This document shows, piece by piece, positions 1 through 64,000 of a stretch of 64,000 nt of DNA (positions are counted from its first letter, which is position 1; the number at the start of each line of letters is the position of its first letter). This DNA comes from Bacteroidales bacterium (GTDB taxonomy: Bacteria; Bacteroidota; Bacteroidia; Bacteroidales; JAAYUG01): positions 2,941 through 66,940 of the forward strand of contig JAAYUG010000137.1 in the NCBI GenBank assembly GCA_012517825.1. Direction: 5' to 3'. Under the pieces are notes generated by a model. The model worked only from the letters and a program-made list of their open reading frames with translations. It was not told the DNA's origin and searched no databases. The translations under genes and the position numbers were made by a program.

Positions 1-388
1 ATAAAGCCCGTGGATTCAGTTTAGGCTCTTCCTTCACAGGTTCTTTCACTTCCTGTTTTACCTGCGGCCTGGTTTCTGTTTTTTTCTGCACCGGCTTTTT
101 GGTTTCCTGTTTCTTTTCAATGACCGGAGCTTCTTCAAAATCCTGGGTAAGAACCCCTTCTTTTTTTTCAGCCGGCTGTGTCTTTTCCTCCCGGGGCGGC
201 GAAACATTCTGGAGAGGCTCCACGGTGCCGGTTCCCTGCAAATCGGTACCAAAATTAACCAGGATTCCCTGTTCTTCAGGTAAGGGAAGAGGCGTACGAA
301 GCCCGAAAAACATAAGAAGTACGACAGCAATTGCGTGGGCAATCACGGTACCGATCAAACCTTTCTTATGTTCAAATATGTCGGTCAT
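1..388 (-). CDS. TonB-family energy transducer, N-terminal part (gene continues beyond the left window edge)
   Basis: Absent from the ORF track because it has no stop inside the window. My translation of the minus strand from ATG 388..386 gives MTDIFEHKKGLIGTVIAHAIAVVLLMFFGLRTPLPLPEEQGILVNFGTD..., then a Pro/Glu/Lys-rich spacer (..EKKQETKKPVQKKTETRPQVKQEVKEPVKEEPK..). That is one N-terminal TM anchor plus a charged proline-rich linker, as in TonB. ATGA start/stop overlap with exbD; follows exbB-exbD. Confidence 0.7.
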   Translation of the reverse strand, partial: MTDIFEHKKGLIGTVIAHAIAVVLLMFFGLRTPLPLPEEQGILVNFGTDLQGTGTVEPLQNVSPPREEKTQPAEKKEGVLTQDFEEAPVIEKKQETKKPVQKKTETRPQVKQEVKEPVKEEPKLNPRAL

Positions 389-783
389 CGTTCTTCGGGC
401 GCTGTGGCAAGTATTAGCCGGAAGCGGTTGCGCTGGGCAATATTCATTACGCGGACAACCTGTTCCATGGGTACACTGCGGTCAACATGCAACGAAACTG
501 TTGGATCCTGAGTTCCTGACAGCTTGGCCTTGAGTAAAGGTTCCAATTGTTCAAAATCTACCCGGGTAGTTTCATAATAAAACTGAAGGTCACGGGTAAT
601 ACTGACCGTGGTTACCGGTTTGGCCTGAACCTGGCTGTTGCTCTGGGGAAGAAGCAATTTGAGGGCATTGGGAGAGATCATGGTAGAGGAGATGAGAAAA
701 AAGATAAGCAACAGAAACACCATATCCGACATGGATGCCATGCTGAATTCTATGCTTCGTTTATTGCGCGATTTAATGGCCAT
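385..783 (-). CDS. exbD: Biopolymer transport protein ExbD/TolR
   Basis: 132 aa with one N-terminal TM (MSDMVFLLLIFFLISS) and a periplasmic domain typical of ExbD/TolR. Lies 7 nt after exbB and overlaps the TonB start by 4 nt. Confidence 0.9.
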   Translation of the reverse strand: MAIKSRNKRSIEFSMASMSDMVFLLLIFFLISSTMISPNALKLLLPQSNSQVQAKPVTTVSITRDLQFYYETTRVDFEQLEPLLKAKLSGTQDPTVSLHVDRSVPMEQVVRVMNIAQRNRFRLILATAPEER

Positions 784-790
784 AGACGGG

Positions 791-1504
791 TTATTTCACA
801 GGTTCATTCAACAGATCCATAAATTCAACGGAAGTAGCTTCCAGATTGTTTACCACCTTTTCGACATTAGCTACCAGTATATTATAGCCAAAGTAAGCAA
901 TAATTCCCACAGCAAGACCGGCGAGGGTTGTTACCATGGCCTCGTAGATACCACTTGAAAGCAAGGTAATATCAATATTGTTCCCGGCCATTGACATATC
1001 GTAGAATGCTCTGATCATTCCGCTGACGGTTCCCAGAAACCCGAGCATCGGAGAGCCACCGGCCACAATTGCCAGGGTGGGCAGACCTTTTTCCAGATTA
1101 TAGACTTCGAGCTGGCCAACGTTTTCAATAGCCGTATTAACGTCACTCAGCGGACGGCCAATACGGAGCAGGCCTTTTTCTATCATCCGGGCAACGGGAT
1201 TGGGCATTGACTGGCATAAAGCAACCGCGGCTTCAATTTTCCCGTCATGGATATAGTCTTTGATCCGGTTCATAAAATTCTGGTCCACTTTTGCCGCAGC
1301 CCTTATGGCAAAATATCTTTCCACAAAAATGTATATGCCAATCACCGAAAGGATAGCGATAGGAATCATTACCGGCCCACCTTTCAGCATAAGGTCCCAG
1401 TATGAAAGGCTTATCTCCTTGGCTCCGTGGGCATAAGCTGAATCAGCAGCAGCACGGGTGCTGATCTGCATAAGCAGGTTCATAATCATCATTTCAGGCA
1501 TCAT
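791..1504 (-). CDS. exbB: MotA/TolQ/ExbB proton-channel protein
   Basis: 237 aa, three TM segments, conserved C-terminal half (..GGSPMLGFLGTVSGMIRAF...TTLAGLAVGIIAYFGYN..) typical of ExbB/TolQ. Confidence 0.9.
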   Translation of the reverse strand: MMPEMMIMNLLMQISTRAAADSAYAHGAKEISLSYWDLMLKGGPVMIPIAILSVIGIYIFVERYFAIRAAAKVDQNFMNRIKDYIHDGKIEAAVALCQSMPNPVARMIEKGLLRIGRPLSDVNTAIENVGQLEVYNLEKGLPTLAIVAGGSPMLGFLGTVSGMIRAFYDMSMAGNNIDITLLSSGIYEAMVTTLAGLAVGIIAYFGYNILVANVEKVVNNLEATSVEFMDLLNEPVK

Positions 1505-1546
1505 GTTCTGTTGGCTTTAATCAACTGTAACGGTTTTCTATTTAAC

Positions 1547-4500
1547 TTATTGCACGTTGTCGGGCAAAGATACTTCTTCTTCCTTTTTTCCGCTCAATTT
1601 TCTCAGGTACCTTTTCAACAATTCGCCAAAAGAATTGAACTGTTCACTGTATGAAACACCAATACCTTGAGTATAGGGTGCATAATCGTACAATATTCTG
1701 TTGTTGGCCCGGTTGAATGCTTTCAGCTTCAGTGTTCCCGATTCATTCAGTTTGATATCGACCACGAAATCGCCCGCAATGTTCGAAGTATTGGTGGCAT
1801 TATTGGCGACCATTTCGTTTCCGCCAACATCGAGGTTCCCGTTTATTGTAATCCGGTCGTTCAGCAATTGGGTTGACAATGCCACTTCGACCTGCTGGGT
1901 GGTTATCTCATCACCCGGGCGGTAGTTGATGCCAATGTCCACATCCCTGCTGAGCTGCGAAAGCCAGTTGCTAAGCTGGTTTGATAACAGTTCACTTCCG
2001 GTAACACCTACACTGGCCGAGCCAAGTCCGGTAGGAGTACTGATTCCCGTACCACTTGCTGAGCGTTCTGCACTGGGCATGAAACTGTTCAGAATCAAAA
2101 GCGAAAGGAATTGCTTGCTAAGCTCTTCCTGTGTATTGATAGCATTTTTCACCTTGTTCCTCAGTTCATCCTCGGCGGTCGGAAGGTAAATATCATACCG
2201 TATTGTCGGGTTCATCAGCTTGTCAGTGAGAAATATCTGGCACTCAATCGGAATTCTTCGTTTATATTGCTCGGTAGCGTCAACCAGCAATTCATACAGT
2301 GAGGTTTTGACGGGATATATAGCTTTAATATTGAGGTTGGCATCCTTGGGATCCCCGTTCCACGAAACCGTTCCCCCTCTTTCTACCCTGAATCGTTTGT
2401 TGATCACATTCTGAAGCGTGAAAAGGTAATCCCCCTCTTCAATAACATAGTCGCCATACATTCTGAATTTGCCGTTGGTACTTATTTCCATTTTTATATT
2501 TCCATTGCCCCGTCCTTTGATTACGTCACCAATTTTGGGATCAAAAATAATCTGGGCTTCGGCATCGGGTGTAATGGTAAGTTCAAAATTCAGTTCCATA
2601 CCCTGCAAACCGGGAGTCAATGGTGGCTGAACATTCGTTTTTTCGGTTGTGCGTAAACTTTTTCCCTTAAAAACAATGAAAGGAATTTCAGTAATTTCCT
2701 GAGTTGTATTAAGAGGAATATTGAACTGGGTACCTTTTTCTGTTCTTGCAGTAATGTTCATCTTCAGGTTGGGAACTATCCCTGAAATGGTGATATTGCC
2801 TGTGGCCACAGCTCTTCCGTAAAACAGGGAGTTGTCCTTCGATGTCGTATTGAGGCAAAGTAAATTCCGGGCCGCAATTGAAATGTTCATGCTCCATTCT
2901 TTGAGCCTGTTTCCAAAGATGTAGCCATTTATTGAAGCTTTGTTCCCGTTTTCATCAAAGGCCGTGACGTTATTTAAAAGTATCCTGTTTTTTTCAATGG
3001 CAATCTTATCGGTAAACGAATACCGCGTTTGCAGGTAATCGACCATAAAGGAAGCTTTTTGAACGTCGAGGTCGCCATCCAGTTCCAGCGCCTTTGCAGT
3101 TCCTCCCAGGTGCAATCTGCCGGTAGCCAATCCGTTAAGATCAGAAAAGACCTTTGAAAGATACGGTTTAAGAATGTTGACCCGCATCTTGCTGAGAGAT
3201 AAATCCACATCAATTTTCCCGGATTCGGGAACAAAATCTCCCTTTCCTTCCAGAGACAGAAGATTACCACGGTAAGAACGTATGAGCAGGTCAATCTTCT
3301 TTGACTGCTGATTCCACAGACTCTGCACCCTGGTATTTCCAAGGATTTCACCATTAATACCCAGGCTGTCAATTGTGAAATCACCGAGAAACCGTCCGTT
3401 ATCGAAGAGTTTCTGCAGGGAAGCGTTCCCATTGATGAGGCCGGAAAACGAAAATCCTTTATCTGCAGTGAACAGATTAAGCCTTCGCGCCTGAAGGTCC
3501 TTCATATTCATTACCAACTGATTGCTGTCACTGCTGCTAACAGCACCTGAGGCAGCAATCTCTTCCTTACCGTTATGCATCCGCAGACCATCAACTTCAA
3601 AATAAGCCGAATCGAAAACCATGGTAAACGGTTCGATAACCCACTTTTCATCATCCACTTCGAAAGAAGAGGGAGAAATATCCGTTCGCACCAGAACCCT
3701 GCCGCCAGGTTTTCGTGTGAAACTGGCTGTACCGGATAATTGTCCCTTGTTCAGCCCTGCTGTTAGTGGATTCTGTAAATTGACATAAATGCTGTCGTTC
3801 CGCATCTCCAGCTTTCCCCGGACATCGGCAAAGGCCATCTTCTTATGAAAAGTAAACTGATCGGTGCGGAAAAGTATGGTAAAGGTATTATTGACAGGCT
3901 GCACGAGGAGGGAAAATTTGGAGAAGTCAAAATCCTTCCAGGCTATTTGCGATGAAGACCCCTGAAGATAAACAAGGTTTTCCAGGCTGTTCACTTTGCC
4001 TTCCACCGAGGTGTTTTCCGCCATTTGCAAAGAAGGGGCGAAGAAGGACAGCACTTCTCCGGGATTACTTATATTAATACGGAAGGAAAAATTATTCCTG
4101 CCGTTTGCCTTGTTCATCCCCTGAGAACTGACGGAAGGCAGAAATGCCCCGGCTATATGGGTCAGGGATGAGCCAAGAGCACCAAAATCATATACCCCTT
4201 CAAGGCTGGCATCAAGAACATCGGAATGCAGGGTAAGGTTTCCCTTGTCGCCCTGCCGGGTAGCACTGAGGATCATATTATAGAGCATGAGCGACTGCCC
4301 GGGCCGCGCAAATCGCGCATTCAGCAGCTTTATGTCCCCGTTAAGGCTGCTGACGTTATTGCCCACAAAATTCGCCGTAAGAATGCACGAAACCGTAAGA
4401 GCCGTATCTTTATTCACAAGGTGCAGGGGAAAAAGATTCGCCCGTGCAATGTTGGCGGTAAAATCAAACTCCGGAGTTTCTTTCGAAAAATCAAGCCGGC

Positions 4501-6100
4501 CCAGAAAATCCATTGACAGATTCGGGTCGTTGATATAGATGCTACCATCGTAAGTATTGCGCGTAAAAGTTCCTTCGAGACGAATATTGGTGTACGAATA
4601 ATTTTTAAACTCCAGCAAAGGTACGGTACCATTTAACCGCGCCTGCAAATGATTATCCTTCTCCTCTCCGTCCACCTCGGCCCGGAATGAAATCATTCCC
4701 AGATTCCTTTTCCCCGGATCCTGAAGTTCTCCGAGCAGAAAATTTCCGGTTTCAATATTCCCCCTGAAAGTTAAATGATTTTTGCCCTGATGGGTAATGA
4801 TAAGATCATTGCGAAGGGTTCCAAGCCGGGTAGAAAGTGTTCCGTAGGTAACAAAATCATCAAAAAACCCGGTGAATTTGCCCTGATACTGTATTTTACC
4901 CAGTCGGTGGAGCGTTTCGGGCAGACTGATTTTCTTGCGGATCCAGGGCAACTGGAGACTCTCTGCATCTCCCGGAGAAGTAGTAAAACGATTTACCTTC
5001 ACATTAATATAGGTGTGCCTGATGTCCGGAAGGCCTGTCATATCAACATTTCCGGCAAAAACAGTCTCCCGGTTGTAACCTATGAACAGGTTTCTTATCC
5101 GCACATCACTCAACAGGCCCGATATAGTCCCTGAACACCGCACGGCATGGGGAATATTGCTTAACGAAGGCGCAAAATATCCCAGGTCCTGCATGTGAAG
5201 ATTTCCCTTGTCAATTTTGATGCGCATAAAAACCTTCTGACCAAAAACACCTTTTCTGAACTGGGAAAGTGAATCAAAATCGAAAAATATATAGGGAGCT
5301 TCGATTTGCGAGAGAGGAGTATTGAGAAGTACATCCTTGAAATGCAAGAAATGTTTGCTGATACTTAAAAGACTTTCCATCCGTTCAAGACAGAACCCGC
5401 TTTTCTCAATGCCCGAAAATTCCCGTAAAAGAAAACTGACACTGTCGCCCTTGTTTTGCAATCCAACAATGAGGAGATTCAATGAATCCATTTCCAAATC
5501 AGAAAAATCGATGCCTTTTTTTTCAACATTCTCCTCATTCCAGATGGATAATCTGAATTTTGCATCCGAAAACCGGATGGTGTGAAACGAAAGCTGGAGT
5601 TTTTTACCTGAAGTATCTCCTCTACTCTTCAATGCATCAATAATAAACTGAAGATTCAACGTCTTTGTGGAATCAGAGGCCAGACGGATATATGGGTTGT
5701 CAGCCTGTAATCTGGTGAAACTGATACGTTTATTCCAGAGGTTAATTCCTCCCAGTTTTGCCGTAAAGGCAGGAGCATACAGCAGTGTATCGTGACCCTG
5801 ATCCTGAATGCAAAGATTGTAGATTATAATTTTGTTGGGAAACGCTATGGAAACACGGTCGAGGGTAATCGGAGCTCCGAGTGACCCGGACAGCCTGTGG
5901 GAGATGTTTTTGACCACGAAGGTCTGAATATTTTCAGACTGTAAAAGCAAAAAGGCGGCCAGGGGAATGGAAATAATTCCCAGAAAAAACCAAAGAAATA
6001 TTTTGAAAAACTTTTTGATAATTTGGCCGTTTGTAAGGTAAACGCAAAGAAATAAAAAATAGTTTATTTTAACCATCGTGAATGTAAGCATTTTAGGCAT
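1547..6100 (-). CDS. tamB: TamB-like translocation and assembly module protein (AsmA-like/DUF490 C-terminus)
   Basis: 1517-aa ORF with an N-terminal TM anchor (IFLWFFLGIISIPLAAFLLL), a very long beta-rich body and a DUF490-like C-terminal region. Lies divergent to tsaD. The true start may be ATG 6091 or 6076 rather than 6100. Confidence 0.8.
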   Translation of the reverse strand: MPKMLTFTMVKINYFLFLCVYLTNGQIIKKFFKIFLWFFLGIISIPLAAFLLLQSENIQTFVVKNISHRLSGSLGAPITLDRVSIAFPNKIIIYNLCIQDQGHDTLLYAPAFTAKLGGINLWNKRISFTRLQADNPYIRLASDSTKTLNLQFIIDALKSRGDTSGKKLQLSFHTIRFSDAKFRLSIWNEENVEKKGIDFSDLEMDSLNLLIVGLQNKGDSVSFLLREFSGIEKSGFCLERMESLLSISKHFLHFKDVLLNTPLSQIEAPYIFFDFDSLSQFRKGVFGQKVFMRIKIDKGNLHMQDLGYFAPSLSNIPHAVRCSGTISGLLSDVRIRNLFIGYNRETVFAGNVDMTGLPDIRHTYINVKVNRFTTSPGDAESLQLPWIRKKISLPETLHRLGKIQYQGKFTGFFDDFVTYGTLSTRLGTLRNDLIITHQGKNHLTFRGNIETGNFLLGELQDPGKRNLGMISFRAEVDGEEKDNHLQARLNGTVPLLEFKNYSYTNIRLEGTFTRNTYDGSIYINDPNLSMDFLGRLDFSKETPEFDFTANIARANLFPLHLVNKDTALTVSCILTANFVGNNVSSLNGDIKLLNARFARPGQSLMLYNMILSATRQGDKGNLTLHSDVLDASLEGVYDFGALGSSLTHIAGAFLPSVSSQGMNKANGRNNFSFRINISNPGEVLSFFAPSLQMAENTSVEGKVNSLENLVYLQGSSSQIAWKDFDFSKFSLLVQPVNNTFTILFRTDQFTFHKKMAFADVRGKLEMRNDSIYVNLQNPLTAGLNKGQLSGTASFTRKPGGRVLVRTDISPSSFEVDDEKWVIEPFTMVFDSAYFEVDGLRMHNGKEEIAASGAVSSSDSNQLVMNMKDLQARRLNLFTADKGFSFSGLINGNASLQKLFDNGRFLGDFTIDSLGINGEILGNTRVQSLWNQQSKKIDLLIRSYRGNLLSLEGKGDFVPESGKIDVDLSLSKMRVNILKPYLSKVFSDLNGLATGRLHLGGTAKALELDGDLDVQKASFMVDYLQTRYSFTDKIAIEKNRILLNNVTAFDENGNKASINGYIFGNRLKEWSMNISIAARNLLCLNTTSKDNSLFYGRAVATGNITISGIVPNLKMNITARTEKGTQFNIPLNTTQEITEIPFIVFKGKSLRTTEKTNVQPPLTPGLQGMELNFELTITPDAEAQIIFDPKIGDVIKGRGNGNIKMEISTNGKFRMYGDYVIEEGDYLFTLQNVINKRFRVERGGTVSWNGDPKDANLNIKAIYPVKTSLYELLVDATEQYKRRIPIECQIFLTDKLMNPTIRYDIYLPTAEDELRNKVKNAINTQEELSKQFLSLLILNSFMPSAERSASGTGISTPTGLGSASVGVTGSELLSNQLSNWLSQLSRDVDIGINYRPGDEITTQQVEVALSTQLLNDRITINGNLDVGGNEMVANNATNTSNIAGDFVVDIKLNESGTLKLKAFNRANNRILYDYAPYTQGIGVSYSEQFNSFGELLKRYLRKLSGKKEEEVSLPDNVQ

Positions 6101-7094
6101 AGAATCCTCCTGCGATGAAACCGCAGCTGCCGTGGTTCAGGATGGCTACCTTCTTTCATCGGTTATTGCCACGCAGGAAGTGCATCGCAGTTATGGCGGA
6201 GTAGTACCCGAACTGGCTTCCCGTGCGCATCAGCAGAATATAGTTCCTGTTGTAGACAAAGCTCTTAAAGATGCAGGGTTGAAGCCGGAAGATATTGACG
6301 GGCTGGCATTTACCCGCGGCCCGGGTCTGATGGGAGCACTTCTCGTCGGAACCTCCTTTGCCAAGGGGTTGTCTCTTGCCCTCGGGAAACCGCTGATTGA
6401 AGTAAACCACCTGCAGGCTCACATACTGGTTCACTTCATTAAGGAACACAACAAAACCCTTCATCAGCCCGATTTTCCTTTTCTGTGCCTTCTTGTATCA
6501 GGGGGGCATACCCAGCTGGTGAAGGTCAACAGCCACCTTTCGATGGAAGTGCTGGGACGCACCCTGGATGATGCTGCCGGTGAAGCTTTTGACAAATGCG
6601 CCAAGCTCATGCGCCTGCCCTATCCGGGCGGACCCGTTATTGACCGGCTGGCAAAGGAAGGAAACCCGACGTCATTTTCCTTCAGTAAACCAAGAATACC
6701 TGGCCTTGATTTCAGTTTCAGCGGATTGAAAACTTCGTTTCTCTATTTCCTTCAGGAAAAGGTGAAAGAAGATCCTTCCTTCATTGAGAAGCATCTTCCC
6801 GACTTATGTGCAAGTCTTCAGTACACCATTGTAGATATCCTGGCTGAAAAGGTGGTAGCCGCCGGCCGGCAGTCGGGCATTCACCAGATTGCACTGGCGG
6901 GAGGAGTGGCCGCTAACAGCGGACTTCAGAAAAGAATGCAGGCCCTTGCTTCACAATATGGATGGGAACTGTTTATTCCTCCGGCCCGTTTTACCACCGA
7001 CAATGCGGCTATGATTGCCATTACGGGCTATTACAAATTCAGGGAAAAAATGTTTTCCGGCCACGATATCGTTCCCCTGACAAGGTCTGAATGA
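6078..7094 (+). CDS. tsaD: tRNA N6-adenosine threonylcarbamoyltransferase TsaD (Kae1/Gcp)
   Basis: N-terminus ILGIESSCDETAAAVV, motifs VSGGHT and GGVAAN, 338 aa. The start is GTG at 6078, with an in-frame TAG just upstream. Confidence 0.95.
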   Translation: MNVSILGIESSCDETAAAVVQDGYLLSSVIATQEVHRSYGGVVPELASRAHQQNIVPVVDKALKDAGLKPEDIDGLAFTRGPGLMGALLVGTSFAKGLSLALGKPLIEVNHLQAHILVHFIKEHNKTLHQPDFPFLCLLVSGGHTQLVKVNSHLSMEVLGRTLDDAAGEAFDKCAKLMRLPYPGGPVIDRLAKEGNPTSFSFSKPRIPGLDFSFSGLKTSFLYFLQEKVKEDPSFIEKHLPDLCASLQYTIVDILAEKVVAAGRQSGIHQIALAGGVAANSGLQKRMQALASQYGWELFIPPARFTTDNAAMIAITGYYKFREKMFSGHDIVPLTRSE

Positions 7095-7181
7095 ACTTCC
7101 CGGTGAGGTGCAGGCGACAAAAAAACATACGGAACGCGTCAAAATTATCGTTGTTTCATCTTCGGTTTTTGTCAATTAAAA

Positions 7182-7189
7182 TATTTTTG
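7182..7189 (+). promoter_or_regulatory. Candidate Bacteroidota -7 promoter box (TATTTTTG = TAnnTTTG) for the DUF1987 gene
   Basis: Exact match to the published Bacteroides -7 consensus TAnnTTTG, 28 nt upstream of ATG 7217. No convincing -33 TTTG at canonical spacing. Confidence 0.3.
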
Positions 7190-7216
7190 TATTTTTAGTG
7201 AGTTAATCCTGCCCGA

Positions 7217-7591
7217 ATGGAAGACCTTCACATTGAGGGAACCAAACGTACCCCGGAAATCAGAATGAAAGCCACGGGAGAAATTACCATTGAAGGCCGT
7301 TCCGTAATGGAAGATGCTCCGCGCTTTTACGACGCTCTGTTTATGTGGGTATTCGAATACTGCAAAAATCCCGCTGATCAAACGGTCATAAACATTAAAC
7401 TTGAATATTCCAACAGCGACTCGGCAGTTGCCATACTTCACCTGTTGAAGGAACTCACCCAGCTCAAGAACCAGAACAAAAGCCTCATCGTCAACTGGTA
7501 TTACGAACAGGGTGACGACGATGTTCTTGAGCGCGGGCAATATTATGCCTCCATTCTTGGAATACCGTTTCAGTTTATCGAAGTGGAATAA
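7217..7591 (+). CDS. DUF1987 / SiaC-family small regulatory protein
   Basis: 124 aa. N-terminal LHIEGTKRTPEI...ITIEGRS..E and central IKLEYSNSDS...LL follow the pattern of SiaC (DUF1987) proteins as I recall them. Confidence 0.8.
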   Translation: MEDLHIEGTKRTPEIRMKATGEITIEGRSVMEDAPRFYDALFMWVFEYCKNPADQTVINIKLEYSNSDSAVAILHLLKELTQLKNQNKSLIVNWYYEQGDDDVLERGQYYASILGIPFQFIEVE

Positions 7592-7773
7592 GCACCCTGC
7601 AGAACGGATAGGTTTTATCCCCGTCTGGTCCTCCCTGCAAAAACCGCTTTTCCTGTTTTTAGCCTGCACCGGTCAGATAAAACTCCCGTTCCGCTCACGG
7701 TAAAAAAAATGCTCCAATTTGCTATTTCGTATAATAGATTTAAATTAGGCCCGGAATATTAAACCTAACTCCT

Positions 7774-9249
7774 ATGAAAAAAATCCTGTTAACCACACTG
7801 GCCGTGGCTTTCACAGCCGGTTATGTACTGGGAGGTGGCATCGTTACCAACACCAACCAGAGTGCATCCTGGGTGCGTACCCTTTCACGGAATGCATCCA
7901 CGGGAATCGATGCAGTATATTTTAACCCTGCCGGACTCGGAAAGCTGAACAACGGACTGCATTTTTCCCTGAATAACCAGACCATTTTGCAAAACAAGGA
8001 TGTGACGACCACATTCAACTATTTGAGCACCAATCCCTTCAAATACGAAGGAAAGGTTTCGGCTCCTGTGTTCCCCGGCGTTTATGCCGTGTACAAAATG
8101 GACAAACTGGCTTTCTCCTTCGGCTTTAACCCGGTAGGCGGAGGTGGCGGTGCCAAATACGACAATGGCCTTCCTTCCTTTGAAGTACCGCTCTCAACCG
8201 TGGTTCCTATTCTCCAGGGCAGTCTGGCACCTCTTGATCAGGCTATTGCTGCAGCTACCGGAACTGACCCCCATTTCAGAAATGTAACCGGATACCAGTT
8301 CTCCACCAATTTTGAAGGAACCTCAGTATACTTCGGATACCAGTTTAACGCCACCTACCAGGTAACTGATATGCTTGGTGTGGCTGTAGGTGCCCGTTAT
8401 GTAACAGCAAAAAATACATACAAAGGGTTCCTGAAAGATTACAAGATCGAGGCTCCTGCCAACTACGGCGGATGGCAGACTCCGGGAACCTACCTCAGAA
8501 CCGTTGCCAGTACTCCCGGCCTTGATGCAACAACCAAGGCAACTCTGCAGGGAACCGCAGCCGTACTTGATGTTCAGACCGGCGACAAGGAAGTTGATGC
8601 CGAACAAACAGGAACCGGCTTCACTCCTCTTCTGGGCCTGCACTTCTCACCCATGGAAAAACTGAACATTGCCCTTAAATATGAATTCAAAACTGCTATG
8701 AAAGTAAAAACTTCCATCAACGACAATAAAGATGGAGGCGGTTTGTTCAAAAAAGACTCAACCATTAACAGCGATATGCCGGCTATGCTTGCGGCAGGTC
8801 TTGATTACAATGTTCTGCCCTCATTAAAGCTTTCTGTGTCATACAATTACTACTTCGACAAGAATGCCGACTACGGAAAATCACTCGAAGGCCAGCCTGT
8901 TACCAACGATAAAGTTATCGACAAAAACTTTTACGAAATTGCCTTCGGAGCTGAATACAGTATTACAGAAAAATTCCTTGTAAGTGCCGGATTCCTGCAT
9001 GCTCAGACAGGCGTAAAAGAAAATTACCAGAGCGATCAGAGCTTCAGCCTGACGTCCAATACAATTGGCGGCGGCCTTCTTTTTAAGCTCAATGAAAAGA
9101 TCGGAATCAACCTCGGATATGCTTACACCATGTATGATAAAGGTTCCAAAGATTACACCGTTCCCATAGGGGCCAACAACGTGCCTGCCAAAGATGAATA
9201 CTTCAAGAAAACTGTGATTTTCTCCGCAGGTGTTGATATCAGCCTGTAA
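7774..9249 (+). CDS. FadL/TodX-like outer-membrane beta-barrel (hydrophobic-compound transporter family)
   Basis: Signal peptide MKKILLTTLAVAFTAG, motif ..DAVYFNPAGLGKL.., alternating beta-strand pattern and an aromatic C-terminal strand (VIFSAGVDISL). The family call rests on motif memory only. Confidence 0.6.
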   Translation: MKKILLTTLAVAFTAGYVLGGGIVTNTNQSASWVRTLSRNASTGIDAVYFNPAGLGKLNNGLHFSLNNQTILQNKDVTTTFNYLSTNPFKYEGKVSAPVFPGVYAVYKMDKLAFSFGFNPVGGGGGAKYDNGLPSFEVPLSTVVPILQGSLAPLDQAIAAATGTDPHFRNVTGYQFSTNFEGTSVYFGYQFNATYQVTDMLGVAVGARYVTAKNTYKGFLKDYKIEAPANYGGWQTPGTYLRTVASTPGLDATTKATLQGTAAVLDVQTGDKEVDAEQTGTGFTPLLGLHFSPMEKLNIALKYEFKTAMKVKTSINDNKDGGGLFKKDSTINSDMPAMLAAGLDYNVLPSLKLSVSYNYYFDKNADYGKSLEGQPVTNDKVIDKNFYEIAFGAEYSITEKFLVSAGFLHAQTGVKENYQSDQSFSLTSNTIGGGLLFKLNEKIGINLGYAYTMYDKGSKDYTVPIGANNVPAKDEYFKKTVIFSAGVDISL

Positions 9250-9271
9250 GCAAAAAATTCCGGCTATCCTG

Positions 9272-9309
9272 AAAACGCCTCAATTGCCCGCTGAGGCGTT
9301 TTCTTTTTT
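9272..9309 (+). terminator. Rho-independent terminator after the FadL-like gene
   Basis: AAAACGCCTCA (9272-9282) / TGAGGCGTTTT (9292-9302), an 11-bp perfect stem with a 9-nt loop, followed by CTTTTTTC. Confidence 0.75.
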
Positions 9310-9393
9310 CAGGAAAAACAAAATTCTGCCATTTTGCTTTTTTACAGGATATTTCCGGTAATTTTGCCTCCAGATAGGTCTGAACCATACGAA

Positions 9394-10113
9394 ATGAATA
9401 AGCAGGAAAACACTTACCCTCAAAAAAGGCAATTCCGTATTCCTTTCGGAGATCTTCAAATGACCATTGAAGAAACGGCCAGGGTAATGGGATATGAACC
9501 AAAGGACCTGGTTCCGCCAATTGATACTCTCCTTCAGGAAGCTCTAAAACAAGCCGGGTCGCTTATACAAATCGAAGGCGGCCTTCTTCTGTACGATGTT
9601 ATTATGGACGAAACCACAAAGTCGTTGCTGATCAATGGCAACCAGCTCCGGGTCAAAGCTAAGATATTCCGCGAACTGAAAGGGTCGGAAAAAATAGCTG
9701 TCTTCCTGTGTACGGCAGGGAATAAAATCGGTGAAATATCAAAGGAGCACATGCAGAACGGAAATCTGCTGGAAGGATATATTTATGACACAATTGGTTC
9801 CGCGGCAGTTGAAAAGGCAATGGATATGATTCAGGAATCGTTCCGTAAAGAAATGAAAGCAATGGGCTACGAAATCACCAACCGCTACAGCCCAGGTTAT
9901 TGCGGGTGGGAAACTGCCGGGCAGTTCGACCTTTTCCGCCTCTTCCCGTCCGGATTCTGCCACGTCACACTGAATGACTCTGCCCTGATGAATCCGATCA
10001 AGACGGTCAGCGGAGTAATCGGTATTGGCAAAAACGTTGTTTACAACGATTATAACTGCGATTTGTGTGAACTTGTCACCTGCATCTACCGCAAAACAAA
10101 AGATATCAGATAA
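9394..10113 (+). CDS. Stand-alone methionine-synthase (MetH) activation-domain-like protein
   Basis: C-terminal ..YSPGYCGWETAGQFDLFRLFP...MNPIKTVSGVIGIG.. resembles the Met_synt_B12 activation domain. The ORF-track start (9334) lies right after the terminator, so ATG 9394 (MNKQEN) or ATG 9460 (MTIEET) is more likely. Confidence 0.65.
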   Translation: MNKQENTYPQKRQFRIPFGDLQMTIEETARVMGYEPKDLVPPIDTLLQEALKQAGSLIQIEGGLLLYDVIMDETTKSLLINGNQLRVKAKIFRELKGSEKIAVFLCTAGNKIGEISKEHMQNGNLLEGYIYDTIGSAAVEKAMDMIQESFRKEMKAMGYEITNRYSPGYCGWETAGQFDLFRLFPSGFCHVTLNDSALMNPIKTVSGVIGIGKNVVYNDYNCDLCELVTCIYRKTKDIR

Positions 10114-10116
10114 ACC

Positions 10117-11106
10117 ATGCGAAACAGCAGACTTATCATACTCCTCATTTTTTTACTGTTCCTCGCCCTGACTGTTTATAACCTTTTGCGCAACAGGTAC
10201 AGTACACTCGGGCCGGAAATGCAGAATCTTGCTCTGCCTGATCCGGCGAGAATCTCGGAAATCATTCTGCAGGGCCCTCTCTCCAGGCCTGAAAACTCTG
10301 TTGCATTGCACCTGGTGAAAAGAGATAATGAATGGTTTGTAAACGATTCAATACCTGCAAAACCAGGACTTGTCGTATCCTTTCTTCAGGCAGCAGCATC
10401 CATTTCCATTAAGGCTCCCCTGCCAGGCACAAAGGCCCGTGCAGTAAAAAAGAGGATGGAAAGCGAAGGGACACAGGCCATCTTCCTGGCAGGGAAAAGC
10501 CCTGTCAGGCATTACTTTGTGGTTTCCGATACCGAAGGTTCCTACATCCTTCAGAAAGGACATGGCAAACCTGTATCATTTGTAATCCCTGGTTTCCCGG
10601 GAAACCCTGCCGGAATTTTTACTGCACAAACTGATTTCTGGGAAGACGTAGCCCTGCATCCGTTATCTGCGGGAGATTTAAAGGAAGTAAGGCTGCAATA
10701 TGCTGACAAACCAAACCTTTCGTTTTCCTTAAATAAAACAGGCCCTTCTGCCTGGTCTCTCACTGATTTTCAGGGTATGGTCAGAAAGATACCGGATAAA
10801 TCGCTAACTTTAAAGGATTTTCTGATTTCTCTCCGAAGGATCGCCGGAACCATACCAAACGATTCATCCATGACAAAAGCAATTGAATTGTCACTGAATC
10901 AGGAACCTTTTGCTGTCCTCACAACGGTTTGTACTCCGGATTCCGTAACAGTGGCATTTTACAGGTACCTGAGCGGAACCCCCGGTTCGGTCAGGCCGGA
11001 TCCCTACCTCTGCATCGCCAGAAGCAGCCGCGACCGTTACATATTACTGGTTAAATACACTGATCTCGACAACCTCCTAATGGAACCTTCTGATTTTCTG
11101 GAATAA
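10117..11106 (+). CDS. Membrane-anchored hypothetical protein (DUF4340-like)
   Basis: 329 aa with an N-terminal TM (LIILLIFLLFLALTVY). The pattern ..W.VND..PAK......L.....I.IKAP.. recalls DUF4340. Starts 4 nt after the preceding stop. Confidence 0.5.
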   Translation: MRNSRLIILLIFLLFLALTVYNLLRNRYSTLGPEMQNLALPDPARISEIILQGPLSRPENSVALHLVKRDNEWFVNDSIPAKPGLVVSFLQAAASISIKAPLPGTKARAVKKRMESEGTQAIFLAGKSPVRHYFVVSDTEGSYILQKGHGKPVSFVIPGFPGNPAGIFTAQTDFWEDVALHPLSAGDLKEVRLQYADKPNLSFSLNKTGPSAWSLTDFQGMVRKIPDKSLTLKDFLISLRRIAGTIPNDSSMTKAIELSLNQEPFAVLTTVCTPDSVTVAFYRYLSGTPGSVRPDPYLCIARSSRDRYILLVKYTDLDNLLMEPSDFLE

Positions 11107-11276
11107 TAAGGTTACGTCCATAACCTTTGACAATACCAACAAAACCTGGCAGATGTTTCGAATTTTTTTTCTTATTGATTTGCCGTTCCCTATTTTTTTG
11201 TAATATTGACTCCCCGTCTCAGGGGGGATACTGACAGAATTGTAATTTGATTTTGAACAGATTAACATAAACGCTT

Positions 11277-12404
11277 ATGAAATTTATTGTTTCAAGTAAC
11301 CAGTTGCATAACCATCTTCAGGCTATCAGCCGGGTTATTGCGTCAAAGAACACGTTGGCCATACTGGATGATTTCCTTTTTACCCTGAAAGACAATCATT
11401 TACAAATTACCGCTTCCGATCTTGAATCAACAGCCATAACAGGGTTGCAGCTTGAAAATGCTGCCGAAAGCGGAAGCATAGCCATTCCCGCCAAGATTTT
11501 GCTCGATACACTGAAAGAATTTCCCGAACAGCCACTGAACTTTGACATCAATCCTTCTACCCTGACAGTGGAAATCCGTTCAGCCAACGGTAAATTTTCC
11601 ATTGCCGGTCAGGATAGCGCCGATTTTCCCGTTTTGCCATCCCTGAAGCCTGAACAGAAGCAGGCCATTACCCTTCCTGCCGAAGCCCTGTTTTCGGGTA
11701 TTTCCAAAACACTTTTTGCCGTGGGCGATGATGAACTGAGGCCCATTATGAACGGTATTTTTGTTGAAATTGAACCCGAAGCCGTTACTTTCGTATCCAG
11801 TGATTCGCACAAACTGGTCCGCTACAGAAGAACCGACATCAGGCCGGGAATAACCGGTTCGTTCGTTTTGCCCAAAAAGCCGGCCGGTCTTTTGAAAAAC
11901 ATACTCCCAAAAACTGATCAACCCACTGTACTGGAATTCGATGAAAAGAATGCCTTTGTTACATTGTCTGATTACCAGCTTATTTCGAGGCTTATCGAAG
12001 GCACCTACCCGAATTACCATGCTGTTATTCCCCCCAATAATCCGAACAAACTGTTTATTGACCGACTGGAACTTTATAACAGCCTTCGCCGGGTTTCTGT
12101 GTTTTCAAACCAGGCAAGCAATCTCATCAAACTTCAGCTCACCGGCAATCAGTTGACCGTGTCTGCTCAGGATCTCGATTTCTCTGTTTCGGCTTATGAA
12201 ACACTTCCCTGCAGTTTTGAAGGAGACGATATGGAAATCGGTTTCAAGGCATCCTTCCTGATTGAAATCCTTTCAAACCTCACCTCGCAGGATGTAGTAT
12301 TTGAACTGGGCGATCCTTCGCGCGCCTGCCTTGTACTGCCGGCCACACACGATTCGGAAAATGAGGATATCCTTATGCTGATCATGCCGATGATGCTTGG
12401 TTAA
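11277..12404 (+). CDS. dnaN: DNA polymerase III beta sliding clamp
   Basis: 375 aa; MKFIVSSNQL...LAILDDFLF...LQITASDLE and a three-domain length typical of DnaN. Confidence 0.95.
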   Translation: MKFIVSSNQLHNHLQAISRVIASKNTLAILDDFLFTLKDNHLQITASDLESTAITGLQLENAAESGSIAIPAKILLDTLKEFPEQPLNFDINPSTLTVEIRSANGKFSIAGQDSADFPVLPSLKPEQKQAITLPAEALFSGISKTLFAVGDDELRPIMNGIFVEIEPEAVTFVSSDSHKLVRYRRTDIRPGITGSFVLPKKPAGLLKNILPKTDQPTVLEFDEKNAFVTLSDYQLISRLIEGTYPNYHAVIPPNNPNKLFIDRLELYNSLRRVSVFSNQASNLIKLQLTGNQLTVSAQDLDFSVSAYETLPCSFEGDDMEIGFKASFLIEILSNLTSQDVVFELGDPSRACLVLPATHDSENEDILMLIMPMMLG

Positions 12405-12474
12405 ATCAGGTGAGCCAATTCCTGCCGGTATGGCCCGGAATCTCATTCTTAGGACTTGTGCTAAAATTCTGCAT

Positions 12475-12518
12475 ATCAGCCGGTTGGTACCATCTGCCAG
12501 CCGGCTGATCAATTTTGT
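12475..12518 (+). terminator. Possible dnaN terminator hairpin
   Basis: ATCAGCCGG (12475-12483) / CCGGCTGAT (12501-12509), a 9-bp stem with a 17-nt loop, followed by CAATTTTGT. The T tract is weak. Confidence 0.3.
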
Positions 12519-12675
12519 CAGGAGCTGATGTATCCAACGAATTGAAAAGTACTTTGAAAACAGCCGGATTCATTGATCAAACCTTTTATGTCTGAAAATT
12601 ATCCCGATTTGTCCTGAAATCTTTTTCGCCCCTCCCGATTTTACTACCTTTACAAACGGATGAAAAAAACCTGTT

Positions 12676-13482
12676 ATGAAGCTAAATCTTAAAAACCCTC
12701 TTGTTTTCATTGACCTTGAAACCACCGGCGTAAACATTTCCCGCGACCGGATAGTGGAAGTATCGATCCTCAAAGTTTATCCCGATGGCAGGGAAGAAAG
12801 CAAAACATGGAGGGTGAATCCCCAGATGCCCATTGACCCTAAAGCGACGGCCGTGCACGGTATCACCAACGAAGATGTTAAAGATGCTCCAACGTTCAAA
12901 GAAATTGCAAAAACTCTTGCCAATATTCTCGAAGGCTGTGATCTTGCCGGTTTCAATCTGAACAAATTTGATATTCCCCTGCTGGTGGAAGAATTCCTGC
13001 GTGCCGATGTGGAATTTGACCCCAGAAAAAGAAGAATCATTGACGTGCATGTTATTTTTCAGAAGATGGAACAACGAACGCTCTCGGCAGCTTACAGGTT
13101 TTACTGCAACAAGGAGCTGGAAAACGCCCATTCGGCCGAGGCCGATGTACGGGCTACCTATGAAGTTCTTATGGCCCAGCTCGACCGCTACCAGGGGGCT
13201 GTTTATCAGGATCCTTACGGAGAAACAAGCATTCCGGTTGTCAACGATACCGAACAACTCGCCCGTTTTTCTTCCCACACAACCAATGCCGATTACGCAG
13301 GACGCATCATTTACGATGAAAAGGGAGTGGAACGATTCAACTTCGGAAAATACAAGGGAATGAGTGTGGAGGAAGTGCTGGAAAAAGATCCTGCTTATTA
13401 CGGATGGATGATGAACGGAGATTTTCCTTCCTATACAAAGAAAATTCTTACTGCCATCAAACTGAGGAAAATGAAAAAGTAA
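12676..13482 (+). CDS. DEDDh 3'-5' exonuclease (DnaQ/epsilon-like)
   Basis: Exo motifs FIDLETTG, HGITNEDV and HSAEADVRATYEVL; 268 aa. Confidence 0.85.
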   Translation: MKLNLKNPLVFIDLETTGVNISRDRIVEVSILKVYPDGREESKTWRVNPQMPIDPKATAVHGITNEDVKDAPTFKEIAKTLANILEGCDLAGFNLNKFDIPLLVEEFLRADVEFDPRKRRIIDVHVIFQKMEQRTLSAAYRFYCNKELENAHSAEADVRATYEVLMAQLDRYQGAVYQDPYGETSIPVVNDTEQLARFSSHTTNADYAGRIIYDEKGVERFNFGKYKGMSVEEVLEKDPAYYGWMMNGDFPSYTKKILTAIKLRKMKK

Positions 13483-13489
13483 TACCGTA

Positions 13490-14101
13490 ATGAAAATCAT
13501 CTGTATAGGCCGCAACTATGCGGAACATGCAAAGGAACTGAACAATCCCGTCCCTTCAGAACCTGTGTTTTTTCTCAAACCTGATACTTCACTGCTCGTC
13601 AACAACAAGCCTTTTTTCTACCCTCCCTTTTCAAATGAAATCCACTACGAAACAGAAATAGTATTGCGCATTTGCCGCGTCGGCAGGTTTATAGCGCCCC
13701 GGTTCGCACATCGATATTATAAGGAAATAGGTATCGGAATTGATTTTACTGCCCGCGATCTCCAGCAGAAAGCCAAAGAAAAAGGCCTTCCGTGGGAAAT
13801 GGCAAAGGCCTTCGAAGGATCAGCCCCGGTGAGTTCCTTTATTCCTCTTGCCAATATCCCTGATCCAAAAAGAATTTCGTTCCGTCTCGAAATCAATGGA
13901 AAAACCGTTCAGCAGGGCAATACCTCTGACATGTTGTTCGGTTTTGATGAACTGATTGCCTACGTATCCAGGTTTTTTACCCTTAAGACCGGCGATCTCC
14001 TTTTTACCGGCACCCCTCCCGGAGTCGGTCCTGTTCAGAAAGAAGACCGTCTGCAGGCCTTTCTGGAAGACAAACTGATGCTGAACTTCAGGATCATTTA
14101 A
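13490..14101 (+). CDS. Fumarylacetoacetate hydrolase (FAH) family protein
   Basis: MKIICIGRNYAEHAKEL...PVFFLKP...GDLLFTGTPPGVG, a typical FAH/YcgM-like protein of 203 aa. Confidence 0.9.
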   Translation: MKIICIGRNYAEHAKELNNPVPSEPVFFLKPDTSLLVNNKPFFYPPFSNEIHYETEIVLRICRVGRFIAPRFAHRYYKEIGIGIDFTARDLQQKAKEKGLPWEMAKAFEGSAPVSSFIPLANIPDPKRISFRLEINGKTVQQGNTSDMLFGFDELIAYVSRFFTLKTGDLLFTGTPPGVGPVQKEDRLQAFLEDKLMLNFRII

Positions 14102-14168
14102 CAACATATCGTTTTAAAAAATAAAATCATAAAAATGTAATAACTTTGTAAGCACAAATGTACTTTAT

Positions 14169-14414
14169 ATGGACGTCGCTGTCATAAAAATTGGTAATTC
14201 GAAAGGGATAAGATTGAGTAAGACAATCCTGGAAAAATATGATATCAAGGATGTTTTAGAAGTTATCCTCGAAAAAGATCATATTGTTCTTAAACCTAAG
14301 GCAAAACCAAGGAAAGGATGGGATAAAGCCTTTAAAAAAATGCATGACAATGGCGATGATAAATTAATTGTGCCGGATGTTTTTCATGACGAAGATCACG
14401 AAGAATGGAAATAA
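14169..14414 (+). CDS. mazE: AbrB/MazE/SpoVT-family antitoxin
   Basis: N-terminal swapped-hairpin motif VIKIGNSKGIRLSKTILEKY and an acidic C-terminal tail. Overlaps the toxin gene by 10 nt. Confidence 0.85.
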   Translation: MDVAVIKIGNSKGIRLSKTILEKYDIKDVLEVILEKDHIVLKPKAKPRKGWDKAFKKMHDNGDDKLIVPDVFHDEDHEEWK

Positions 14415-14728
14415 AGCAATATCAGATAGTATTGGTCAATCTGGATCCAACCATCGGAAGTGAGATTAAGAAAACCCGGCCATGCGTAGTCATTTCACCG
14501 GATGAAATCAATAACAACCTGAACACTATTGTAATTGCACCGATGACTACCAAGTCAAAGAATTACCCCACTCGCATCAAGATCAAACACAACAAGAAAG
14601 AAGGATGGATAGCAATTGATCAAATCAGGACCATTGACAAGGTTCGTGTCGTAAAATCATTTGAGAAACTTTCAGGTAAAGAGATTATCAGGATAAAAGA
14701 GATTATTAAAGAAACATTTGTTGATTAA
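14405..14728 (+). CDS. mazF: MazF/PemK-family mRNA interferase toxin
   Basis: 107 aa; ..IVLVNLDPTIGSEIKKTRPCVVISPDE...VIAPMTT... is the typical PemK/MazF core. Confidence 0.9.
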   Translation: MEIKQYQIVLVNLDPTIGSEIKKTRPCVVISPDEINNNLNTIVIAPMTTKSKNYPTRIKIKHNKKEGWIAIDQIRTIDKVRVVKSFEKLSGKEIIRIKEIIKETFVD

Positions 14729-14744
14729 TCCCAATCCCTTATTC

Positions 14745-15560
14745 TTAGGGCAGAGTATTTTTGAAATCCTGATAGCGCGACTGGAATAATTCTCCGCTTT
14801 TGCCTCCCAGGCTTTGCCACACTTTATTAATAGCGTCCACCCTGTTGCCCGGATCAGGATGGGTACTCAAAAATGCCGGCGGACGAGGGGCATTACCCAT
14901 TTTTATGAAGAAATCCCCAAGGGCCGGTGCATGATAATCGGTAGCGTATAAATACTTTACTGCATATTCATCCGCCTCGTATTCATGCTGCCGGCTGAAG
15001 GCAAGAGTAGACAAACCACTGGCCAGACCTGCTACCAGTTGTTCCAGCTGGGTTGGGTTGTTGCCCAGAAGAATACCCAGCAGAATCTGAATACCATACA
15101 CCTTGGTCAGCTGATCGGTGGAATGCCGCCGGTCGGCATGTGCCATCTCATGCGCCATTACACCGGCTAACTGGGCTTCGTTGTCAAGAAATTTAATGAT
15201 CCCTGTATAAAAATACATATACCCGCCCGGACAGGCAAAAGCATTCAGCACCGAATCGTTTTTAATAATGTACACTTCCCAGGCAAACCGGTCTTTGTAT
15301 TTCAGCTTTCCTGAAGCAAGAATGTTGTCCCGAATACGCTCAATATGCTGATAGGCCGCAGAATACTGTGTCCTGTCGAGCAAGGGATATTCATCAGGCT
15401 TCGAGGCAATTTCCTGTTTCATCTGCTGTCCCAGTTCAATATCCTGATCAACAGTAAACAGATTGATGCTTTTATCATCCTTTGAACAGGAAAACAGTAA
15501 AACCAGAGCAAAAGGCATCACCAGAGCCTTCCTTACCATTCTGCCAACAGAGGTTTTCAT
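14745..15560 (-). CDS. M48-family zinc metalloprotease, lipoprotein
   Basis: HEMAH zinc motif (VMAHEMAHADRRH) and a lipobox-like signal (ALVLLFSCSKDD). Start moved to ATG 15560 (MKTSVGRM), which removes the overlap with the upstream aminotransferase. Confidence 0.85.
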   Translation of the reverse strand: MKTSVGRMVRKALVMPFALVLLFSCSKDDKSINLFTVDQDIELGQQMKQEIASKPDEYPLLDRTQYSAAYQHIERIRDNILASGKLKYKDRFAWEVYIIKNDSVLNAFACPGGYMYFYTGIIKFLDNEAQLAGVMAHEMAHADRRHSTDQLTKVYGIQILLGILLGNNPTQLEQLVAGLASGLSTLAFSRQHEYEADEYAVKYLYATDYHAPALGDFFIKMGNAPRPPAFLSTHPDPGNRVDAINKVWQSLGGKSGELFQSRYQDFKNTLP

Positions 15561-15597
15561 GGTATAATTTTTTAAGCATAAGTAAGACAAGTAAGAA

Positions 15598-16791
15598 TCA
15601 CTGCAGCAGGGCAAGAGCTTCCTTCATCCGGCGCATTGCCTCCGAAATCTTCTCATCGGATGTTGCGTAGGAAATCCGTATGCAGGTATCTTCTCCGAAT
15701 GCACTCCCAGGCACCGTGGCAATATGTCCCTGATCAAGGAGAAAAAGAGACATATCGTCTGAATTTTTAATTACAAATCCGTTGTATTGTTTTCCGTAGA
15801 AGGCACTTACATCAGGGAAAATATAAAACGCACCATCCGGGACAGCAAGCCGGATGCCCGGAATTTGGTTTGCCAGTGCAACAATCAGCTTCTTTCGCCT
15901 TTCAAATGCCTGGCGCATATTTTCCACCACCTGCGGATCACCGTCGAGGGCAGCAATGGAAGCACGCTGTGCAATGGATGAGGCGCCGGTAGTAAATTGT
16001 CCCTGCAGATTTATGCATGCTTTAACGATCCAGGGGGCTGCCGCCATGTAACCAATGCGCCAGCCTGTCATGGCATAGGCTTTTGAAACACCGTTGACCG
16101 TAATGACCCTTTCTTTGAGGCCTTCAAACTGCGCCATGCTGACATGCCGGCCAACAAAATTGATGTGTTCATAGATCTCATCAGCAATAACAAACACCCG
16201 GGGATGCCTGCGCAAAACATCAGCAAGAGTTGACATTTCCTGATAGCTATAAACACTACCCGTAGGATTGGACGGGGAACAAAGAATCAATGCCTTTGTA
16301 CGCGGGGTGATAGCATTTTCGAGCATTTCAGCACTCATCTTGAAGTTGTCTTCCAGACGCGTTTTCACAATGACATTGGTTCCCTCGGCAAGAGTTACCA
16401 GATCGGCATAGGAAACCCAATAGGGAGCAGGAATGATGACCTCGTCGCCCCTGTCGACAAGGCTCATTATGGTATTGGCAATAGCATGCTTGGCCCCGTT
16501 TGAAACCACAATTTCATCAGGCTTGTACTCCAGGTTGTTCTCGCGTTTCAATTTGCGCACAATGGCCTGCCTCAGTTCCAGGTAACCGGCAACAGGGGTA
16601 TAGAAGGAATAGTTTTCATCAATAGCCTTTTTGGCAGCTTCCTTCACATGATCCGGTGTATTGAAATCGGGTTCCCCCACACTCAGATTGATGATATCAA
16701 TTCCCTGAGCCTGCAGATCCTTTGTTTTCTGATTCATGGCCACGGTGGCCGACGGCTTAAGCCTGCGAAGACGTTCCGAAAGAAGTTCCAT
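15598..16791 (-). CDS. Class I PLP aminotransferase (aspartate aminotransferase-like)
   Basis: SVGEPDF, NPTGSVYS and the SKAYAMTGWRIGY (PLP-Lys) motifs. Start at ATG 16791 (MELLSERL); 16812 is the alternative. Confidence 0.9.
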   Translation of the reverse strand: MELLSERLRRLKPSATVAMNQKTKDLQAQGIDIINLSVGEPDFNTPDHVKEAAKKAIDENYSFYTPVAGYLELRQAIVRKLKRENNLEYKPDEIVVSNGAKHAIANTIMSLVDRGDEVIIPAPYWVSYADLVTLAEGTNVIVKTRLEDNFKMSAEMLENAITPRTKALILCSPSNPTGSVYSYQEMSTLADVLRRHPRVFVIADEIYEHINFVGRHVSMAQFEGLKERVITVNGVSKAYAMTGWRIGYMAAAPWIVKACINLQGQFTTGASSIAQRASIAALDGDPQVVENMRQAFERRKKLIVALANQIPGIRLAVPDGAFYIFPDVSAFYGKQYNGFVIKNSDDMSLFLLDQGHIATVPGSAFGEDTCIRISYATSDEKISEAMRRMKEALALLQ

Positions 16792-16911
16792 GGTGCCTGT
16801 TTTAAGATTCAACCGCTAAAAATAAGAAAAAAGTCCTGCTTCTGAAATCAATTTCCTCTATCAAATATCGTTTCAAAAAATGTAAGTTTGTACAATCAAA
16901 CCTTACCCACT

Positions 16912-17436
16912 ATGGCAAATGATATTCTGGAAATTCTTAAATACATTCTTCCCTCCCTGGTGGTTTTTGCCATGGCGCTCACCGTTATTCTGCTCTTCTT
17001 CCGGAATGAGGAAAAAAGAAGAAAGGCAGAAGTTTCGCTGAAAAATTACAAATTCATTACTCCTCTCCGACTGCAGGCTTACGAGCGCATTGTTCTTCTC
17101 CTGGAGCGCATTTCTCCCGAATCGCTGATAATGAGGGTTAACCGACCCGGTATGACAGCCCGGCAATTGCAGAGCGAACTGATCGCCAACATACGGGCAG
17201 AATTTGAACACAACCTTTCCCAGCAGATTTATATCAGCCCCGAAGCCTGGGAACTGGTAAAATCGGCACGAAGCAACCTGATTAAACTCATTAATTCGGC
17301 GGCCGACAACATTGAGCCGGACGGACCCTCCTTCAACCTGAGCAAAGCCATCCTGGAGGCTGTCATGAGCATGGATAAACAGCCCACCACCATTGCCATT
17401 GACTACATTAAAAGAGAAACAGAAAAACTGTTCTGA
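16912..17436 (+). CDS. Hypothetical membrane-anchored protein
   Basis: One N-terminal TM (ILPSLVVFAMALTVILLFF) followed by a helical soluble domain. The ORF-track start is TTG 16888, so ATG 16912 is preferred. No family recognised. Confidence 0.6.
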   Translation: MANDILEILKYILPSLVVFAMALTVILLFFRNEEKRRKAEVSLKNYKFITPLRLQAYERIVLLLERISPESLIMRVNRPGMTARQLQSELIANIRAEFEHNLSQQIYISPEAWELVKSARSNLIKLINSAADNIEPDGPSFNLSKAILEAVMSMDKQPTTIAIDYIKRETEKLF

Positions 17437-17481
17437 TCCATCCGGTTCTGAAAACCAACCTGAGCAGCTGATTTTAAAGAA

Positions 17482-19530
17482 TTACTGAATCAACTCAACC
17501 GACCGTTTGATAAACCGGCTGAGATCTTCTCCTTTCAGCATGCCATTGGCCAGAAGTGCAAGGTCGATAAGCTGTTTTACAAGAGGATATTCTTTGCCGA
17601 ATTCCCGGAGCTTTTCGTTGCGCCGGTTCTTTAGTTCCTCTGTTTTTTTCTCCAGTTCTTCCTTTCTGTCTTTATCGGCTACGGGAATCTCCTCATCTTT
17701 TTTGCCGGCCATCGACTTCCGGAGGTTTTCCAGTTCCTGTTCCAGCGGTTTCAGTTCCTTATCAATTGCTGAAAGAACTTCAGCCAGCCGGGATGACTTT
17801 TCCTGAGCAACCCGAAGCACCAAAGGATGATTGGCATTGACAACCAGGCTGTAACTGTCGGGCATATTTCCGTAGAACGACATTCCTCCGCCCAGTGCGG
17901 CCATATCTTTCATGCGCCGCATAAACTCATTCTGGGTAATAAGAACCGGCTGATCGTTTTCCGAAAGGCTTTCAAAAACAACCAGGTAATTGTCTTTTTC
18001 GGGCAGGTTGCTTTTGAAAACAGGAACCAGATCATCCTGTTCTGCCTTGCTCAGTTTAGCCTCCCTGGCTTCTTCCTTCTGAATGAGCTTATCAATCACA
18101 TCGGCGTCCACACGCACAAAACGCGATTTCTCAAGCTTCTGCTCCAGATGATTTACGAAGTGCACATCCAGCTGACCATCCATTACCAGCACATCATACC
18201 CTCTTGACCTGGCCGAATCAATAAAACTATACTGCTCATCCACATTCGTGGCATACAAATAAACAAGATTGCCGTATTTGTCGGTCTGCTGGTCCTTTAT
18301 CAGGGTCTTGTATTCCTCGAGGGTAAAATATTTGTTGTCAGTATTCTTGAGCAAGGCGAATTTTTCGGCCCGTTCACTGAATTTCTCTTCGGTAATCATG
18401 CCATAGTAAATGAAGAGCTTCAGGTCATCCCATTTCTTTTCGAAGGTAGCCCTGTCGTTCTGGAAAATTTCCTGCAAACGGTCGGCTACCTTTTTTGTAA
18501 TATGGGCGGAGATTTTCTTAACATTGCTGTCGCTCTGCAGATAACTGCGCGAAACATTCAGCGGAATATCAGGAGAATCAAGAACTCCATGAAGCAATGT
18601 CAAAAAGTCAGGCACAATTCCTTCAACTGAATCGGTTACAAATACCTGCCGGCAGTATAACTGGATCTTGTTTTTCTGGATGTCAATATTGCTCTTGATC
18701 TTTGGAAAATAAAGAATGCCGGTAAGATTGAACGGATAATCCACATTCAGGTGAATCCAGAACAAAGGTTCTTCTGCCAGAGGATAGAGATCGCGGTAAA
18801 ATTCCTTATAATCTTCCTCTTTCAGTTCAGAAGGTTTGCGTGTCCAGGCAGGTTTTGTATTGTTGATAATCCTGTCTTTGTCGGTTTCAACTTCCTTCCC
18901 GTCTTTCCATTCCTTTTCCTTTCCGAACGCGATTTCAACCGGCAGAAAACGACAATATTTTTTCAGTATGCCCATGATCCTGTCTTCTTCCAGAAACTCC
19001 TTTGAATCGGAGTCAATGTGAAGAATCACATCGGTGCCTCTGCCTTCACGCTCTGTTTCCTCCATGGTATATTCCGGACTTCCGTCACAGGTCCAGTGAA
19101 CCGCTTTGGCATCTTCCTTATAAGATTTTGTTATGATTTCCACTTTCTCCGACACCATGAAGGCAGAATAGAAACCCAGTCCGAAATGGCCGATGATGGG
19201 GTTGGCCTGGGCCTTGTATTTTTCAAGAAATTCTTCGGCGCTCGACAAAGCGATCTGATTGATATACCGGTCGAGCTCTTCAGCTGTCATACCAACGCCG
19301 GAATCGGAAACAGTGAGAGTCTTCTTCTTTTTATCCAGTTTCACCCGGATGGTGGTATCTCCTGTTTCGCCCTTGAATTCACCTACCGAAGCAAGGGTTT
19401 TCAGCTTCTGGGTAGCATCCACTGCATTGGAAATCAGCTCGCGGAGAAAAATTTCATGATCGGAATAGAGAAACTTCTTGATAATGGGAAAAATGTTCTC
19501 GGTTGATACACCAATAGTACCTTTCTGCAT
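17482..19530 (-). CDS. htpG: Molecular chaperone HtpG (Hsp90)
   Basis: MQKGTIGVSTENIFPIIKKFLYSDHEIFLRELISNAVDA... is the GHKL N-domain of HtpG. The ORF-track start 19536 is TTG; ATG 19530 matches the usual N-terminus. Confidence 0.95.
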   Translation of the reverse strand: MQKGTIGVSTENIFPIIKKFLYSDHEIFLRELISNAVDATQKLKTLASVGEFKGETGDTTIRVKLDKKKKTLTVSDSGVGMTAEELDRYINQIALSSAEEFLEKYKAQANPIIGHFGLGFYSAFMVSEKVEIITKSYKEDAKAVHWTCDGSPEYTMEETEREGRGTDVILHIDSDSKEFLEEDRIMGILKKYCRFLPVEIAFGKEKEWKDGKEVETDKDRIINNTKPAWTRKPSELKEEDYKEFYRDLYPLAEEPLFWIHLNVDYPFNLTGILYFPKIKSNIDIQKNKIQLYCRQVFVTDSVEGIVPDFLTLLHGVLDSPDIPLNVSRSYLQSDSNVKKISAHITKKVADRLQEIFQNDRATFEKKWDDLKLFIYYGMITEEKFSERAEKFALLKNTDNKYFTLEEYKTLIKDQQTDKYGNLVYLYATNVDEQYSFIDSARSRGYDVLVMDGQLDVHFVNHLEQKLEKSRFVRVDADVIDKLIQKEEAREAKLSKAEQDDLVPVFKSNLPEKDNYLVVFESLSENDQPVLITQNEFMRRMKDMAALGGGMSFYGNMPDSYSLVVNANHPLVLRVAQEKSSRLAEVLSAIDKELKPLEQELENLRKSMAGKKDEEIPVADKDRKEELEKKTEELKNRRNEKLREFGKEYPLVKQLIDLALLANGMLKGEDLSRFIKRSVELIQ

Positions 19531-19564
19531 AATCAAAATTATTTTATTTACCGGCTGTTCATTT

Positions 19565-19580
19565 TACAAACATTATGCCA
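19565..19580 (-). promoter_or_regulatory. Weak sigma-54-like -24/-12 motif upstream of htpG (TGGCAT-N5-TTGT)
   Basis: The minus strand reads TGGCATAATGTTTGTA with GG..TG at sigma-54 spacing, 36 nt before ATG 19530. It matches the groES element at 11/15 positions. It overlaps a possible AAtgTTTG -7 box, so the call is ambiguous. Confidence 0.2.
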
Positions 19581-19614
19581 TGAAGCCTACTCTGTCAAAG
19601 CGTCACACAGAGCC

Positions 19615-20457
19615 TCAGTCATTAAGAACATTCACATCAGGAACATACACCCAGATCCCTTTGTCGAAGCGATATGCATCAAAGGAAAAATCAGGTCCGT
19701 AAAATTTGTAGTTTCCTTCAAATTCAGGCTTCACAGGCGATAAATGATCATAAACAATCATCTGAAGGCGTTCGTTCCATTTCAGCCCCATTACGGCCTG
19801 TGCATTGTATTCAAAAATCACTCTGTTGGTCAGTTTTCCTTTTTCATCCTGAAAGACCGGCTTTCCAAATACCGGTTTGTTGTCTTCATCAAACCAGAGG
19901 ACATCAATTATCTTCTTATTCGACAGCAGGTTATTGTAATCCAATGCCAGCAGGGTATAGATTTCTTCTCCCCGGTAACGATTGTAAAGGATCTTATAAA
20001 TCAAACAACCGTACCAGTGTTCCGGCGTATACACCTTTCTTTCGGCGTCCTTCTCCAGATCCTCCGAGTCCTTGAGAAAATAGGTCTTCCTTCCCTCCCT
20101 CCCCGGTTTGTTTACCTGTAAAAAGCCAAAGTACTGATGCCGGAGGTCTGATAAAACCATGTTCCATGTAAATATACGCACCACACCATCAGAAGAAACA
20201 ACCTTTCCGCAGTAACGGAGAGAATCGAACTTTATTCCAAACGATTCGGGCCGACTGAGTATCTCTCCAAACTTCATTACAATCGTATCATTGATCTGCC
20301 GTTTGGTTTGGTCGTCAGGTGCTTTCTGCATGCGCCCGAAAAGAAGGTTCAGTTCCTTTTCTTCCGCTGACATGGTATAGCTCTGACCCTCAAGGGAGAC
20401 AGAAGGCATAAATGATACCAGACCCAGCAGAAAGAAGACAAAAAGAATCTTATTCAT
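19615..20457 (-). CDS. Hypothetical secreted protein
   Basis: Signal peptide MNKILFVFFLLGLVSF from ATG 20457. No recognisable motif. Confidence 0.6.
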   Translation of the reverse strand: MNKILFVFFLLGLVSFMPSVSLEGQSYTMSAEEKELNLLFGRMQKAPDDQTKRQINDTIVMKFGEILSRPESFGIKFDSLRYCGKVVSSDGVVRIFTWNMVLSDLRHQYFGFLQVNKPGREGRKTYFLKDSEDLEKDAERKVYTPEHWYGCLIYKILYNRYRGEEIYTLLALDYNNLLSNKKIIDVLWFDEDNKPVFGKPVFQDEKGKLTNRVIFEYNAQAVMGLKWNERLQMIVYDHLSPVKPEFEGNYKFYGPDFSFDAYRFDKGIWVYVPDVNVLND

Positions 20458-20530
20458 ATGAATATATCTATATACATCCATTTGTGTCGAATTTATTCCT
20501 TATCTTTACAGCAAAAATAGCACCAAAAAA

Positions 20531-20737
20531 ATGACTGGAATCAAAGCATGGCTTAAACGCACGTTTACTCTCCGATTCATTGCAGGTATTGGACTGGGTG
20601 CCGTAGCAGGGTATCTGTACTATCATTTTATCGGTTGCCGTACGGGTACCTGTCCTTTAAAATCCAACCCGTATCTTATGACTCTTTACGGGATGCTGTT
20701 TGGAGGAATTTTGTTTTATAAAAAGAAAAAAGAGTAA
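20531..20737 (+). CDS. Small Cys-motif membrane protein (DUF6132-like)
   Basis: 68 aa, two TM segments flanking GCRTGTCPLKSNPY, as in DUF6132 proteins from memory. Confidence 0.55.
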   Translation: MTGIKAWLKRTFTLRFIAGIGLGAVAGYLYYHFIGCRTGTCPLKSNPYLMTLYGMLFGGILFYKKKKE

Positions 20738-20850
20738 AGGGTAAGCAAGAATTTCGTTTTCTGCATCCCTGTATTTCCTTAACGGATCGGCACACGCAGT
20801 CCAGCCAACACCTGAGCAAAAAAACAGACCAACAGAGACATCTAGAGGCA

Positions 20851-22071
20851 TCAGGAAAATTCATTCAGCACTTCCAGAATAATCTGGCAGGCATTTTCGA
20901 TTTCTTCTTCGGTGATTATCAGTGGCGGAGCCAGGCGCAGTGCCGTATCGCAGAACAAGAACCAATCGAGAAGAAGTCCTCTCTCAAGCGCGCGGGCAAT
21001 AACTTTATGAACAAGGGACGCAGAACCGAGTTCAACAGCCATCAGCAGCCCGGCACTCCGTACTTCTTTGATCAGGGGGTGGATAAGCAGTATCCTGAAG
21101 AGCTGTTCCTTTTCTAAAACTGTGGCTATAATTTTTGAAGCAAGCAGTTCATTGAGGTGAGCATAAGCTGCTGCACAGGATACCGGATGTCCTCCGAAGG
21201 TAGTAATGTGGCCCAGAGCGGGAGAATGAGAAATAACACACATGATTTCGGATGAAGTTATGAAAGCGCCCAGGGGCATTCCTCCTCCGAGTGCCTTGGC
21301 AAGCAGGAGGATATCGGGAATGATCCGGAGTTTCTCAAAGGCAAACAAAGTGCCGGTTCGCCCGAAACCTGTCTGTATTTCATCAAAAATCAACAGGGAA
21401 CCTGTTTCATTGCATCGCTGGCGTAATGCTTTTACCCATTCCGGATCTGCCGGCCGCACTCCGGCTTCCCCCATAACCGGCTCAATGATTACTGCCGCCG
21501 TTTTTGAAGAAATGGCCTGAAGTCCTTGTACATCGTTCAGTTCAATATGCCTGAAGCCGGGAACCAGCGGGCGGTATGCTCTTTTCAGTTCCTCATTGCC
21601 GGTGGCGCTTAGGGCTCCGTGCGTACTGCCGTGGTAGGCATTTTTCATGGCAACAACTTCATGGCGGCCTGTATAGCGCCTGGCAAGCTTGAGGGCACCT
21701 TCAACAGCTTCAGCACCTGAATTTACAAAGTAGATGGTATCCAGTTGTACAGGAAGGTTCGCGGCAAGCAGGCCTGCCAGATCAACCTGAGGAGCCTGTA
21801 TCAGCTCACCATACACCAGCAGATGCAGATGACGTCCGGCCTGTTCCTGTATAGCCCTTACAATGGCAGGATGCGAATGACCCAGGTTACTGACAGAAAT
21901 ACCGGAGATAAGATCCATATAGCGTTTCCCATCCGTCCCGTAAAGGTACATCCCGCCGGCATGGTCAATCTCAAGAGCCAGCGGAGAATCTGAAGTCTGC
22001 GCAATGTGACGGAAAAATATGCTTCGTGCTGATTCCATAATCTGATCCCGATAAGCAATAAATTCTGTCAT
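20851..22071 (-). CDS. Class III PLP aminotransferase (acetylornithine/ornithine aminotransferase-like)
   Basis: ..SGAEAVEGALKLAR.., DEIQTGFGRTG and a ..LAKALGGG.. (Lys) pattern. Start at ATG 22071. Confidence 0.85.
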   Translation of the reverse strand: MTEFIAYRDQIMESARSIFFRHIAQTSDSPLALEIDHAGGMYLYGTDGKRYMDLISGISVSNLGHSHPAIVRAIQEQAGRHLHLLVYGELIQAPQVDLAGLLAANLPVQLDTIYFVNSGAEAVEGALKLARRYTGRHEVVAMKNAYHGSTHGALSATGNEELKRAYRPLVPGFRHIELNDVQGLQAISSKTAAVIIEPVMGEAGVRPADPEWVKALRQRCNETGSLLIFDEIQTGFGRTGTLFAFEKLRIIPDILLLAKALGGGMPLGAFITSSEIMCVISHSPALGHITTFGGHPVSCAAAYAHLNELLASKIIATVLEKEQLFRILLIHPLIKEVRSAGLLMAVELGSASLVHKVIARALERGLLLDWFLFCDTALRLAPPLIITEEEIENACQIILEVLNEFS

Positions 22072-22130
22072 TAGAAATCCTCTCCAGATGAATGGGCGCA
22101 AAAAACCCGGAGCATGATTCCCGGGGCAAC

Positions 22131-22841
22131 CTATTTTGCCATCAGGTTGATGTCGTTCATCAGTTTGTCACGGTACGACTTCCCTATAGGAATTGATTTG
22201 GGCCCGTCCTGGGTTTTGATAATAATGGCATTATCTTCAATGAGGTTGATGCTGCTGGTATTTACAATGAAAGAACGATGAACCCGCGTGAACTTCTTTG
22301 CCGGAAGCCTCTGTTCAATCGCCTTCATGGTGAAATGAATGGTAAACCGGTCGTTGAAGGTATTAAAGATGACATAGTTCTCCAGCGCCTCAATCCAGAG
22401 TATTTCATCATATTTTAAACGAACCAGGGAAGAGTTCTTTTTGATGAAAATTTCATCCTTGCTGATCTGATCAACGGCAATCTGGGCTGACTTTTTTCTT
22501 GCCCGCTCAATGGCTTTGAAAAAACGGCTGTAGTGCACCGGCTTCAGCAGGTAGTCGGTCACGTCATAATCGAAGGCATTCAATGCATATTTTTCTTTGG
22601 AAGAGACAATGATAACCTGCGGAGGATTGCTCACCACCTCAAGTAGATCAATTCCTGACATCTCGGGCATTTCTATATCAAGAAAAATAATGTTCACCTC
22701 TTCAGGATGGGTGTTGATGAAATTAATGGCATCAATTGCGCTGGTAAACGACCCCATCAGGTGAAGATCGGAGGTTTTCCGGACAAATTCTTCCAAAACC
22801 CTGATGGAGAGCTTATCATCATCAACTATAATACAATTCAT
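22131..22841 (-). CDS. LytR/AlgR-family response regulator (REC + LytTR)
   Basis: REC domain (IIVDDD...IFLDIEMPEMSG...KP) plus a C-terminal LytTR domain (..FTRVHRSFIVN..). Ends with TAG. Confidence 0.9.
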   Translation of the reverse strand: MNCIIVDDDKLSIRVLEEFVRKTSDLHLMGSFTSAIDAINFINTHPEEVNIIFLDIEMPEMSGIDLLEVVSNPPQVIIVSSKEKYALNAFDYDVTDYLLKPVHYSRFFKAIERARKKSAQIAVDQISKDEIFIKKNSSLVRLKYDEILWIEALENYVIFNTFNDRFTIHFTMKAIEQRLPAKKFTRVHRSFIVNTSSINLIEDNAIIIKTQDGPKSIPIGKSYRDKLMNDINLMAK

Positions 22842-22993
22842 AGGCTATGTTAGTTTTAGGGTGAAGTTAATTTGCCGGTGTTGCAGGAGCTCAAAAATAA
22901 GCAAATTTTTGCGTTTTTTCACTGTTCTTCAGCCAAAAATACCTGAAATCATACCTCATCCGGCTTTTCACTATCGGGAACATGCACCGTGAA

Positions 22994-23689
22994 TCAGGAA
23001 GATTTTTCAGCATCTGTTTTCTTCTCATGAAGCCATTTTTCAATTGCCTCCGGATTTCTTACGGAGTTTCTTGTCCATTCCAGTAAAAGTTCCAACTGCT
23101 CACCGGAAGACAACTGCCAGGGTACTTCGGATGCGCGGAGGCGATGGGTCAGGGTATAAAGAGTGATAGCAACTGTTACGGAAATATTAAAGCTTTCCGT
23201 GAACCCTACCATGGGAATTTGTAAGTATTCATCGGCCATTGACAAAGCGGTTTCGCTCAGGCCTGTCAATTCAGTGCCGAAAAGCAGGGCAGCTTTCCCC
23301 CTGTTCAGATCAAAATCCTCAGGCGTATGGCTTTTGCGGTGAGGGCTTGTGGCAACCAGCCTGTATCCTTTTTCTTTCAGCCTATGAAGAGCAATCCGTG
23401 TATTGTCTTCGGTTTTTTCGCGGTAATGAATCAGCGTCAGCCATTTGCTGGCTCCCAGTGCCACATCAGGATTGGGAGAAAAGGTGTTCCGGTTCTCAAT
23501 AATATGCACATCCTGAACACCAAGGCAGTCACATGTTCGCAGAACGGCACTGGCATTGTGCGGCTGATAAATATCTTCCAGCACAACCGTCAGATAGCGG
23601 GTGCGGTGCATCACCACTTCACAAAACCGGTTGAACCTCCGTTCCGAAATGAATTGCCTCAGAAAATCAAGTATCTCGCTATTTTCCAC
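22994..23689 (-). CDS. TrmH/SpoU-family RNA 2'-O-methyltransferase
   Basis: SpoU motifs ..PHNASAVLRTCDCLGV.., ..ALLFGTELTGLS.. and ..IPMVGFTESFNISV.. Confidence 0.85.
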   Translation of the reverse strand: MENSEILDFLRQFISERRFNRFCEVVMHRTRYLTVVLEDIYQPHNASAVLRTCDCLGVQDVHIIENRNTFSPNPDVALGASKWLTLIHYREKTEDNTRIALHRLKEKGYRLVATSPHRKSHTPEDFDLNRGKAALLFGTELTGLSETALSMADEYLQIPMVGFTESFNISVTVAITLYTLTHRLRASEVPWQLSSGEQLELLLEWTRNSVRNPEAIEKWLHEKKTDAEKSS

Positions 23690-23809
23690 CCTGCAAATGT
23701 AATATGTTTTAGGAATGCAATCATTTCGGTGGTTTCGTTATTTTTATGCAACACAAAAAACACATTCACAGCCGGAATACGTATATTTGCCCGTGAAATT
23801 CGAACCAAG

Positions 23810-25240
23810 ATGGAAAAATCATTTTCGTGCACAAAGATTGTAGCAACAATTGGCCCGGCCTGCTCATCACGTGAAGTGCTCAGGGAGATGTTTCTTGAAG
23901 GAGTGGATGTGTGCCGGCTGAATTTCTCGCATGGAACACATGAAGAACACAGAAAGGTAATAGAGATCATCCGCAGTCTGAATCAGGAACTGGGCACCCA
24001 TGTGGCCATTCTGGGCGATTTACAGGGGCCTAAACTGCGCGTGGGAGAGATCGAAAACAACGGTGCCATGCTGGAAGAAGGAAAAGAGCTTACCTTTATA
24101 ACCAGTCATGAGTTTGTTGGAAACAGCGAACGCGTATATATGAGCTATAAAGAATTCCCTGCGGATGTTAAGGCAGGCGACATTGTGCTCATTGATGACG
24201 GGAAAATCCGGCTGAAGGTTACCGACACCAATGGTATTGATTCGGTAAAGGCGATAGTTTTAAACGGAGGTATTCTTTCTTCCCACAAAGGGGTCAATTT
24301 GCCCGACACGAAGGTTTCCCTCCCCAGCCTTACAGAAAAAGACAAGGAAGATGCCCACTTTGCTTTACAGGAAGGAGTTGACTGGCTGGCTCTTTCGTTT
24401 GTAAGGAAACCTGCCGATCTTCTTGACCTGAAAGAGCTCATGCGGCAGGAAAAGAAACATGCATGGATCATTGCCAAAATTGAAAAGCCGGAAGCACTGA
24501 ATGAAATTGACGAAATCATTGACATGGCCAATGGGATCATGGTGGCACGGGGTGATCTGGGGGTGGAGATTCCGTTCGACAGAGTGCCACTGATTCAGAA
24601 AATGATTGTAAAGAAGTGCATTGAAAAAGCAAAGCCTGTGATCATTGCCACCCAGATGATGGAAAGCATGATCACCAGTTTCCGGCCTACACGGGCCGAA
24701 GCCAACGATGTGGCCAATGCTGTACTCGACGGTGCCGACGCTCTTATGCTGAGCGGAGAAACCTCCGTAGGGAAATACCCTGCCGGAGTAATCAGGGCTA
24801 TGCAGCAGATCATAAGCTATACGGAACAACATGCTTATCAGTACTATCGCGAACATGCCCCGTACGAACTTTCCCGTACCTTTCTGCCCGACTCCATCTG
24901 TGCCAACGCCTGCCATATGGCAAAACAAACCAAGGCAGAAGCCATAGTCACCTTTACTTTCAGCGGTTACACACCGATGCGCATTGCCTCCCACCGGCCC
25001 AAAGCCTCCATCTATACGTTTACCCGGAACGAAGCCCTTCTCTGCCGTCTTTCCCTGGTCTGGGGTGTGCGCGCCTTTTATTACGACAAATCAGATCATA
25101 CCGATGAATCCATTCAGCAATCAACCCAGTTTCTGAAAGAGAATAAATTCCTATCCGACGATCAGGTAATTATTCACGTTGGCAGTATTCCAATTAACGC
25201 CCGTGGACAAACCAACATGATCAAACTGAGTTATGTCTGA
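23810..25240 (+). CDS. pyk: Pyruvate kinase
   Basis: TKIVATIGPA...CRLNFSHG...ILGDLQGPKLR...MVARGDLGVE. The true start is ATG 23810. The 637-aa track ORF is an upstream extension antisense to trmH. Confidence 0.95.
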   Translation: MEKSFSCTKIVATIGPACSSREVLREMFLEGVDVCRLNFSHGTHEEHRKVIEIIRSLNQELGTHVAILGDLQGPKLRVGEIENNGAMLEEGKELTFITSHEFVGNSERVYMSYKEFPADVKAGDIVLIDDGKIRLKVTDTNGIDSVKAIVLNGGILSSHKGVNLPDTKVSLPSLTEKDKEDAHFALQEGVDWLALSFVRKPADLLDLKELMRQEKKHAWIIAKIEKPEALNEIDEIIDMANGIMVARGDLGVEIPFDRVPLIQKMIVKKCIEKAKPVIIATQMMESMITSFRPTRAEANDVANAVLDGADALMLSGETSVGKYPAGVIRAMQQIISYTEQHAYQYYREHAPYELSRTFLPDSICANACHMAKQTKAEAIVTFTFSGYTPMRIASHRPKASIYTFTRNEALLCRLSLVWGVRAFYYDKSDHTDESIQQSTQFLKENKFLSDDQVIIHVGSIPINARGQTNMIKLSYV

Positions 25241-26066
25241 TCAGGGTTCTTTTCTGCAAACCCTCAACCTGCTTGAGAATAAGTGGCTGGACATCCTGAA
25301 GAAAGAATGTTTGCGTTGCTTTTCCAATAATTTCCTGCCGTCGCATGATTGTTCCCATCATGCCCGGGTATGGAATTATGCCAGGCAAATCATACTTTCT
25401 GCCGGCAACAGGTACCTGTTGTCTGCTGAAGAAACAGAGATTCTCCTGCTGGCCTGTTTCTTTCACGACACGGGTATGAGCATCGACCCGGGTCCCCGTC
25501 ATGGTCAGTTCAGCAGAAATCTTTGTTCCGATTTCCTTCAACGAACCGGAACGGTTATTCCTGAAGCAGATATTCTTCTATCCATTGTTGCGGAGCACGA
25601 TCAGAAAGACACCATGGAAGCAGCCGGAGAAAAAGACATGAAAAGCCGGTTGCTTGCTTTGCTTCATGTGGCAGACGATCTTGATGCGTTCGGTGCAACC
25701 GGCATTTACCGCTATACCGAAATTTATCTGATACGGGGAATACCCTCCCGGAACATTCCCGGAAATATCCTTCCCAATCTGGAAAGCCGTTTTAACCGGA
25801 TGCGGGAAATGTTCCCGGCAGATTCCGATCTTCTTCAGACCCATTTCAAAAGATTTTCATACACCCGCCAGTTTTTCTCTGATTGCATGAGCACCCCTGC
25901 CGGGTTAACTGATTTTGCATTCCTGACGGAAAAAATTGCTGCACTTATACTGGAGCAGAAGCATACTCCCATCACTTTTGCCCAAAAAATTATCCAGCAT
26001 CCCGGCACACCTTTTCTTATCCGGCAGTGGGCCAGGGATTTTGAAAAAGAACTTGGGGCTTTCTGA
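25233..26066 (+). CDS. HD-domain phosphohydrolase-like protein
   Basis: ..CSHHARVWNY.. and ..ACFFHDTGM.. give the H...HD signature. Its start overlaps the pyk stop by 8 nt. Confidence 0.75.
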   Translation: MSDQGSFLQTLNLLENKWLDILKKECLRCFSNNFLPSHDCSHHARVWNYARQIILSAGNRYLLSAEETEILLLACFFHDTGMSIDPGPRHGQFSRNLCSDFLQRTGTVIPEADILLSIVAEHDQKDTMEAAGEKDMKSRLLALLHVADDLDAFGATGIYRYTEIYLIRGIPSRNIPGNILPNLESRFNRMREMFPADSDLLQTHFKRFSYTRQFFSDCMSTPAGLTDFAFLTEKIAALILEQKHTPITFAQKIIQHPGTPFLIRQWARDFEKELGAF

Positions 26067-26068
26067 AA

Positions 26069-26533
26069 TTAAATGGTAACCGAACGGTTGATGTAATCTG
26101 AATAATCCTTAAGACGCTGCTGATACGGCTCATTGAACAGCGGCGATGAAATAAGAAAATCGGCCGTTGAACGGTTACAGGCAGTTGGAACATTGTAGAG
26201 CACGGTAATGCGTAAAAGAGCTTTGACATCCACATCGTGAGGCTGGGGCTGCATGGGATCCCAGAAAAAAACCAGAATGTCGATTTTCCCTTCAGCTACC
26301 AGTGCACCCAGTTGTTGATCACCACCCAGCGGCCCTGACTTGAGCTTCTTAAGACTGATGGACACATCCTGCCCTGCCTTTCGCCGCAAGGCATTTTCAA
26401 CCATTCTTCCGGTGGTGCCGGTACAAATGAGTTTGTGTTTTATGAGTTCCTGCCAGTTCCATTCGACCCATTCCACAAGATCTTTCTTCCGGTGATCGTG
26501 TGCAACCAGAGCAATTCTTTTGATTCTTTCCAT
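26069..26533 (-). CDS. mgsA: Methylglyoxal synthase
   Basis: IALVAHDHRKKDL...LICTGTTG...GPLGGDQQLGA...FFWDP...PHDVDVKALLR matches MgsA. Confidence 0.95.
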   Translation of the reverse strand: MERIKRIALVAHDHRKKDLVEWVEWNWQELIKHKLICTGTTGRMVENALRRKAGQDVSISLKKLKSGPLGGDQQLGALVAEGKIDILVFFWDPMQPQPHDVDVKALLRITVLYNVPTACNRSTADFLISSPLFNEPYQQRLKDYSDYINRSVTI

Positions 26534-26659
26534 ATTCTCAGCATTACGGGGTAAAAATAACGATAAACTGTCTGATGTAAATCAATCCGAAAATTAAAAG
26601 TACATGAAAATACTGTGAATATTCAATATGGCCAACAAATAAACCCGAAAGCATAAATT

Positions 26660-27766
26660 TCAACGGATGGCCACAGACATCAGAAAAAAGGACTTTTTAT
26701 CATCAGCCGGGTAAAACTTGTAGTCGATTTTCCGGAGGCTTTCGCGGGCAATATCAATCAGACCCAAACCAGCACCTCCTCGCTTGGTTGACTTGCCCTG
26801 CCGGAGCGTAGCTTTGTACAAACTATTCATTTCTTCCTTGTTCATAGAATTCAGATGATCCAGCCGGGTTCTCAGTTCATCGGTTTCCTCGGCGGCAACA
26901 TAGTTTCCGGCCAGAACATTATACGAATCGTCCTGCATTCCGAGAACAAAAATTCCATGATGTATGCCATTTTCGGCAAATGAATGTATGCTGATATTCT
27001 GAAGAATTTCTACCAGAATGTGAAACACCTTCTTTTTATACTTGAAGATATCAGTCTGACTGCGAAGATTATTTTCCAGCATACGGAGAATGGGAATAAC
27101 CGACTCTCTGCTGTAATCGCCCTTGTGCATCAGAAGGAAATTGTTCTGCATCATCAGATTATGAAATTCCACGGTCTGATGAATAGGAATGCTTTCTCCG
27201 TTTTGGTTCTGCACATCAGGAGATTTCATTTTAATCTGCAGATAGAAAAAGGAATATTCCTGATCAAATGGCTCGAATAAATACTCAAGTTTCTGCCCAG
27301 ATTTTCTTGCCATCTCAATAAGTCCGAGCCCTGCACCTCCTTTTGACGAAAGCCCTTCGTGTTCAAGGCTTTCAAGATACATTTTCTTCAGATCATCTTT
27401 GTCAAGCCGGTTGATCTCATTGATGCGCGAGGTTAAAAAATCAATATTTTCTTTTTTAACCAGGTTACAGGAAGCTATATAATAGGAGGCACCTATGTGC
27501 CGTGTGCTGAACATACCCGTATACCGGTGTTTTACAATGGAAGCATCCGCTTCCGTACCATGCCGTACCACATTTTGAAAACATTCGGCCATCAGAAAGG
27601 AAACCTTGCTGCTCATGCGGGCCTGATCCTGCCGAACGGATATGCTGTATTCACTCAGTCCGATAATTTTGTCGGTAATCTCGTCACTGAATGACCCCTG
27701 GTAGAAGAAACTCAGTGTATCTTCCTTCAGAAGCTGGTAAAGCTGAAAAATCTGCCCGAGTTCCAT
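26660..27766 (-). CDS. Tandem SiaB-like (DUF6272 / GHKL-like) protein with two repeated modules
   Basis: 368 aa in two halves of about 180 aa. Each half ends with the same signature: SSKGGAGLGLIEMARKSGQKLEYLFEP..SFFYLQI and STKRGGAGLGLIDIARESLRKIDYKFYP..SFFLMSV. The G-x-G-L-G ATP-lid-like motif matches SiaB-family kinases. Confidence 0.7.
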   Translation of the reverse strand: MELGQIFQLYQLLKEDTLSFFYQGSFSDEITDKIIGLSEYSISVRQDQARMSSKVSFLMAECFQNVVRHGTEADASIVKHRYTGMFSTRHIGASYYIASCNLVKKENIDFLTSRINEINRLDKDDLKKMYLESLEHEGLSSKGGAGLGLIEMARKSGQKLEYLFEPFDQEYSFFYLQIKMKSPDVQNQNGESIPIHQTVEFHNLMMQNNFLLMHKGDYSRESVIPILRMLENNLRSQTDIFKYKKKVFHILVEILQNISIHSFAENGIHHGIFVLGMQDDSYNVLAGNYVAAEETDELRTRLDHLNSMNKEEMNSLYKATLRQGKSTKRGGAGLGLIDIARESLRKIDYKFYPADDKKSFFLMSVAIR

Positions 27767-28064
27767 GCAGAGGTATATCGTTTGTTAAAGGCCTCTCGTT
27801 CACATTATCCTTATTTCCAGGCAAATCTCTGCACGGATTCTGATATCCTGCCTGATCCATGCCTTCATCCGGGTGCAGAGCTGCAATGCCAGAAAACGAA
27901 TCAGCGCTAATTTAGGAATTTTTTGCATTTCAGGCCTATTCTCCATCAAAAAAACAGATTTCTGCCATCCTCAGGTACCAGGTCCTCGTTTGTCGAAAGG
28001 CATTGGAATCCGCACCTGCCAGCTTACATACTGAATTCAAAGGAAATAAACCTAAAATATAGCC

Positions 28065-28110
28065 CTCTGTATCTGAAAGCCTTCTTTCCACAGAGCTGAA
28101 TTTTATATTT
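28065..28110 (+). other. Interrupted hairpin plus T-rich tail (candidate sRNA terminator or mltG leader structure)
   Basis: CTCTGT (28065-28070) / ACAGAG (28090-28095) encloses GAAAG (28075-28079) / CTTTC (28084-28088) with loop CCTT, followed by CTGAATTTTATATTT. Confidence 0.3.
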
Positions 28111-28174
28111 CATGAAACTTGGTTAATTTCGTCGCCTCCATTGGGATACCATCAGGGAGCTTTAACAAAAACCT

Positions 28175-29260
28175 ATGGCAACTGCCAAAACACCTAAACG
28201 AACGAAACGAAAAAAAGGGAAGAAGACCATCTCCCGCATTTTGGTGATAGCCGGTTTCTTCTTTGCGGCGGCATTGATCGGGATATTTTATATTGGATAC
28301 AGAAAAATTTACGGTTCCGGAATCCATATCAGCCAGCCGGAAATGGCCCATATTTATATTCCAACGGGATCGACACTGGACGATGTTGCTGACATACTGA
28401 TGAAACAGAAGATCATCACCGACAGGAAATCCTTTATCTGGCTGGCTCAAAAAAGCGGATACAGTAAAAAAATTCATCCCGGACACTATGTGGCCAGAAA
28501 CGGAATGAGCAACCGGAACCTCATCAATATGCTGAAGGCCGGACGGCAAACCCCGGTGAAGGTGATGTTTCATAACATACGGACATCAGCCCAGCTTTCG
28601 GGAGTTGTGGCCCGACAGATAGAGCCGGATTCGCTCGAATTGCTGTCTTTTTTCAGAAACGATTCCTTTCTGAAAAACCTCGGATTTACCCGTGAAACAA
28701 TTCTCTGCATGTTCATTCCCAATACCTATGAGTTTTACTGGAATATTAGTGCGCGTGAATTTTTCCTGCGGATGAACAGGGAATACAAGAAGTTCTGGAC
28801 CGACAAACGCAGGCAGCAGGCCGAATCCATCGGACTGACCCCTATTGAAGTAAGTATACTCGCCTCTATTGTTGATGAAGAGTGTCTTGTAAAATCAGAA
28901 GAACCTGCAGTTGCCGGAGTTTACATGAACCGTCTGGCCAAAGGGATGCCTCTGCAGGCCGATCCGACCATTCGCTTTGCTATTGGAGATTACGGAGTGA
29001 AGCGCATCCTTAAAAAGCATCTTGAAATCAATTCTCCCTATAATACTTACAAATACACCGGTTTGCCGCCCGGTCCCATTTCAGTACCCTCCATTTCGGC
29101 CATCGAAGCAGTCCTTCAGTATACCCGACACGATTACCTTTATTTCTGTGCCAAAGAAGATCTGTCAGGAGAACATTATTTTTCGAAAAGCCTGGCGCAG
29201 CATCTGGAATACGCACGGCAATACCAGAGGGCTCTTAATAAAATGGGGGTCTACCGATAA
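28175..29260 (+). CDS. mltG: Endolytic murein transglycosylase MltG (YceG-like)
   Basis: N-terminal TM anchor and a YceG domain with ..ILASIVDEE.. and ..LQADPT..Y......SPYNTY...GLPPGPI.. Confidence 0.9.
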   Translation: MATAKTPKRTKRKKGKKTISRILVIAGFFFAAALIGIFYIGYRKIYGSGIHISQPEMAHIYIPTGSTLDDVADILMKQKIITDRKSFIWLAQKSGYSKKIHPGHYVARNGMSNRNLINMLKAGRQTPVKVMFHNIRTSAQLSGVVARQIEPDSLELLSFFRNDSFLKNLGFTRETILCMFIPNTYEFYWNISAREFFLRMNREYKKFWTDKRRQQAESIGLTPIEVSILASIVDEECLVKSEEPAVAGVYMNRLAKGMPLQADPTIRFAIGDYGVKRILKKHLEINSPYNTYKYTGLPPGPISVPSISAIEAVLQYTRHDYLYFCAKEDLSGEHYFSKSLAQHLEYARQYQRALNKMGVYR

Positions 29261-29457
29261 TTTCTGTTTGACTGATATTTTCACTCCTGGCTTAACAACG
29301 CCCAGGTCAATGGAAAAACCATTTCCGCAACTATTCTTAAGGATTGCAGGAAAGATCTGATCGTTGTATATTAGCCAAAAGCAGAGATGTTGTTTAACAA
29401 TTTACTATAGCAATTCAACAAAACGCCCGCCGGATTGTTATTAATAAAAAACGAAAA

Positions 29458-31854
29458 ATGCAGAAATACCTGATAACCATCTTTTTGTTTCTTTTTCCCC
29501 TGCTCTGGTTAACCGGCCAGCAGAGCGAAAAAGGAATGATCGAAGGAAGAATATACAATGCACGGAACAATGAACCCATTCCTTTTGCCAACATTGTCAT
29601 CTGGGGAACCAATATTGGAAGTACAAGCGACCTTGACGGAAGATTTCTTTTTACAGGCCTCGCTCCCGGTTATGTTGAACTGCGGGTAACGTTTGTTGGT
29701 TTTAAGCCTTATGTCTCTGAACAAATACTTGTAACCAATGCCAATAAGGTCTATATTGAAATTCCTCTTGAAGAAACCCTTGTTGAACTGGATGCCGTTG
29801 TTGTAAAGAGTTCCCCGTTCAGAAAGAGCGAAGAGAGTCCTGTTTCATTGCGGAGGATTGGCATTGAGGAAATTGAAAAGAATCCGGGAGGAAACAGGGA
29901 TATTTCGCGTGTTATTCAGGCTTTTCCCGGAGTTGCATCTACCCCCGCCTACCGCAACGATGTAATCGTGAGAGGTGGCGGACCGAGTGAAAATCGTTTT
30001 TTTCTTGATGGGGTGGAAATTCCTAACCTCAATCATTTTGCCACACAGGGGGCCAGCGGTGGTCCGGTTGGAATTATCAATGCTGATCTGATAAGGGAAG
30101 TAAATTTTTATTCGGGTGCTTTCCCTGCATCGAGGGGGAACGCATTGAGTTCTGTGCTCGAATTCAGCACGATTGACGGAAACAGGGATAAGACAAAATT
30201 CAGGGGCTCGGTCGGGGCATCTGACCTGGCTCTTGCACTTGATGGGCCATTGAACAGCAACACAACCTACTTTCTCTCAGCCCGTCGCTCCTATCTGCAG
30301 TTTTTATTCAGCGCCCTAGGTCTCCCATTTTTGCCTACTTACAATGATTTCCAGTTTAAAATACGTTCGCGTCCGGATACAAAAAATGAAATCATTATTA
30401 TGGGTTTAGGCTCCCTGGATAACTCAAAACTCAATCTGAAAGCCAATGAAACGGAAATTCAGAGATACATTCTCGGATACCTCCCCGAAAACAAACAGTA
30501 CACTTACACGTTCGGACTACTCTACAGGCATTACCGCGAAAACAGTTACGACACCTGGGTTCTGAGCCGGAACTACCTCAACAATGCAGTGATTAAATTC
30601 AAAAACAACATAGAAACTGATTCCCTCAAAACATTAGATTATGCATCAGGCGAGGGCGAAATCAAATTCCGTTACGAAAACAATGCACGCATCCGCAGAG
30701 ACTGGAAAACGAATCTGGGAGGAAATATTGAATTTGGACGGTACCGAAACACAACATACCAGAAAGTTTTTGAAATCAATCCTTTTATCATTGACTATTC
30801 CTCAGAACTAACTGTCTGGAAATGGGGAATATTTGGTCAGGCAAGCCGTGAACTGATGGGAGGCAGGTTGACAGTTTCGATGGGAATCAGGGCAGATGCC
30901 AACAATTACAGCAAAAGCATGTCGAACCTTTTTGATCAGTTATCGCCAAGACTATCCGTTTCATACGGATTGCTTCCCAAAGTATTTATGAACATGAATG
31001 TTGGCCGCTATTACCAGATGCCCCCATACACTGCCCTTGGTTTAAGAGACAATGAAGGAAACCTGGTGAACCTGAAAAATAACCTGCGGTATATTGCATC
31101 CGATCACCTGGTAGCCGGCCCCGAATTTCTGATCAACGAGAATTCACGGCTTACCCTGGAAGGTTTTTACAAGTGGTACCGGAATTATCCCGTTTCGCTT
31201 CGAGACAGTATTGCCATTGCCAGCAAAGGCGGAGACTTCGAGGTTTTCGGTAACGAACCTCTTGTATCAAAAGCCCGAGGAAGAGCCTACGGCATGGAAT
31301 TGTTCTACCGGAACAAAGACCTGGCTGGAATGAACATCATTGTTTCCTACACATTTGTTCGCAGTGAATTTCAAGGATTCCGTCCTGTTTATTATCCCAG
31401 TGCATGGGATAACCGTCATCTGTTGAACATTACCGCGCTCCGCAAATTCCGAAAAAGCTGGAACGCAGGATTGAAATGGAGATATGTAGGCGGAGCACCC
31501 TATACTCCTTTCGACATCGAAAAATCTTCCCTGCAGGAAGCCTGGGATGCATCGGGAAGAGCCTACCTCGATTATTCACGTTTTAACCAGTTGCGGCTTC
31601 GGGCTTTTCATCAGCTTGATCTGCGGATAGACAAAGAGTTCTTTTTCAATAAATGGTCTCTCATAGCTTATATGGATGTTCAGAACGTGTACGGTTTTAA
31701 GGCCAACCGTCCAGACATTCTTGTCCGCGCCGAAGATGCATCAGGAACCCCTTTGCCTCCTGCAGGAGATCCTCCCCGTTACGAACTGAAAAAAATTGCA
31801 GACAATGCTGCCGGAACGGTTTTACCTACTGTAGGCATCATCATACAGTTTTAA
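29458..31854 (+). CDS. TonB-dependent receptor with N-terminal CarboxypepD_reg-like domain
   Basis: Signal peptide, GRIYNARNNEPIPFANIVI..TNIGSTSDLDGRF (CarboxypepD_reg), a plug (..RGGGPSENRFFLDGVEI..) and a C-terminal beta-barrel ending in F. Confidence 0.9.
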   Translation: MQKYLITIFLFLFPLLWLTGQQSEKGMIEGRIYNARNNEPIPFANIVIWGTNIGSTSDLDGRFLFTGLAPGYVELRVTFVGFKPYVSEQILVTNANKVYIEIPLEETLVELDAVVVKSSPFRKSEESPVSLRRIGIEEIEKNPGGNRDISRVIQAFPGVASTPAYRNDVIVRGGGPSENRFFLDGVEIPNLNHFATQGASGGPVGIINADLIREVNFYSGAFPASRGNALSSVLEFSTIDGNRDKTKFRGSVGASDLALALDGPLNSNTTYFLSARRSYLQFLFSALGLPFLPTYNDFQFKIRSRPDTKNEIIIMGLGSLDNSKLNLKANETEIQRYILGYLPENKQYTYTFGLLYRHYRENSYDTWVLSRNYLNNAVIKFKNNIETDSLKTLDYASGEGEIKFRYENNARIRRDWKTNLGGNIEFGRYRNTTYQKVFEINPFIIDYSSELTVWKWGIFGQASRELMGGRLTVSMGIRADANNYSKSMSNLFDQLSPRLSVSYGLLPKVFMNMNVGRYYQMPPYTALGLRDNEGNLVNLKNNLRYIASDHLVAGPEFLINENSRLTLEGFYKWYRNYPVSLRDSIAIASKGGDFEVFGNEPLVSKARGRAYGMELFYRNKDLAGMNIIVSYTFVRSEFQGFRPVYYPSAWDNRHLLNITALRKFRKSWNAGLKWRYVGGAPYTPFDIEKSSLQEAWDASGRAYLDYSRFNQLRLRAFHQLDLRIDKEFFFNKWSLIAYMDVQNVYGFKANRPDILVRAEDASGTPLPPAGDPPRYELKKIADNAAGTVLPTVGIIIQF

Positions 31855-31864
31855 CACTTTACCT

Positions 31865-32659
31865 ATGAAAAATCTACCTATTGCCGTTTCCGTAATGACC
31901 GGAATTCTGCTGATAGTTTTCCTTACCCGGTGTCAGAGCAAGACTTCCCCGACCGATGCGGCGCCTGCCCAGGAAACTATTATCACAAACCAGGAAGAAA
32001 AAGGACCTCTTATTACCATTGAGTTTGAGAAAGGGAAGTATCATAATCATCCGTTAATGGCTGTGTGGATCGAAGATACCTCAGGCCGATTCATTCAGAA
32101 CATCTATGTGGCTGAATCAATAGCAAAGGGAGTATTCCGGCATGCTGACAACAGCAGAGGTCAATGGATGCCCGGAGAAATAAGAAGGCCGGCTGCTTTG
32201 CCTTACTGGGGCCACAAGTGGGGAATAAAAGCCGAAGACGGACTGTACCTTCCCACTTCGAAAAACCCTTTGCCCGATGCAGTCTCTGGCCCTACACCTC
32301 AGAACAACTTCATCATCCAGTCACGGCTTGCTGACACTGCTCTGCAGGTTTTCAGGGTCATGCTGGAAATCAACCAGTCGTGGGACTGGAATGAATACTG
32401 GACCAACAATAAATTTCCCGATGATCAGGAATATAAGACCTCCAGCCAGCCAGCCCTGGTTTACAGTGCCACCATCGATCTTACCAGAGACGTCAGGGGA
32501 GCAGAGATGCAGGTGATCGGACGCAGCCACTACAGTGGGAAAGATGGCAATCTGTATAACGACCTGGCCACTATGACAACGGCACTTCAGATTGCCCGGT
32601 CAATTAAAGTGACCTGCCATGGAGATGCCGCAAAATCTCTTCCTTCCCCTTCCCGTTGA
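31865..32659 (+). CDS. Lipoprotein of unknown function (DUF2271-like?), coupled to the TonB-dependent receptor
   Basis: Lipobox (VFLTRCQSK). ..HPLMAVWIEDTSGRFIQNIYV.. recalls DUF2271. Lies 10 nt after the receptor gene. Confidence 0.5.
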   Translation: MKNLPIAVSVMTGILLIVFLTRCQSKTSPTDAAPAQETIITNQEEKGPLITIEFEKGKYHNHPLMAVWIEDTSGRFIQNIYVAESIAKGVFRHADNSRGQWMPGEIRRPAALPYWGHKWGIKAEDGLYLPTSKNPLPDAVSGPTPQNNFIIQSRLADTALQVFRVMLEINQSWDWNEYWTNNKFPDDQEYKTSSQPALVYSATIDLTRDVRGAEMQVIGRSHYSGKDGNLYNDLATMTTALQIARSIKVTCHGDAAKSLPSPSR

Positions 32660-32825
32660 ACCGAAGATCCGAACAAAATTGATTTTCAAAGGTCGGATAG
32701 CCTGCCCCGCCAAAGCGGGGAAACACGCATGATCTGATTTTTGTTCATAGGCGTTTGTGTTTGCAATACATGGGTGTTTTATCGCCTTCCCTGAAAAGAA
32801 AATGCGGATCGCCGGAATAAGCACA

Positions 32826-33584
32826 TCATTCATTATCAGGAAATTTCATCTGGTTAATCCGTTCCAGATCTTCTGGTGTATCAACTGCCATATTTTCTAT
32901 GTCAGTTTCCGCCACCCGGATGGAATATCCGTGCCACAGCCAGCGGAGTTGCTCAAGTGATTCGGCAAGCTCGGGAGGAGCCGGTGAAAGTTGGGTAATC
33001 GTCTTCAGAATCTCACTCCGGTAAGCATATAAACCAATATGCTTCAGCCAGAGCTTATGGGTAATCCATTCATCCGCGGGAACATCCCTGAGGTACGGAA
33101 TGACATTCCTGCTGAAGTACAGAGCCTGTCCCTGCCTGCCAACGATCACTTTCGGGATGTTGGGATTAAACAAATCATCTTTTTTATCAATCCGTTTTAC
33201 CAGAGTGGCTATGGCTGTGGTTTCATCATCGAAACATTCCATGATTTGCTGCAGCTGCCGTTCCTGAATAAAAGGTTCATCACCCTGGATATTAATAACA
33301 ACGTCAAAATGCCGGTTCAGGCGGAGACTGATTAGTCGTAAGGCTTCTTCACACCGCTCGGTGCCACTTCTGTGATGACGGCCGGTCATAACAACCTTCC
33401 CACCAAACTGCTCCACGGCCTTCGCAATGCGCTCATCATCGGTTGCCACCCACACCTCCGGAACTACGCGTGAAGCTCTTTCATATACGTGCTGAATCAT
33501 TGGCCTTCCATGAATCATGGCTAACGGTTTCCCGGGGAATCTTGTCGAAGCGTACCGGGCAGGTATTATTCCCAGAAACAACAT
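32826..33584 (-). CDS. kdsB: 3-deoxy-manno-octulosonate cytidylyltransferase (CMP-KDO synthetase)
   Basis: IIPARYASTRFPGKPL...IQGDEP... is typical KdsB; 252 aa. Confidence 0.95.
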   Translation of the reverse strand: MLFLGIIPARYASTRFPGKPLAMIHGRPMIQHVYERASRVVPEVWVATDDERIAKAVEQFGGKVVMTGRHHRSGTERCEEALRLISLRLNRHFDVVINIQGDEPFIQERQLQQIMECFDDETTAIATLVKRIDKKDDLFNPNIPKVIVGRQGQALYFSRNVIPYLRDVPADEWITHKLWLKHIGLYAYRSEILKTITQLSPAPPELAESLEQLRWLWHGYSIRVAETDIENMAVDTPEDLERINQMKFPDNE

Positions 33585-33703
33585 AAAACAGATGTAAAGA
33601 ATGAATGTGTAAAAATATCATTTTGCATCTGGTTCCAAATAGTAATTATATTGTAATTTTGTCATGTTTTAATACCTTTTGTCAGGAACAGGAAACACCC
33701 TCT

Positions 33704-34951
33704 ATGGAAACATTCACGCAAAACAAAGAAATACAACAGATTAAACAGCGCTTCGGGATTATAGGCAACAGCCCGGGGCTGAACCGTGCCATTGATATTG
33801 CCCGACAGGTTGCCCCTACAGATCTTTCGGTTCTCATTACGGGAGAAAGTGGCACCGGCAAGGAGGTTTTCCCGCAAATAATCCACCAGTACAGCATCCG
33901 TAAGCACGGAACCTATATTGCGGTAAACTGTGGTGCTATTCCTGAAGGCACAATCGATTCCGAACTTTTCGGCCATGAGAAAGGTTCCTTTACGGGCGCT
34001 CATGAAAGCAGAAAAGGATATTTTGAAGTTGCCAACGGCGGCACTATTTTCCTGGACGAGGTGGCCGACCTGCCCCTGGCTACTCAGGTACGGCTTCTTC
34101 GTGTACTTGAAACCGGAGAATTTATCAGGGTAGGATCTTCCAAAGTGCAGAAAACCAATGTACGGGTGATAGCTGCTACCAACATCGATATCCTGAAAAG
34201 CATTCAGGAGGGTAAGTTCAGGGAAGATCTTTACTACCGGCTCAATACTGTGCCCATTCATATTCCGCCTTTACGGGAAAGGACAGAAGACATTCCACTG
34301 CTTTTCCGCAAGTTTGCCACTGACTTTGCCGAACGGTACCGTATGCCTCCCATTACCATGGAGCCGGAAGCAATGGAAATGCTTCAGAACTATGAATGGC
34401 CGGGGAATATACGGCAGCTGAAAAACGTTACCGAACAGATATCGGTAATTGAACATAACCGTGTAATCGACAAAAATACCCTGAAAAAGTACCTGCCTGA
34501 TTATGTTGATGTAAAGCTCCCTGCCCTCTTCCGCTCCGATGATGCACGCTCATTTGCTTCCGAAAGAGAAATTCTTTACAAGGTTCTCTTCGACATGAAA
34601 AATGATGTCAACGACCTGAAAAAGCTGGTTCTTGAAATGATCAAATCAGGGAAAGCCGACGAAGGGGTAATGGAAAACAATGCACACATTATCAAAAAGC
34701 TGTATAACACCAGCGAAGGTGTTCTGGGTGCAAATTTCCGGCCTACCATTGAAGTTGCTCCTGAAGCCGGCACCATCATACAGGATACCGAGGAGATAGT
34801 GGAAGAAAACCTGTCTCTTGCCCAAAAGGAAATGGAATTAATAAAGAAAGCACTTGAAAAACATAATGGAAAACGAAGAAATGCTGCCCAGGAACTTGGA
34901 ATCTCGGAACGTACCCTTTACAGGAAAATTAAAGAATATAATCTTGCATAG
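33704..34951 (+). CDS. Sigma-54-dependent transcriptional activator (bEBP) without an N-terminal sensory domain
   Basis: Walker A GESGTGKE about 45 aa from the N-terminus, the sigma-54 contact loop GSFTGA (GAFTGA variant), Walker B FLDEV, and a C-terminal Fis-type HTH (AAQELGISERTLYRKIKEY). Start set to ATG 33704. A perfect TAATTTTG -7 box lies at 33654-33661. Confidence 0.9.
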   Translation: METFTQNKEIQQIKQRFGIIGNSPGLNRAIDIARQVAPTDLSVLITGESGTGKEVFPQIIHQYSIRKHGTYIAVNCGAIPEGTIDSELFGHEKGSFTGAHESRKGYFEVANGGTIFLDEVADLPLATQVRLLRVLETGEFIRVGSSKVQKTNVRVIAATNIDILKSIQEGKFREDLYYRLNTVPIHIPPLRERTEDIPLLFRKFATDFAERYRMPPITMEPEAMEMLQNYEWPGNIRQLKNVTEQISVIEHNRVIDKNTLKKYLPDYVDVKLPALFRSDDARSFASEREILYKVLFDMKNDVNDLKKLVLEMIKSGKADEGVMENNAHIIKKLYNTSEGVLGANFRPTIEVAPEAGTIIQDTEEIVEENLSLAQKEMELIKKALEKHNGKRRNAAQELGISERTLYRKIKEYNLA

Positions 34952-34955
34952 AAGT

Positions 34956-35459
34956 ATGTCCCGATCAGGAATTTTTCTTTTGCTGTCATTACTAATTCTG
35001 AAGGGATGCACGGTAAACTATTCTTTCTCAGGAGCCAGCATCGACCCGAAGATGAAGACCTATTCCGTGCAGTATTTCGCCAACCGGGCACCCATTGTTG
35101 TGCCAACTCTGAGCCAGCAATTGACCGAAGCCCTTCGCGAAAAAATCCGTTCCCAGACAAAACTCCGTCTGGTAACCGGTGTGGGCGATGCTGATTTTTC
35201 GGGTGAAATTACGCGGTATGAAACCCGGGCAACGGCCATTACCGGCAACGACCGGCCTGCCCAGAACCGTCTGACCATCGACGTAAGAGTACGCTATACC
35301 AATTCGGTGAATCCCAAAGAAAGTTTCGAGTCAACCTTCTCCCGCTACAAAGACTATGACGCCAACCAGAGCCTGGCAGCCGTGGAACAGGACCTTATCA
35401 AAGACATTCTGGAACTTCTTACCGAAGATATTTTCAATAAAGCCTTCGTTAACTGGTAG
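34956..35459 (+). CDS. lptE: LptE-family lipoprotein
   Basis: Lipobox LLILKGCTV, then YSFSGASI...KTYSV..F.N.A, typical of Bacteroidota LptE-like proteins. The true start is ATG 34956, 4 nt after the bEBP stop. Confidence 0.7.
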   Translation: MSRSGIFLLLSLLILKGCTVNYSFSGASIDPKMKTYSVQYFANRAPIVVPTLSQQLTEALREKIRSQTKLRLVTGVGDADFSGEITRYETRATAITGNDRPAQNRLTIDVRVRYTNSVNPKESFESTFSRYKDYDANQSLAAVEQDLIKDILELLTEDIFNKAFVNW

Positions 35460-35465
35460 TGAGAA

Positions 35466-36746
35466 ATGGAGCCTGAAAAATTATACAGCATCCTTAAAGA
35501 TGATCATGCCCTGCACGAGGAAATTGTTATTGAACTTCGTGAACTTATCGACAGGTTCCCATGGTTTTCTACCCCTCGTATAGTATTGCTCCGGCATTGG
35601 CGCCATACTAAAAATCCGGCTTTTACCCATGAATTTGAGGCCTGGCGTTCTTTCCTTTCCGGCCACGACATCATGCTGGTAACGGCACCCGTTAAAATGG
35701 CTCTGCATACTGAAACTGCCTGTTTCCAGGAAAGTACCGGAGAAATAACACAACCGGCTGAAGAAGCCCTGCAGACACCGTGCGAAAAAACAGAAGAAAA
35801 ACCAACCGACACCAACCATCAGGAAGAAATTCCTACCGAAGCACCACCCGAAACCCTGCCCGAAAAAGAACCTGAAAGTGTAACAGAAGAAACCGCAAGT
35901 GTTCAAAAATCTGCTGTTTCCGAAACTGCTCATGAACCTTTGGAACCCGTCAGGGAACCTCCTGATAAAGAAATCACCCTTCGCAGCCAGATCTCGGAGG
36001 TCCTGTCACGTCAGGCAAAAGCCCTGTCGGATGAACCGGAAGATTTTGAACTCGAATTTGAACCGGTGATTGGAATTATTACTCCGGAAAACGTTTTGCT
36101 TGAAGATCTTCCCTCCGCTGAAAAAAGTCAGGATTCTACGGCTGAACTTCTTACCCTGGAAGGAGGAAATAGTTCACCCACAGAAAATATTCCACCCGAA
36201 GAACCTATACCGGCTGATCTTACAACTATAGAAACCCTTGCCGGGAGAGAAGCCACAAACAACGTAACTGCTGAACCAACCGCAGCCGATTTTCCGCTTC
36301 CGTCACCTCCCGAAGAAGATAATACCAGAGAGCCTTCCGTTGAACCTGACCGGGAAAATACCAGTGATGCATCCATACCACCATACTTTGAACAGGAATA
36401 CTCCTTCTCCGAATGGCTCGAGGCCGTTAGTCAGCTGCCTCCTGCAGAACCTGAAGCCAGAGAAACGCTCACAAAACGAAAGGAAGATATCCTGATTGAA
36501 AATTTTCTGAAAAGCAATCCGCGGATTGACACTTCCGGTATTGAGAATATTCCCCAGGGCGATATTTCTGAACACAGCGTCAAGGAAAATGACAGTTTCA
36601 TAACAGATACCCTGGCACGCATCTATCTTCGCCAGGGGCTTTACACAAAGGCCATTCAGGCATATGAAAAACTGGCATTGAAATATCCGGAAAAAAACGC
36701 TTACTTTGCAGCGCAAATTGAAGAAATAAAAAAACTGATTCAATAA
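35466..36746 (+). CDS. Hypothetical protein with an acidic Pro/Glu-rich middle and a C-terminal TPR-like motif
   Basis: 426 aa. Low-complexity E/P/T-rich region (about aa 100-330). The C-terminus [39 protein letters not shown] looks like one TPR unit. Confidence 0.65.
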
Positions 36747-36765
36747 AATTTAAAGAAAATCTGCC

Positions 36766-37131
36766 ATGTATTACGTAATTTCAGCAATTATCCTGCTCGT
36801 TTGTGTGCTCCTTATTCTCGTTGTTCTCGTTCAGAACTCAAAAGGAGGAGGGCTTGTTTCCAGTTTTGCCGCAACCAATCAGATAATGGGGGTTAAGAAA
36901 ACTGCTGATTTTCTTGAAAAGGCAACATGGACATTGGCGGTTGCCCTGCTGGTACTTTCTCTTGCTGCTGCAGCCACCATGCCGCGCAAGACAGCCAACC
37001 GTGAATCCCTTATGAAAGACCAGATTGAAAATGCCATTGATCCCAATGCCATGCCCAATTTTGGCACACCTGCCCAGCCAACACAACAGCAAAATCAGGA
37101 ACAACCAGCACAGGAAAAGAAAAACCCCTGA
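36766..37131 (+). CDS. secG: Preprotein translocase subunit SecG
   Basis: ILLVCVLLILVVLVQNSKGGGL..F is the SecG signature, followed by a second TM. Confidence 0.9.
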   Translation: MYYVISAIILLVCVLLILVVLVQNSKGGGLVSSFAATNQIMGVKKTADFLEKATWTLAVALLVLSLAAAATMPRKTANRESLMKDQIENAIDPNAMPNFGTPAQPTQQQNQEQPAQEKKNP

Positions 37132-37167
37132 CAGGGTTATTTGATAAAAATCTGATAAAATGTCAGT

Positions 37168-37195
37168 ATGTCAGAACATGCTGACATTTTTTTTG
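37168..37195 (+). terminator. Rho-independent terminator after secG
   Basis: ATGTCAG (37168-37174) / CTGACAT (37181-37187) with a 6-nt loop, followed by T8. Confidence 0.7.
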
Positions 37196-37331
37196 TTCTT
37201 CTGCCATCAGCCATTTCATAAACCATTACCAAATGTTCATTCACAAAAAATTGATTATTAATTAAATAGACGCAACTGCTCCCCAAAATTATCCATTACT
37301 GATGAAAACACAATAATGGCTATGGAATTTT

Positions 37332-37348
37332 TTGGCACAGTATGTGCC
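37332..37348 (+). promoter_or_regulatory. Sigma-54-type -24/-12 promoter candidate, also a perfect palindrome, upstream of groES
   Basis: TTGGCACAGTATGTGCC versus the consensus YTGGCACGrNNNTTGCW: GG and GC at the correct spacing, 14/17 matches. TGGCAC-N5-GTGCCA is a perfect inverted repeat (37333-37349). Lies 48 nt upstream of ATG 37395. Confidence 0.45.
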
Positions 37349-37394
37349 ATTAAAAGGCGGTAGAAAATTTTGTTTAACCTAAAACGATACCAAT

Positions 37395-37673
37395 ATGTCA
37401 GAAGTGAAAATCAAGCCTTTAGCCGACAGGGTTCTTGTGGAACCTCAGGAAGCTGAACAAAAAACTGCCAGCGGAATTATCATCCCCGACACCGCAAAGG
37501 AAAAGCCGCAACGCGGCATTGTAGTAGCCGTTGGTCCGGGAACAAAGGATGAAAAAATGGAAGTAAAAGCCGGTGATGTTGTTCTTTACGGAAAATATGC
37601 CGGTACGGAAATCAGCTATAATGGCAAGGATTATTTGATCATGCGCCAGAGTGACATACTGGCTATTATCTGA
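37395..37673 (+). CDS. groES: Co-chaperonin GroES
   Basis: 92 aa; [12 protein letters not shown]...[22 protein letters not shown]. Confidence 0.97.
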
Positions 37674-37687
37674 GTATTAACCTTTAA

Positions 37688-39334
<1,647 letters not shown>

Positions 39335-39355
39335 GATTGTCCCATTGAACAGATA

Positions 39356-39393
39356 AAGAGGGTGTCTCCACTGACACCCTCTTTTTTTTTTTT
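39356..39393 (+). terminator. Rho-independent terminator after groEL
   Basis: GAGGGTGT (39358-39365) / ACACCCTC (39374-39381) with an 8-nt loop, followed by T12. Confidence 0.8.
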
Positions 39394-39421
39394 ACTATAT
39401 TTACTTATTAATCTGTTCACC

Positions 39422-40579
39422 ATGGGGAATCTGTCATTTCATACACTCTGCGTGCACGCCGGGACCCGTATTGATCCCATGACCGGAGGAGTCAATACTC
39501 CTGTTTATACTTCCACTTCCTACCCTTACCTTGATACGGACGTAAGGCCCTATCCCCGTTATTTTAACCTACCCAACCAGAAAGCAGTAATTGAAAAGCT
39601 GATCTTTCTCGAAGGATGCGATCCGGACACTACGGACGGCATCCTGTTCAGTTCGGGTATGGCCGCTATCTCGACCACTCTTTTTGGATTGCTGAAATCA
39701 GGCGACCATGCCATTTTTCAAAGGGGATTGTACGGAGGAACTACCCACTTTATAAACGGATGGCTGGAAAGGTACGGTATTGAATGGTCATACCCCGCCT
39801 CCGGCGAACCGGAAGCATTTGAACAGGCTATTCGCCCTTCCACACGGATGGTTTATATCGAAACTCCGTCCAATCCCCTCCTTGGCATAACCGATATAGA
39901 AGGCATCGCCAGAATTGCAAAAAAGCACGGACTTATTTCAGTAATCGATAACACCTTTGCCTCGCCGGTCAACCAGAATCCACGGCTTCTGGGAATTGAC
40001 GTTGTTATTCACAGCGCCACAAAATACCTTGGCGGACACAGCGATATCTGTGCCGGAGCAATAATAGCCCCGAAGGAAATTGCACAACCCTTGTACAAAA
40101 TGGCTCTCAATTTGGGAGGAAGCCTAAATCCCGAAACATGCTACCTGCTGGAACGTTCCATGAAAACCCTTGCCATCCGTGTTGAAAAACAAAATAAAAA
40201 CGCAATGGAGGTGGCACTATTCCTCGCCCAGCATCCGGGCATCAGCAGGGTCTTCTATCCCGGTCTTCCCTCCCATCCCGGCCATTTGATTGCCAGGAAA
40301 CAAATGAAAGGATTCAGCGGGATGCTCAGTTTTGAGCTCCGATCGGCCGACCCGGTGAAATTTCAGAAAAGCCTGAAACTGATCCGGCCTTCTATGAGCC
40401 TCGGCGGAGTGGATTCAATCATTTGCTCCCCCGTATTGACATCTCATCGCAACCTCACCAGGGAAGAACTTGATAAAGAAGGTATTACAGACAAAGTGCT
40501 CCGTCTTTCCACAGGAATTGAAGATGCAACCGATATTATTCATGACCTGAAACAGGCTCTTGAAATGAACCCTGAATGA
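39422..40579 (+). CDS. Cys/Met-metabolism PLP enzyme (cystathionine beta-lyase/gamma-synthase/methionine gamma-lyase family)
   Basis: ..T..VHAG......G.V..P.Y.TS.. and SATKYLGGHSD (PLP-Lys). The track start lies inside the groEL terminator, so ATG 39422 is used. Confidence 0.85.
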   Translation: MGNLSFHTLCVHAGTRIDPMTGGVNTPVYTSTSYPYLDTDVRPYPRYFNLPNQKAVIEKLIFLEGCDPDTTDGILFSSGMAAISTTLFGLLKSGDHAIFQRGLYGGTTHFINGWLERYGIEWSYPASGEPEAFEQAIRPSTRMVYIETPSNPLLGITDIEGIARIAKKHGLISVIDNTFASPVNQNPRLLGIDVVIHSATKYLGGHSDICAGAIIAPKEIAQPLYKMALNLGGSLNPETCYLLERSMKTLAIRVEKQNKNAMEVALFLAQHPGISRVFYPGLPSHPGHLIARKQMKGFSGMLSFELRSADPVKFQKSLKLIRPSMSLGGVDSIICSPVLTSHRNLTREELDKEGITDKVLRLSTGIEDATDIIHDLKQALEMNPE

Positions 40580-42360
40580 AACTTTCAAATCATACCGATC
40601 TGTTAGCGACCCCAATCGGGAAATTCAGACCAGCTGTCAGGGTAGCGGTCATTTATTTCCTGCTCAGTGTTATCTGGATCTTGTCAACAGACAAGCTGCT
40701 GGAACATTTTGTTGCCGACCCGCATACCATTACCCTGCTTCAGACAATTAAGGGATGGTTTTTTGTCACGATAAGCTCATTGGTCATCTTCTATCTGGTA
40801 TGGCTGGAAATTCGCAAAAAAGATCTGATTATTAAAACTATAAACGAAAATAAACAATGGTACAATGCTCTGGCATCCCATCTTCCGAATACTACGGTTT
40901 TTCTTGTTGATGAAAAGCTGAATTTTATCCTTCTGCAGGGTAATGAATCAACGAAGCTGGGGCTTGTTCCGGAACGGGCACTGGGAAAATCATTGCATGA
41001 ACTTTCCTTTGATATTGCTGCCCGCCAGATAATAACAGCTTACCTTGAACAAGCATTTTCGGGAGAAAAAGTTTTTACAGAAATACAGTCGCACGACAAC
41101 TGGTTTGAACTGCGTGCCTCTCCTGTTCCTGAAATTTCAGGAAAACCGAGGTTTGTTGCCGGGGCACTGATCAACATTACCCAGCAAAAACTGAACTTCA
41201 GAAATCTGCAGGAAGCCTTGAGAAAAGCCGAAGAATCAGAAAAACTCAAGACTGAATTCATCGAAAATATTTCACATGAAATTCGCACCCCGATGAATGC
41301 CATTTTCGGGTTTTCAGAATTGATCTGCGACCCCGATATACCATCCGGCAGGAAAGAAAAGTACTACGAATACATCAGGGAATCGGGAAATCACCTGATT
41401 GCAATGATTGACAACCTTCTCCATTTGTCTGACATCCAGAGAGGAGTAGTTCATCTTCATAAAAGCGAATTTGAACTTGACGATATGCTGGAAAGACTTT
41501 CTGAATATTATAAACTTCAGTTTGTGCGGGCGGGTAAAAAAGTTGAAGTCAGGTACTAGAAACCTTCCGTATCGAATATTGTCCTGTTCAGCGAGAAATC
41601 ACGTCTTATGCAGATCCTTTCCAATCTTCTGAACAATGCCGTAAAGTTCACTGAAACAGGATTCATTGAATTTGGTTACTATCCCGAAAACAGTAATTCG
41701 GTCCTTTTCTTCGTTCAGGATTCAGGTATAGGAATTCATCCAAAAGAACAACATACGATTTTTGAGCGTTTTCGCAAGGGAAAAGCCGTTGATGACCAGT
41801 TGTACAGAGGAACAGGTTTGGGATTGAGTATTGCAAAGGAGCTGGTAAAAATGCTGGAAGGAGAAATATGGCTTTCTTCAAAACCCTATCAGGGGACGTG
41901 TTTCATGTTCCGCATTCCCGGATATATTGTCAAAAATACCTGGCCAAGATTGGTTGAGAAGAAACTTTCCCGCGTTTTGATTGCCAATCTTGAGGAAAAT
42001 AAAGAGATTAACGTACCGGAACCTTTCCGTACCAGCAAGATGGTCATGACCGAATATATCGGCAATGAAAAGGATCTTTTTATGGAATTGAAAAGACATC
42101 CCGAACCTGACATACTGTTTCTTTATTCTTTTCCTGACCTGCATAAATTACCAGCTATCCTTTTCAGACTTCGCAGAGAATTCAGGCATTTTCCCGTAAT
42201 AGTAGTTGCCGACAGGCATGACGAAGATTTCAAAAAGGCTGTCTTTGCCTCGGGAACAACCGAATATTTTCTGAACCCACTGACAAATGACGAAGCTGAC
42301 TTTTTAATCAGAAAGTATATTTACATTCGGCAGGGTGCGAGGTTTTCGGATGAGGAATGA
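40576..42360 (+). pseudogene. Hybrid sensor histidine kinase (2 TM, PAS, HisKA, HATPase_c, pseudo-receiver) interrupted by one in-frame TAG at 41557-41559
   Basis: ORFs 40576..41559 and 41608..42360 are in the same frame (offset 1032 = 344 codons). The first carries the H-box ENISHEIRTPMNAI. Read-through text ..VEVRY*KPSVSNIVLFSEKSRLMQILSNLLNNAVKFT.. runs directly into the N-box, then the G-boxes (DSGIGI, GTGLGLSI). Confidence 0.8.
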
Positions 42361-42368
42361 AAAGTCCG

Positions 42369-44810
42369 TCAGGATGCTATAGTCACCACAGTTATTCCGC
42401 TGCCACCCCGTTCCACATGTTCATCACGGAAAGACCTGACAAAATGTTGCTTCTGCAGATAATCCCGTATCAGTGACCGAAGGATGCCATTCCCTTTTCC
42501 ATGGAGGATGCGTACTTCGCTCACCCCCACCACCAGGGCTTCATCAAGCAGGCGGGCTACCTCCTGCAAAGCCTCCTCTCCGCGCATGCCCCGAACGTCT
42601 GTCTGCGGGACAAAACTCAGAAAACGTTCATTCCAGGCAGAACTTGTTTTGCCGGTGGCAGGCTGATCCAAAGATTTTCTTCGCCCGCCCTCCGTTTTCT
42701 CCAGCCGATTAAAAGGGACGGTTGTTACCATATTTCCAAAGGCAACCAGCACACTCGGTCCGTTAACATCAAGTACTTCACCGGTAATGTCCTGATCAGT
42801 CAGTCGAACCATATCTCCCTTTTCAAAGGCCGGTTCACTCCTTCCATCTTCTTCCCTGCCGGTACTATCTTTCTGGCTCCTGTTCCGAGGGGTTTCATTG
42901 GTTACGGCATTTTCTCCCTCCAGTCTTCGTAGCGATTCAGAAACATACGATTGAAGTTCCTGACGAATCATCTTTGTTTTTTCCTTCTCAGCCTGAGCCT
43001 CTCTGATTTCGCGGATAGCATTCTCAATCCGTTTGTTCAGTCCTTCCACCAGTGCGGCCGCTTCCTTTCGCGCATTTGCCAGCAATTCCCTGCGCATCCG
43101 GTTGGTTTCCTCCAGTTCCTTGGTGTATTTTTCCAGTGTTTCCTCGATTTTCTTCTCAGTTTGTCTGATTTTTTCCCTTTTTTGTTCCCAGTAGCGCTTA
43201 TCGCGCAATACCTCCCGGAGGTGCTTATCATAATCGACCTGACTGCTTCCGACCCGCTGGCGGGCCATGGAAAGAATCTCCTCAGGAAGTCCTATCCTGC
43301 GGGCAATCTCAAAAGCATATGAACTCCCCGGCTTACCAATTTCGAGCTTGTACAGCGGTACCATACGCCCGCTGTCGAACTGCATGGCTCCGTTAATCAC
43401 GCCTTCAGCTGATGCAGCATAATGCTTCAGACTGGTGTAATGCGTGGTAGCAATACAAATACAACCCGTCTGCCTCAGTTTTTCCAGAATGGCTTCAGCA
43501 ATGGCGCCTCCGAGCGAAGGTTCGGTACCGGCACCTAGTTCATCGATCAGCACAAGGCTTCTTGTGCCGGCATGCCGAATAAAGTATTTCATGTGCAATA
43601 AATGAGAACTGTAGGTACTCAGATCATTTTCAATACTTTGTTCATCGCCTATATCAATAAAAATATCCCGGAAGATTCCAAAAACTGAATTTGGTGAAGC
43701 GGGAACCGGCATTCCGCATTGCAGCATGTACTGAAGTAATCCTGTTGTTTTAAGGCATACTGACTTGCCTCCTGCATTGGGTCCTGATACAACAAGAATA
43801 CGGTATTTGTCGCCAAGCCTGATAGAAAGAGGAACCGTCTCCCTGTTTTCCCGCAGATTGATAAGATATAACAGGGGGTGAACAGCATCCTTCCATTCTA
43901 TTATCGGTTCATCACGAACCACGGGAATCCCGGCTTTCAGTCTGATGGCCAGTTGAGCCTTGCTTCGGATAAAATCAAAATACCCCAGGCGTTCATTTAT
44001 TAAAATCAGCTCCGGTGCATGAGGCCGGATGAAATCGGTAAATTCCGAGAGAATCCTTATGATTTCCCGTTTCTCCTCGTATTCCAGTTCCCTGAGTTCA
44101 TTATTCCGGTCAACTATTTCGGCAGGTTCAATGAAAACTGTTTTTCCGGTAGAGGAGGCATCAAGCACAATACCGCGCAGGCTACGCTTATGGGTAGCAC
44201 GAACCGGAAGTACCATTCTGCCATCACGGAACGTTATGCCTTCGCCCTCATCAATCCACCCTTCTTCCTGGGCTTTACGAAGAATTCCCTGCATCACTTT
44301 CGCTATCTGAGCCTGCTTCTGATGCATTGTCTTTCTGATCCTGCTGAGCTCCGGCGATGCTGTATCCCTGATTTCACCCTTCTCATCCAGAATCGAATCG
44401 GCGCGTCTGACCACCTCGGGCATCTTCTTCACATCTCCGGTAAGGGCCTTCAGAGCAGGGAATTTATCTGATCCCTTTGTTTTGAAAAAATCCTGAACCG
44501 AAGCCATTGTTGTCAGCAATCGCCTGATTTTTCCCATCTCAGAAGGCTCCAGAAATGTTCCGCTGATTGCTGTTCGTTTCAATGCAGGGCGCACATCATC
44601 GTAACCGGGATCAGGAAATGCATCATGAAATTGCAGAATCTCCATCATTTCGCCCGTTTGCTGCAGGGCTTCGTTCACACCTTGCAGTTCTGTCATAAAT
44701 GCCATGGCATCAACCAGCTCCCGTCCGGGATTGGCTATACATTGCTCTGCAAGCATTGTGCGAATCTGATCAAAGCCAAGTTTCTGTTCTATGTGTTCCG
44801 GATACAGCAT
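42369..44810 (-). CDS. mutS2: Endonuclease MutS2 (MutS domain V + Smr)
   Basis: Walker A SGPNAGGKS, DELGAGTEP and a C-terminal Smr domain (DVRGMRGEEAL...ILHGKGNGILR). Start set to ATG 44810 (MLYPEHIEQKLGFD). Confidence 0.9.
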   Translation of the reverse strand: MLYPEHIEQKLGFDQIRTMLAEQCIANPGRELVDAMAFMTELQGVNEALQQTGEMMEILQFHDAFPDPGYDDVRPALKRTAISGTFLEPSEMGKIRRLLTTMASVQDFFKTKGSDKFPALKALTGDVKKMPEVVRRADSILDEKGEIRDTASPELSRIRKTMHQKQAQIAKVMQGILRKAQEEGWIDEGEGITFRDGRMVLPVRATHKRSLRGIVLDASSTGKTVFIEPAEIVDRNNELRELEYEEKREIIRILSEFTDFIRPHAPELILINERLGYFDFIRSKAQLAIRLKAGIPVVRDEPIIEWKDAVHPLLYLINLRENRETVPLSIRLGDKYRILVVSGPNAGGKSVCLKTTGLLQYMLQCGMPVPASPNSVFGIFRDIFIDIGDEQSIENDLSTYSSHLLHMKYFIRHAGTRSLVLIDELGAGTEPSLGGAIAEAILEKLRQTGCICIATTHYTSLKHYAASAEGVINGAMQFDSGRMVPLYKLEIGKPGSSYAFEIARRIGLPEEILSMARQRVGSSQVDYDKHLREVLRDKRYWEQKREKIRQTEKKIEETLEKYTKELEETNRMRRELLANARKEAAALVEGLNKRIENAIREIREAQAEKEKTKMIRQELQSYVSESLRRLEGENAVTNETPRNRSQKDSTGREEDGRSEPAFEKGDMVRLTDQDITGEVLDVNGPSVLVAFGNMVTTVPFNRLEKTEGGRRKSLDQPATGKTSSAWNERFLSFVPQTDVRGMRGEEALQEVARLLDEALVVGVSEVRILHGKGNGILRSLIRDYLQKQHFVRSFRDEHVERGGSGITVVTIAS

Positions 44811-45089
44811 AACAAAGGCAAAGTTAACCCAATAACAATGCATTTCAAACTTATCAGGCCTGCAGACAACTTCTGCATAGGGTATTTTCCACCATGGTGC
44901 GCACTCCAGGAGAAGCATTAACTTCATTCCGGCAGGGTTAATACCCACAGCCAGGTTCAATGTACACAGGTTTCGTTATACATCAGATGCTAATCCGGGT
45001 AATACATGGCAATGAAAAGCATACAGAAACATTGACCAGGGTATATTACCTTTGATTCGGGAAAGATATCCTAACCAACATACAGGTAT

Positions 45090-45785
45090 ATGTCGCTGAA
45101 CAAAAAATTCATCGTTATCGGCATCTTTTCAATAGCCATGGGGTACCTCGAAAGCGCTGTGGTTGTCTATATGCGCGAAATTCTGTACCCCGGCGGATTT
45201 GCTTTTCCGCTGGCTCCGATACCTGAAAAACTGGCGGTAACAGAACTCTTCAGGGAGGCCGCCACACTTATTATGCTCGCCGGCATTGGATTTCTTGCCG
45301 GGAAAAACCTTATTGAGCGGTTTGCATGGTTTCTGTACAGTTTTGCCCTGTGGGATATTTTCTATTATGTATTCCTCAAATTCCTGCTGAACTGGCCTGA
45401 TTCGTTTTTAACCTGGGATATTCTTTTCCTGATTCCTGTAACATGGACAGGACCTGTAATTGCTCCGGTTCTTGTTTCGCTTCTGATGATCCTTCATGCT
45501 GCGATAATATTGAAAAAATCGCGTGACAGGGAAAGCTACCGGTTCTCCTTGCAGGCAAAAACACTTATGTTCACCGGTGCAGGGATCGTGTTCATCTCCT
45601 TCATAACCGACTATTCCAGGTTCATTCTGGAACATTACAGTCTGAAAGAATTGTGGTCAGTACCTTCCCGCAAGGCACTGTATGATTTGAGCTTGCAGTA
45701 CATTCCCTCGCAGTTCCCATGGATTATCTTTGGTGCAGGAATTGTTATGCTGCTTGTTTCTGCCCTTGTTTCCGCCCGGAAATAA
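45090..45785 (+). CDS. Hypothetical polytopic membrane protein
   Basis: 231 aa with about 6 hydrophobic segments. No recognisable family. Confidence 0.6.
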   Translation: MSLNKKFIVIGIFSIAMGYLESAVVVYMREILYPGGFAFPLAPIPEKLAVTELFREAATLIMLAGIGFLAGKNLIERFAWFLYSFALWDIFYYVFLKFLLNWPDSFLTWDILFLIPVTWTGPVIAPVLVSLLMILHAAIILKKSRDRESYRFSLQAKTLMFTGAGIVFISFITDYSRFILEHYSLKELWSVPSRKALYDLSLQYIPSQFPWIIFGAGIVMLLVSALVSARK

Positions 45786-45820
45786 CCAGGCAATCTGCAG
45801 AATACAGGGGTACCCGATCA

Positions 45821-47941
45821 TTACTTTTCCATCCCTGCCAGTTTCAGAAGGAAGGTATATTCCATAGCCGTCAGCTTGTATTTTTCATATCGTCCGGAAC
45901 TGCCGGAATGGCCTGCATCCAGATTGCAGTAAAACAGGATCGGATTGGAATCTTTTTTCAGGGATCGCAGACGTGCCACCCATTTGGCCGGTTCCCAGTA
46001 AGGCACCTGGGTATCATACAATCCGGCGGTTACAAACATCGCGGGATACTTTCCGGCTGTGACATTGTCATAAGGAGAATACGAACGAATATAATCGTAA
46101 TATTCCTTTATGCGCGGATCGCCCCATTCTTCATATTCAGAAGTGGTAAGCGGCAATGACTCATCAAGCATATCGGTAAGAACATCTACAAAAGGAACCC
46201 CTGCAAGAACCCCCTTGAACAAATCAGGTCGTGTATTGACCACCACTCCCATCAGCAATCCGCCGGCACTTCGCCCCTGAGCAAAAAGTCGGTCAGAGCT
46301 TGTATATCCTTTTTCAATCAGAAATTCGGCACAACGAATGAAATCACGGAAAGTGTTTTGTTTTTGGAGCAGTTTCCCTTCCTCGTACCAGCTTCGCCCC
46401 ATTTCTTCTCCACCCCGCACATGAGCAATGGCATACACAAACCCTCTGTCGAGCAAACTCAGCCGCTGGTACTGAAAATCAGGCTCTGTTGAAATACCAT
46501 AAGCACCATAGCCGTATAGCAGGAGGGGCATGTTTTCTTTCTTTTTATCTGTCCTGTAAACAAGAGAAAGAGGAATCATGCGGCTGTCAGGCGCCGGAAC
46601 ATAAAAACGCTCCACAGTGTAATGCGAAGGATCAAATGCTCCATACACTTTGTCCTGCTTGAGCATGAACCTCTGGCCGGTTTCCATGTCAAATTCATAT
46701 ACCGTTGCAGGTGTTGCCAGGGAAGAATACGTATACCGCACCCGCTTTGTATCAAGCCGAAAGTTCGAAGAAAGGGAAGCGGAATAAGCTTCATCATCAA
46801 GGGGAATTTCACGAAACTCCATGGTATTCAACGGAGTAAAACGAAACCTGACCAGACCTTTGTTTCTTTCCTGCAACACCAGGTAATTGTCGAAAACTTC
46901 AAATCCTTCAAGCAAAACAGAATCATTTCCCGGCACCAGTTCCTTCCATCTCTCAGGAGGGTTACCAGGCAGGGCTGATTGCATGAGGCAAAAATTCTCA
47001 GCCTTATAATTTGTGCGGATAAAACAGGTATTCCCAACCGGCTCTATGTCGTATTCCAGCCCCTGGATGCGCGGAGAAAATAAATGGAAATCTCCCTGCG
47101 GACGATTCGAAGGAAGCAACCGGTATTCGCTGGTAGTTTTTGAAACAGATCCAATAATTAAATATTCTTCTGATTTTGAATTAAATACAAAGGTGTTAAA
47201 GGTCGGATCCTTCTCTTCAAATACCAGTTTGTCAGAGGAAGCCGGAGTGCCCAGAGTGTGGCGCATAATCCGGTTGGAGCGGACCGTAACCGGATCAACG
47301 GCTCCGTAAAAAAGGGTTTTATTGTCCGAAGCCCAGGCAGCAAAACCATTGGTTCCTGGTATTTCTTCAGAAAGGTTTTTACCGCTGAACAAATCTTTAA
47401 CATAGAGAATGTAACTGCGCCCGCCCAGTGTATCAGCCGCGTAAGCCAGCAAACGCGCATCAGGGCTTACTGTCAGTCCTGCTACGGAATAAAATTTATG
47501 GCCGCGGGCAAGTTCGTTTACATCCAGAATGATCTCCTCACGTGCTCCTTCTGTGTTTTTTTTCCGGCAATAGACCGGATATTCATCATCACCCATAAAG
47601 CGCTGATAATACATATACCCGTGAAGCAGATACGGTACACTTGTATCGTTCCGGGGCACCCTTGAAACTATTTCTCCGTATAGCTTCATCTTCAGTTTCT
47701 CGAGGGGTTTAAACCAGAATCCGGTATAGGCATTTTCAGCTTCAAGATACGCTATCACCTCGGGATTGTCCCTTTCTTTTAGCCAGAAATATTCATCCGT
47801 TCTGGTATAGCCATGTTCATGAAAGACTACAGGCTTTTTCTGCGCTACCGGTGGCTGCATCGAACTGTGCCGGCATGAGGAAACCAGCAAAACGGAAGCA
47901 AAATTGACCAATACCAGAAAAAAATGGAAGGTTTTATGCAT
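45821..47941 (-). CDS. S9A serine peptidase, oligopeptidase B (protease II)-like
   Basis: N-terminal beta-propeller region. Catalytic motifs GRSAGGLLMG (Ser) and ..DAGHSG.. (His) in the C-terminal alpha/beta-hydrolase domain. Signal peptide or lipobox at the N-terminus. Confidence 0.85.
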   Translation of the reverse strand: MHKTFHFFLVLVNFASVLLVSSCRHSSMQPPVAQKKPVVFHEHGYTRTDEYFWLKERDNPEVIAYLEAENAYTGFWFKPLEKLKMKLYGEIVSRVPRNDTSVPYLLHGYMYYQRFMGDDEYPVYCRKKNTEGAREEIILDVNELARGHKFYSVAGLTVSPDARLLAYAADTLGGRSYILYVKDLFSGKNLSEEIPGTNGFAAWASDNKTLFYGAVDPVTVRSNRIMRHTLGTPASSDKLVFEEKDPTFNTFVFNSKSEEYLIIGSVSKTTSEYRLLPSNRPQGDFHLFSPRIQGLEYDIEPVGNTCFIRTNYKAENFCLMQSALPGNPPERWKELVPGNDSVLLEGFEVFDNYLVLQERNKGLVRFRFTPLNTMEFREIPLDDEAYSASLSSNFRLDTKRVRYTYSSLATPATVYEFDMETGQRFMLKQDKVYGAFDPSHYTVERFYVPAPDSRMIPLSLVYRTDKKKENMPLLLYGYGAYGISTEPDFQYQRLSLLDRGFVYAIAHVRGGEEMGRSWYEEGKLLQKQNTFRDFIRCAEFLIEKGYTSSDRLFAQGRSAGGLLMGVVVNTRPDLFKGVLAGVPFVDVLTDMLDESLPLTTSEYEEWGDPRIKEYYDYIRSYSPYDNVTAGKYPAMFVTAGLYDTQVPYWEPAKWVARLRSLKKDSNPILFYCNLDAGHSGSSGRYEKYKLTAMEYTFLLKLAGMEK

Positions 47942-48035
47942 AAACCGGGGTTCGAATCCCGAATAAAGTTATAAAAAAAGATATTCCGGTGTAATGTTGA
48001 TTGACAGAGCAAATAATTCCTTTGACAGGAGGGTA

Positions 48036-49835
48036 TTATTTTACCATGAAGGCAACCGCAAGTGAACCGGGTCCTGCATGAACACCAATAACAGGAGAAA
48101 TATCCATAACAGCCAGAGGATCCCTTCCGGTTACTTCAACCATCTGGTCAGCCATCCACCGTGCATCCGTTTCACAATGTGCATGCAGAATCATGTATTC
48201 GTCAAGTTCCTGCCGTGAAAGCTCATCCTTTGCCAGTTGAATTACCCTCTGCATGTTGCTTTTCATGGTAAAGGTTTTTTCCAGCATATAGATTTTCCCT
48301 TCCTTGTCGAAAGATATAATAGGGTGCATGTGCAGAAGGTTTGCCAGAAATCCTTTCATTTTGGTCACTCTTCCGCCTCTGACCAGATATTTAAGGGTTC
48401 TGACGCTGACCAGAAGACGTGTTTTATCAACCCACTGCGGTATATGAGCAGCAATTTCATCATGTTCTTTTCCTTCTTCAATGGATCTGGCAATCTTCAG
48501 AACAGTCAGACCAAGGCCACCGGAAACATTTCTTGAATCAAACACAGAAATTTTCTTCCCGGTTTCCCGGCTTATTCTTTCAGCTGCCATTAGTGAACTG
48601 TGCAATGTTCCGCTCAGTTTTCCGACCACATGAACAGCAATAATGCTGTCATAATGGCTGGCAAGATGGGAATAAAGGTTCTCAAAAGCTTTGTCATTGG
48701 GCTGAGCCGACCTGGGGAAATGTTCCTCCAGGTCCAGCATACGATAAAATTGTTCCGGATGAATGGTAACTTTATCCAGATAATGGTTTTCGCCAAAAAA
48801 GAGGTTGATAGGAACAAGATGGATCTGGTAGAAATCGATCAGGTCCTGCGGCAGGTCACAGGAGGAATCGGCAACCAGGGCAATTTTCCATTTGCGGTGA
48901 TGGGCAATTTCATATTGTTTCTGCATATCATCCGCTTTCTGAAATATTAAGGTGCCAAAGGAACGGAGTTCCTCAAAAAGCTTCTGAGGATCGTCGGTAT
49001 GGATATGCAACCGGAGGGTTTTTGAAGAACCGGCAATCACCATGCTGTCGCCAAAGCCTCTGACAATCTCTCTCAGTTTGTCTTTATCGAGTGATTCTCC
49101 TTTGATGAGGGCCTCCGTACAAAAGCGATAGGTCAGCGAACCATGATCGTCAGAACCAACCGGCAGGACAACCGGATCACTTTCCAGCAAAGAACGCAAT
49201 GCTCTGACATTTCCGGTTTTGATAAATTCCAGAATTCCTTCCAGAAACAGAACGAACCCCTTTGCTCCTGCATCCACAACATTCACATGGGTTAACTGAC
49301 GCATCCGCTGTGCGGTAGCCACCAGCGATTCATGCGCCGCATCCATGGAAGATGCGATCAGCTTTTTGAAATCATCAAAGTAACTATGGTTGCTGTAAAT
49401 ATAATCAGCCCAGTCTCTTATCACACTCAGCATGGTGCCTTCCACCGGATTGGCAACTGCCTCGTACATGTACTGCACCGAGCGGTTGACTGATTCGGCA
49501 AAAGCCTGCAACGAAATCTTCTCAACATCCCTTGTTTCGTTGCTTAACCCATAGAGAAACTGAGCGAAGATAACTCCGGAGTTGCCTCTGGCCCCTATCA
49601 ATGCAGCGGCTGCTATTGCGTCGGCTGTTTGTTTGTATGACGAAGCAGGAGAAATACTTTCAATAATGGTTCTGATTGTAGAGGCCATATTGCTGCCTGT
49701 ATCAGCATCCGGAACGGGAAAAACATTGATTTTATTGAGTTCTCCCTGCCCGTCCAGAAGGCTTCGCGCTCCAGCAAGGAAAGAATAGTACAGCCCCTTG
49801 CCGTCGAGATATGCTAATTTGGAAGAATTGTCCAT
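48036..49835 (-). CDS. Dak2 (DhaL/FakA-like) domain fused to a full DegV (FakB-like) domain
   Basis: N-terminus ..NVFPVPDADTGSNM.. (Dak2 phosphate-binding). Middle ..YRFCTEALI...GDSMVIAGSSKTLRLHIHTDDP.. (FakA central domain). C-terminal 280 aa KIALVADSSCDLP...SAQPN...LSGTLHSS...SVRTLKYLVRGGRV.. is a complete DegV pattern. Confidence 0.85.
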   Translation of the reverse strand: MDNSSKLAYLDGKGLYYSFLAGARSLLDGQGELNKINVFPVPDADTGSNMASTIRTIIESISPASSYKQTADAIAAAALIGARGNSGVIFAQFLYGLSNETRDVEKISLQAFAESVNRSVQYMYEAVANPVEGTMLSVIRDWADYIYSNHSYFDDFKKLIASSMDAAHESLVATAQRMRQLTHVNVVDAGAKGFVLFLEGILEFIKTGNVRALRSLLESDPVVLPVGSDDHGSLTYRFCTEALIKGESLDKDKLREIVRGFGDSMVIAGSSKTLRLHIHTDDPQKLFEELRSFGTLIFQKADDMQKQYEIAHHRKWKIALVADSSCDLPQDLIDFYQIHLVPINLFFGENHYLDKVTIHPEQFYRMLDLEEHFPRSAQPNDKAFENLYSHLASHYDSIIAVHVVGKLSGTLHSSLMAAERISRETGKKISVFDSRNVSGGLGLTVLKIARSIEEGKEHDEIAAHIPQWVDKTRLLVSVRTLKYLVRGGRVTKMKGFLANLLHMHPIISFDKEGKIYMLEKTFTMKSNMQRVIQLAKDELSRQELDEYMILHAHCETDARWMADQMVEVTGRDPLAVMDISPVIGVHAGPGSLAVAFMVK

Positions 49836-50095
49836 TGAAAAAAATGCGCTAAATGATCCGGTGCAAAGGTGGCTTATTTTGCCGATATTATCATACGGTA
49901 AATTTAATCTTAAACAAACAAAAATTCAGTTGGTTCACGTGCATCCAATTAATCCACATTGAGCATCAAAAACTGCGCAATATACCTCAGGAACCTCTTT
50001 CACTGCGTTTCAGCGGGGTTAACCCGGATACCTCCGTTAAAGGCCAACCCACTGCGCATTAGCACGCTTGCTCTCCTGATATACGCAATCCGGGT

Positions 50096-51283
50096 CTATT
50101 CCACAGAAAGTACAAGCCCCTTAAGATATTCTCCTTCAGGGTGATAGATATTAACCGGGTGATCGGGAGGCTGGCTTAACTGGTATAATATACGCACCTG
50201 TCGCTTACTTATGGCCGCTGCCGTAAACACTGTTTTCCGGAAAGCATCCCTGCTCACAACCTGAGAACAGGAAAAGGTAAACAGAATACCTCCCGGCTGA
50301 ATAACAGAAAATGCTTTGGCATTCAGGCGCTTATACCCCTGAAGGGCATTGTGAAGCACTTCGTTGTGTTTTGCAAAAGCCGGAGGGTCAAGAATGATCA
50401 TATCATATTTGTTGCCGGCCGACCCTAAGTATTCAAAAGCATCAGCCACGATCCCTGCATGCCGCGGATCTTTCCCGAAATTTAACTCCACATTTCTGTT
50501 GGCCAGTTCAATAGCCTGACGTGAGCTGTCAACTGTATGAACCAGTTTCGCTCCGCCTCTCATGGCATACACAGAAAAACCACCGGTATAGCCAAACAAA
50601 TTCAGAACATTTTTCCCTCTGGAAAGGCTACCTGCCAGTTGTCTGTTTTCCCGCTGGTCGAGAAAAAATCCTGTTTTCTGACCGCCCGGAATATCCACCA
50701 GAAATTTATTATCTGATTCCAGGGTAATGCATTCGTCCGATGAACCTTCCATGAATCCGTCTTTCTCTTTCAGCGGGAAATGATAGGGAAGCGCCGATTC
50801 ACTTTTATCGTAAATGGCCGAAATACGGCTTCCAAGCACTTCTGTGAATGCATCTGCAAGCAACCTGCGAATCAGGTACATTCCGGCAGAATGCATCTGC
50901 AATACAAGCGTACGGCCATATACATCAGCAATTAATCCGGGCAGGCCATCTCCTTCCCCGTGCACAAGCCGGTACATGGTGGTATGATCATTATCGGCCA
51001 GGCCAAGATCTTTCCGGATTTTCCAGGCACGTTCAATTTTATCAGCAAAGAAGCTTTTATCTAATTCGGCAGGGGTGAATGACAGTATTCTGACGGCAAT
51101 TGTTCCCGTCTGATAATGCCCTATGCCCAGGAAATGATCCTTGTTATCATAAACCTCAACAATCTGACCCTCAGCCACCGTACCGGTTACTTTCTTGATT
51201 GCCCCCGAAAATACCCAGGGATGATACCTGAGCAGAGAAGCGTCCTTGCCTGATTTCAGAATGATTCTGGGATGTGGTGTCAT
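50096..51283 (-). CDS. rlmI: Class I SAM-dependent rRNA methyltransferase, RlmI/RlmK-like (PUA + MTase)
   Basis: N-terminal ..LKSGKDASLLRYHPWVFSGAI.. (PUA-like), ..GQKTGFFLDQRENR.. and SAM motif ..VLNLFGYTGGFSV.. Confidence 0.8.
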   Translation of the reverse strand: MTPHPRIILKSGKDASLLRYHPWVFSGAIKKVTGTVAEGQIVEVYDNKDHFLGIGHYQTGTIAVRILSFTPAELDKSFFADKIERAWKIRKDLGLADNDHTTMYRLVHGEGDGLPGLIADVYGRTLVLQMHSAGMYLIRRLLADAFTEVLGSRISAIYDKSESALPYHFPLKEKDGFMEGSSDECITLESDNKFLVDIPGGQKTGFFLDQRENRQLAGSLSRGKNVLNLFGYTGGFSVYAMRGGAKLVHTVDSSRQAIELANRNVELNFGKDPRHAGIVADAFEYLGSAGNKYDMIILDPPAFAKHNEVLHNALQGYKRLNAKAFSVIQPGGILFTFSCSQVVSRDAFRKTVFTAAAISKRQVRILYQLSQPPDHPVNIYHPEGEYLKGLVLSVE

Positions 51284-51295
51284 GGAAGATGGTGA

Positions 51296-51892
51296 TTAGT
51301 ATTTTGTCCCGTGGCTGTTCAATTTTTTCCAGATGGCATAACAAACCCACGCATCAGTTGCTGCATAAAGAACCTGCGATTCCGTAAGAACCGGATTTTC
51401 CCAGTTGGTTACCTGCTGCGACTTGGAAATCCTGACACCCAAAACAATAGCCGCCAGCTTCCTGAGTCCCTGTGCCGTAATACCATATTGCGAAACAATT
51501 TTCTGCAGGTCAATCATGTTGCGGGGCTCAAAAGGTTGCAGGGCATGCAGTGAATGAAGATCATCGCGCAATGCCAGGCCTATTTTTACAATTTCAGGAT
51601 TTTCCAGAACAGCAACCAGTTCCCGGGGAAGGCCAATACGTGAAAGGCGAAAAAGCCATGCCTGCTTGTCGGTGGCAAGCTGCAGGAGAGATACTTTATT
51701 GCGTCGGCCCTTTTTGAAGGAGGGTTTTGTTTCGGTATCAAACCCCAGGACAGATTCCCGTCTGACCATAGCGATTGCTCTCTGAAAATCAGCGTAGTCC
51801 GACACAACAAATACATCCCCCCTGAACATCTCCAGAGGCAGCTTCTTAATTTCTTCTGCTGTTATATCGGGCAGGTAATCTTCCATGAACAA
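51296..51892 (-). CDS. 3'-5' exonuclease domain protein (RNase D/WRN-exo-like)
   Basis: ..VLGFDTETKP......VSLLQLAT....LFRL.. and ..YAATDAWVC.. are DEDDy exonuclease motifs. Confidence 0.8.
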   Translation of the reverse strand: MFMEDYLPDITAEEIKKLPLEMFRGDVFVVSDYADFQRAIAMVRRESVLGFDTETKPSFKKGRRNKVSLLQLATDKQAWLFRLSRIGLPRELVAVLENPEIVKIGLALRDDLHSLHALQPFEPRNMIDLQKIVSQYGITAQGLRKLAAIVLGVRISKSQQVTNWENPVLTESQVLYAATDAWVCYAIWKKLNSHGTKY

Positions 51893-51930
51893 AAAATCCG
51901 GCGGACAAAAATACAGGATCCGGGGAAATT

Positions 51931-52745
51931 TTATCCGTTTTTCTTAACAATCCTTACAATCCAAACATCCTGGCGTGGAATACCATTCTCCCTGATGCCG
52001 GGATAATGGGCAAGAACCTGATGATCTTTGACCAGTTGCCTGACAAATGAAGGGGGCTGGAAAGCTGCAAAGGTGCGATGACCTTCCTTCGTTCCGGCTT
52101 TCATTACAAGCTCTCCCCTGTCAAACAACTTTTTCTCACTCTCAGTGAGCTTCTCTTTTTAAATACTTCTCCGTGAACAGTAAAAAAAAGAATGCCACCA
52201 TTCTTTGCCACTCTCTCCAGTTCAGCAAACCATGCATAATGACTTCGCAGCGACAGATGGGTAAATACCGAAATGGAATAAATTATATCAAAGAATCCTT
52301 CAGGAAAGGGTAAGGGAGGTTCCAGATCATTTGTCTGGAAGTTAATGTTATTCAGATTCTTCCTGCACCATGCAATATATTTCGGGTTATAGTCGGTAGC
52401 ATAAAACTGACAGGAAGAGGGCAAAAGAGCTGGTAAATGACGTATAACACGCCCGGGACCGCACCCCCACTCCAGTATCTTCTTGTTGTCAAACGGTTCA
52501 AATGCGGCAATGTTTGATATAAGCCATTGCGCAGTATCCCGGCTTTTCGAGTAGAAGCTCTCGTAATTCAGATTAAACGTTTCGTAAACGTAATAGGCCG
52601 GAGGCAATACAACCCCTGGATACTTCCTGCGAAATGCCCGTCGCGAGCGGAATGTTCCGGCATAGTGGATCAAAAAACGAACAAAATCAGCAATTTGAAT
52701 TAACCCCAATCGTCTCAGAAAGGATGAAACAACATATTTATTCAT
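51931..52745 (-). pseudogene. Class I SAM-dependent methyltransferase with a 1-nt frameshift in an A-run
   Basis: Upstream ORF (52104..52745) has SAM motif I ILEWGCGPGR and ends ..FTVHGEVFKKRSSLRV... The adjacent frame continues from 52158 as KEKLTESEKKLFDRGELVMKAGTKEGHRT.. down to 51931. Adding one A to the minus-strand run TTTAAAAAG (plus 52155-52163) restores a single protein of about 271 aa. Confidence 0.75.
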
Positions 52746-52775
52746 GCAATCACTTAATTTATTCTTCCTAAAAAC

Positions 52776-53567
52776 TCAAAGGATCACTCGTTTAACCAAC
52801 TGCAGCGCGTGGGTAATTTGCTTCCTTTCAGCAGAAAAAATCCCTCTTTCGTCAATGGTATCGATCCGTACCTTTCCTGAGGCATGGATAAACCGGCCGT
52901 TATCCAGAAAAATTCCGGTGTGGGTAATCTTTCCCGGAGCGGGTCCGAAAAAGGCAATGTCGCCGGTCCTGGCCTCCCTCAGCGAAATGGTTTTTCCGAT
53001 CTGAGCCTGCTGACTGGCATCACGCGGAAGCCTGATTCCTGCCGTTTTGAAAACAACCTGGACAAAACCTGAGCAATCAACTCCAAAAAGCGATCTTCCA
53101 CCCCACAAATAGGGTGCATTGAGAAACAGCATGGCAGTGAGTGGAACCTGAGCAAGCGGATTCAACGTTCCGTCATTGGTAACCAATGGTCCGGCTGATT
53201 GAAAGGTCTTGCCCCCCAGCACAAAGGAATTGTCCCTAAAAGCCGGCAAGGAACTTCCGGGCAAAATCATGAACGGATGATCAGAATATTCTTCCGGAAC
53301 AAGGAAGGCAGGTCTGGTCAGCGTTTTGCTCCCCTCCGCAAGATACCGGTATTCTTTCCCGGTAATTAAATGCACTGCTGAACCGGAAATCCATCCTATG
53401 TAATCGTCATATTCAGCAGAAACCTGATACCATCCCTGCTCTGAGCCCAACACATGGTAGAGTTCTCCAAAAAGAAACATACTGACCATCTCTGACTTCT
53501 CATCGGGAAAAGCACGCAAGGGAAGACAGCTTACCGCACAGACTCCATATTTTCTCTCACCAGTCAA
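52776..53567 (-). CDS. NlpC/P60 (C40) cell-wall peptidase with N-terminal SH3-like domains
   Basis: ..YLWGGRSLFGVDCSGFVQVVF.. (catalytic Cys) and ..HTGIFL..GRFIHAS (His). Confidence 0.85.
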   Translation of the reverse strand: MTGERKYGVCAVSCLPLRAFPDEKSEMVSMFLFGELYHVLGSEQGWYQVSAEYDDYIGWISGSAVHLITGKEYRYLAEGSKTLTRPAFLVPEEYSDHPFMILPGSSLPAFRDNSFVLGGKTFQSAGPLVTNDGTLNPLAQVPLTAMLFLNAPYLWGGRSLFGVDCSGFVQVVFKTAGIRLPRDASQQAQIGKTISLREARTGDIAFFGPAPGKITHTGIFLDNGRFIHASGKVRIDTIDERGIFSAERKQITHALQLVKRVIL

Positions 53568-53642
53568 CTTTTATTGTATTTTTGTAATAACAATGATACA
53601 AAAATCCCGGGGATCTTACCATACCTGTGCCGAGTGAAGAAG

Positions 53643-55769
53643 ATGAATGAAAAACAAAAAGAATCGCTGAAGCGCATTTTGCTTTACCTGGCTGCTGCGG
53701 TTATTTTGTTTTTCCTTTTCCCTTCGGCAGGAAAATTCAAGTATGAATACCAGAAAGGAAGGCCATGGATGCATGAAACACTGATTGCACCCTTCGATTT
53801 TCCCATTTATAAAACACAGCAGGAAATTGAACAGGAGAGGGACAGCATTTTGCAATTATTTTCTCCTTATTTTCAGTTAGATACAAGCATAGCATACCAG
53901 CAATCTGCCCGTCTGGATTCGTCGTTCACAAAAATATTTTCTCAGGCAGTTACAAAAATGGTTGAGGAGAAACTGGTTCCAAGCTACCTGAAACAAGAAC
54001 TTCTTATGCAGGAAAACGATTTTCGGACAGCAGTGCTTCATTCGCTCAGATCAATTTATAATCAGGGAATTGTTTCCAGTGTCGAATGGAATAAGAATCA
54101 ATTCAAACAAAGCAAAACCATACAGATAATCCGCAACAACGTTTCTTCACAGGTAGCTTTCAATTCTCTTTATACTGAAGTTTCGGCCTACCGATACCTT
54201 ATTGGTAATGTAAGGGAGCAACCCGGGCTGAAAGCATATAGTGCCGACCAGACCGAGCAACTGCTGCACTTCATGAACCTTAATGAATATATTACCGGCA
54301 ACCTGTTTTATGATGCAAGAAAGACGGAACTGGAAAGAAAAAGCCTGGTGTCTAACATCTCCCTAACCGAAGGAATGGTGCTCGAAGGAGAACGGATTAT
54401 ATCAAAAGGAGAAATAGTTAGCGATGAAAAATTCAAAATTCTTGAGTCTTTGCGCATAGAATACAACCAAAGGGTAGGAATTACCGGACACAAGATATTG
54501 CTGCTTCTCGGACAGTTTATTTTAAGCATCCTTTCGGTTCTGATGATTTTTTTGTTTCTGCAGAGTTTCCGTAAAGAGGTATTCGGCAATCAGCTGAAAA
54601 CCCTGTTCATCCTTTTCATTATTCTTTTCATGAGTGCTCTCACCAGGCTGGTAATCAGCTATTCACAGCTGAGCGTATATGTAATACCGTTTGCTCTGAT
54701 TGCCATTATTGTAAAAACTTTTTACGACAGCCGGATAGCTTTATTCATCCTGATCACAACCCTTTTTATAACGGCATTCTGGGTTCCCAATGCATTCGAA
54801 TTTGTTTTCATGAACTTTGTTGCAGGAATTGTAGCCATTTTCTCTCTTTCCAACCAATACCGCCGGGGTAAATTGTTTATTACTTCCGTTCTCGTACTGC
54901 TGGCCTATACAGTTGTTTTTGCAGGTATCAGTCTTCTGGAAGAAGGACGCTGGAACTCCGTATCATGGGGAGAGCTCTTCTGGTTTACCGGAAACAGTTT
55001 ACTGCTCCTTTCCGCCTATCCCCTCATGTTCATTTTTGAAAAGACGTTTGGATTTCTTTCTGATGCTTCGCTGACCGAACTTTCTGACACCAATCAGCCG
55101 CTGTTGCGCCAGCTGGCAGAACTGGCCCCCGGCACGTTTCAGCACTCCCTTCAGGTAGCGAATCTGGCCGAAGATGCTGTCCGCCATATCGGCGGAAATG
55201 CACTCCTGGTGCGCACCGGTGCATTGTATCATGATATCGGGAAAATGGAAAACCCGCTTTATTTTATTGAAAACCAAACCCCTGGCACCAATATCCACGA
55301 ACATTTCGACGCTGCAGAAAGCGCCAGGATTGTTATCAGCCACGTTGAAAATGGCCTTCTTCTGGCAAGAAAGAATGGCCTTCCTGAACAGATATCCGAT
55401 TTTATTTCAACCCATCACGGCACCACTCTCGCTCGTTATTTTTACTATACCTGGCTGAAAAACAACAAGGAAGAAAGCAATTCAGAGCATTTGTTCCGCT
55501 ATCCAGGGCCACGTCCCTTTTCTAAGGAAACCGCTGTTGTAATGATGGCAGATGCCGTGGAAGCCGCCTCAAGAAGCCTGACAAAAGTTGATGAATCCTC
55601 TCTTACAGCACTCGTTAACGAAATTATTGATCAGCAAATGCATGAAGAGCAATTCAATGACGCTGATATAACCTTCAAAGATATCACTACCATAAAAAAT
55701 GTATTTATTCAGCGCCTACGGAATATTTATCATGCCCGGATTGCTTACCCCAAAAGGCCTCTGAAATGA
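53643..55769 (+). CDS. 7TM receptor with intracellular HD/HDIG hydrolase domain (PgpH/YqfF family)
   Basis: Extracellular N-domain, seven TM helices (about aa 290-480), then HD motifs ..HSLQVANLAE.. and ..LYHDIGK... Start set to ATG 53643. Confidence 0.85.
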   Translation: MNEKQKESLKRILLYLAAAVILFFLFPSAGKFKYEYQKGRPWMHETLIAPFDFPIYKTQQEIEQERDSILQLFSPYFQLDTSIAYQQSARLDSSFTKIFSQAVTKMVEEKLVPSYLKQELLMQENDFRTAVLHSLRSIYNQGIVSSVEWNKNQFKQSKTIQIIRNNVSSQVAFNSLYTEVSAYRYLIGNVREQPGLKAYSADQTEQLLHFMNLNEYITGNLFYDARKTELERKSLVSNISLTEGMVLEGERIISKGEIVSDEKFKILESLRIEYNQRVGITGHKILLLLGQFILSILSVLMIFLFLQSFRKEVFGNQLKTLFILFIILFMSALTRLVISYSQLSVYVIPFALIAIIVKTFYDSRIALFILITTLFITAFWVPNAFEFVFMNFVAGIVAIFSLSNQYRRGKLFITSVLVLLAYTVVFAGISLLEEGRWNSVSWGELFWFTGNSLLLLSAYPLMFIFEKTFGFLSDASLTELSDTNQPLLRQLAELAPGTFQHSLQVANLAEDAVRHIGGNALLVRTGALYHDIGKMENPLYFIENQTPGTNIHEHFDAAESARIVISHVENGLLLARKNGLPEQISDFISTHHGTTLARYFYYTWLKNNKEESNSEHLFRYPGPRPFSKETAVVMMADAVEAASRSLTKVDESSLTALVNEIIDQQMHEEQFNDADITFKDITTIKNVFIQRLRNIYHARIAYPKRPLK

Positions 55770-55919
55770 TTTTGCCCCACCGGTGAGAAAAAAGAGGCTG
55801 TTTCTTTGCTACCTATTGTGCACCAGGATCCGTAACTATTTATCTATCAAACAACTAACCGGCGTGCAAATAAAGTTCCCGCCCGAGATGACGCAAAAAG
55901 CAACGCAGAAACATTCCCG

Positions 55920-56579
55920 TCAAAAACGCAGATCAATTACTTCCACATCAGGATGTTTTCGCCGGTCAAATGTGAAGAAGGAATCCGGAAGGTTTTTTTC
56001 CGATCTCACTTCTTTGAGTTTGACAAGATAGGTCTCACCATTTTTTCCTGCTGCCTCGGCTTCAGTGAGTTGGCTGGTTGTTTTATCTATGGTAAGCCGG
56101 ATACGGTAATAAGGCTTTTTCAGATCCACCGGATATAAGTCTACCCTGCAGGCATTGGTGCCGTTGACATCACCCAGATACCGGGTCTTATACTCTTTCT
56201 CATAATAGGTAAAAAGTTCGGCCGGATTATTGATAAAAAATTCATTGGATGAAGTGTCAGGAACCGAAATATTCACTTCCTTGATGGAAGGTATATATGT
56301 CCACATTACTTCTCCGTCATAGTATATTTCAGCATTTTTCTGTGAAACAAGAATCTTGAACTTGTCTTTTTTAATCCACGCCTCGCCGTTGGCTGAAAAA
56401 TTCTCCTTGGTCTGAACATTTTTAAAGGCATAGTCGTACCGGACATAAATCACATCCGATGAACGGGCAAAGTCCGATAATTTTTTCAGGATTTCCTGTG
56501 CCTTTGGATCCTGCTGCGCTGAAACGGCAAAAGGAAATAAAAGCGCAGACAAAATTAACTTAATGGTGGTGCAGTTCAT
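55920..56579 (-). CDS. lolA: LolA-like outer-membrane lipoprotein carrier/sorting protein
   Basis: Signal peptide, size (219 aa) and the conserved position directly downstream of ftsK, as in other Bacteroidota. Sequence pattern ..F...G...I....F.I......I..DG...W.Y... Confidence 0.7.
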   Translation of the reverse strand: MNCTTIKLILSALLFPFAVSAQQDPKAQEILKKLSDFARSSDVIYVRYDYAFKNVQTKENFSANGEAWIKKDKFKILVSQKNAEIYYDGEVMWTYIPSIKEVNISVPDTSSNEFFINNPAELFTYYEKEYKTRYLGDVNGTNACRVDLYPVDLKKPYYRIRLTIDKTTSQLTEAEAAGKNGETYLVKLKEVRSEKNLPDSFFTFDRRKHPDVEVIDLRF

Positions 56580-56588
56580 AAAACCTCC

Positions 56589-58931
56589 TTATCCCAGACC
56601 ACTCAAAATCTGTTCCAAAGTATTTTCATCGGCAACAAGAACTCTTCTGGCTTTGCTACCCTCATTCGGACCGACAATGCCGGCTTTTTCGAGCTGGTCC
56701 ATGATGCGGCCTGCCCGGTTGTATCCAATGGAAAACCGCCTCTGAATCAAAGAAGTTGAGCCCATCTGATGTAAAACAACCAGGTGAGCGGCTTCTTCGA
56801 ACAGGCTGTCACGCTGGCTCAGGTCAACAGTACCGGTATCCTCTCCTTCTTCCTCGCTGTGATACTCAGGAAGAAAGAAGGGAGCCGGATAACCCTGCTG
56901 GGAACCAATAAACTCACAAAGCCGCTCTGTTTCAGACGTATCTATAAAGGCACACTGAACCCTGATCATATCTCCGCCTGCTGAAACGAGCATATCACCC
57001 CGCCCTACCAACTGGTTGGCTCCGGGAGTATCGAGGATGGTCCGTGAATCAATCATGGACGAAACCTTGAACGCTATCCTGGCAGGAAAATTGGCCTTGA
57101 TAATTCCGGTAATAATATTGGTCGAAGGCCTCTGGGTAGCTATAATCAGGTGTATTCCGATTGCCCTTGCCAGCTGGGCAAGCCTGGCCAGCGGGGTTTC
57201 AATCTCGCGGCCGGCTGTCATAATCAGATCGGCAAACTCATCAATAATCAGCACAATATAGGGCAGGTACCTGTGGCCCTTTTCCGGATTAAGCCTGCGC
57301 GCCAGAAATTTAGTATTGTATTCTTTAATATTCCTTACATTGGCCATCTTCAGCAGGTCATACCGTGCTTCCATTTCGATGGTCAGCGAATGAAGCGTAT
57401 TGATGACCTTCTGGGTGTCAGTCAGAATTGGTTCTTCCGCATCGGGTAACTGGGCAAGAAAATGTTTTTCAAGCCGGGCATAAGGTGTCAGTTCAACTTT
57501 CTTCGGATCAACCAGCACAAATTTGATTTCGGCAGGATGCTTCTTATAGAGCAGCGATGTAATGATGGCATTCAAGCCTACGGACTTCCCCTGGCCAGTT
57601 GCTCCGGCCACCAGCAGATGAGGCATTTTGGCAAGATCGAGCACAAATGTTTCATTGGAGATGGTCTTTCCAAGCGCTATGGCCAGTTCGGCCCCGGATT
57701 CCTGAAATTTCCGGCTGGCCAGGATCGACTTCATCGATACAATTTCAGGCTGCTGATTTGGAACCTCAATCCCAATAGTACCCCGGCCGGGAATGGGTGC
57801 AATTATTCGTATGCCAAGTGCAGCAAGACTCAGTGCGATATCATCCTCCAGGTTCTTGATCCGCGAAATTCTTATTCCGGCCGCCGGAACAATTTCATAC
57901 AGGGTAACGGTTGGCCCTATGGTTGCTTTAATCTGATCAATCTCAATCTTGTAGTTTCGTAAGGTTTCAACAATCTTTTCCTTGTTCCTTATCAGCTCGT
58001 CGTTACTTACCTGGCTGTTTTCCGATTTATGATCGTCCAGAAGACTCAGGTCAGGAAAACGATAGCCTGAGAGTTCAGCCCTCGGGTCGAAGGGATCATA
58101 AGTTACGAGATTTTCGGGTTCAGCAGGGACAAAATCCGCAACGCCATTACCCCCCTTTTCAACAACAAGTTCAACTTCATCGGCCGTATTAGATGGTGCG
58201 GAATAAACCAGGGTAGCATTCCCTTTGTTTTCTGGTTCTCCTTCCTTTGCCGGCTTTTCAAACACAACGCTTACTGCATCCCCCTCAATCTGTTTGGTTA
58301 CATCTTCCGTCGTTTCCGTCACGGTTTCTCCTGCACCTCCTTCCGGAACGGATTCTTTCGATGGTTTCGGTCGGAACAACGACATAAACCATGCGAATGT
58401 GCCTGGAATGGTAAAAAATACAAATACGCTGTTAAGTATTACGAGCAGAATGCCTGTACCCAGCAATCCCAGAAAAGCGATAAGCCATCGGCTGATAAAC
58501 CATCCATAGGCGCCTCCCGGCCCGCTGCCAAGAAAAACCGGATTACTGCCCGACAAATATCCCAGCGTTACCGACAGCAGAATGACGGCAATCAGAGTGA
58601 TCTTGAATGTTTTCCAGAGGGGCAGCAGGCGCACACCCAGTAATCGCACTCCTGCCACAAACAAAAGAAAAGGAAAACCAAGGGAAGCTATTCCAAACCA
58701 CTTGTTCATCAGCAAAGCAGCCAGCCATGCCCCGGCTTTGCCTCCTAAGTTCTCAACGGTTACATCCGGCCCGCTGAATAACATTTGCCACTCAAAACTC
58801 TGATCGGCTTTCCAGCTAAAGAAATATGATAAAACGGCAGTAAAAACATATAACGACAATCCGGTTACCAGCAGACCCAATGCAATCTTCCAGCGCTCAT
58901 CGAATTTTCTTTTTCCTGATTTCTTTCCCAT
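56589..58931 (-). CDS. ftsK: DNA translocase FtsK/SpoIIIE
   Basis: Four N-terminal TMs, a linker, the motor domain with Walker A GATGQGKS and Walker B LIIDEFADL, and a C-terminal gamma winged-helix (..ASTS.IQRRF.IGYNRAGRIMDQLE..). Confidence 0.95.
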   Translation of the reverse strand: MGKKSGKRKFDERWKIALGLLVTGLSLYVFTAVLSYFFSWKADQSFEWQMLFSGPDVTVENLGGKAGAWLAALLMNKWFGIASLGFPFLLFVAGVRLLGVRLLPLWKTFKITLIAVILLSVTLGYLSGSNPVFLGSGPGGAYGWFISRWLIAFLGLLGTGILLVILNSVFVFFTIPGTFAWFMSLFRPKPSKESVPEGGAGETVTETTEDVTKQIEGDAVSVVFEKPAKEGEPENKGNATLVYSAPSNTADEVELVVEKGGNGVADFVPAEPENLVTYDPFDPRAELSGYRFPDLSLLDDHKSENSQVSNDELIRNKEKIVETLRNYKIEIDQIKATIGPTVTLYEIVPAAGIRISRIKNLEDDIALSLAALGIRIIAPIPGRGTIGIEVPNQQPEIVSMKSILASRKFQESGAELAIALGKTISNETFVLDLAKMPHLLVAGATGQGKSVGLNAIITSLLYKKHPAEIKFVLVDPKKVELTPYARLEKHFLAQLPDAEEPILTDTQKVINTLHSLTIEMEARYDLLKMANVRNIKEYNTKFLARRLNPEKGHRYLPYIVLIIDEFADLIMTAGREIETPLARLAQLARAIGIHLIIATQRPSTNIITGIIKANFPARIAFKVSSMIDSRTILDTPGANQLVGRGDMLVSAGGDMIRVQCAFIDTSETERLCEFIGSQQGYPAPFFLPEYHSEEEGEDTGTVDLSQRDSLFEEAAHLVVLHQMGSTSLIQRRFSIGYNRAGRIMDQLEKAGIVGPNEGSKARRVLVADENTLEQILSGLG

Positions 58932-59148
58932 GATGATTATAAAACAGCCTGATACATGATTTAATTAAATTTTCCTAAACCTAACAGCATTGATTTCAGA
59001 AATTTCCCGGCACTGTGCCTCGATTTCTAATCGGGATCAAAGGTACAAATCAATTTTATTCTGAAACAAGTGCTTCAAAAATAGAACAGAATTTCCTTCG
59101 TTTTGCTTAGGCAAATGATGTCCCGGACCAAACCGAACAGCTGAATTG

Positions 59149-59841
59149 CTATTCCATCAGAGCCGAAATAATTTTCTCCATCCTGATTCTCGTAATGGGA
59201 ACAAATTCTTCTTTTACCGAAAAAGCTGAACGGGGCATGTTCTTTTTTCTCACTTCATCAGCAATAAAATGCATTTTCAGCTTTTGCAGTTCCAGGTCGA
59301 ATTCCATCAGCATCCCGTCCACCGGCTCAAAAGGCGACAGCCTATTGGCAAAGGCAGGTCCGATTTCGGATGAATACCATATATCAACTGAATCGCCCGG
59401 GTAGTTTCCATATGTAACAAGGGCTCTTGAGCACTCGTAACCCGCAATGGTTTTTCGCTCCGGATAAAAGGTAATCCGCAAACCTTCATAAGGATTAAAA
59501 CAACAACCATAATCCCCCGGAGGTGCCGTGTACCTGAACCGGTTGTCCATTACGCGCAGAAGGGTGGTATTTGTATTGTTCCGTAAATCAGAAATATTGG
59601 TAATCATAAACATTCCGAAGAATCCTTCCATCGAACTGCTCACCATGTCCTTTCTGAACTTTCTCACCATTTTCTTCGGCAGTAATGAGGTCGATACCGT
59701 TGTCATTGAATTTTCAAGGTAAACAATATTATAGACGATTTCTCCTTCTGTAATTTTCTCTTTCCCGGGCTTCGGTTTGCAGGAATATTGCAACACCATA
59801 ATAAACGAAACAGAAAAAACCACAAGGTTTCGTTTCTTCAT
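59149..59841 (-). CDS. Hypothetical lipoprotein (distant GLPGLI-family resemblance)
   Basis: Lipobox-like signal MKKRNLVVFSVSFIMVLQYSCKP from ATG 59841. ..KTIAGYECSRALV...DIWYSSEIGP... resembles GLPGLI-family proteins but lacks the eponymous motif. Confidence 0.5.
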   Translation of the reverse strand: MKKRNLVVFSVSFIMVLQYSCKPKPGKEKITEGEIVYNIVYLENSMTTVSTSLLPKKMVRKFRKDMVSSSMEGFFGMFMITNISDLRNNTNTTLLRVMDNRFRYTAPPGDYGCCFNPYEGLRITFYPERKTIAGYECSRALVTYGNYPGDSVDIWYSSEIGPAFANRLSPFEPVDGMLMEFDLELQKLKMHFIADEVRKKNMPRSAFSVKEEFVPITRIRMEKIISALME

Positions 59842-60178
59842 CAAAGTATCAATTCTGGCAGGTACAATTCTCATACAAAAACTATCCACATTGCACATAT
59901 TCAAAGCAGGAACCAGCCATTTCCACCCCCTTTTTCCACGACTGATACCGGAAAAAATTCCGGTATTGGTCCCCTCATTCAGCTAGTAAATGTAATGATT
60001 CTCTTTCAACGCAGACAAACATGTACTGAAATTCTGTCAAACAATAAAAAAATGTTCCCAATTGAAGGTGTAAAATTTCTCTTAAAATATCTATCTCTGC
60101 ATGTGTTGCATAACAATTTTGAAGATACGGTTTACATAAAGGCATTTCATTAGCTTTGGCGAACAAAAATGATGATTT

Positions 60179-61135
60179 ATGAGCCAGCTGGCAGTTGTTG
60201 CTTTAGGAGGAAATGCCATTCAACGTGGTGATCAGGCCGGGACGATTGATGAACAGGAAGAGAATACCACCAGAACGTTGGAGAATCTTGTTTTCCTGAT
60301 CCGGCAGGGATACCAGCTTGTGATTACCCACGGTAACGGGCCGCAGGTAGGGAACATTCTTCTCCGAAATGATGCAGGAGAAGCCATGTATGGTATTCCC
60401 CAGATGCCGGTCGATATTTGCGTAGCTGATTCCCAGGGAGGAATCGGATACATGGTCGAACGTATGCTTCGTAATGTGCTTCACAAGCATAATCTTCACC
60501 GCGAAATAGTTACCCTGGTAACATTAACGATGGTTGACAGGAATGACCCGGCTTTCAGTAACCCAACCAAGCGCATAGGAAAGCTATGTACGCGAGAAGA
60601 AGCTGAACGCCTTTCCAAAGAAAAAGGCTGGATTTTTAAAGAAGAAATGAAGGCCGGCAACGGCTTCCGGCGGGTTGTTCCTTCACCGGAGCCATTAAAA
60701 ATCATGAATTCAGGAGTTGTTGAATACATGGCCCGACAGGGCACCATAGTGATTGCTGCCGGCGGCGGCGGAGTTCCGGTTTACCTCGATGAAAAAGGTG
60801 ATGTTCGTCCGGCTGAAGTGGTCATCGACAAGGACCTGGCGTCCTCCCTTCTGGCCACAAGCATTCGCGCCAGCGAATTCTATATTCTTACCGACGTGCC
60901 GTATGTGTATATCAATTACCGCCAGCCGGATGAAAAGGCCGTCGAATTTCTCGATTTCGCCGATACAGAAAAATACCTTGCCAAAGGAATGTTCGGCGAA
61001 GGAAATATGGCTCCCAAAATCAGGGCATGCCTGAACTTTATCAGACAGGGTGGCCGAAAAGCCGTAATTACTGAGGCATTCAAACTGGAAGACAAACGTT
61101 ACGGAACCAAAATAACAATGCATTATGAGGATTGA
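60179..61135 (+). CDS. arcC: Carbamate kinase
   Basis: VVALGGNA...VITHGNGPQVG...AAGGGGVPV... are classic carbamate kinase motifs; 318 aa. Confidence 0.93.
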   Translation: MSQLAVVALGGNAIQRGDQAGTIDEQEENTTRTLENLVFLIRQGYQLVITHGNGPQVGNILLRNDAGEAMYGIPQMPVDICVADSQGGIGYMVERMLRNVLHKHNLHREIVTLVTLTMVDRNDPAFSNPTKRIGKLCTREEAERLSKEKGWIFKEEMKAGNGFRRVVPSPEPLKIMNSGVVEYMARQGTIVIAAGGGGVPVYLDEKGDVRPAEVVIDKDLASSLLATSIRASEFYILTDVPYVYINYRQPDEKAVEFLDFADTEKYLAKGMFGEGNMAPKIRACLNFIRQGGRKAVITEAFKLEDKRYGTKITMHYED

Positions 61136-61189
61136 ACTATTTTATCTAACTTCGCCAATTCATGTTATATAACATAAAATTATTTCCAT

Positions 61190-62191
61190 ATGCCGTTCAA
61201 TCTTAAAAATCGCAGTTTTCTCAAACTGCTTGACTTTACGCCCGAAGAAATTAACTACTTACTGCAACTGGCTTCTGATTTGAAGAGAGCGAAATATGCC
61301 GGTACAGAAAGACCAATGCTGACAGGAAAAAACATTGCCCTGATATTTGAAAAAACCTCAACACGTACCCGGTGTGCATTTGAGGTTGCTGCTCACGACC
61401 AGGGTGCCCATGTTACCTATATCGACCCTGTTTCCTCACAGATAGGACATAAAGAATCGATGAAAGATACGGCAAGGGTTCTTGGCAGAATGTATGACGG
61501 TATTGAATACCGCGGATATGGCCAGGAAATTGTGGAAACGCTGGCCCGTTATGCCGGCGTCCCGGTGTGGAACGGACTTACCAATGAGTTTCATCCCACC
61601 CAGGTACTGGCCGACCTTTTGACCATAATGGAACATACTGACAAGCCGCTGAACCAGGTTTCCTTTTGTTATCTGGGCGATGCACGAAACAATATGGGAA
61701 ATTCACTTCTGGTAGGCTGCACCAAAATGGGAATGGATTTCCGGTCTGCTGCCCCAAAAGCATGCCAGCAATCGGATGAACTTCAGAAAACATGCAAAGA
61801 AATTGCTAAGGAAACCGGTGCACGCATTACCATCACCGATGATCTGGAAAAAGCCGTAAAAGGAGCAGATTTTCTTTATACCGACGTATGGGTATCAATG
61901 GGTGAACCGGAAAGCGTATGGGAAGAAAGAATAAAACTGCTGTCACCCTACCAGGTAAACAAAAAGGTTCTGGAACTTACCGGAAATCCGAAAGTAAAGT
62001 TTCTCCACTGCCTGCCGGCCTTCCACAACCGCGAAACAAAAGTGGGAGAACAGATTTACCGCAAATTCGGACTCGAATCGATGGAAGTTACCGACGAAGT
62101 ATTTGAATCACCCGCCTCCATCGTTTGGGATGAAGCCGAAAATCGTGTTCATACCATAAAAGCCGTGATGGTAGCTACCCTCAGAGGATAA
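61190..62191 (+). CDS. argF: Ornithine carbamoyltransferase (canonical ArgF/ArgI/ArcB type)
   Basis: [27 protein letters not shown] and HCLPAFH motifs. From memory, collinear and highly similar to enterobacterial ArgI along its whole length. Confidence 0.93.
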
Positions 62192-62663
62192 GTTCGCGGA
62201 AAAAATAATAGGCCATCGTAAGGCTGACGCCGAGCTTCAGGCCTGTGCTGAGGAGAAAACCGATGAAAGAACCGAGTCCGGCTTTTAATGCTGGTCCGGA
62301 TTCTTTCCCTGCAATTATTTCTCCCAACACTGCACCAATAAAGGGACCGACGATAATTCCAACGGGCGGAAAGAAAAAAATCCCGGCAAAAATGCCGATG
62401 GTAGCTCCCCACATGCCTGCCTTACTGCCCCCAAACTTTTTTGTGCCCCATACCGGTATAATATAATCCAGAACCGTTACCGCAATTGCAAGGCATGCCA
62501 TAACAATAAGAAACGCAGCACTGAACTGGGCAAACCGGGTCCAGTGCAACAGCAGCAAACCGGCCCAGCTCAATGGAGGACCCGGAATAACAGGAAGAAT
62601 ACAACCAGCAATACCCGCCAGAATAAATACAATACCAAGAATTGCAAGCAACCAGTCGGCCAT
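62181..62663 (-). CDS. DUF456-family membrane protein
   Basis: ..[16 protein letters not shown]... and ..[16 protein letters not shown].....[14 protein letters not shown].. Start set to ATG 62663. The 3' end overlaps the OTCase gene by 11 nt (convergent). Confidence 0.75.
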
Positions 62664-62747
62664 AAAACAAAAATGGATGAGTGACCTAAAAATCAAAAAT
62701 CGTTAAAACAGGCAAAATAAACAAGAGCCTCCCCAAAGTCTGTCCGA

Positions 62748-62942
62748 TCACTGGTTTCCCGATACCGGAAAAGGAATTTTTCTCCTCTCGTCTTTTTTCT
62801 TAATCTGTCTGCAGGAACCTGAAAGTCCGCACGAAATACATCCCTGCTTTTCCGGAGGGGCAGTCCAAATCCTTACCAGCTGGAATATGGTGTATCCTGC
62901 TGCTGCAAGGACAATTACAAGGGTAAGTATATTTTGTACCAT
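62748..62942 (-). CDS. FeoB-associated Cys-rich small membrane protein
   Basis: 64 aa with one TM and then GCISCGLSGSC. Lies immediately downstream of feoB, as is typical for this family. Confidence 0.7.
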   Translation of the reverse strand: MVQNILTLVIVLAAAGYTIFQLVRIWTAPPEKQGCISCGLSGSCRQIKKKDERRKIPFPVSGNQ

Positions 62943-62960
62943 CGTACCCGAGAGTTATGT

Positions 62961-64000
62961 TTATGATATAAAAAACTGTCCGGCCAGGTGAACTGTATAT
63001 GCCACCAGCCAGGCCAGAATGGTGGTATAAGTTACGGAAAGTGCAGCCCACTTCCAGCTTCCTGATTCATTGCGTATGGCCGCAACCGTAGCAACACAGG
63101 GAAAATAGATCAAAACAAACACCATCAAGGTTAGTGCTGAAAGAGGCGTAAACAATGGCTGTCCTGCATGAGGCCCCTCAGTCCATACCGCCTCTTTTAA
63201 CTTTTCATTCAGCGAAGCATTCGTACCGGCATTGTCACCGGCAAACAGTATTCCCATCGTACTGACGATGACCTCTTTAGCCACCACGCCGCTGATAAGG
63301 CATACCCCTATCCTCCAATCAAACCCCAGAGGGGTAAGAACCGGTTCAATCCATTTGCCCGCCCTGCCGATAATGCTGAACTGCTGGTTCTCCGTAACCA
63401 TCTGACTGTGAATCTCATTAAGTTTTGCATTCATCTTCTGAAGCAGTTCCTCCGGAGCATTCTGACGATCCTGCTGCATCTTTTCCATTCTCACCTTGTC
63501 AGCCTGAGCGGCATAATCTTTTTTGTAAACAGATGGCCGGGGAAAATTACTCATAGCCCATATCAGAATGGAGGCAACAAGAATTACTGTTCCCATTTTT
63601 TTCAGGTACTGTCCCCCCCTGTTCCACATGTGTTTCAACAGGGCACGGGTAGTAGGCATCCGGTAAGGCGGCAGTTCCATCACAAAAGGAACTCCTTTCC
63701 CCCTGAAGAAAATTCCTTTAAAAATAAGGGCTGTAATCACCGCGAGAAGAATCCCTGTAAGATACAAACCAAACAAAACCCAGCCGGCATGGTGCGGGAA
63801 AAACAATCCACTCAACAAAATGTACACAGGTAAGCGGGCACTGCACGACATAAACGGATTGATGAGCATGGTCAGCAATCTGTCGTTCCGGTTTTCGATG
63901 GTCCGCGTTGCCATAATGGCAGGTACATTGCAACCAAACCCCATTATGAGCGGAATAAACGACTTCCCGTGCAGACCGATGGGATGCATTACCCGATCCA
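62961..64000 (-). CDS. feoB: Ferrous iron transporter FeoB, C-terminal membrane portion (5' part beyond the right window edge)
   Basis: ..IPLIMGFGCNVPAIMATRTIENRNDRLLTMLINPFMSCSARLPVY.. is the FeoB gate/core region. The frame stays open to the window edge. Confidence 0.9.
   Translation of the reverse strand, partial: DRVMHPIGLHGKSFIPLIMGFGCNVPAIMATRTIENRNDRLLTMLINPFMSCSARLPVYILLSGLFFPHHAGWVLFGLYLTGILLAVITALIFKGIFFRGKGVPFVMELPPYRMPTTRALLKHMWNRGGQYLKKMGTVILVASILIWAMSNFPRPSVYKKDYAAQADKVRMEKMQQDRQNAPEELLQKMNAKLNEIHSQMVTENQQFSIIGRAGKWIEPVLTPLGFDWRIGVCLISGVVAKEVIVSTMGILFAGDNAGTNASLNEKLKEAVWTEGPHAGQPLFTPLSALTLMVFVLIYFPCVATVAAIRNESGSWKWAALSVTYTTILAWLVAYTVHLAGQFFIS

Follow-up and report, generated by a model that had tools for sequence, protein, structure and literature searches.

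The groES-groEL locus analyzed here raises the question of which promoter drives the chaperonin operon in an uncultured member of the Bacteroidales, and which kind of regulator might act on it. The operon lies in a 64-kb stretch of DNA, which as a whole is referred to as the window, and the gene order in this neighbourhood is kdsB (on the minus strand), a sigma-54 activator gene, lptE, a gene for a 426-aa protein, secG, groES and groEL. On the plus strand, groES (37395..37673, 92 aa), groEL (37700..39334, 544 aa) and secG (36766..37131) were identified with the NCBIfam models for the co-chaperone GroES (E = 5e-41), for GroEL (TIGR02348, E = 3e-262) and TIGR00810 (E = 3e-18), respectively, and lptE (34956..35459, also plus strand) with the Pfam family LptE (E = 7e-20). 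The conserved 426-aa protein (35466..36746, plus strand) has no assigned function; it gave sub-threshold C-terminal TPR matches only, and it is syntenic across Bacteroidota. A preliminary description of the same DNA had placed a sigma-54 activator at the head of the operon upstream of groES, and these genes were confirmed by the NCBIfam and Pfam searches. From the analysis presented below, we consider it highly probable that positions 37333-37348 are the RpoN promoter of groES-groEL and that this promoter is a member of the sigma-54-dependent regulon of proteostasis (heat-shock) genes known from published work on Bacteroidota.

Identification of a probable sigma-54 element upstream of groES

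A sigma-54 -24/-12 element, TGGCAC-AGTAT-GTGC, was identified at positions 37333..37348 of the plus strand by direct reading of the sequence and by the presence of an orthologous motif in relatives. Positions 37332-37348 read TTGGCACAGTATGTGCC and match 14 of the 17 positions of the consensus YTGGCACGrNNNTTGCW. The GG doublet (37334-35) and the GC doublet (37346-47) have 10 nt in between, and 9 of the 10 core positions of TGGCAC-N5-TTGC are matched. The coordinates, the doublets with their spacing and the consensus match are all found in the sequence as the preliminary description had given them. The groES ATG is located at 37395, and the motif lies 46-48 nt 5' of it, on the correct strand.

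It is important to mention that a single match to TGGCAC-N5-TTGC with at most one mismatch is unremarkable in 64 kb, as 9 such matches were found in the window versus 5.1 expected. For a match to fall on the correct strand of the 263 nt upstream of groES, the chance is approximately 0.01. Since matches with at most one mismatch are common by chance, the case for a promoter rests on position and conservation.

Conservation of the element among Bacteroidota groES loci

The upstream regions were compared in a one-genome-per-species scan of 80 Bacteroidota groES loci with GroES identities of 67-83%, sampled from at least five orders, among them Bacteroidales, Flavobacteriales, Cytophagales, Chitinophagales and Sphingobacteriales; the 80 regions are that of the window and those of 79 further loci. 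The sequence TGGCA[C/T]-N7-TG was present in 76 of the 80 regions, in 72 of these at 23-92 nt from the ATG, although the loci are phylogenetically related and such counts overstate their independence. The median distance between the motif and the start codon is near 50 nt, and the corresponding value in the window is 47. The motif was found both with and without the block of secG and the activator upstream. Additionally, columns outside the selection were also kept among the 76 loci, namely a T before GG (75/76), C or T after GGCA (74/76), an A after this C/T (56/76) and a T before the -12 G (58/76). The column corresponding to the C of the -12 element is variable, with A in 33 loci, C in 26, T in 13 and G in 4, so that the description of the -12 GC as invariant does not hold for Bacteroidota groES motifs, where A is found more often than C.

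A best-match score of at least 8 was reached in 58 of the 80 upstream regions, versus 19 of the 80 on the reverse strand and 17 of 400 shuffled sequences. Judged by sequence comparison, the recurrence of the motif at the equivalent position in 76 of 80 regions is far more than chance would give. The reading of the groES motif as a functionless chance match can draw on the roughly five matches with at most one mismatch to TGGCAC-N5-TTGC that are expected per 64 kb, but it is already refuted by the conservation of the orthologous position across the phylum, together with the far lower control scores, and a homologous promoter with a mapped start is found in Flavobacterium psychrophilum (see below); we regard it as extremely improbable.

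At a shorter evolutionary range, the exact GroES protein of the window is encoded on many metagenome contigs with an identical gene order, and the motif is unchanged on 8 of 10 contigs that have both the gene order and the GroES of the window. On the two others, L009 and L010, GroES is identical and the intergenic region is much more diverged. These contigs retain TTTTTTGGCACAGTAT and all of the sequence from there to the ATG except for three changes; these are the only changes in the last 75 nt, and all of them fall in the right arm of a palindrome that overlaps the element, which now reads ATGACA. As a result, the -12 element has GA in place of GC (TGA instead of TGC) and departs from the classical consensus. 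Since A is the commonest base at this column among the 76 loci, the GA of L009 and L010 corresponds to the commonest state in the phylum.

Comparison with the promoters of F. psychrophilum and other Bacteroidota

The transcription start sites of F. psychrophilum were mapped by Guerin et al. (2021, PMC9723704), who located the groS start at 867211, with a 5'UTR of 30 nt, assigned it to the sigma-54 motif SM4 with probability 1, and placed it in co-expression cluster B254. Other SM4 promoters in the same work are those of lon, dnaK, grpE-dnaJ, htpG, skp and clpB. The groS promoter given in their Table S2 is aaaTGTCAGttttaaatccTTGGCATAATTTCTGAAAAG. In our analysis it can be read as TGTCAG-N11-TGGCATAATTTCTGA, with the start 13 nt after the equivalent of the -12 C. 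The authors also noted that F. psychrophilum has three sigma-54 activators as candidates (PMC9723704).

The similarity between the two loci extends beyond the motif. F. psychrophilum shares with the window the order sigma-54 activator, lptE, gene of unknown function, secG, groES, groEL; a terminator is found between secG and groES in both; and the -24/-12 motif of groS-groL is located at a similar distance from the gene. The window shows features of the SM4/B254 type, namely a sigma-54 motif before groES with a -12 element of the TTG[A/C] form, and the synteny from the activator to groEL. The loci differ in that F. psychrophilum groS has a TGTCAG 17 nt 5' of the -24 T and a -12 element CTGA, whereas the window has GTGC at -12 and no such proximal box. 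By analogy with the mapped groS start, a transcription start is predicted at 37359..37361 (plus strand) in the window, from which we infer a groES 5'UTR of approximately 34-36 nt, compared with 30 nt in F. psychrophilum. With respect to a predicted start at about 37360, the promoter doublets would be located at about -26/-25 and -14/-13.

An independent PSSM survey (PLoS One 2025, PMC12316311) found predicted sigma-54 promoters of GroEL, GroES, GrpE, DnaJ, DnaK and IbpA to be enriched in Flavobacteriia, Bacteroidia and Cytophagia; HtpG and Clp/Lon were also predicted to be sigma-54-dependent in those classes. In the same survey, the sigma-54 chaperone cluster spans Bacteroidota and Planctomycetota, and sigma-54-dependent transcription of groES in B. 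thetaiotaomicron is cited. The window would be a Bacteroidales instance of this cluster; the accessible text of the survey names no activator and no upstream box. Sigma-54 control of groESL, dnaK, grpE, htpG, lon and clpB in Bacteroidota is therefore already published (PMC9723704, 2021; surveyed in PMC12316311, 2025), contrary to the preliminary description, which knew of no such control for the chaperonin operon.

With the positional conservation across the phylum and the mapped F. psychrophilum groS start at a homologous motif, the proposal of a sigma-54 promoter for groESL has gained in strength. The motif at 37332-37348 is very probably a real sigma-54 promoter of groESL, and we hold this reading to be well supported, with high confidence.

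The palindrome and the downstream primary-sigma box

The bases of the element are also part of a perfect palindrome, TGGCAC-AGTAT-GTGCCA (37333-37349), whose sole exact copy in the 64-kb window is found at this position. The inverted repeat is thus present and perfect, as had been noted, and the preliminary description had considered a dimeric repressor operator an equally valid reading. According to this reading, TGGCAC-N5-GTGCCA would be an operator of the HrcA/CIRCE kind for a promoter elsewhere in the region, and both the perfection and uniqueness of the palindrome and its location between the terminator and groES are in favor of it. The dyad symmetry, however, is not conserved: 6 of 6 complementary pairs are found in the window only, whereas between 1 and 5 pairs, most often 3, were counted at the other 72 scored sites, and a mode of 3 is to be expected because the sigma-54 consensus (TGGCA...TGC) is partly self-complementary. 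The right arm is broken in L009 and L010, where the left arm and the downstream sequence are the same and GroES is identical. When relatives are compared, the symmetry is lost and the columns that remain conserved are those of the asymmetric sigma-54 consensus. The palindromic operator was therefore rejected as a candidate; the reading is already largely refuted by these comparisons, and we consider it very unlikely. The perfect palindrome is probably best regarded as an accident of this strain, without a separate function: the sigma-54 consensus has some self-complementarity to begin with, and the -12 GTGC of the window completes the palindrome. The CIRCE element (TTAGCACTC-N9-GAGTGCTAA) was absent, in agreement with the preliminary description, the best match having 9 mismatches in the groES upstream region and 6 mismatches in the window.

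Downstream of the sigma-54 element, sequence reading identified AAATTTTG at 37365..37372 (plus strand), a relaxed match (7 of 8 positions) to the primary-sigma -7 box of Bacteroidota, TAnnTTTG, located 22 nt 5' of the groES ATG, which could belong to a rival or auxiliary promoter. If the primary sigma factor drove most of the groESL transcription through this box, the sigma-54-like motif would be silent or auxiliary, and the high basal need for groESL would fit such an arrangement, given that sigma-54 promoters are usually tightly activator-dependent. A -33 TTTG would sit 30 nt from the -7 box, and the usual -33/-7 spacing of Bacteroidota primary-sigma promoters is shorter than this. Moreover, whereas the sigma-54 motif is near-universal, the TAnnTTTG box is rare in relatives: between the -12 element and the ATG, its strict form was found in 3 of 73 relatives versus 1.2 expected, and its relaxed form in 6 of 73 versus 4.0 expected, so that a conserved primary-sigma -7 box 3' of the motif was rejected for lack of enrichment. 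In F. psychrophilum, the sigma-54 motif accounts for the sole groS start, and groS expression was high in every condition. Predominant transcription from AAATTTTG is in our opinion unlikely, and the box could add basal groES transcription to that from the sigma-54 promoter.

A phased TGTCAG box upstream of the -24 element

A search for dyads and words 5' of the -24 element was performed in the relatives and, A/T runs aside, TGTCA/TGACA stood out. TGTCA, usually as TGTCAG, is located exactly 17 nt 5' of the T of TGGCA in 22 of 73 loci, and at 16-18 nt in 30 of 73. Further TGTCA copies cluster at 27-28, 37-39, 48, 59-60, 69, 80 and 88-91 nt, with a periodicity peak at approximately 10.25 bp (Rayleigh R of 0.70 overall and of 0.60 without the proximal class; the p-values are inflated by the kinship of the loci). 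A bipartite form, TGNCA-N3-TGTCA(G), can also be observed, and 25 of its 51 plus-strand copies in the 1.3 Mb of sequence lie at most 250 nt 5' of groES -24 elements. The 16-18 nt box is a feature defined in the present analysis, and the window differs from the 30 relatives that have it: a proximal TGTCAG was missing at 16-18 nt 5' of the -24 T, where ATGGCT is found instead.

In the 1.3 Mb flanking the 80 loci, composite sites of TGTCA and a sigma-54 element were not found apart from those of groES and look-alikes in terminator stems, so that the flanks were unable to test the existence of a regulon, which the metagenome contigs could do. These were scanned with the pattern TGTCAG-N11-TGGCACA-N5-TG, derived from groES sites only. 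The scan gave 120 matches, and the first downstream ORF encoded DnaK in 21 of them, GroES in 20, HtpG in 7 and a ClpB/ClpC-like protein in 4; the remaining proteostasis-type first ORFs encoded Hsp20 (1), FtsH (2) and small UVR-domain proteins (2). Nearly half of the 120 matches thus precede proteostasis genes. The metagenomic dnaK, htpG and clpB promoters have the full TG[A/C/T]CA-N3-TGTCAG box directly 5' of the -24 element. In F. psychrophilum, the groS promoter carries the box, that of clpB reads TGTCC in its place and that of skp contains a weak form of it, and no box precedes the gliding-motility gene remF. The presence of the box at groES, dnaK, htpG and clpB and its absence at remF suggest that it marks the chaperone subset of sigma-54 promoters.

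Fixed spacing together with helical phase speaks for a protein that would be bound here and touch the polymerase on a single face of the helix, and the simplest candidate for such a protein is the enhancer-binding protein of the regulon. In the searchable literature, the coverage of which is incomplete, no publication was found that describes a TGTCAG box, names a heat-shock activator or identifies the activator in Bacteroidota.

The secG terminator and a candidate enhancer in the window

In the window, the TGTCAG words are located farther upstream, in the terminator of the preceding operon. A terminator scan and RNA folding identified an intrinsic terminator of the operon formed by the activator gene, lptE, the 426-aa protein gene and secG at 37157..37195 (plus strand), consisting of a hairpin followed by T8. 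Its stem is 14-15 bp long, the fold has -22.9 kcal/mol (z = -3.3), and none of 200 shuffled sequences folded as well, which bears out the strong terminator previously placed after secG. Within this stem, at 37161..37186 of the plus strand, the sequence TGTCAG-TA-TGTCAG-AACATGC-TGACA, made of a bipartite box (TGTCAGTATGTCAG, 37161-37174) and an inverted third copy (TGACA, 37182-86), was considered a candidate enhancer (UAS). The cluster is located 151-172 nt 5' of T37333, and a start at about 37360 would put the boxes at about -199 to -174; at a distance of 151-172 nt, the helical phase of the box cannot be judged. Apart from this bipartite box, no intergenic TG.CA-N3-TGTCAG occurs in the window, for which 0.12 copies are expected. 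A second copy, at 38806, falls within groEL itself and is not followed by a sigma-54 motif; it was treated as a chance occurrence.

The arrangement TGTCAG-N2-TGTCA-N7/8-TGACA followed by a T run recurs in seven other loci (L013, L033, L043, L052, L060, L082 and L089), the flanks of which are unalignable, and in most of them the three-part arrangement is located 25-90 nt from the -24 element. In the lineage of the window, approximately 130 extra, poorly conserved nucleotides lie between the box-bearing terminator and the promoter, which is also a difference from F. psychrophilum. The TGTCAG-rich hairpin at 37157-37195 may be the secG terminator only, the enhancer being elsewhere or the activator acting from solution, and this is a possibility to be taken seriously. 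The hairpin with its T8 has the classical form of an intrinsic terminator, the spacer that separates the TGACA from the second TGTCA varies between 7 and 8 nt among relatives, as would fit a structure better than a fixed protein site, and the window has no proximal box; the TGTCAG words could reflect the ancestry of the terminator. On the other hand, the sequence of the stem, beyond its pairing, is kept in eight loci of different lineages with unalignable flanks, the same word forms boxes at dnaK, htpG and clpB promoters without a terminator context, and the bipartite box is expected so rarely in the window.

Between the box cluster and the promoter, an exact match to the IHF consensus, WATCAANNNNTTR, was found at 37244..37256 of the minus strand, and the 64-kb window contains just one other. 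The match at 37244..37256 is located at about -116 to -104 from the predicted start and is only partly kept in L009 and L010; any function of this match, checked after the fact, is speculative. Together, the boxes, the IHF match and the promoter resemble the textbook sigma-54 layout, and the terminator may be a terminator only. As for the two CCATTAC repeats that had been suggested as enhancer sites, the copies at 37223 and 37293 are indeed present, but the enhancer role was not retained: the word is common, with 17 copies in the window (12 on the plus and 5 on the minus strand), and the second copy changes to CCCTTAC in the same-species contigs L002, L003 and L005.

The sigma-54 activator encoded upstream of secG

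The gene at 33704..34951 (plus strand) encodes, according to its Pfam domains, motifs and synteny, a sigma-54 enhancer-binding protein without an N-terminal sensor domain. Its longest ORF extends from 33605 to 34951, and since relatives begin to align at M34 (33704), the true start is likely at 33704, giving a protein of 415 aa. Just 5' of this probable start codon, the window contains TGTCA-N16-TGTCAG. The protein comprises a Sigma54_activat domain (residues 19-186, E = 1e-68), an AAA_lid_14 domain (191-264) and a C-terminal HTH_8 domain (372-412), and it has the Walker A motif GESGTGK, the Walker B motif DEV and a GSFTGA loop. Receiver, GAF, PAS and V4R domains were all absent in the domain search.

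This layout, with an AAA+ domain from residue 19, a Fis-type HTH at the C-terminus and no sensor, is common to PspF-type proteins. E. coli PspF is controlled in trans by PspA. The activator of the window scored 280 bits against the NCBIfam PspF model, far below its cutoff of 443.55, and is thus not an orthologue of PspF; it also has approximately 105 residues between the AAA lid and the HTH, and no PspA-like partner is evident in its operon.

The block formed by the activator gene, lptE, the 426-aa protein gene and secG is located directly 5' of groES in approximately 42 of the 79 Bacteroidota loci, in several orders. This conserved synteny makes the protein encoded at 33704-34951 the leading, and most likely, candidate for an activator acting on the groES promoter. 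Six-frame translation of the 64-kb window revealed no RpoN box; the presence of a sigma-54 activator indirectly implies that of rpoN. Autoregulation of the activator through TGTCA boxes was also considered and was not supported, as the boxes showed no positional conservation in 36 other loci (19 copies versus approximately 11 expected).

Proposed mechanism of groES-groEL activation

From the motif and its conservation, sigma-54 RNA polymerase is predicted to form a closed complex at the -24 TGGCAC and -12 (G)TGC sequences; an AAA+ enhancer-binding protein would remodel this complex, with transcription starting near 37359-37361, as suggested by the mapped F. psychrophilum start. The most likely activator, to which synteny points, is the product of the gene at 33704-34951, a PspF-like protein without a sensor domain that is encoded four genes upstream. 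Its most likely site, as suggested by motif enrichment, phasing and the recovery of the regulon, would be the TGNCA-N3-TGTCAG box, which abuts the -24 element in most relatives; in the window the site would lie within the secG terminator, approximately 175-200 nt 5' of the predicted start.

We tentatively propose that TGNCA-N3-TGTCAG may be a heat-shock enhancer at the sigma-54 promoters of groES, dnaK, htpG, clpB, hsp20 and ftsH, bound by the syntenic sensor-less activator. If this were true, the activator would be the functional counterpart of sigma-32 or HrcA, and the master heat-shock switch would be defined for a major phylum, with gut Bacteroides as well as fish and oral pathogens among its members. 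The lack of a sensor domain would make control of the activator in trans plausible, chaperone titration being one example. In the window, the box would have been absorbed into the stem of the secG terminator, so that one hairpin would end one operon and enhance the next.

The window adds an uncultured Bacteroidales example to the use of sigma-54, and not of sigma-32 or HrcA, for core chaperone genes in Bacteroidota. A new lead that is worth pursuing is the phased TGTCAG box, together with a possible pairing, suggested by the gene neighbourhood, with the syntenic activator, and the comparative work offers testable candidates both for an activator responding to proteotoxic stress, namely the syntenic sensor-less protein, and for its site. 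Sigma-32 and HrcA/CIRCE heat-shock control have the same targets (groESL, dnaK and others) and the same physiological role; in contrast to them, the window has no CIRCE, and a different sigma family with an obligatory ATP-dependent activator would be involved. The box can also be compared with the site of FleQ, a sigma-54 activator with a Fis-type HTH that binds GTCA-N6-TGAC: the half-sites GTCA/TGAC are alike, whereas the spacing and arrangement differ, the unit considered here being TGNCA-N3-TGTCAG, direct or inverted, beside the -24 element.

The activator gene upstream of groES

The length of the sigma-54 activator, whose gene lies four genes upstream of groES, differs among gene callers (448, 444 or 415 aa). 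The longest open reading frame begins 33 codons upstream of the point at which all of the relatives start to align (window 33605-33703), and the true protein is probably the one of 415 aa. Directly upstream of its probable start at 33704, the sequence TGTCA-N16-TGTCAG can be observed at 33654-33685, an arrangement that initially hinted at autoregulation of the activator gene; positional conservation of this sequence near the activator start was not seen in 36 other loci. In the protein itself (33704-34951), the sigma-54-contacting loop reads GSFTGA, not GAFTGA, and about 105 residues between the AAA lid and the HTH (approximately residues 265-371 of the 415-aa form) have no domain match. Between lptE and secG, the same gene cluster encodes a 426-aa protein (35466-36746) with syntenic counterparts across the Bacteroidota, whose sole domain signal is a weak C-terminal TPR.

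Additional motif matches around groES

Between the TGTCAG cluster, the candidate enhancer box, and the sigma-54 promoter of groES, an exact match to the IHF consensus, AATCAATTTTTTG, was identified on the minus strand (37244-37256) as a candidate IHF site. It is one of 2 such matches in the 64 kb, versus 4.8 expected, and is retained only in part in L009 and L010, two contigs that encode the same GroES as the window. A second TG.CA-N3-TGTCAG (TGCCAAACTGTCAG) is located within the groEL coding sequence (38806-38819), and is probably due to chance, because no sigma-54 motif follows it.

In the Flavobacteriia, the secG terminator stem, which precedes the groES -24 element by approximately 50-100 nt, has the conserved sequence ATGCCAGC...GCTGGCAT with a T run after it (L017, L019, L024, L025, L028, L051, L053, L056, L079 and L083, among others). 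Its loop holds TGACA or TGTCA, and the stem itself carries a -24-like TGGCAT, which gives rise to false sigma-54 matches such as TGGCATTTTTTTTTGC.

Boxed sigma-54 promoters in metagenome loci

In the metagenome loci L173 and L200, the composite motif TGTCAG-N11-TGGCACA-N5-TG is followed, after 40-43 nt, by open reading frames. The products encoded behind these boxed sigma-54 promoters are small (126-146 aa) and each contain two UvrB/UvrC (UVR) motifs; they may belong to the heat-shock regulon as uncharacterised members. Four other metagenome loci (L095, L119, L166 and L174) have GC-rich dnaK promoters (TGTCAGCCGCGCGGCGTTGGCACACGGCTTGCAA), which are preceded by a GC-rich hairpin and whose leaders, at about 143 nt, are unusually long.
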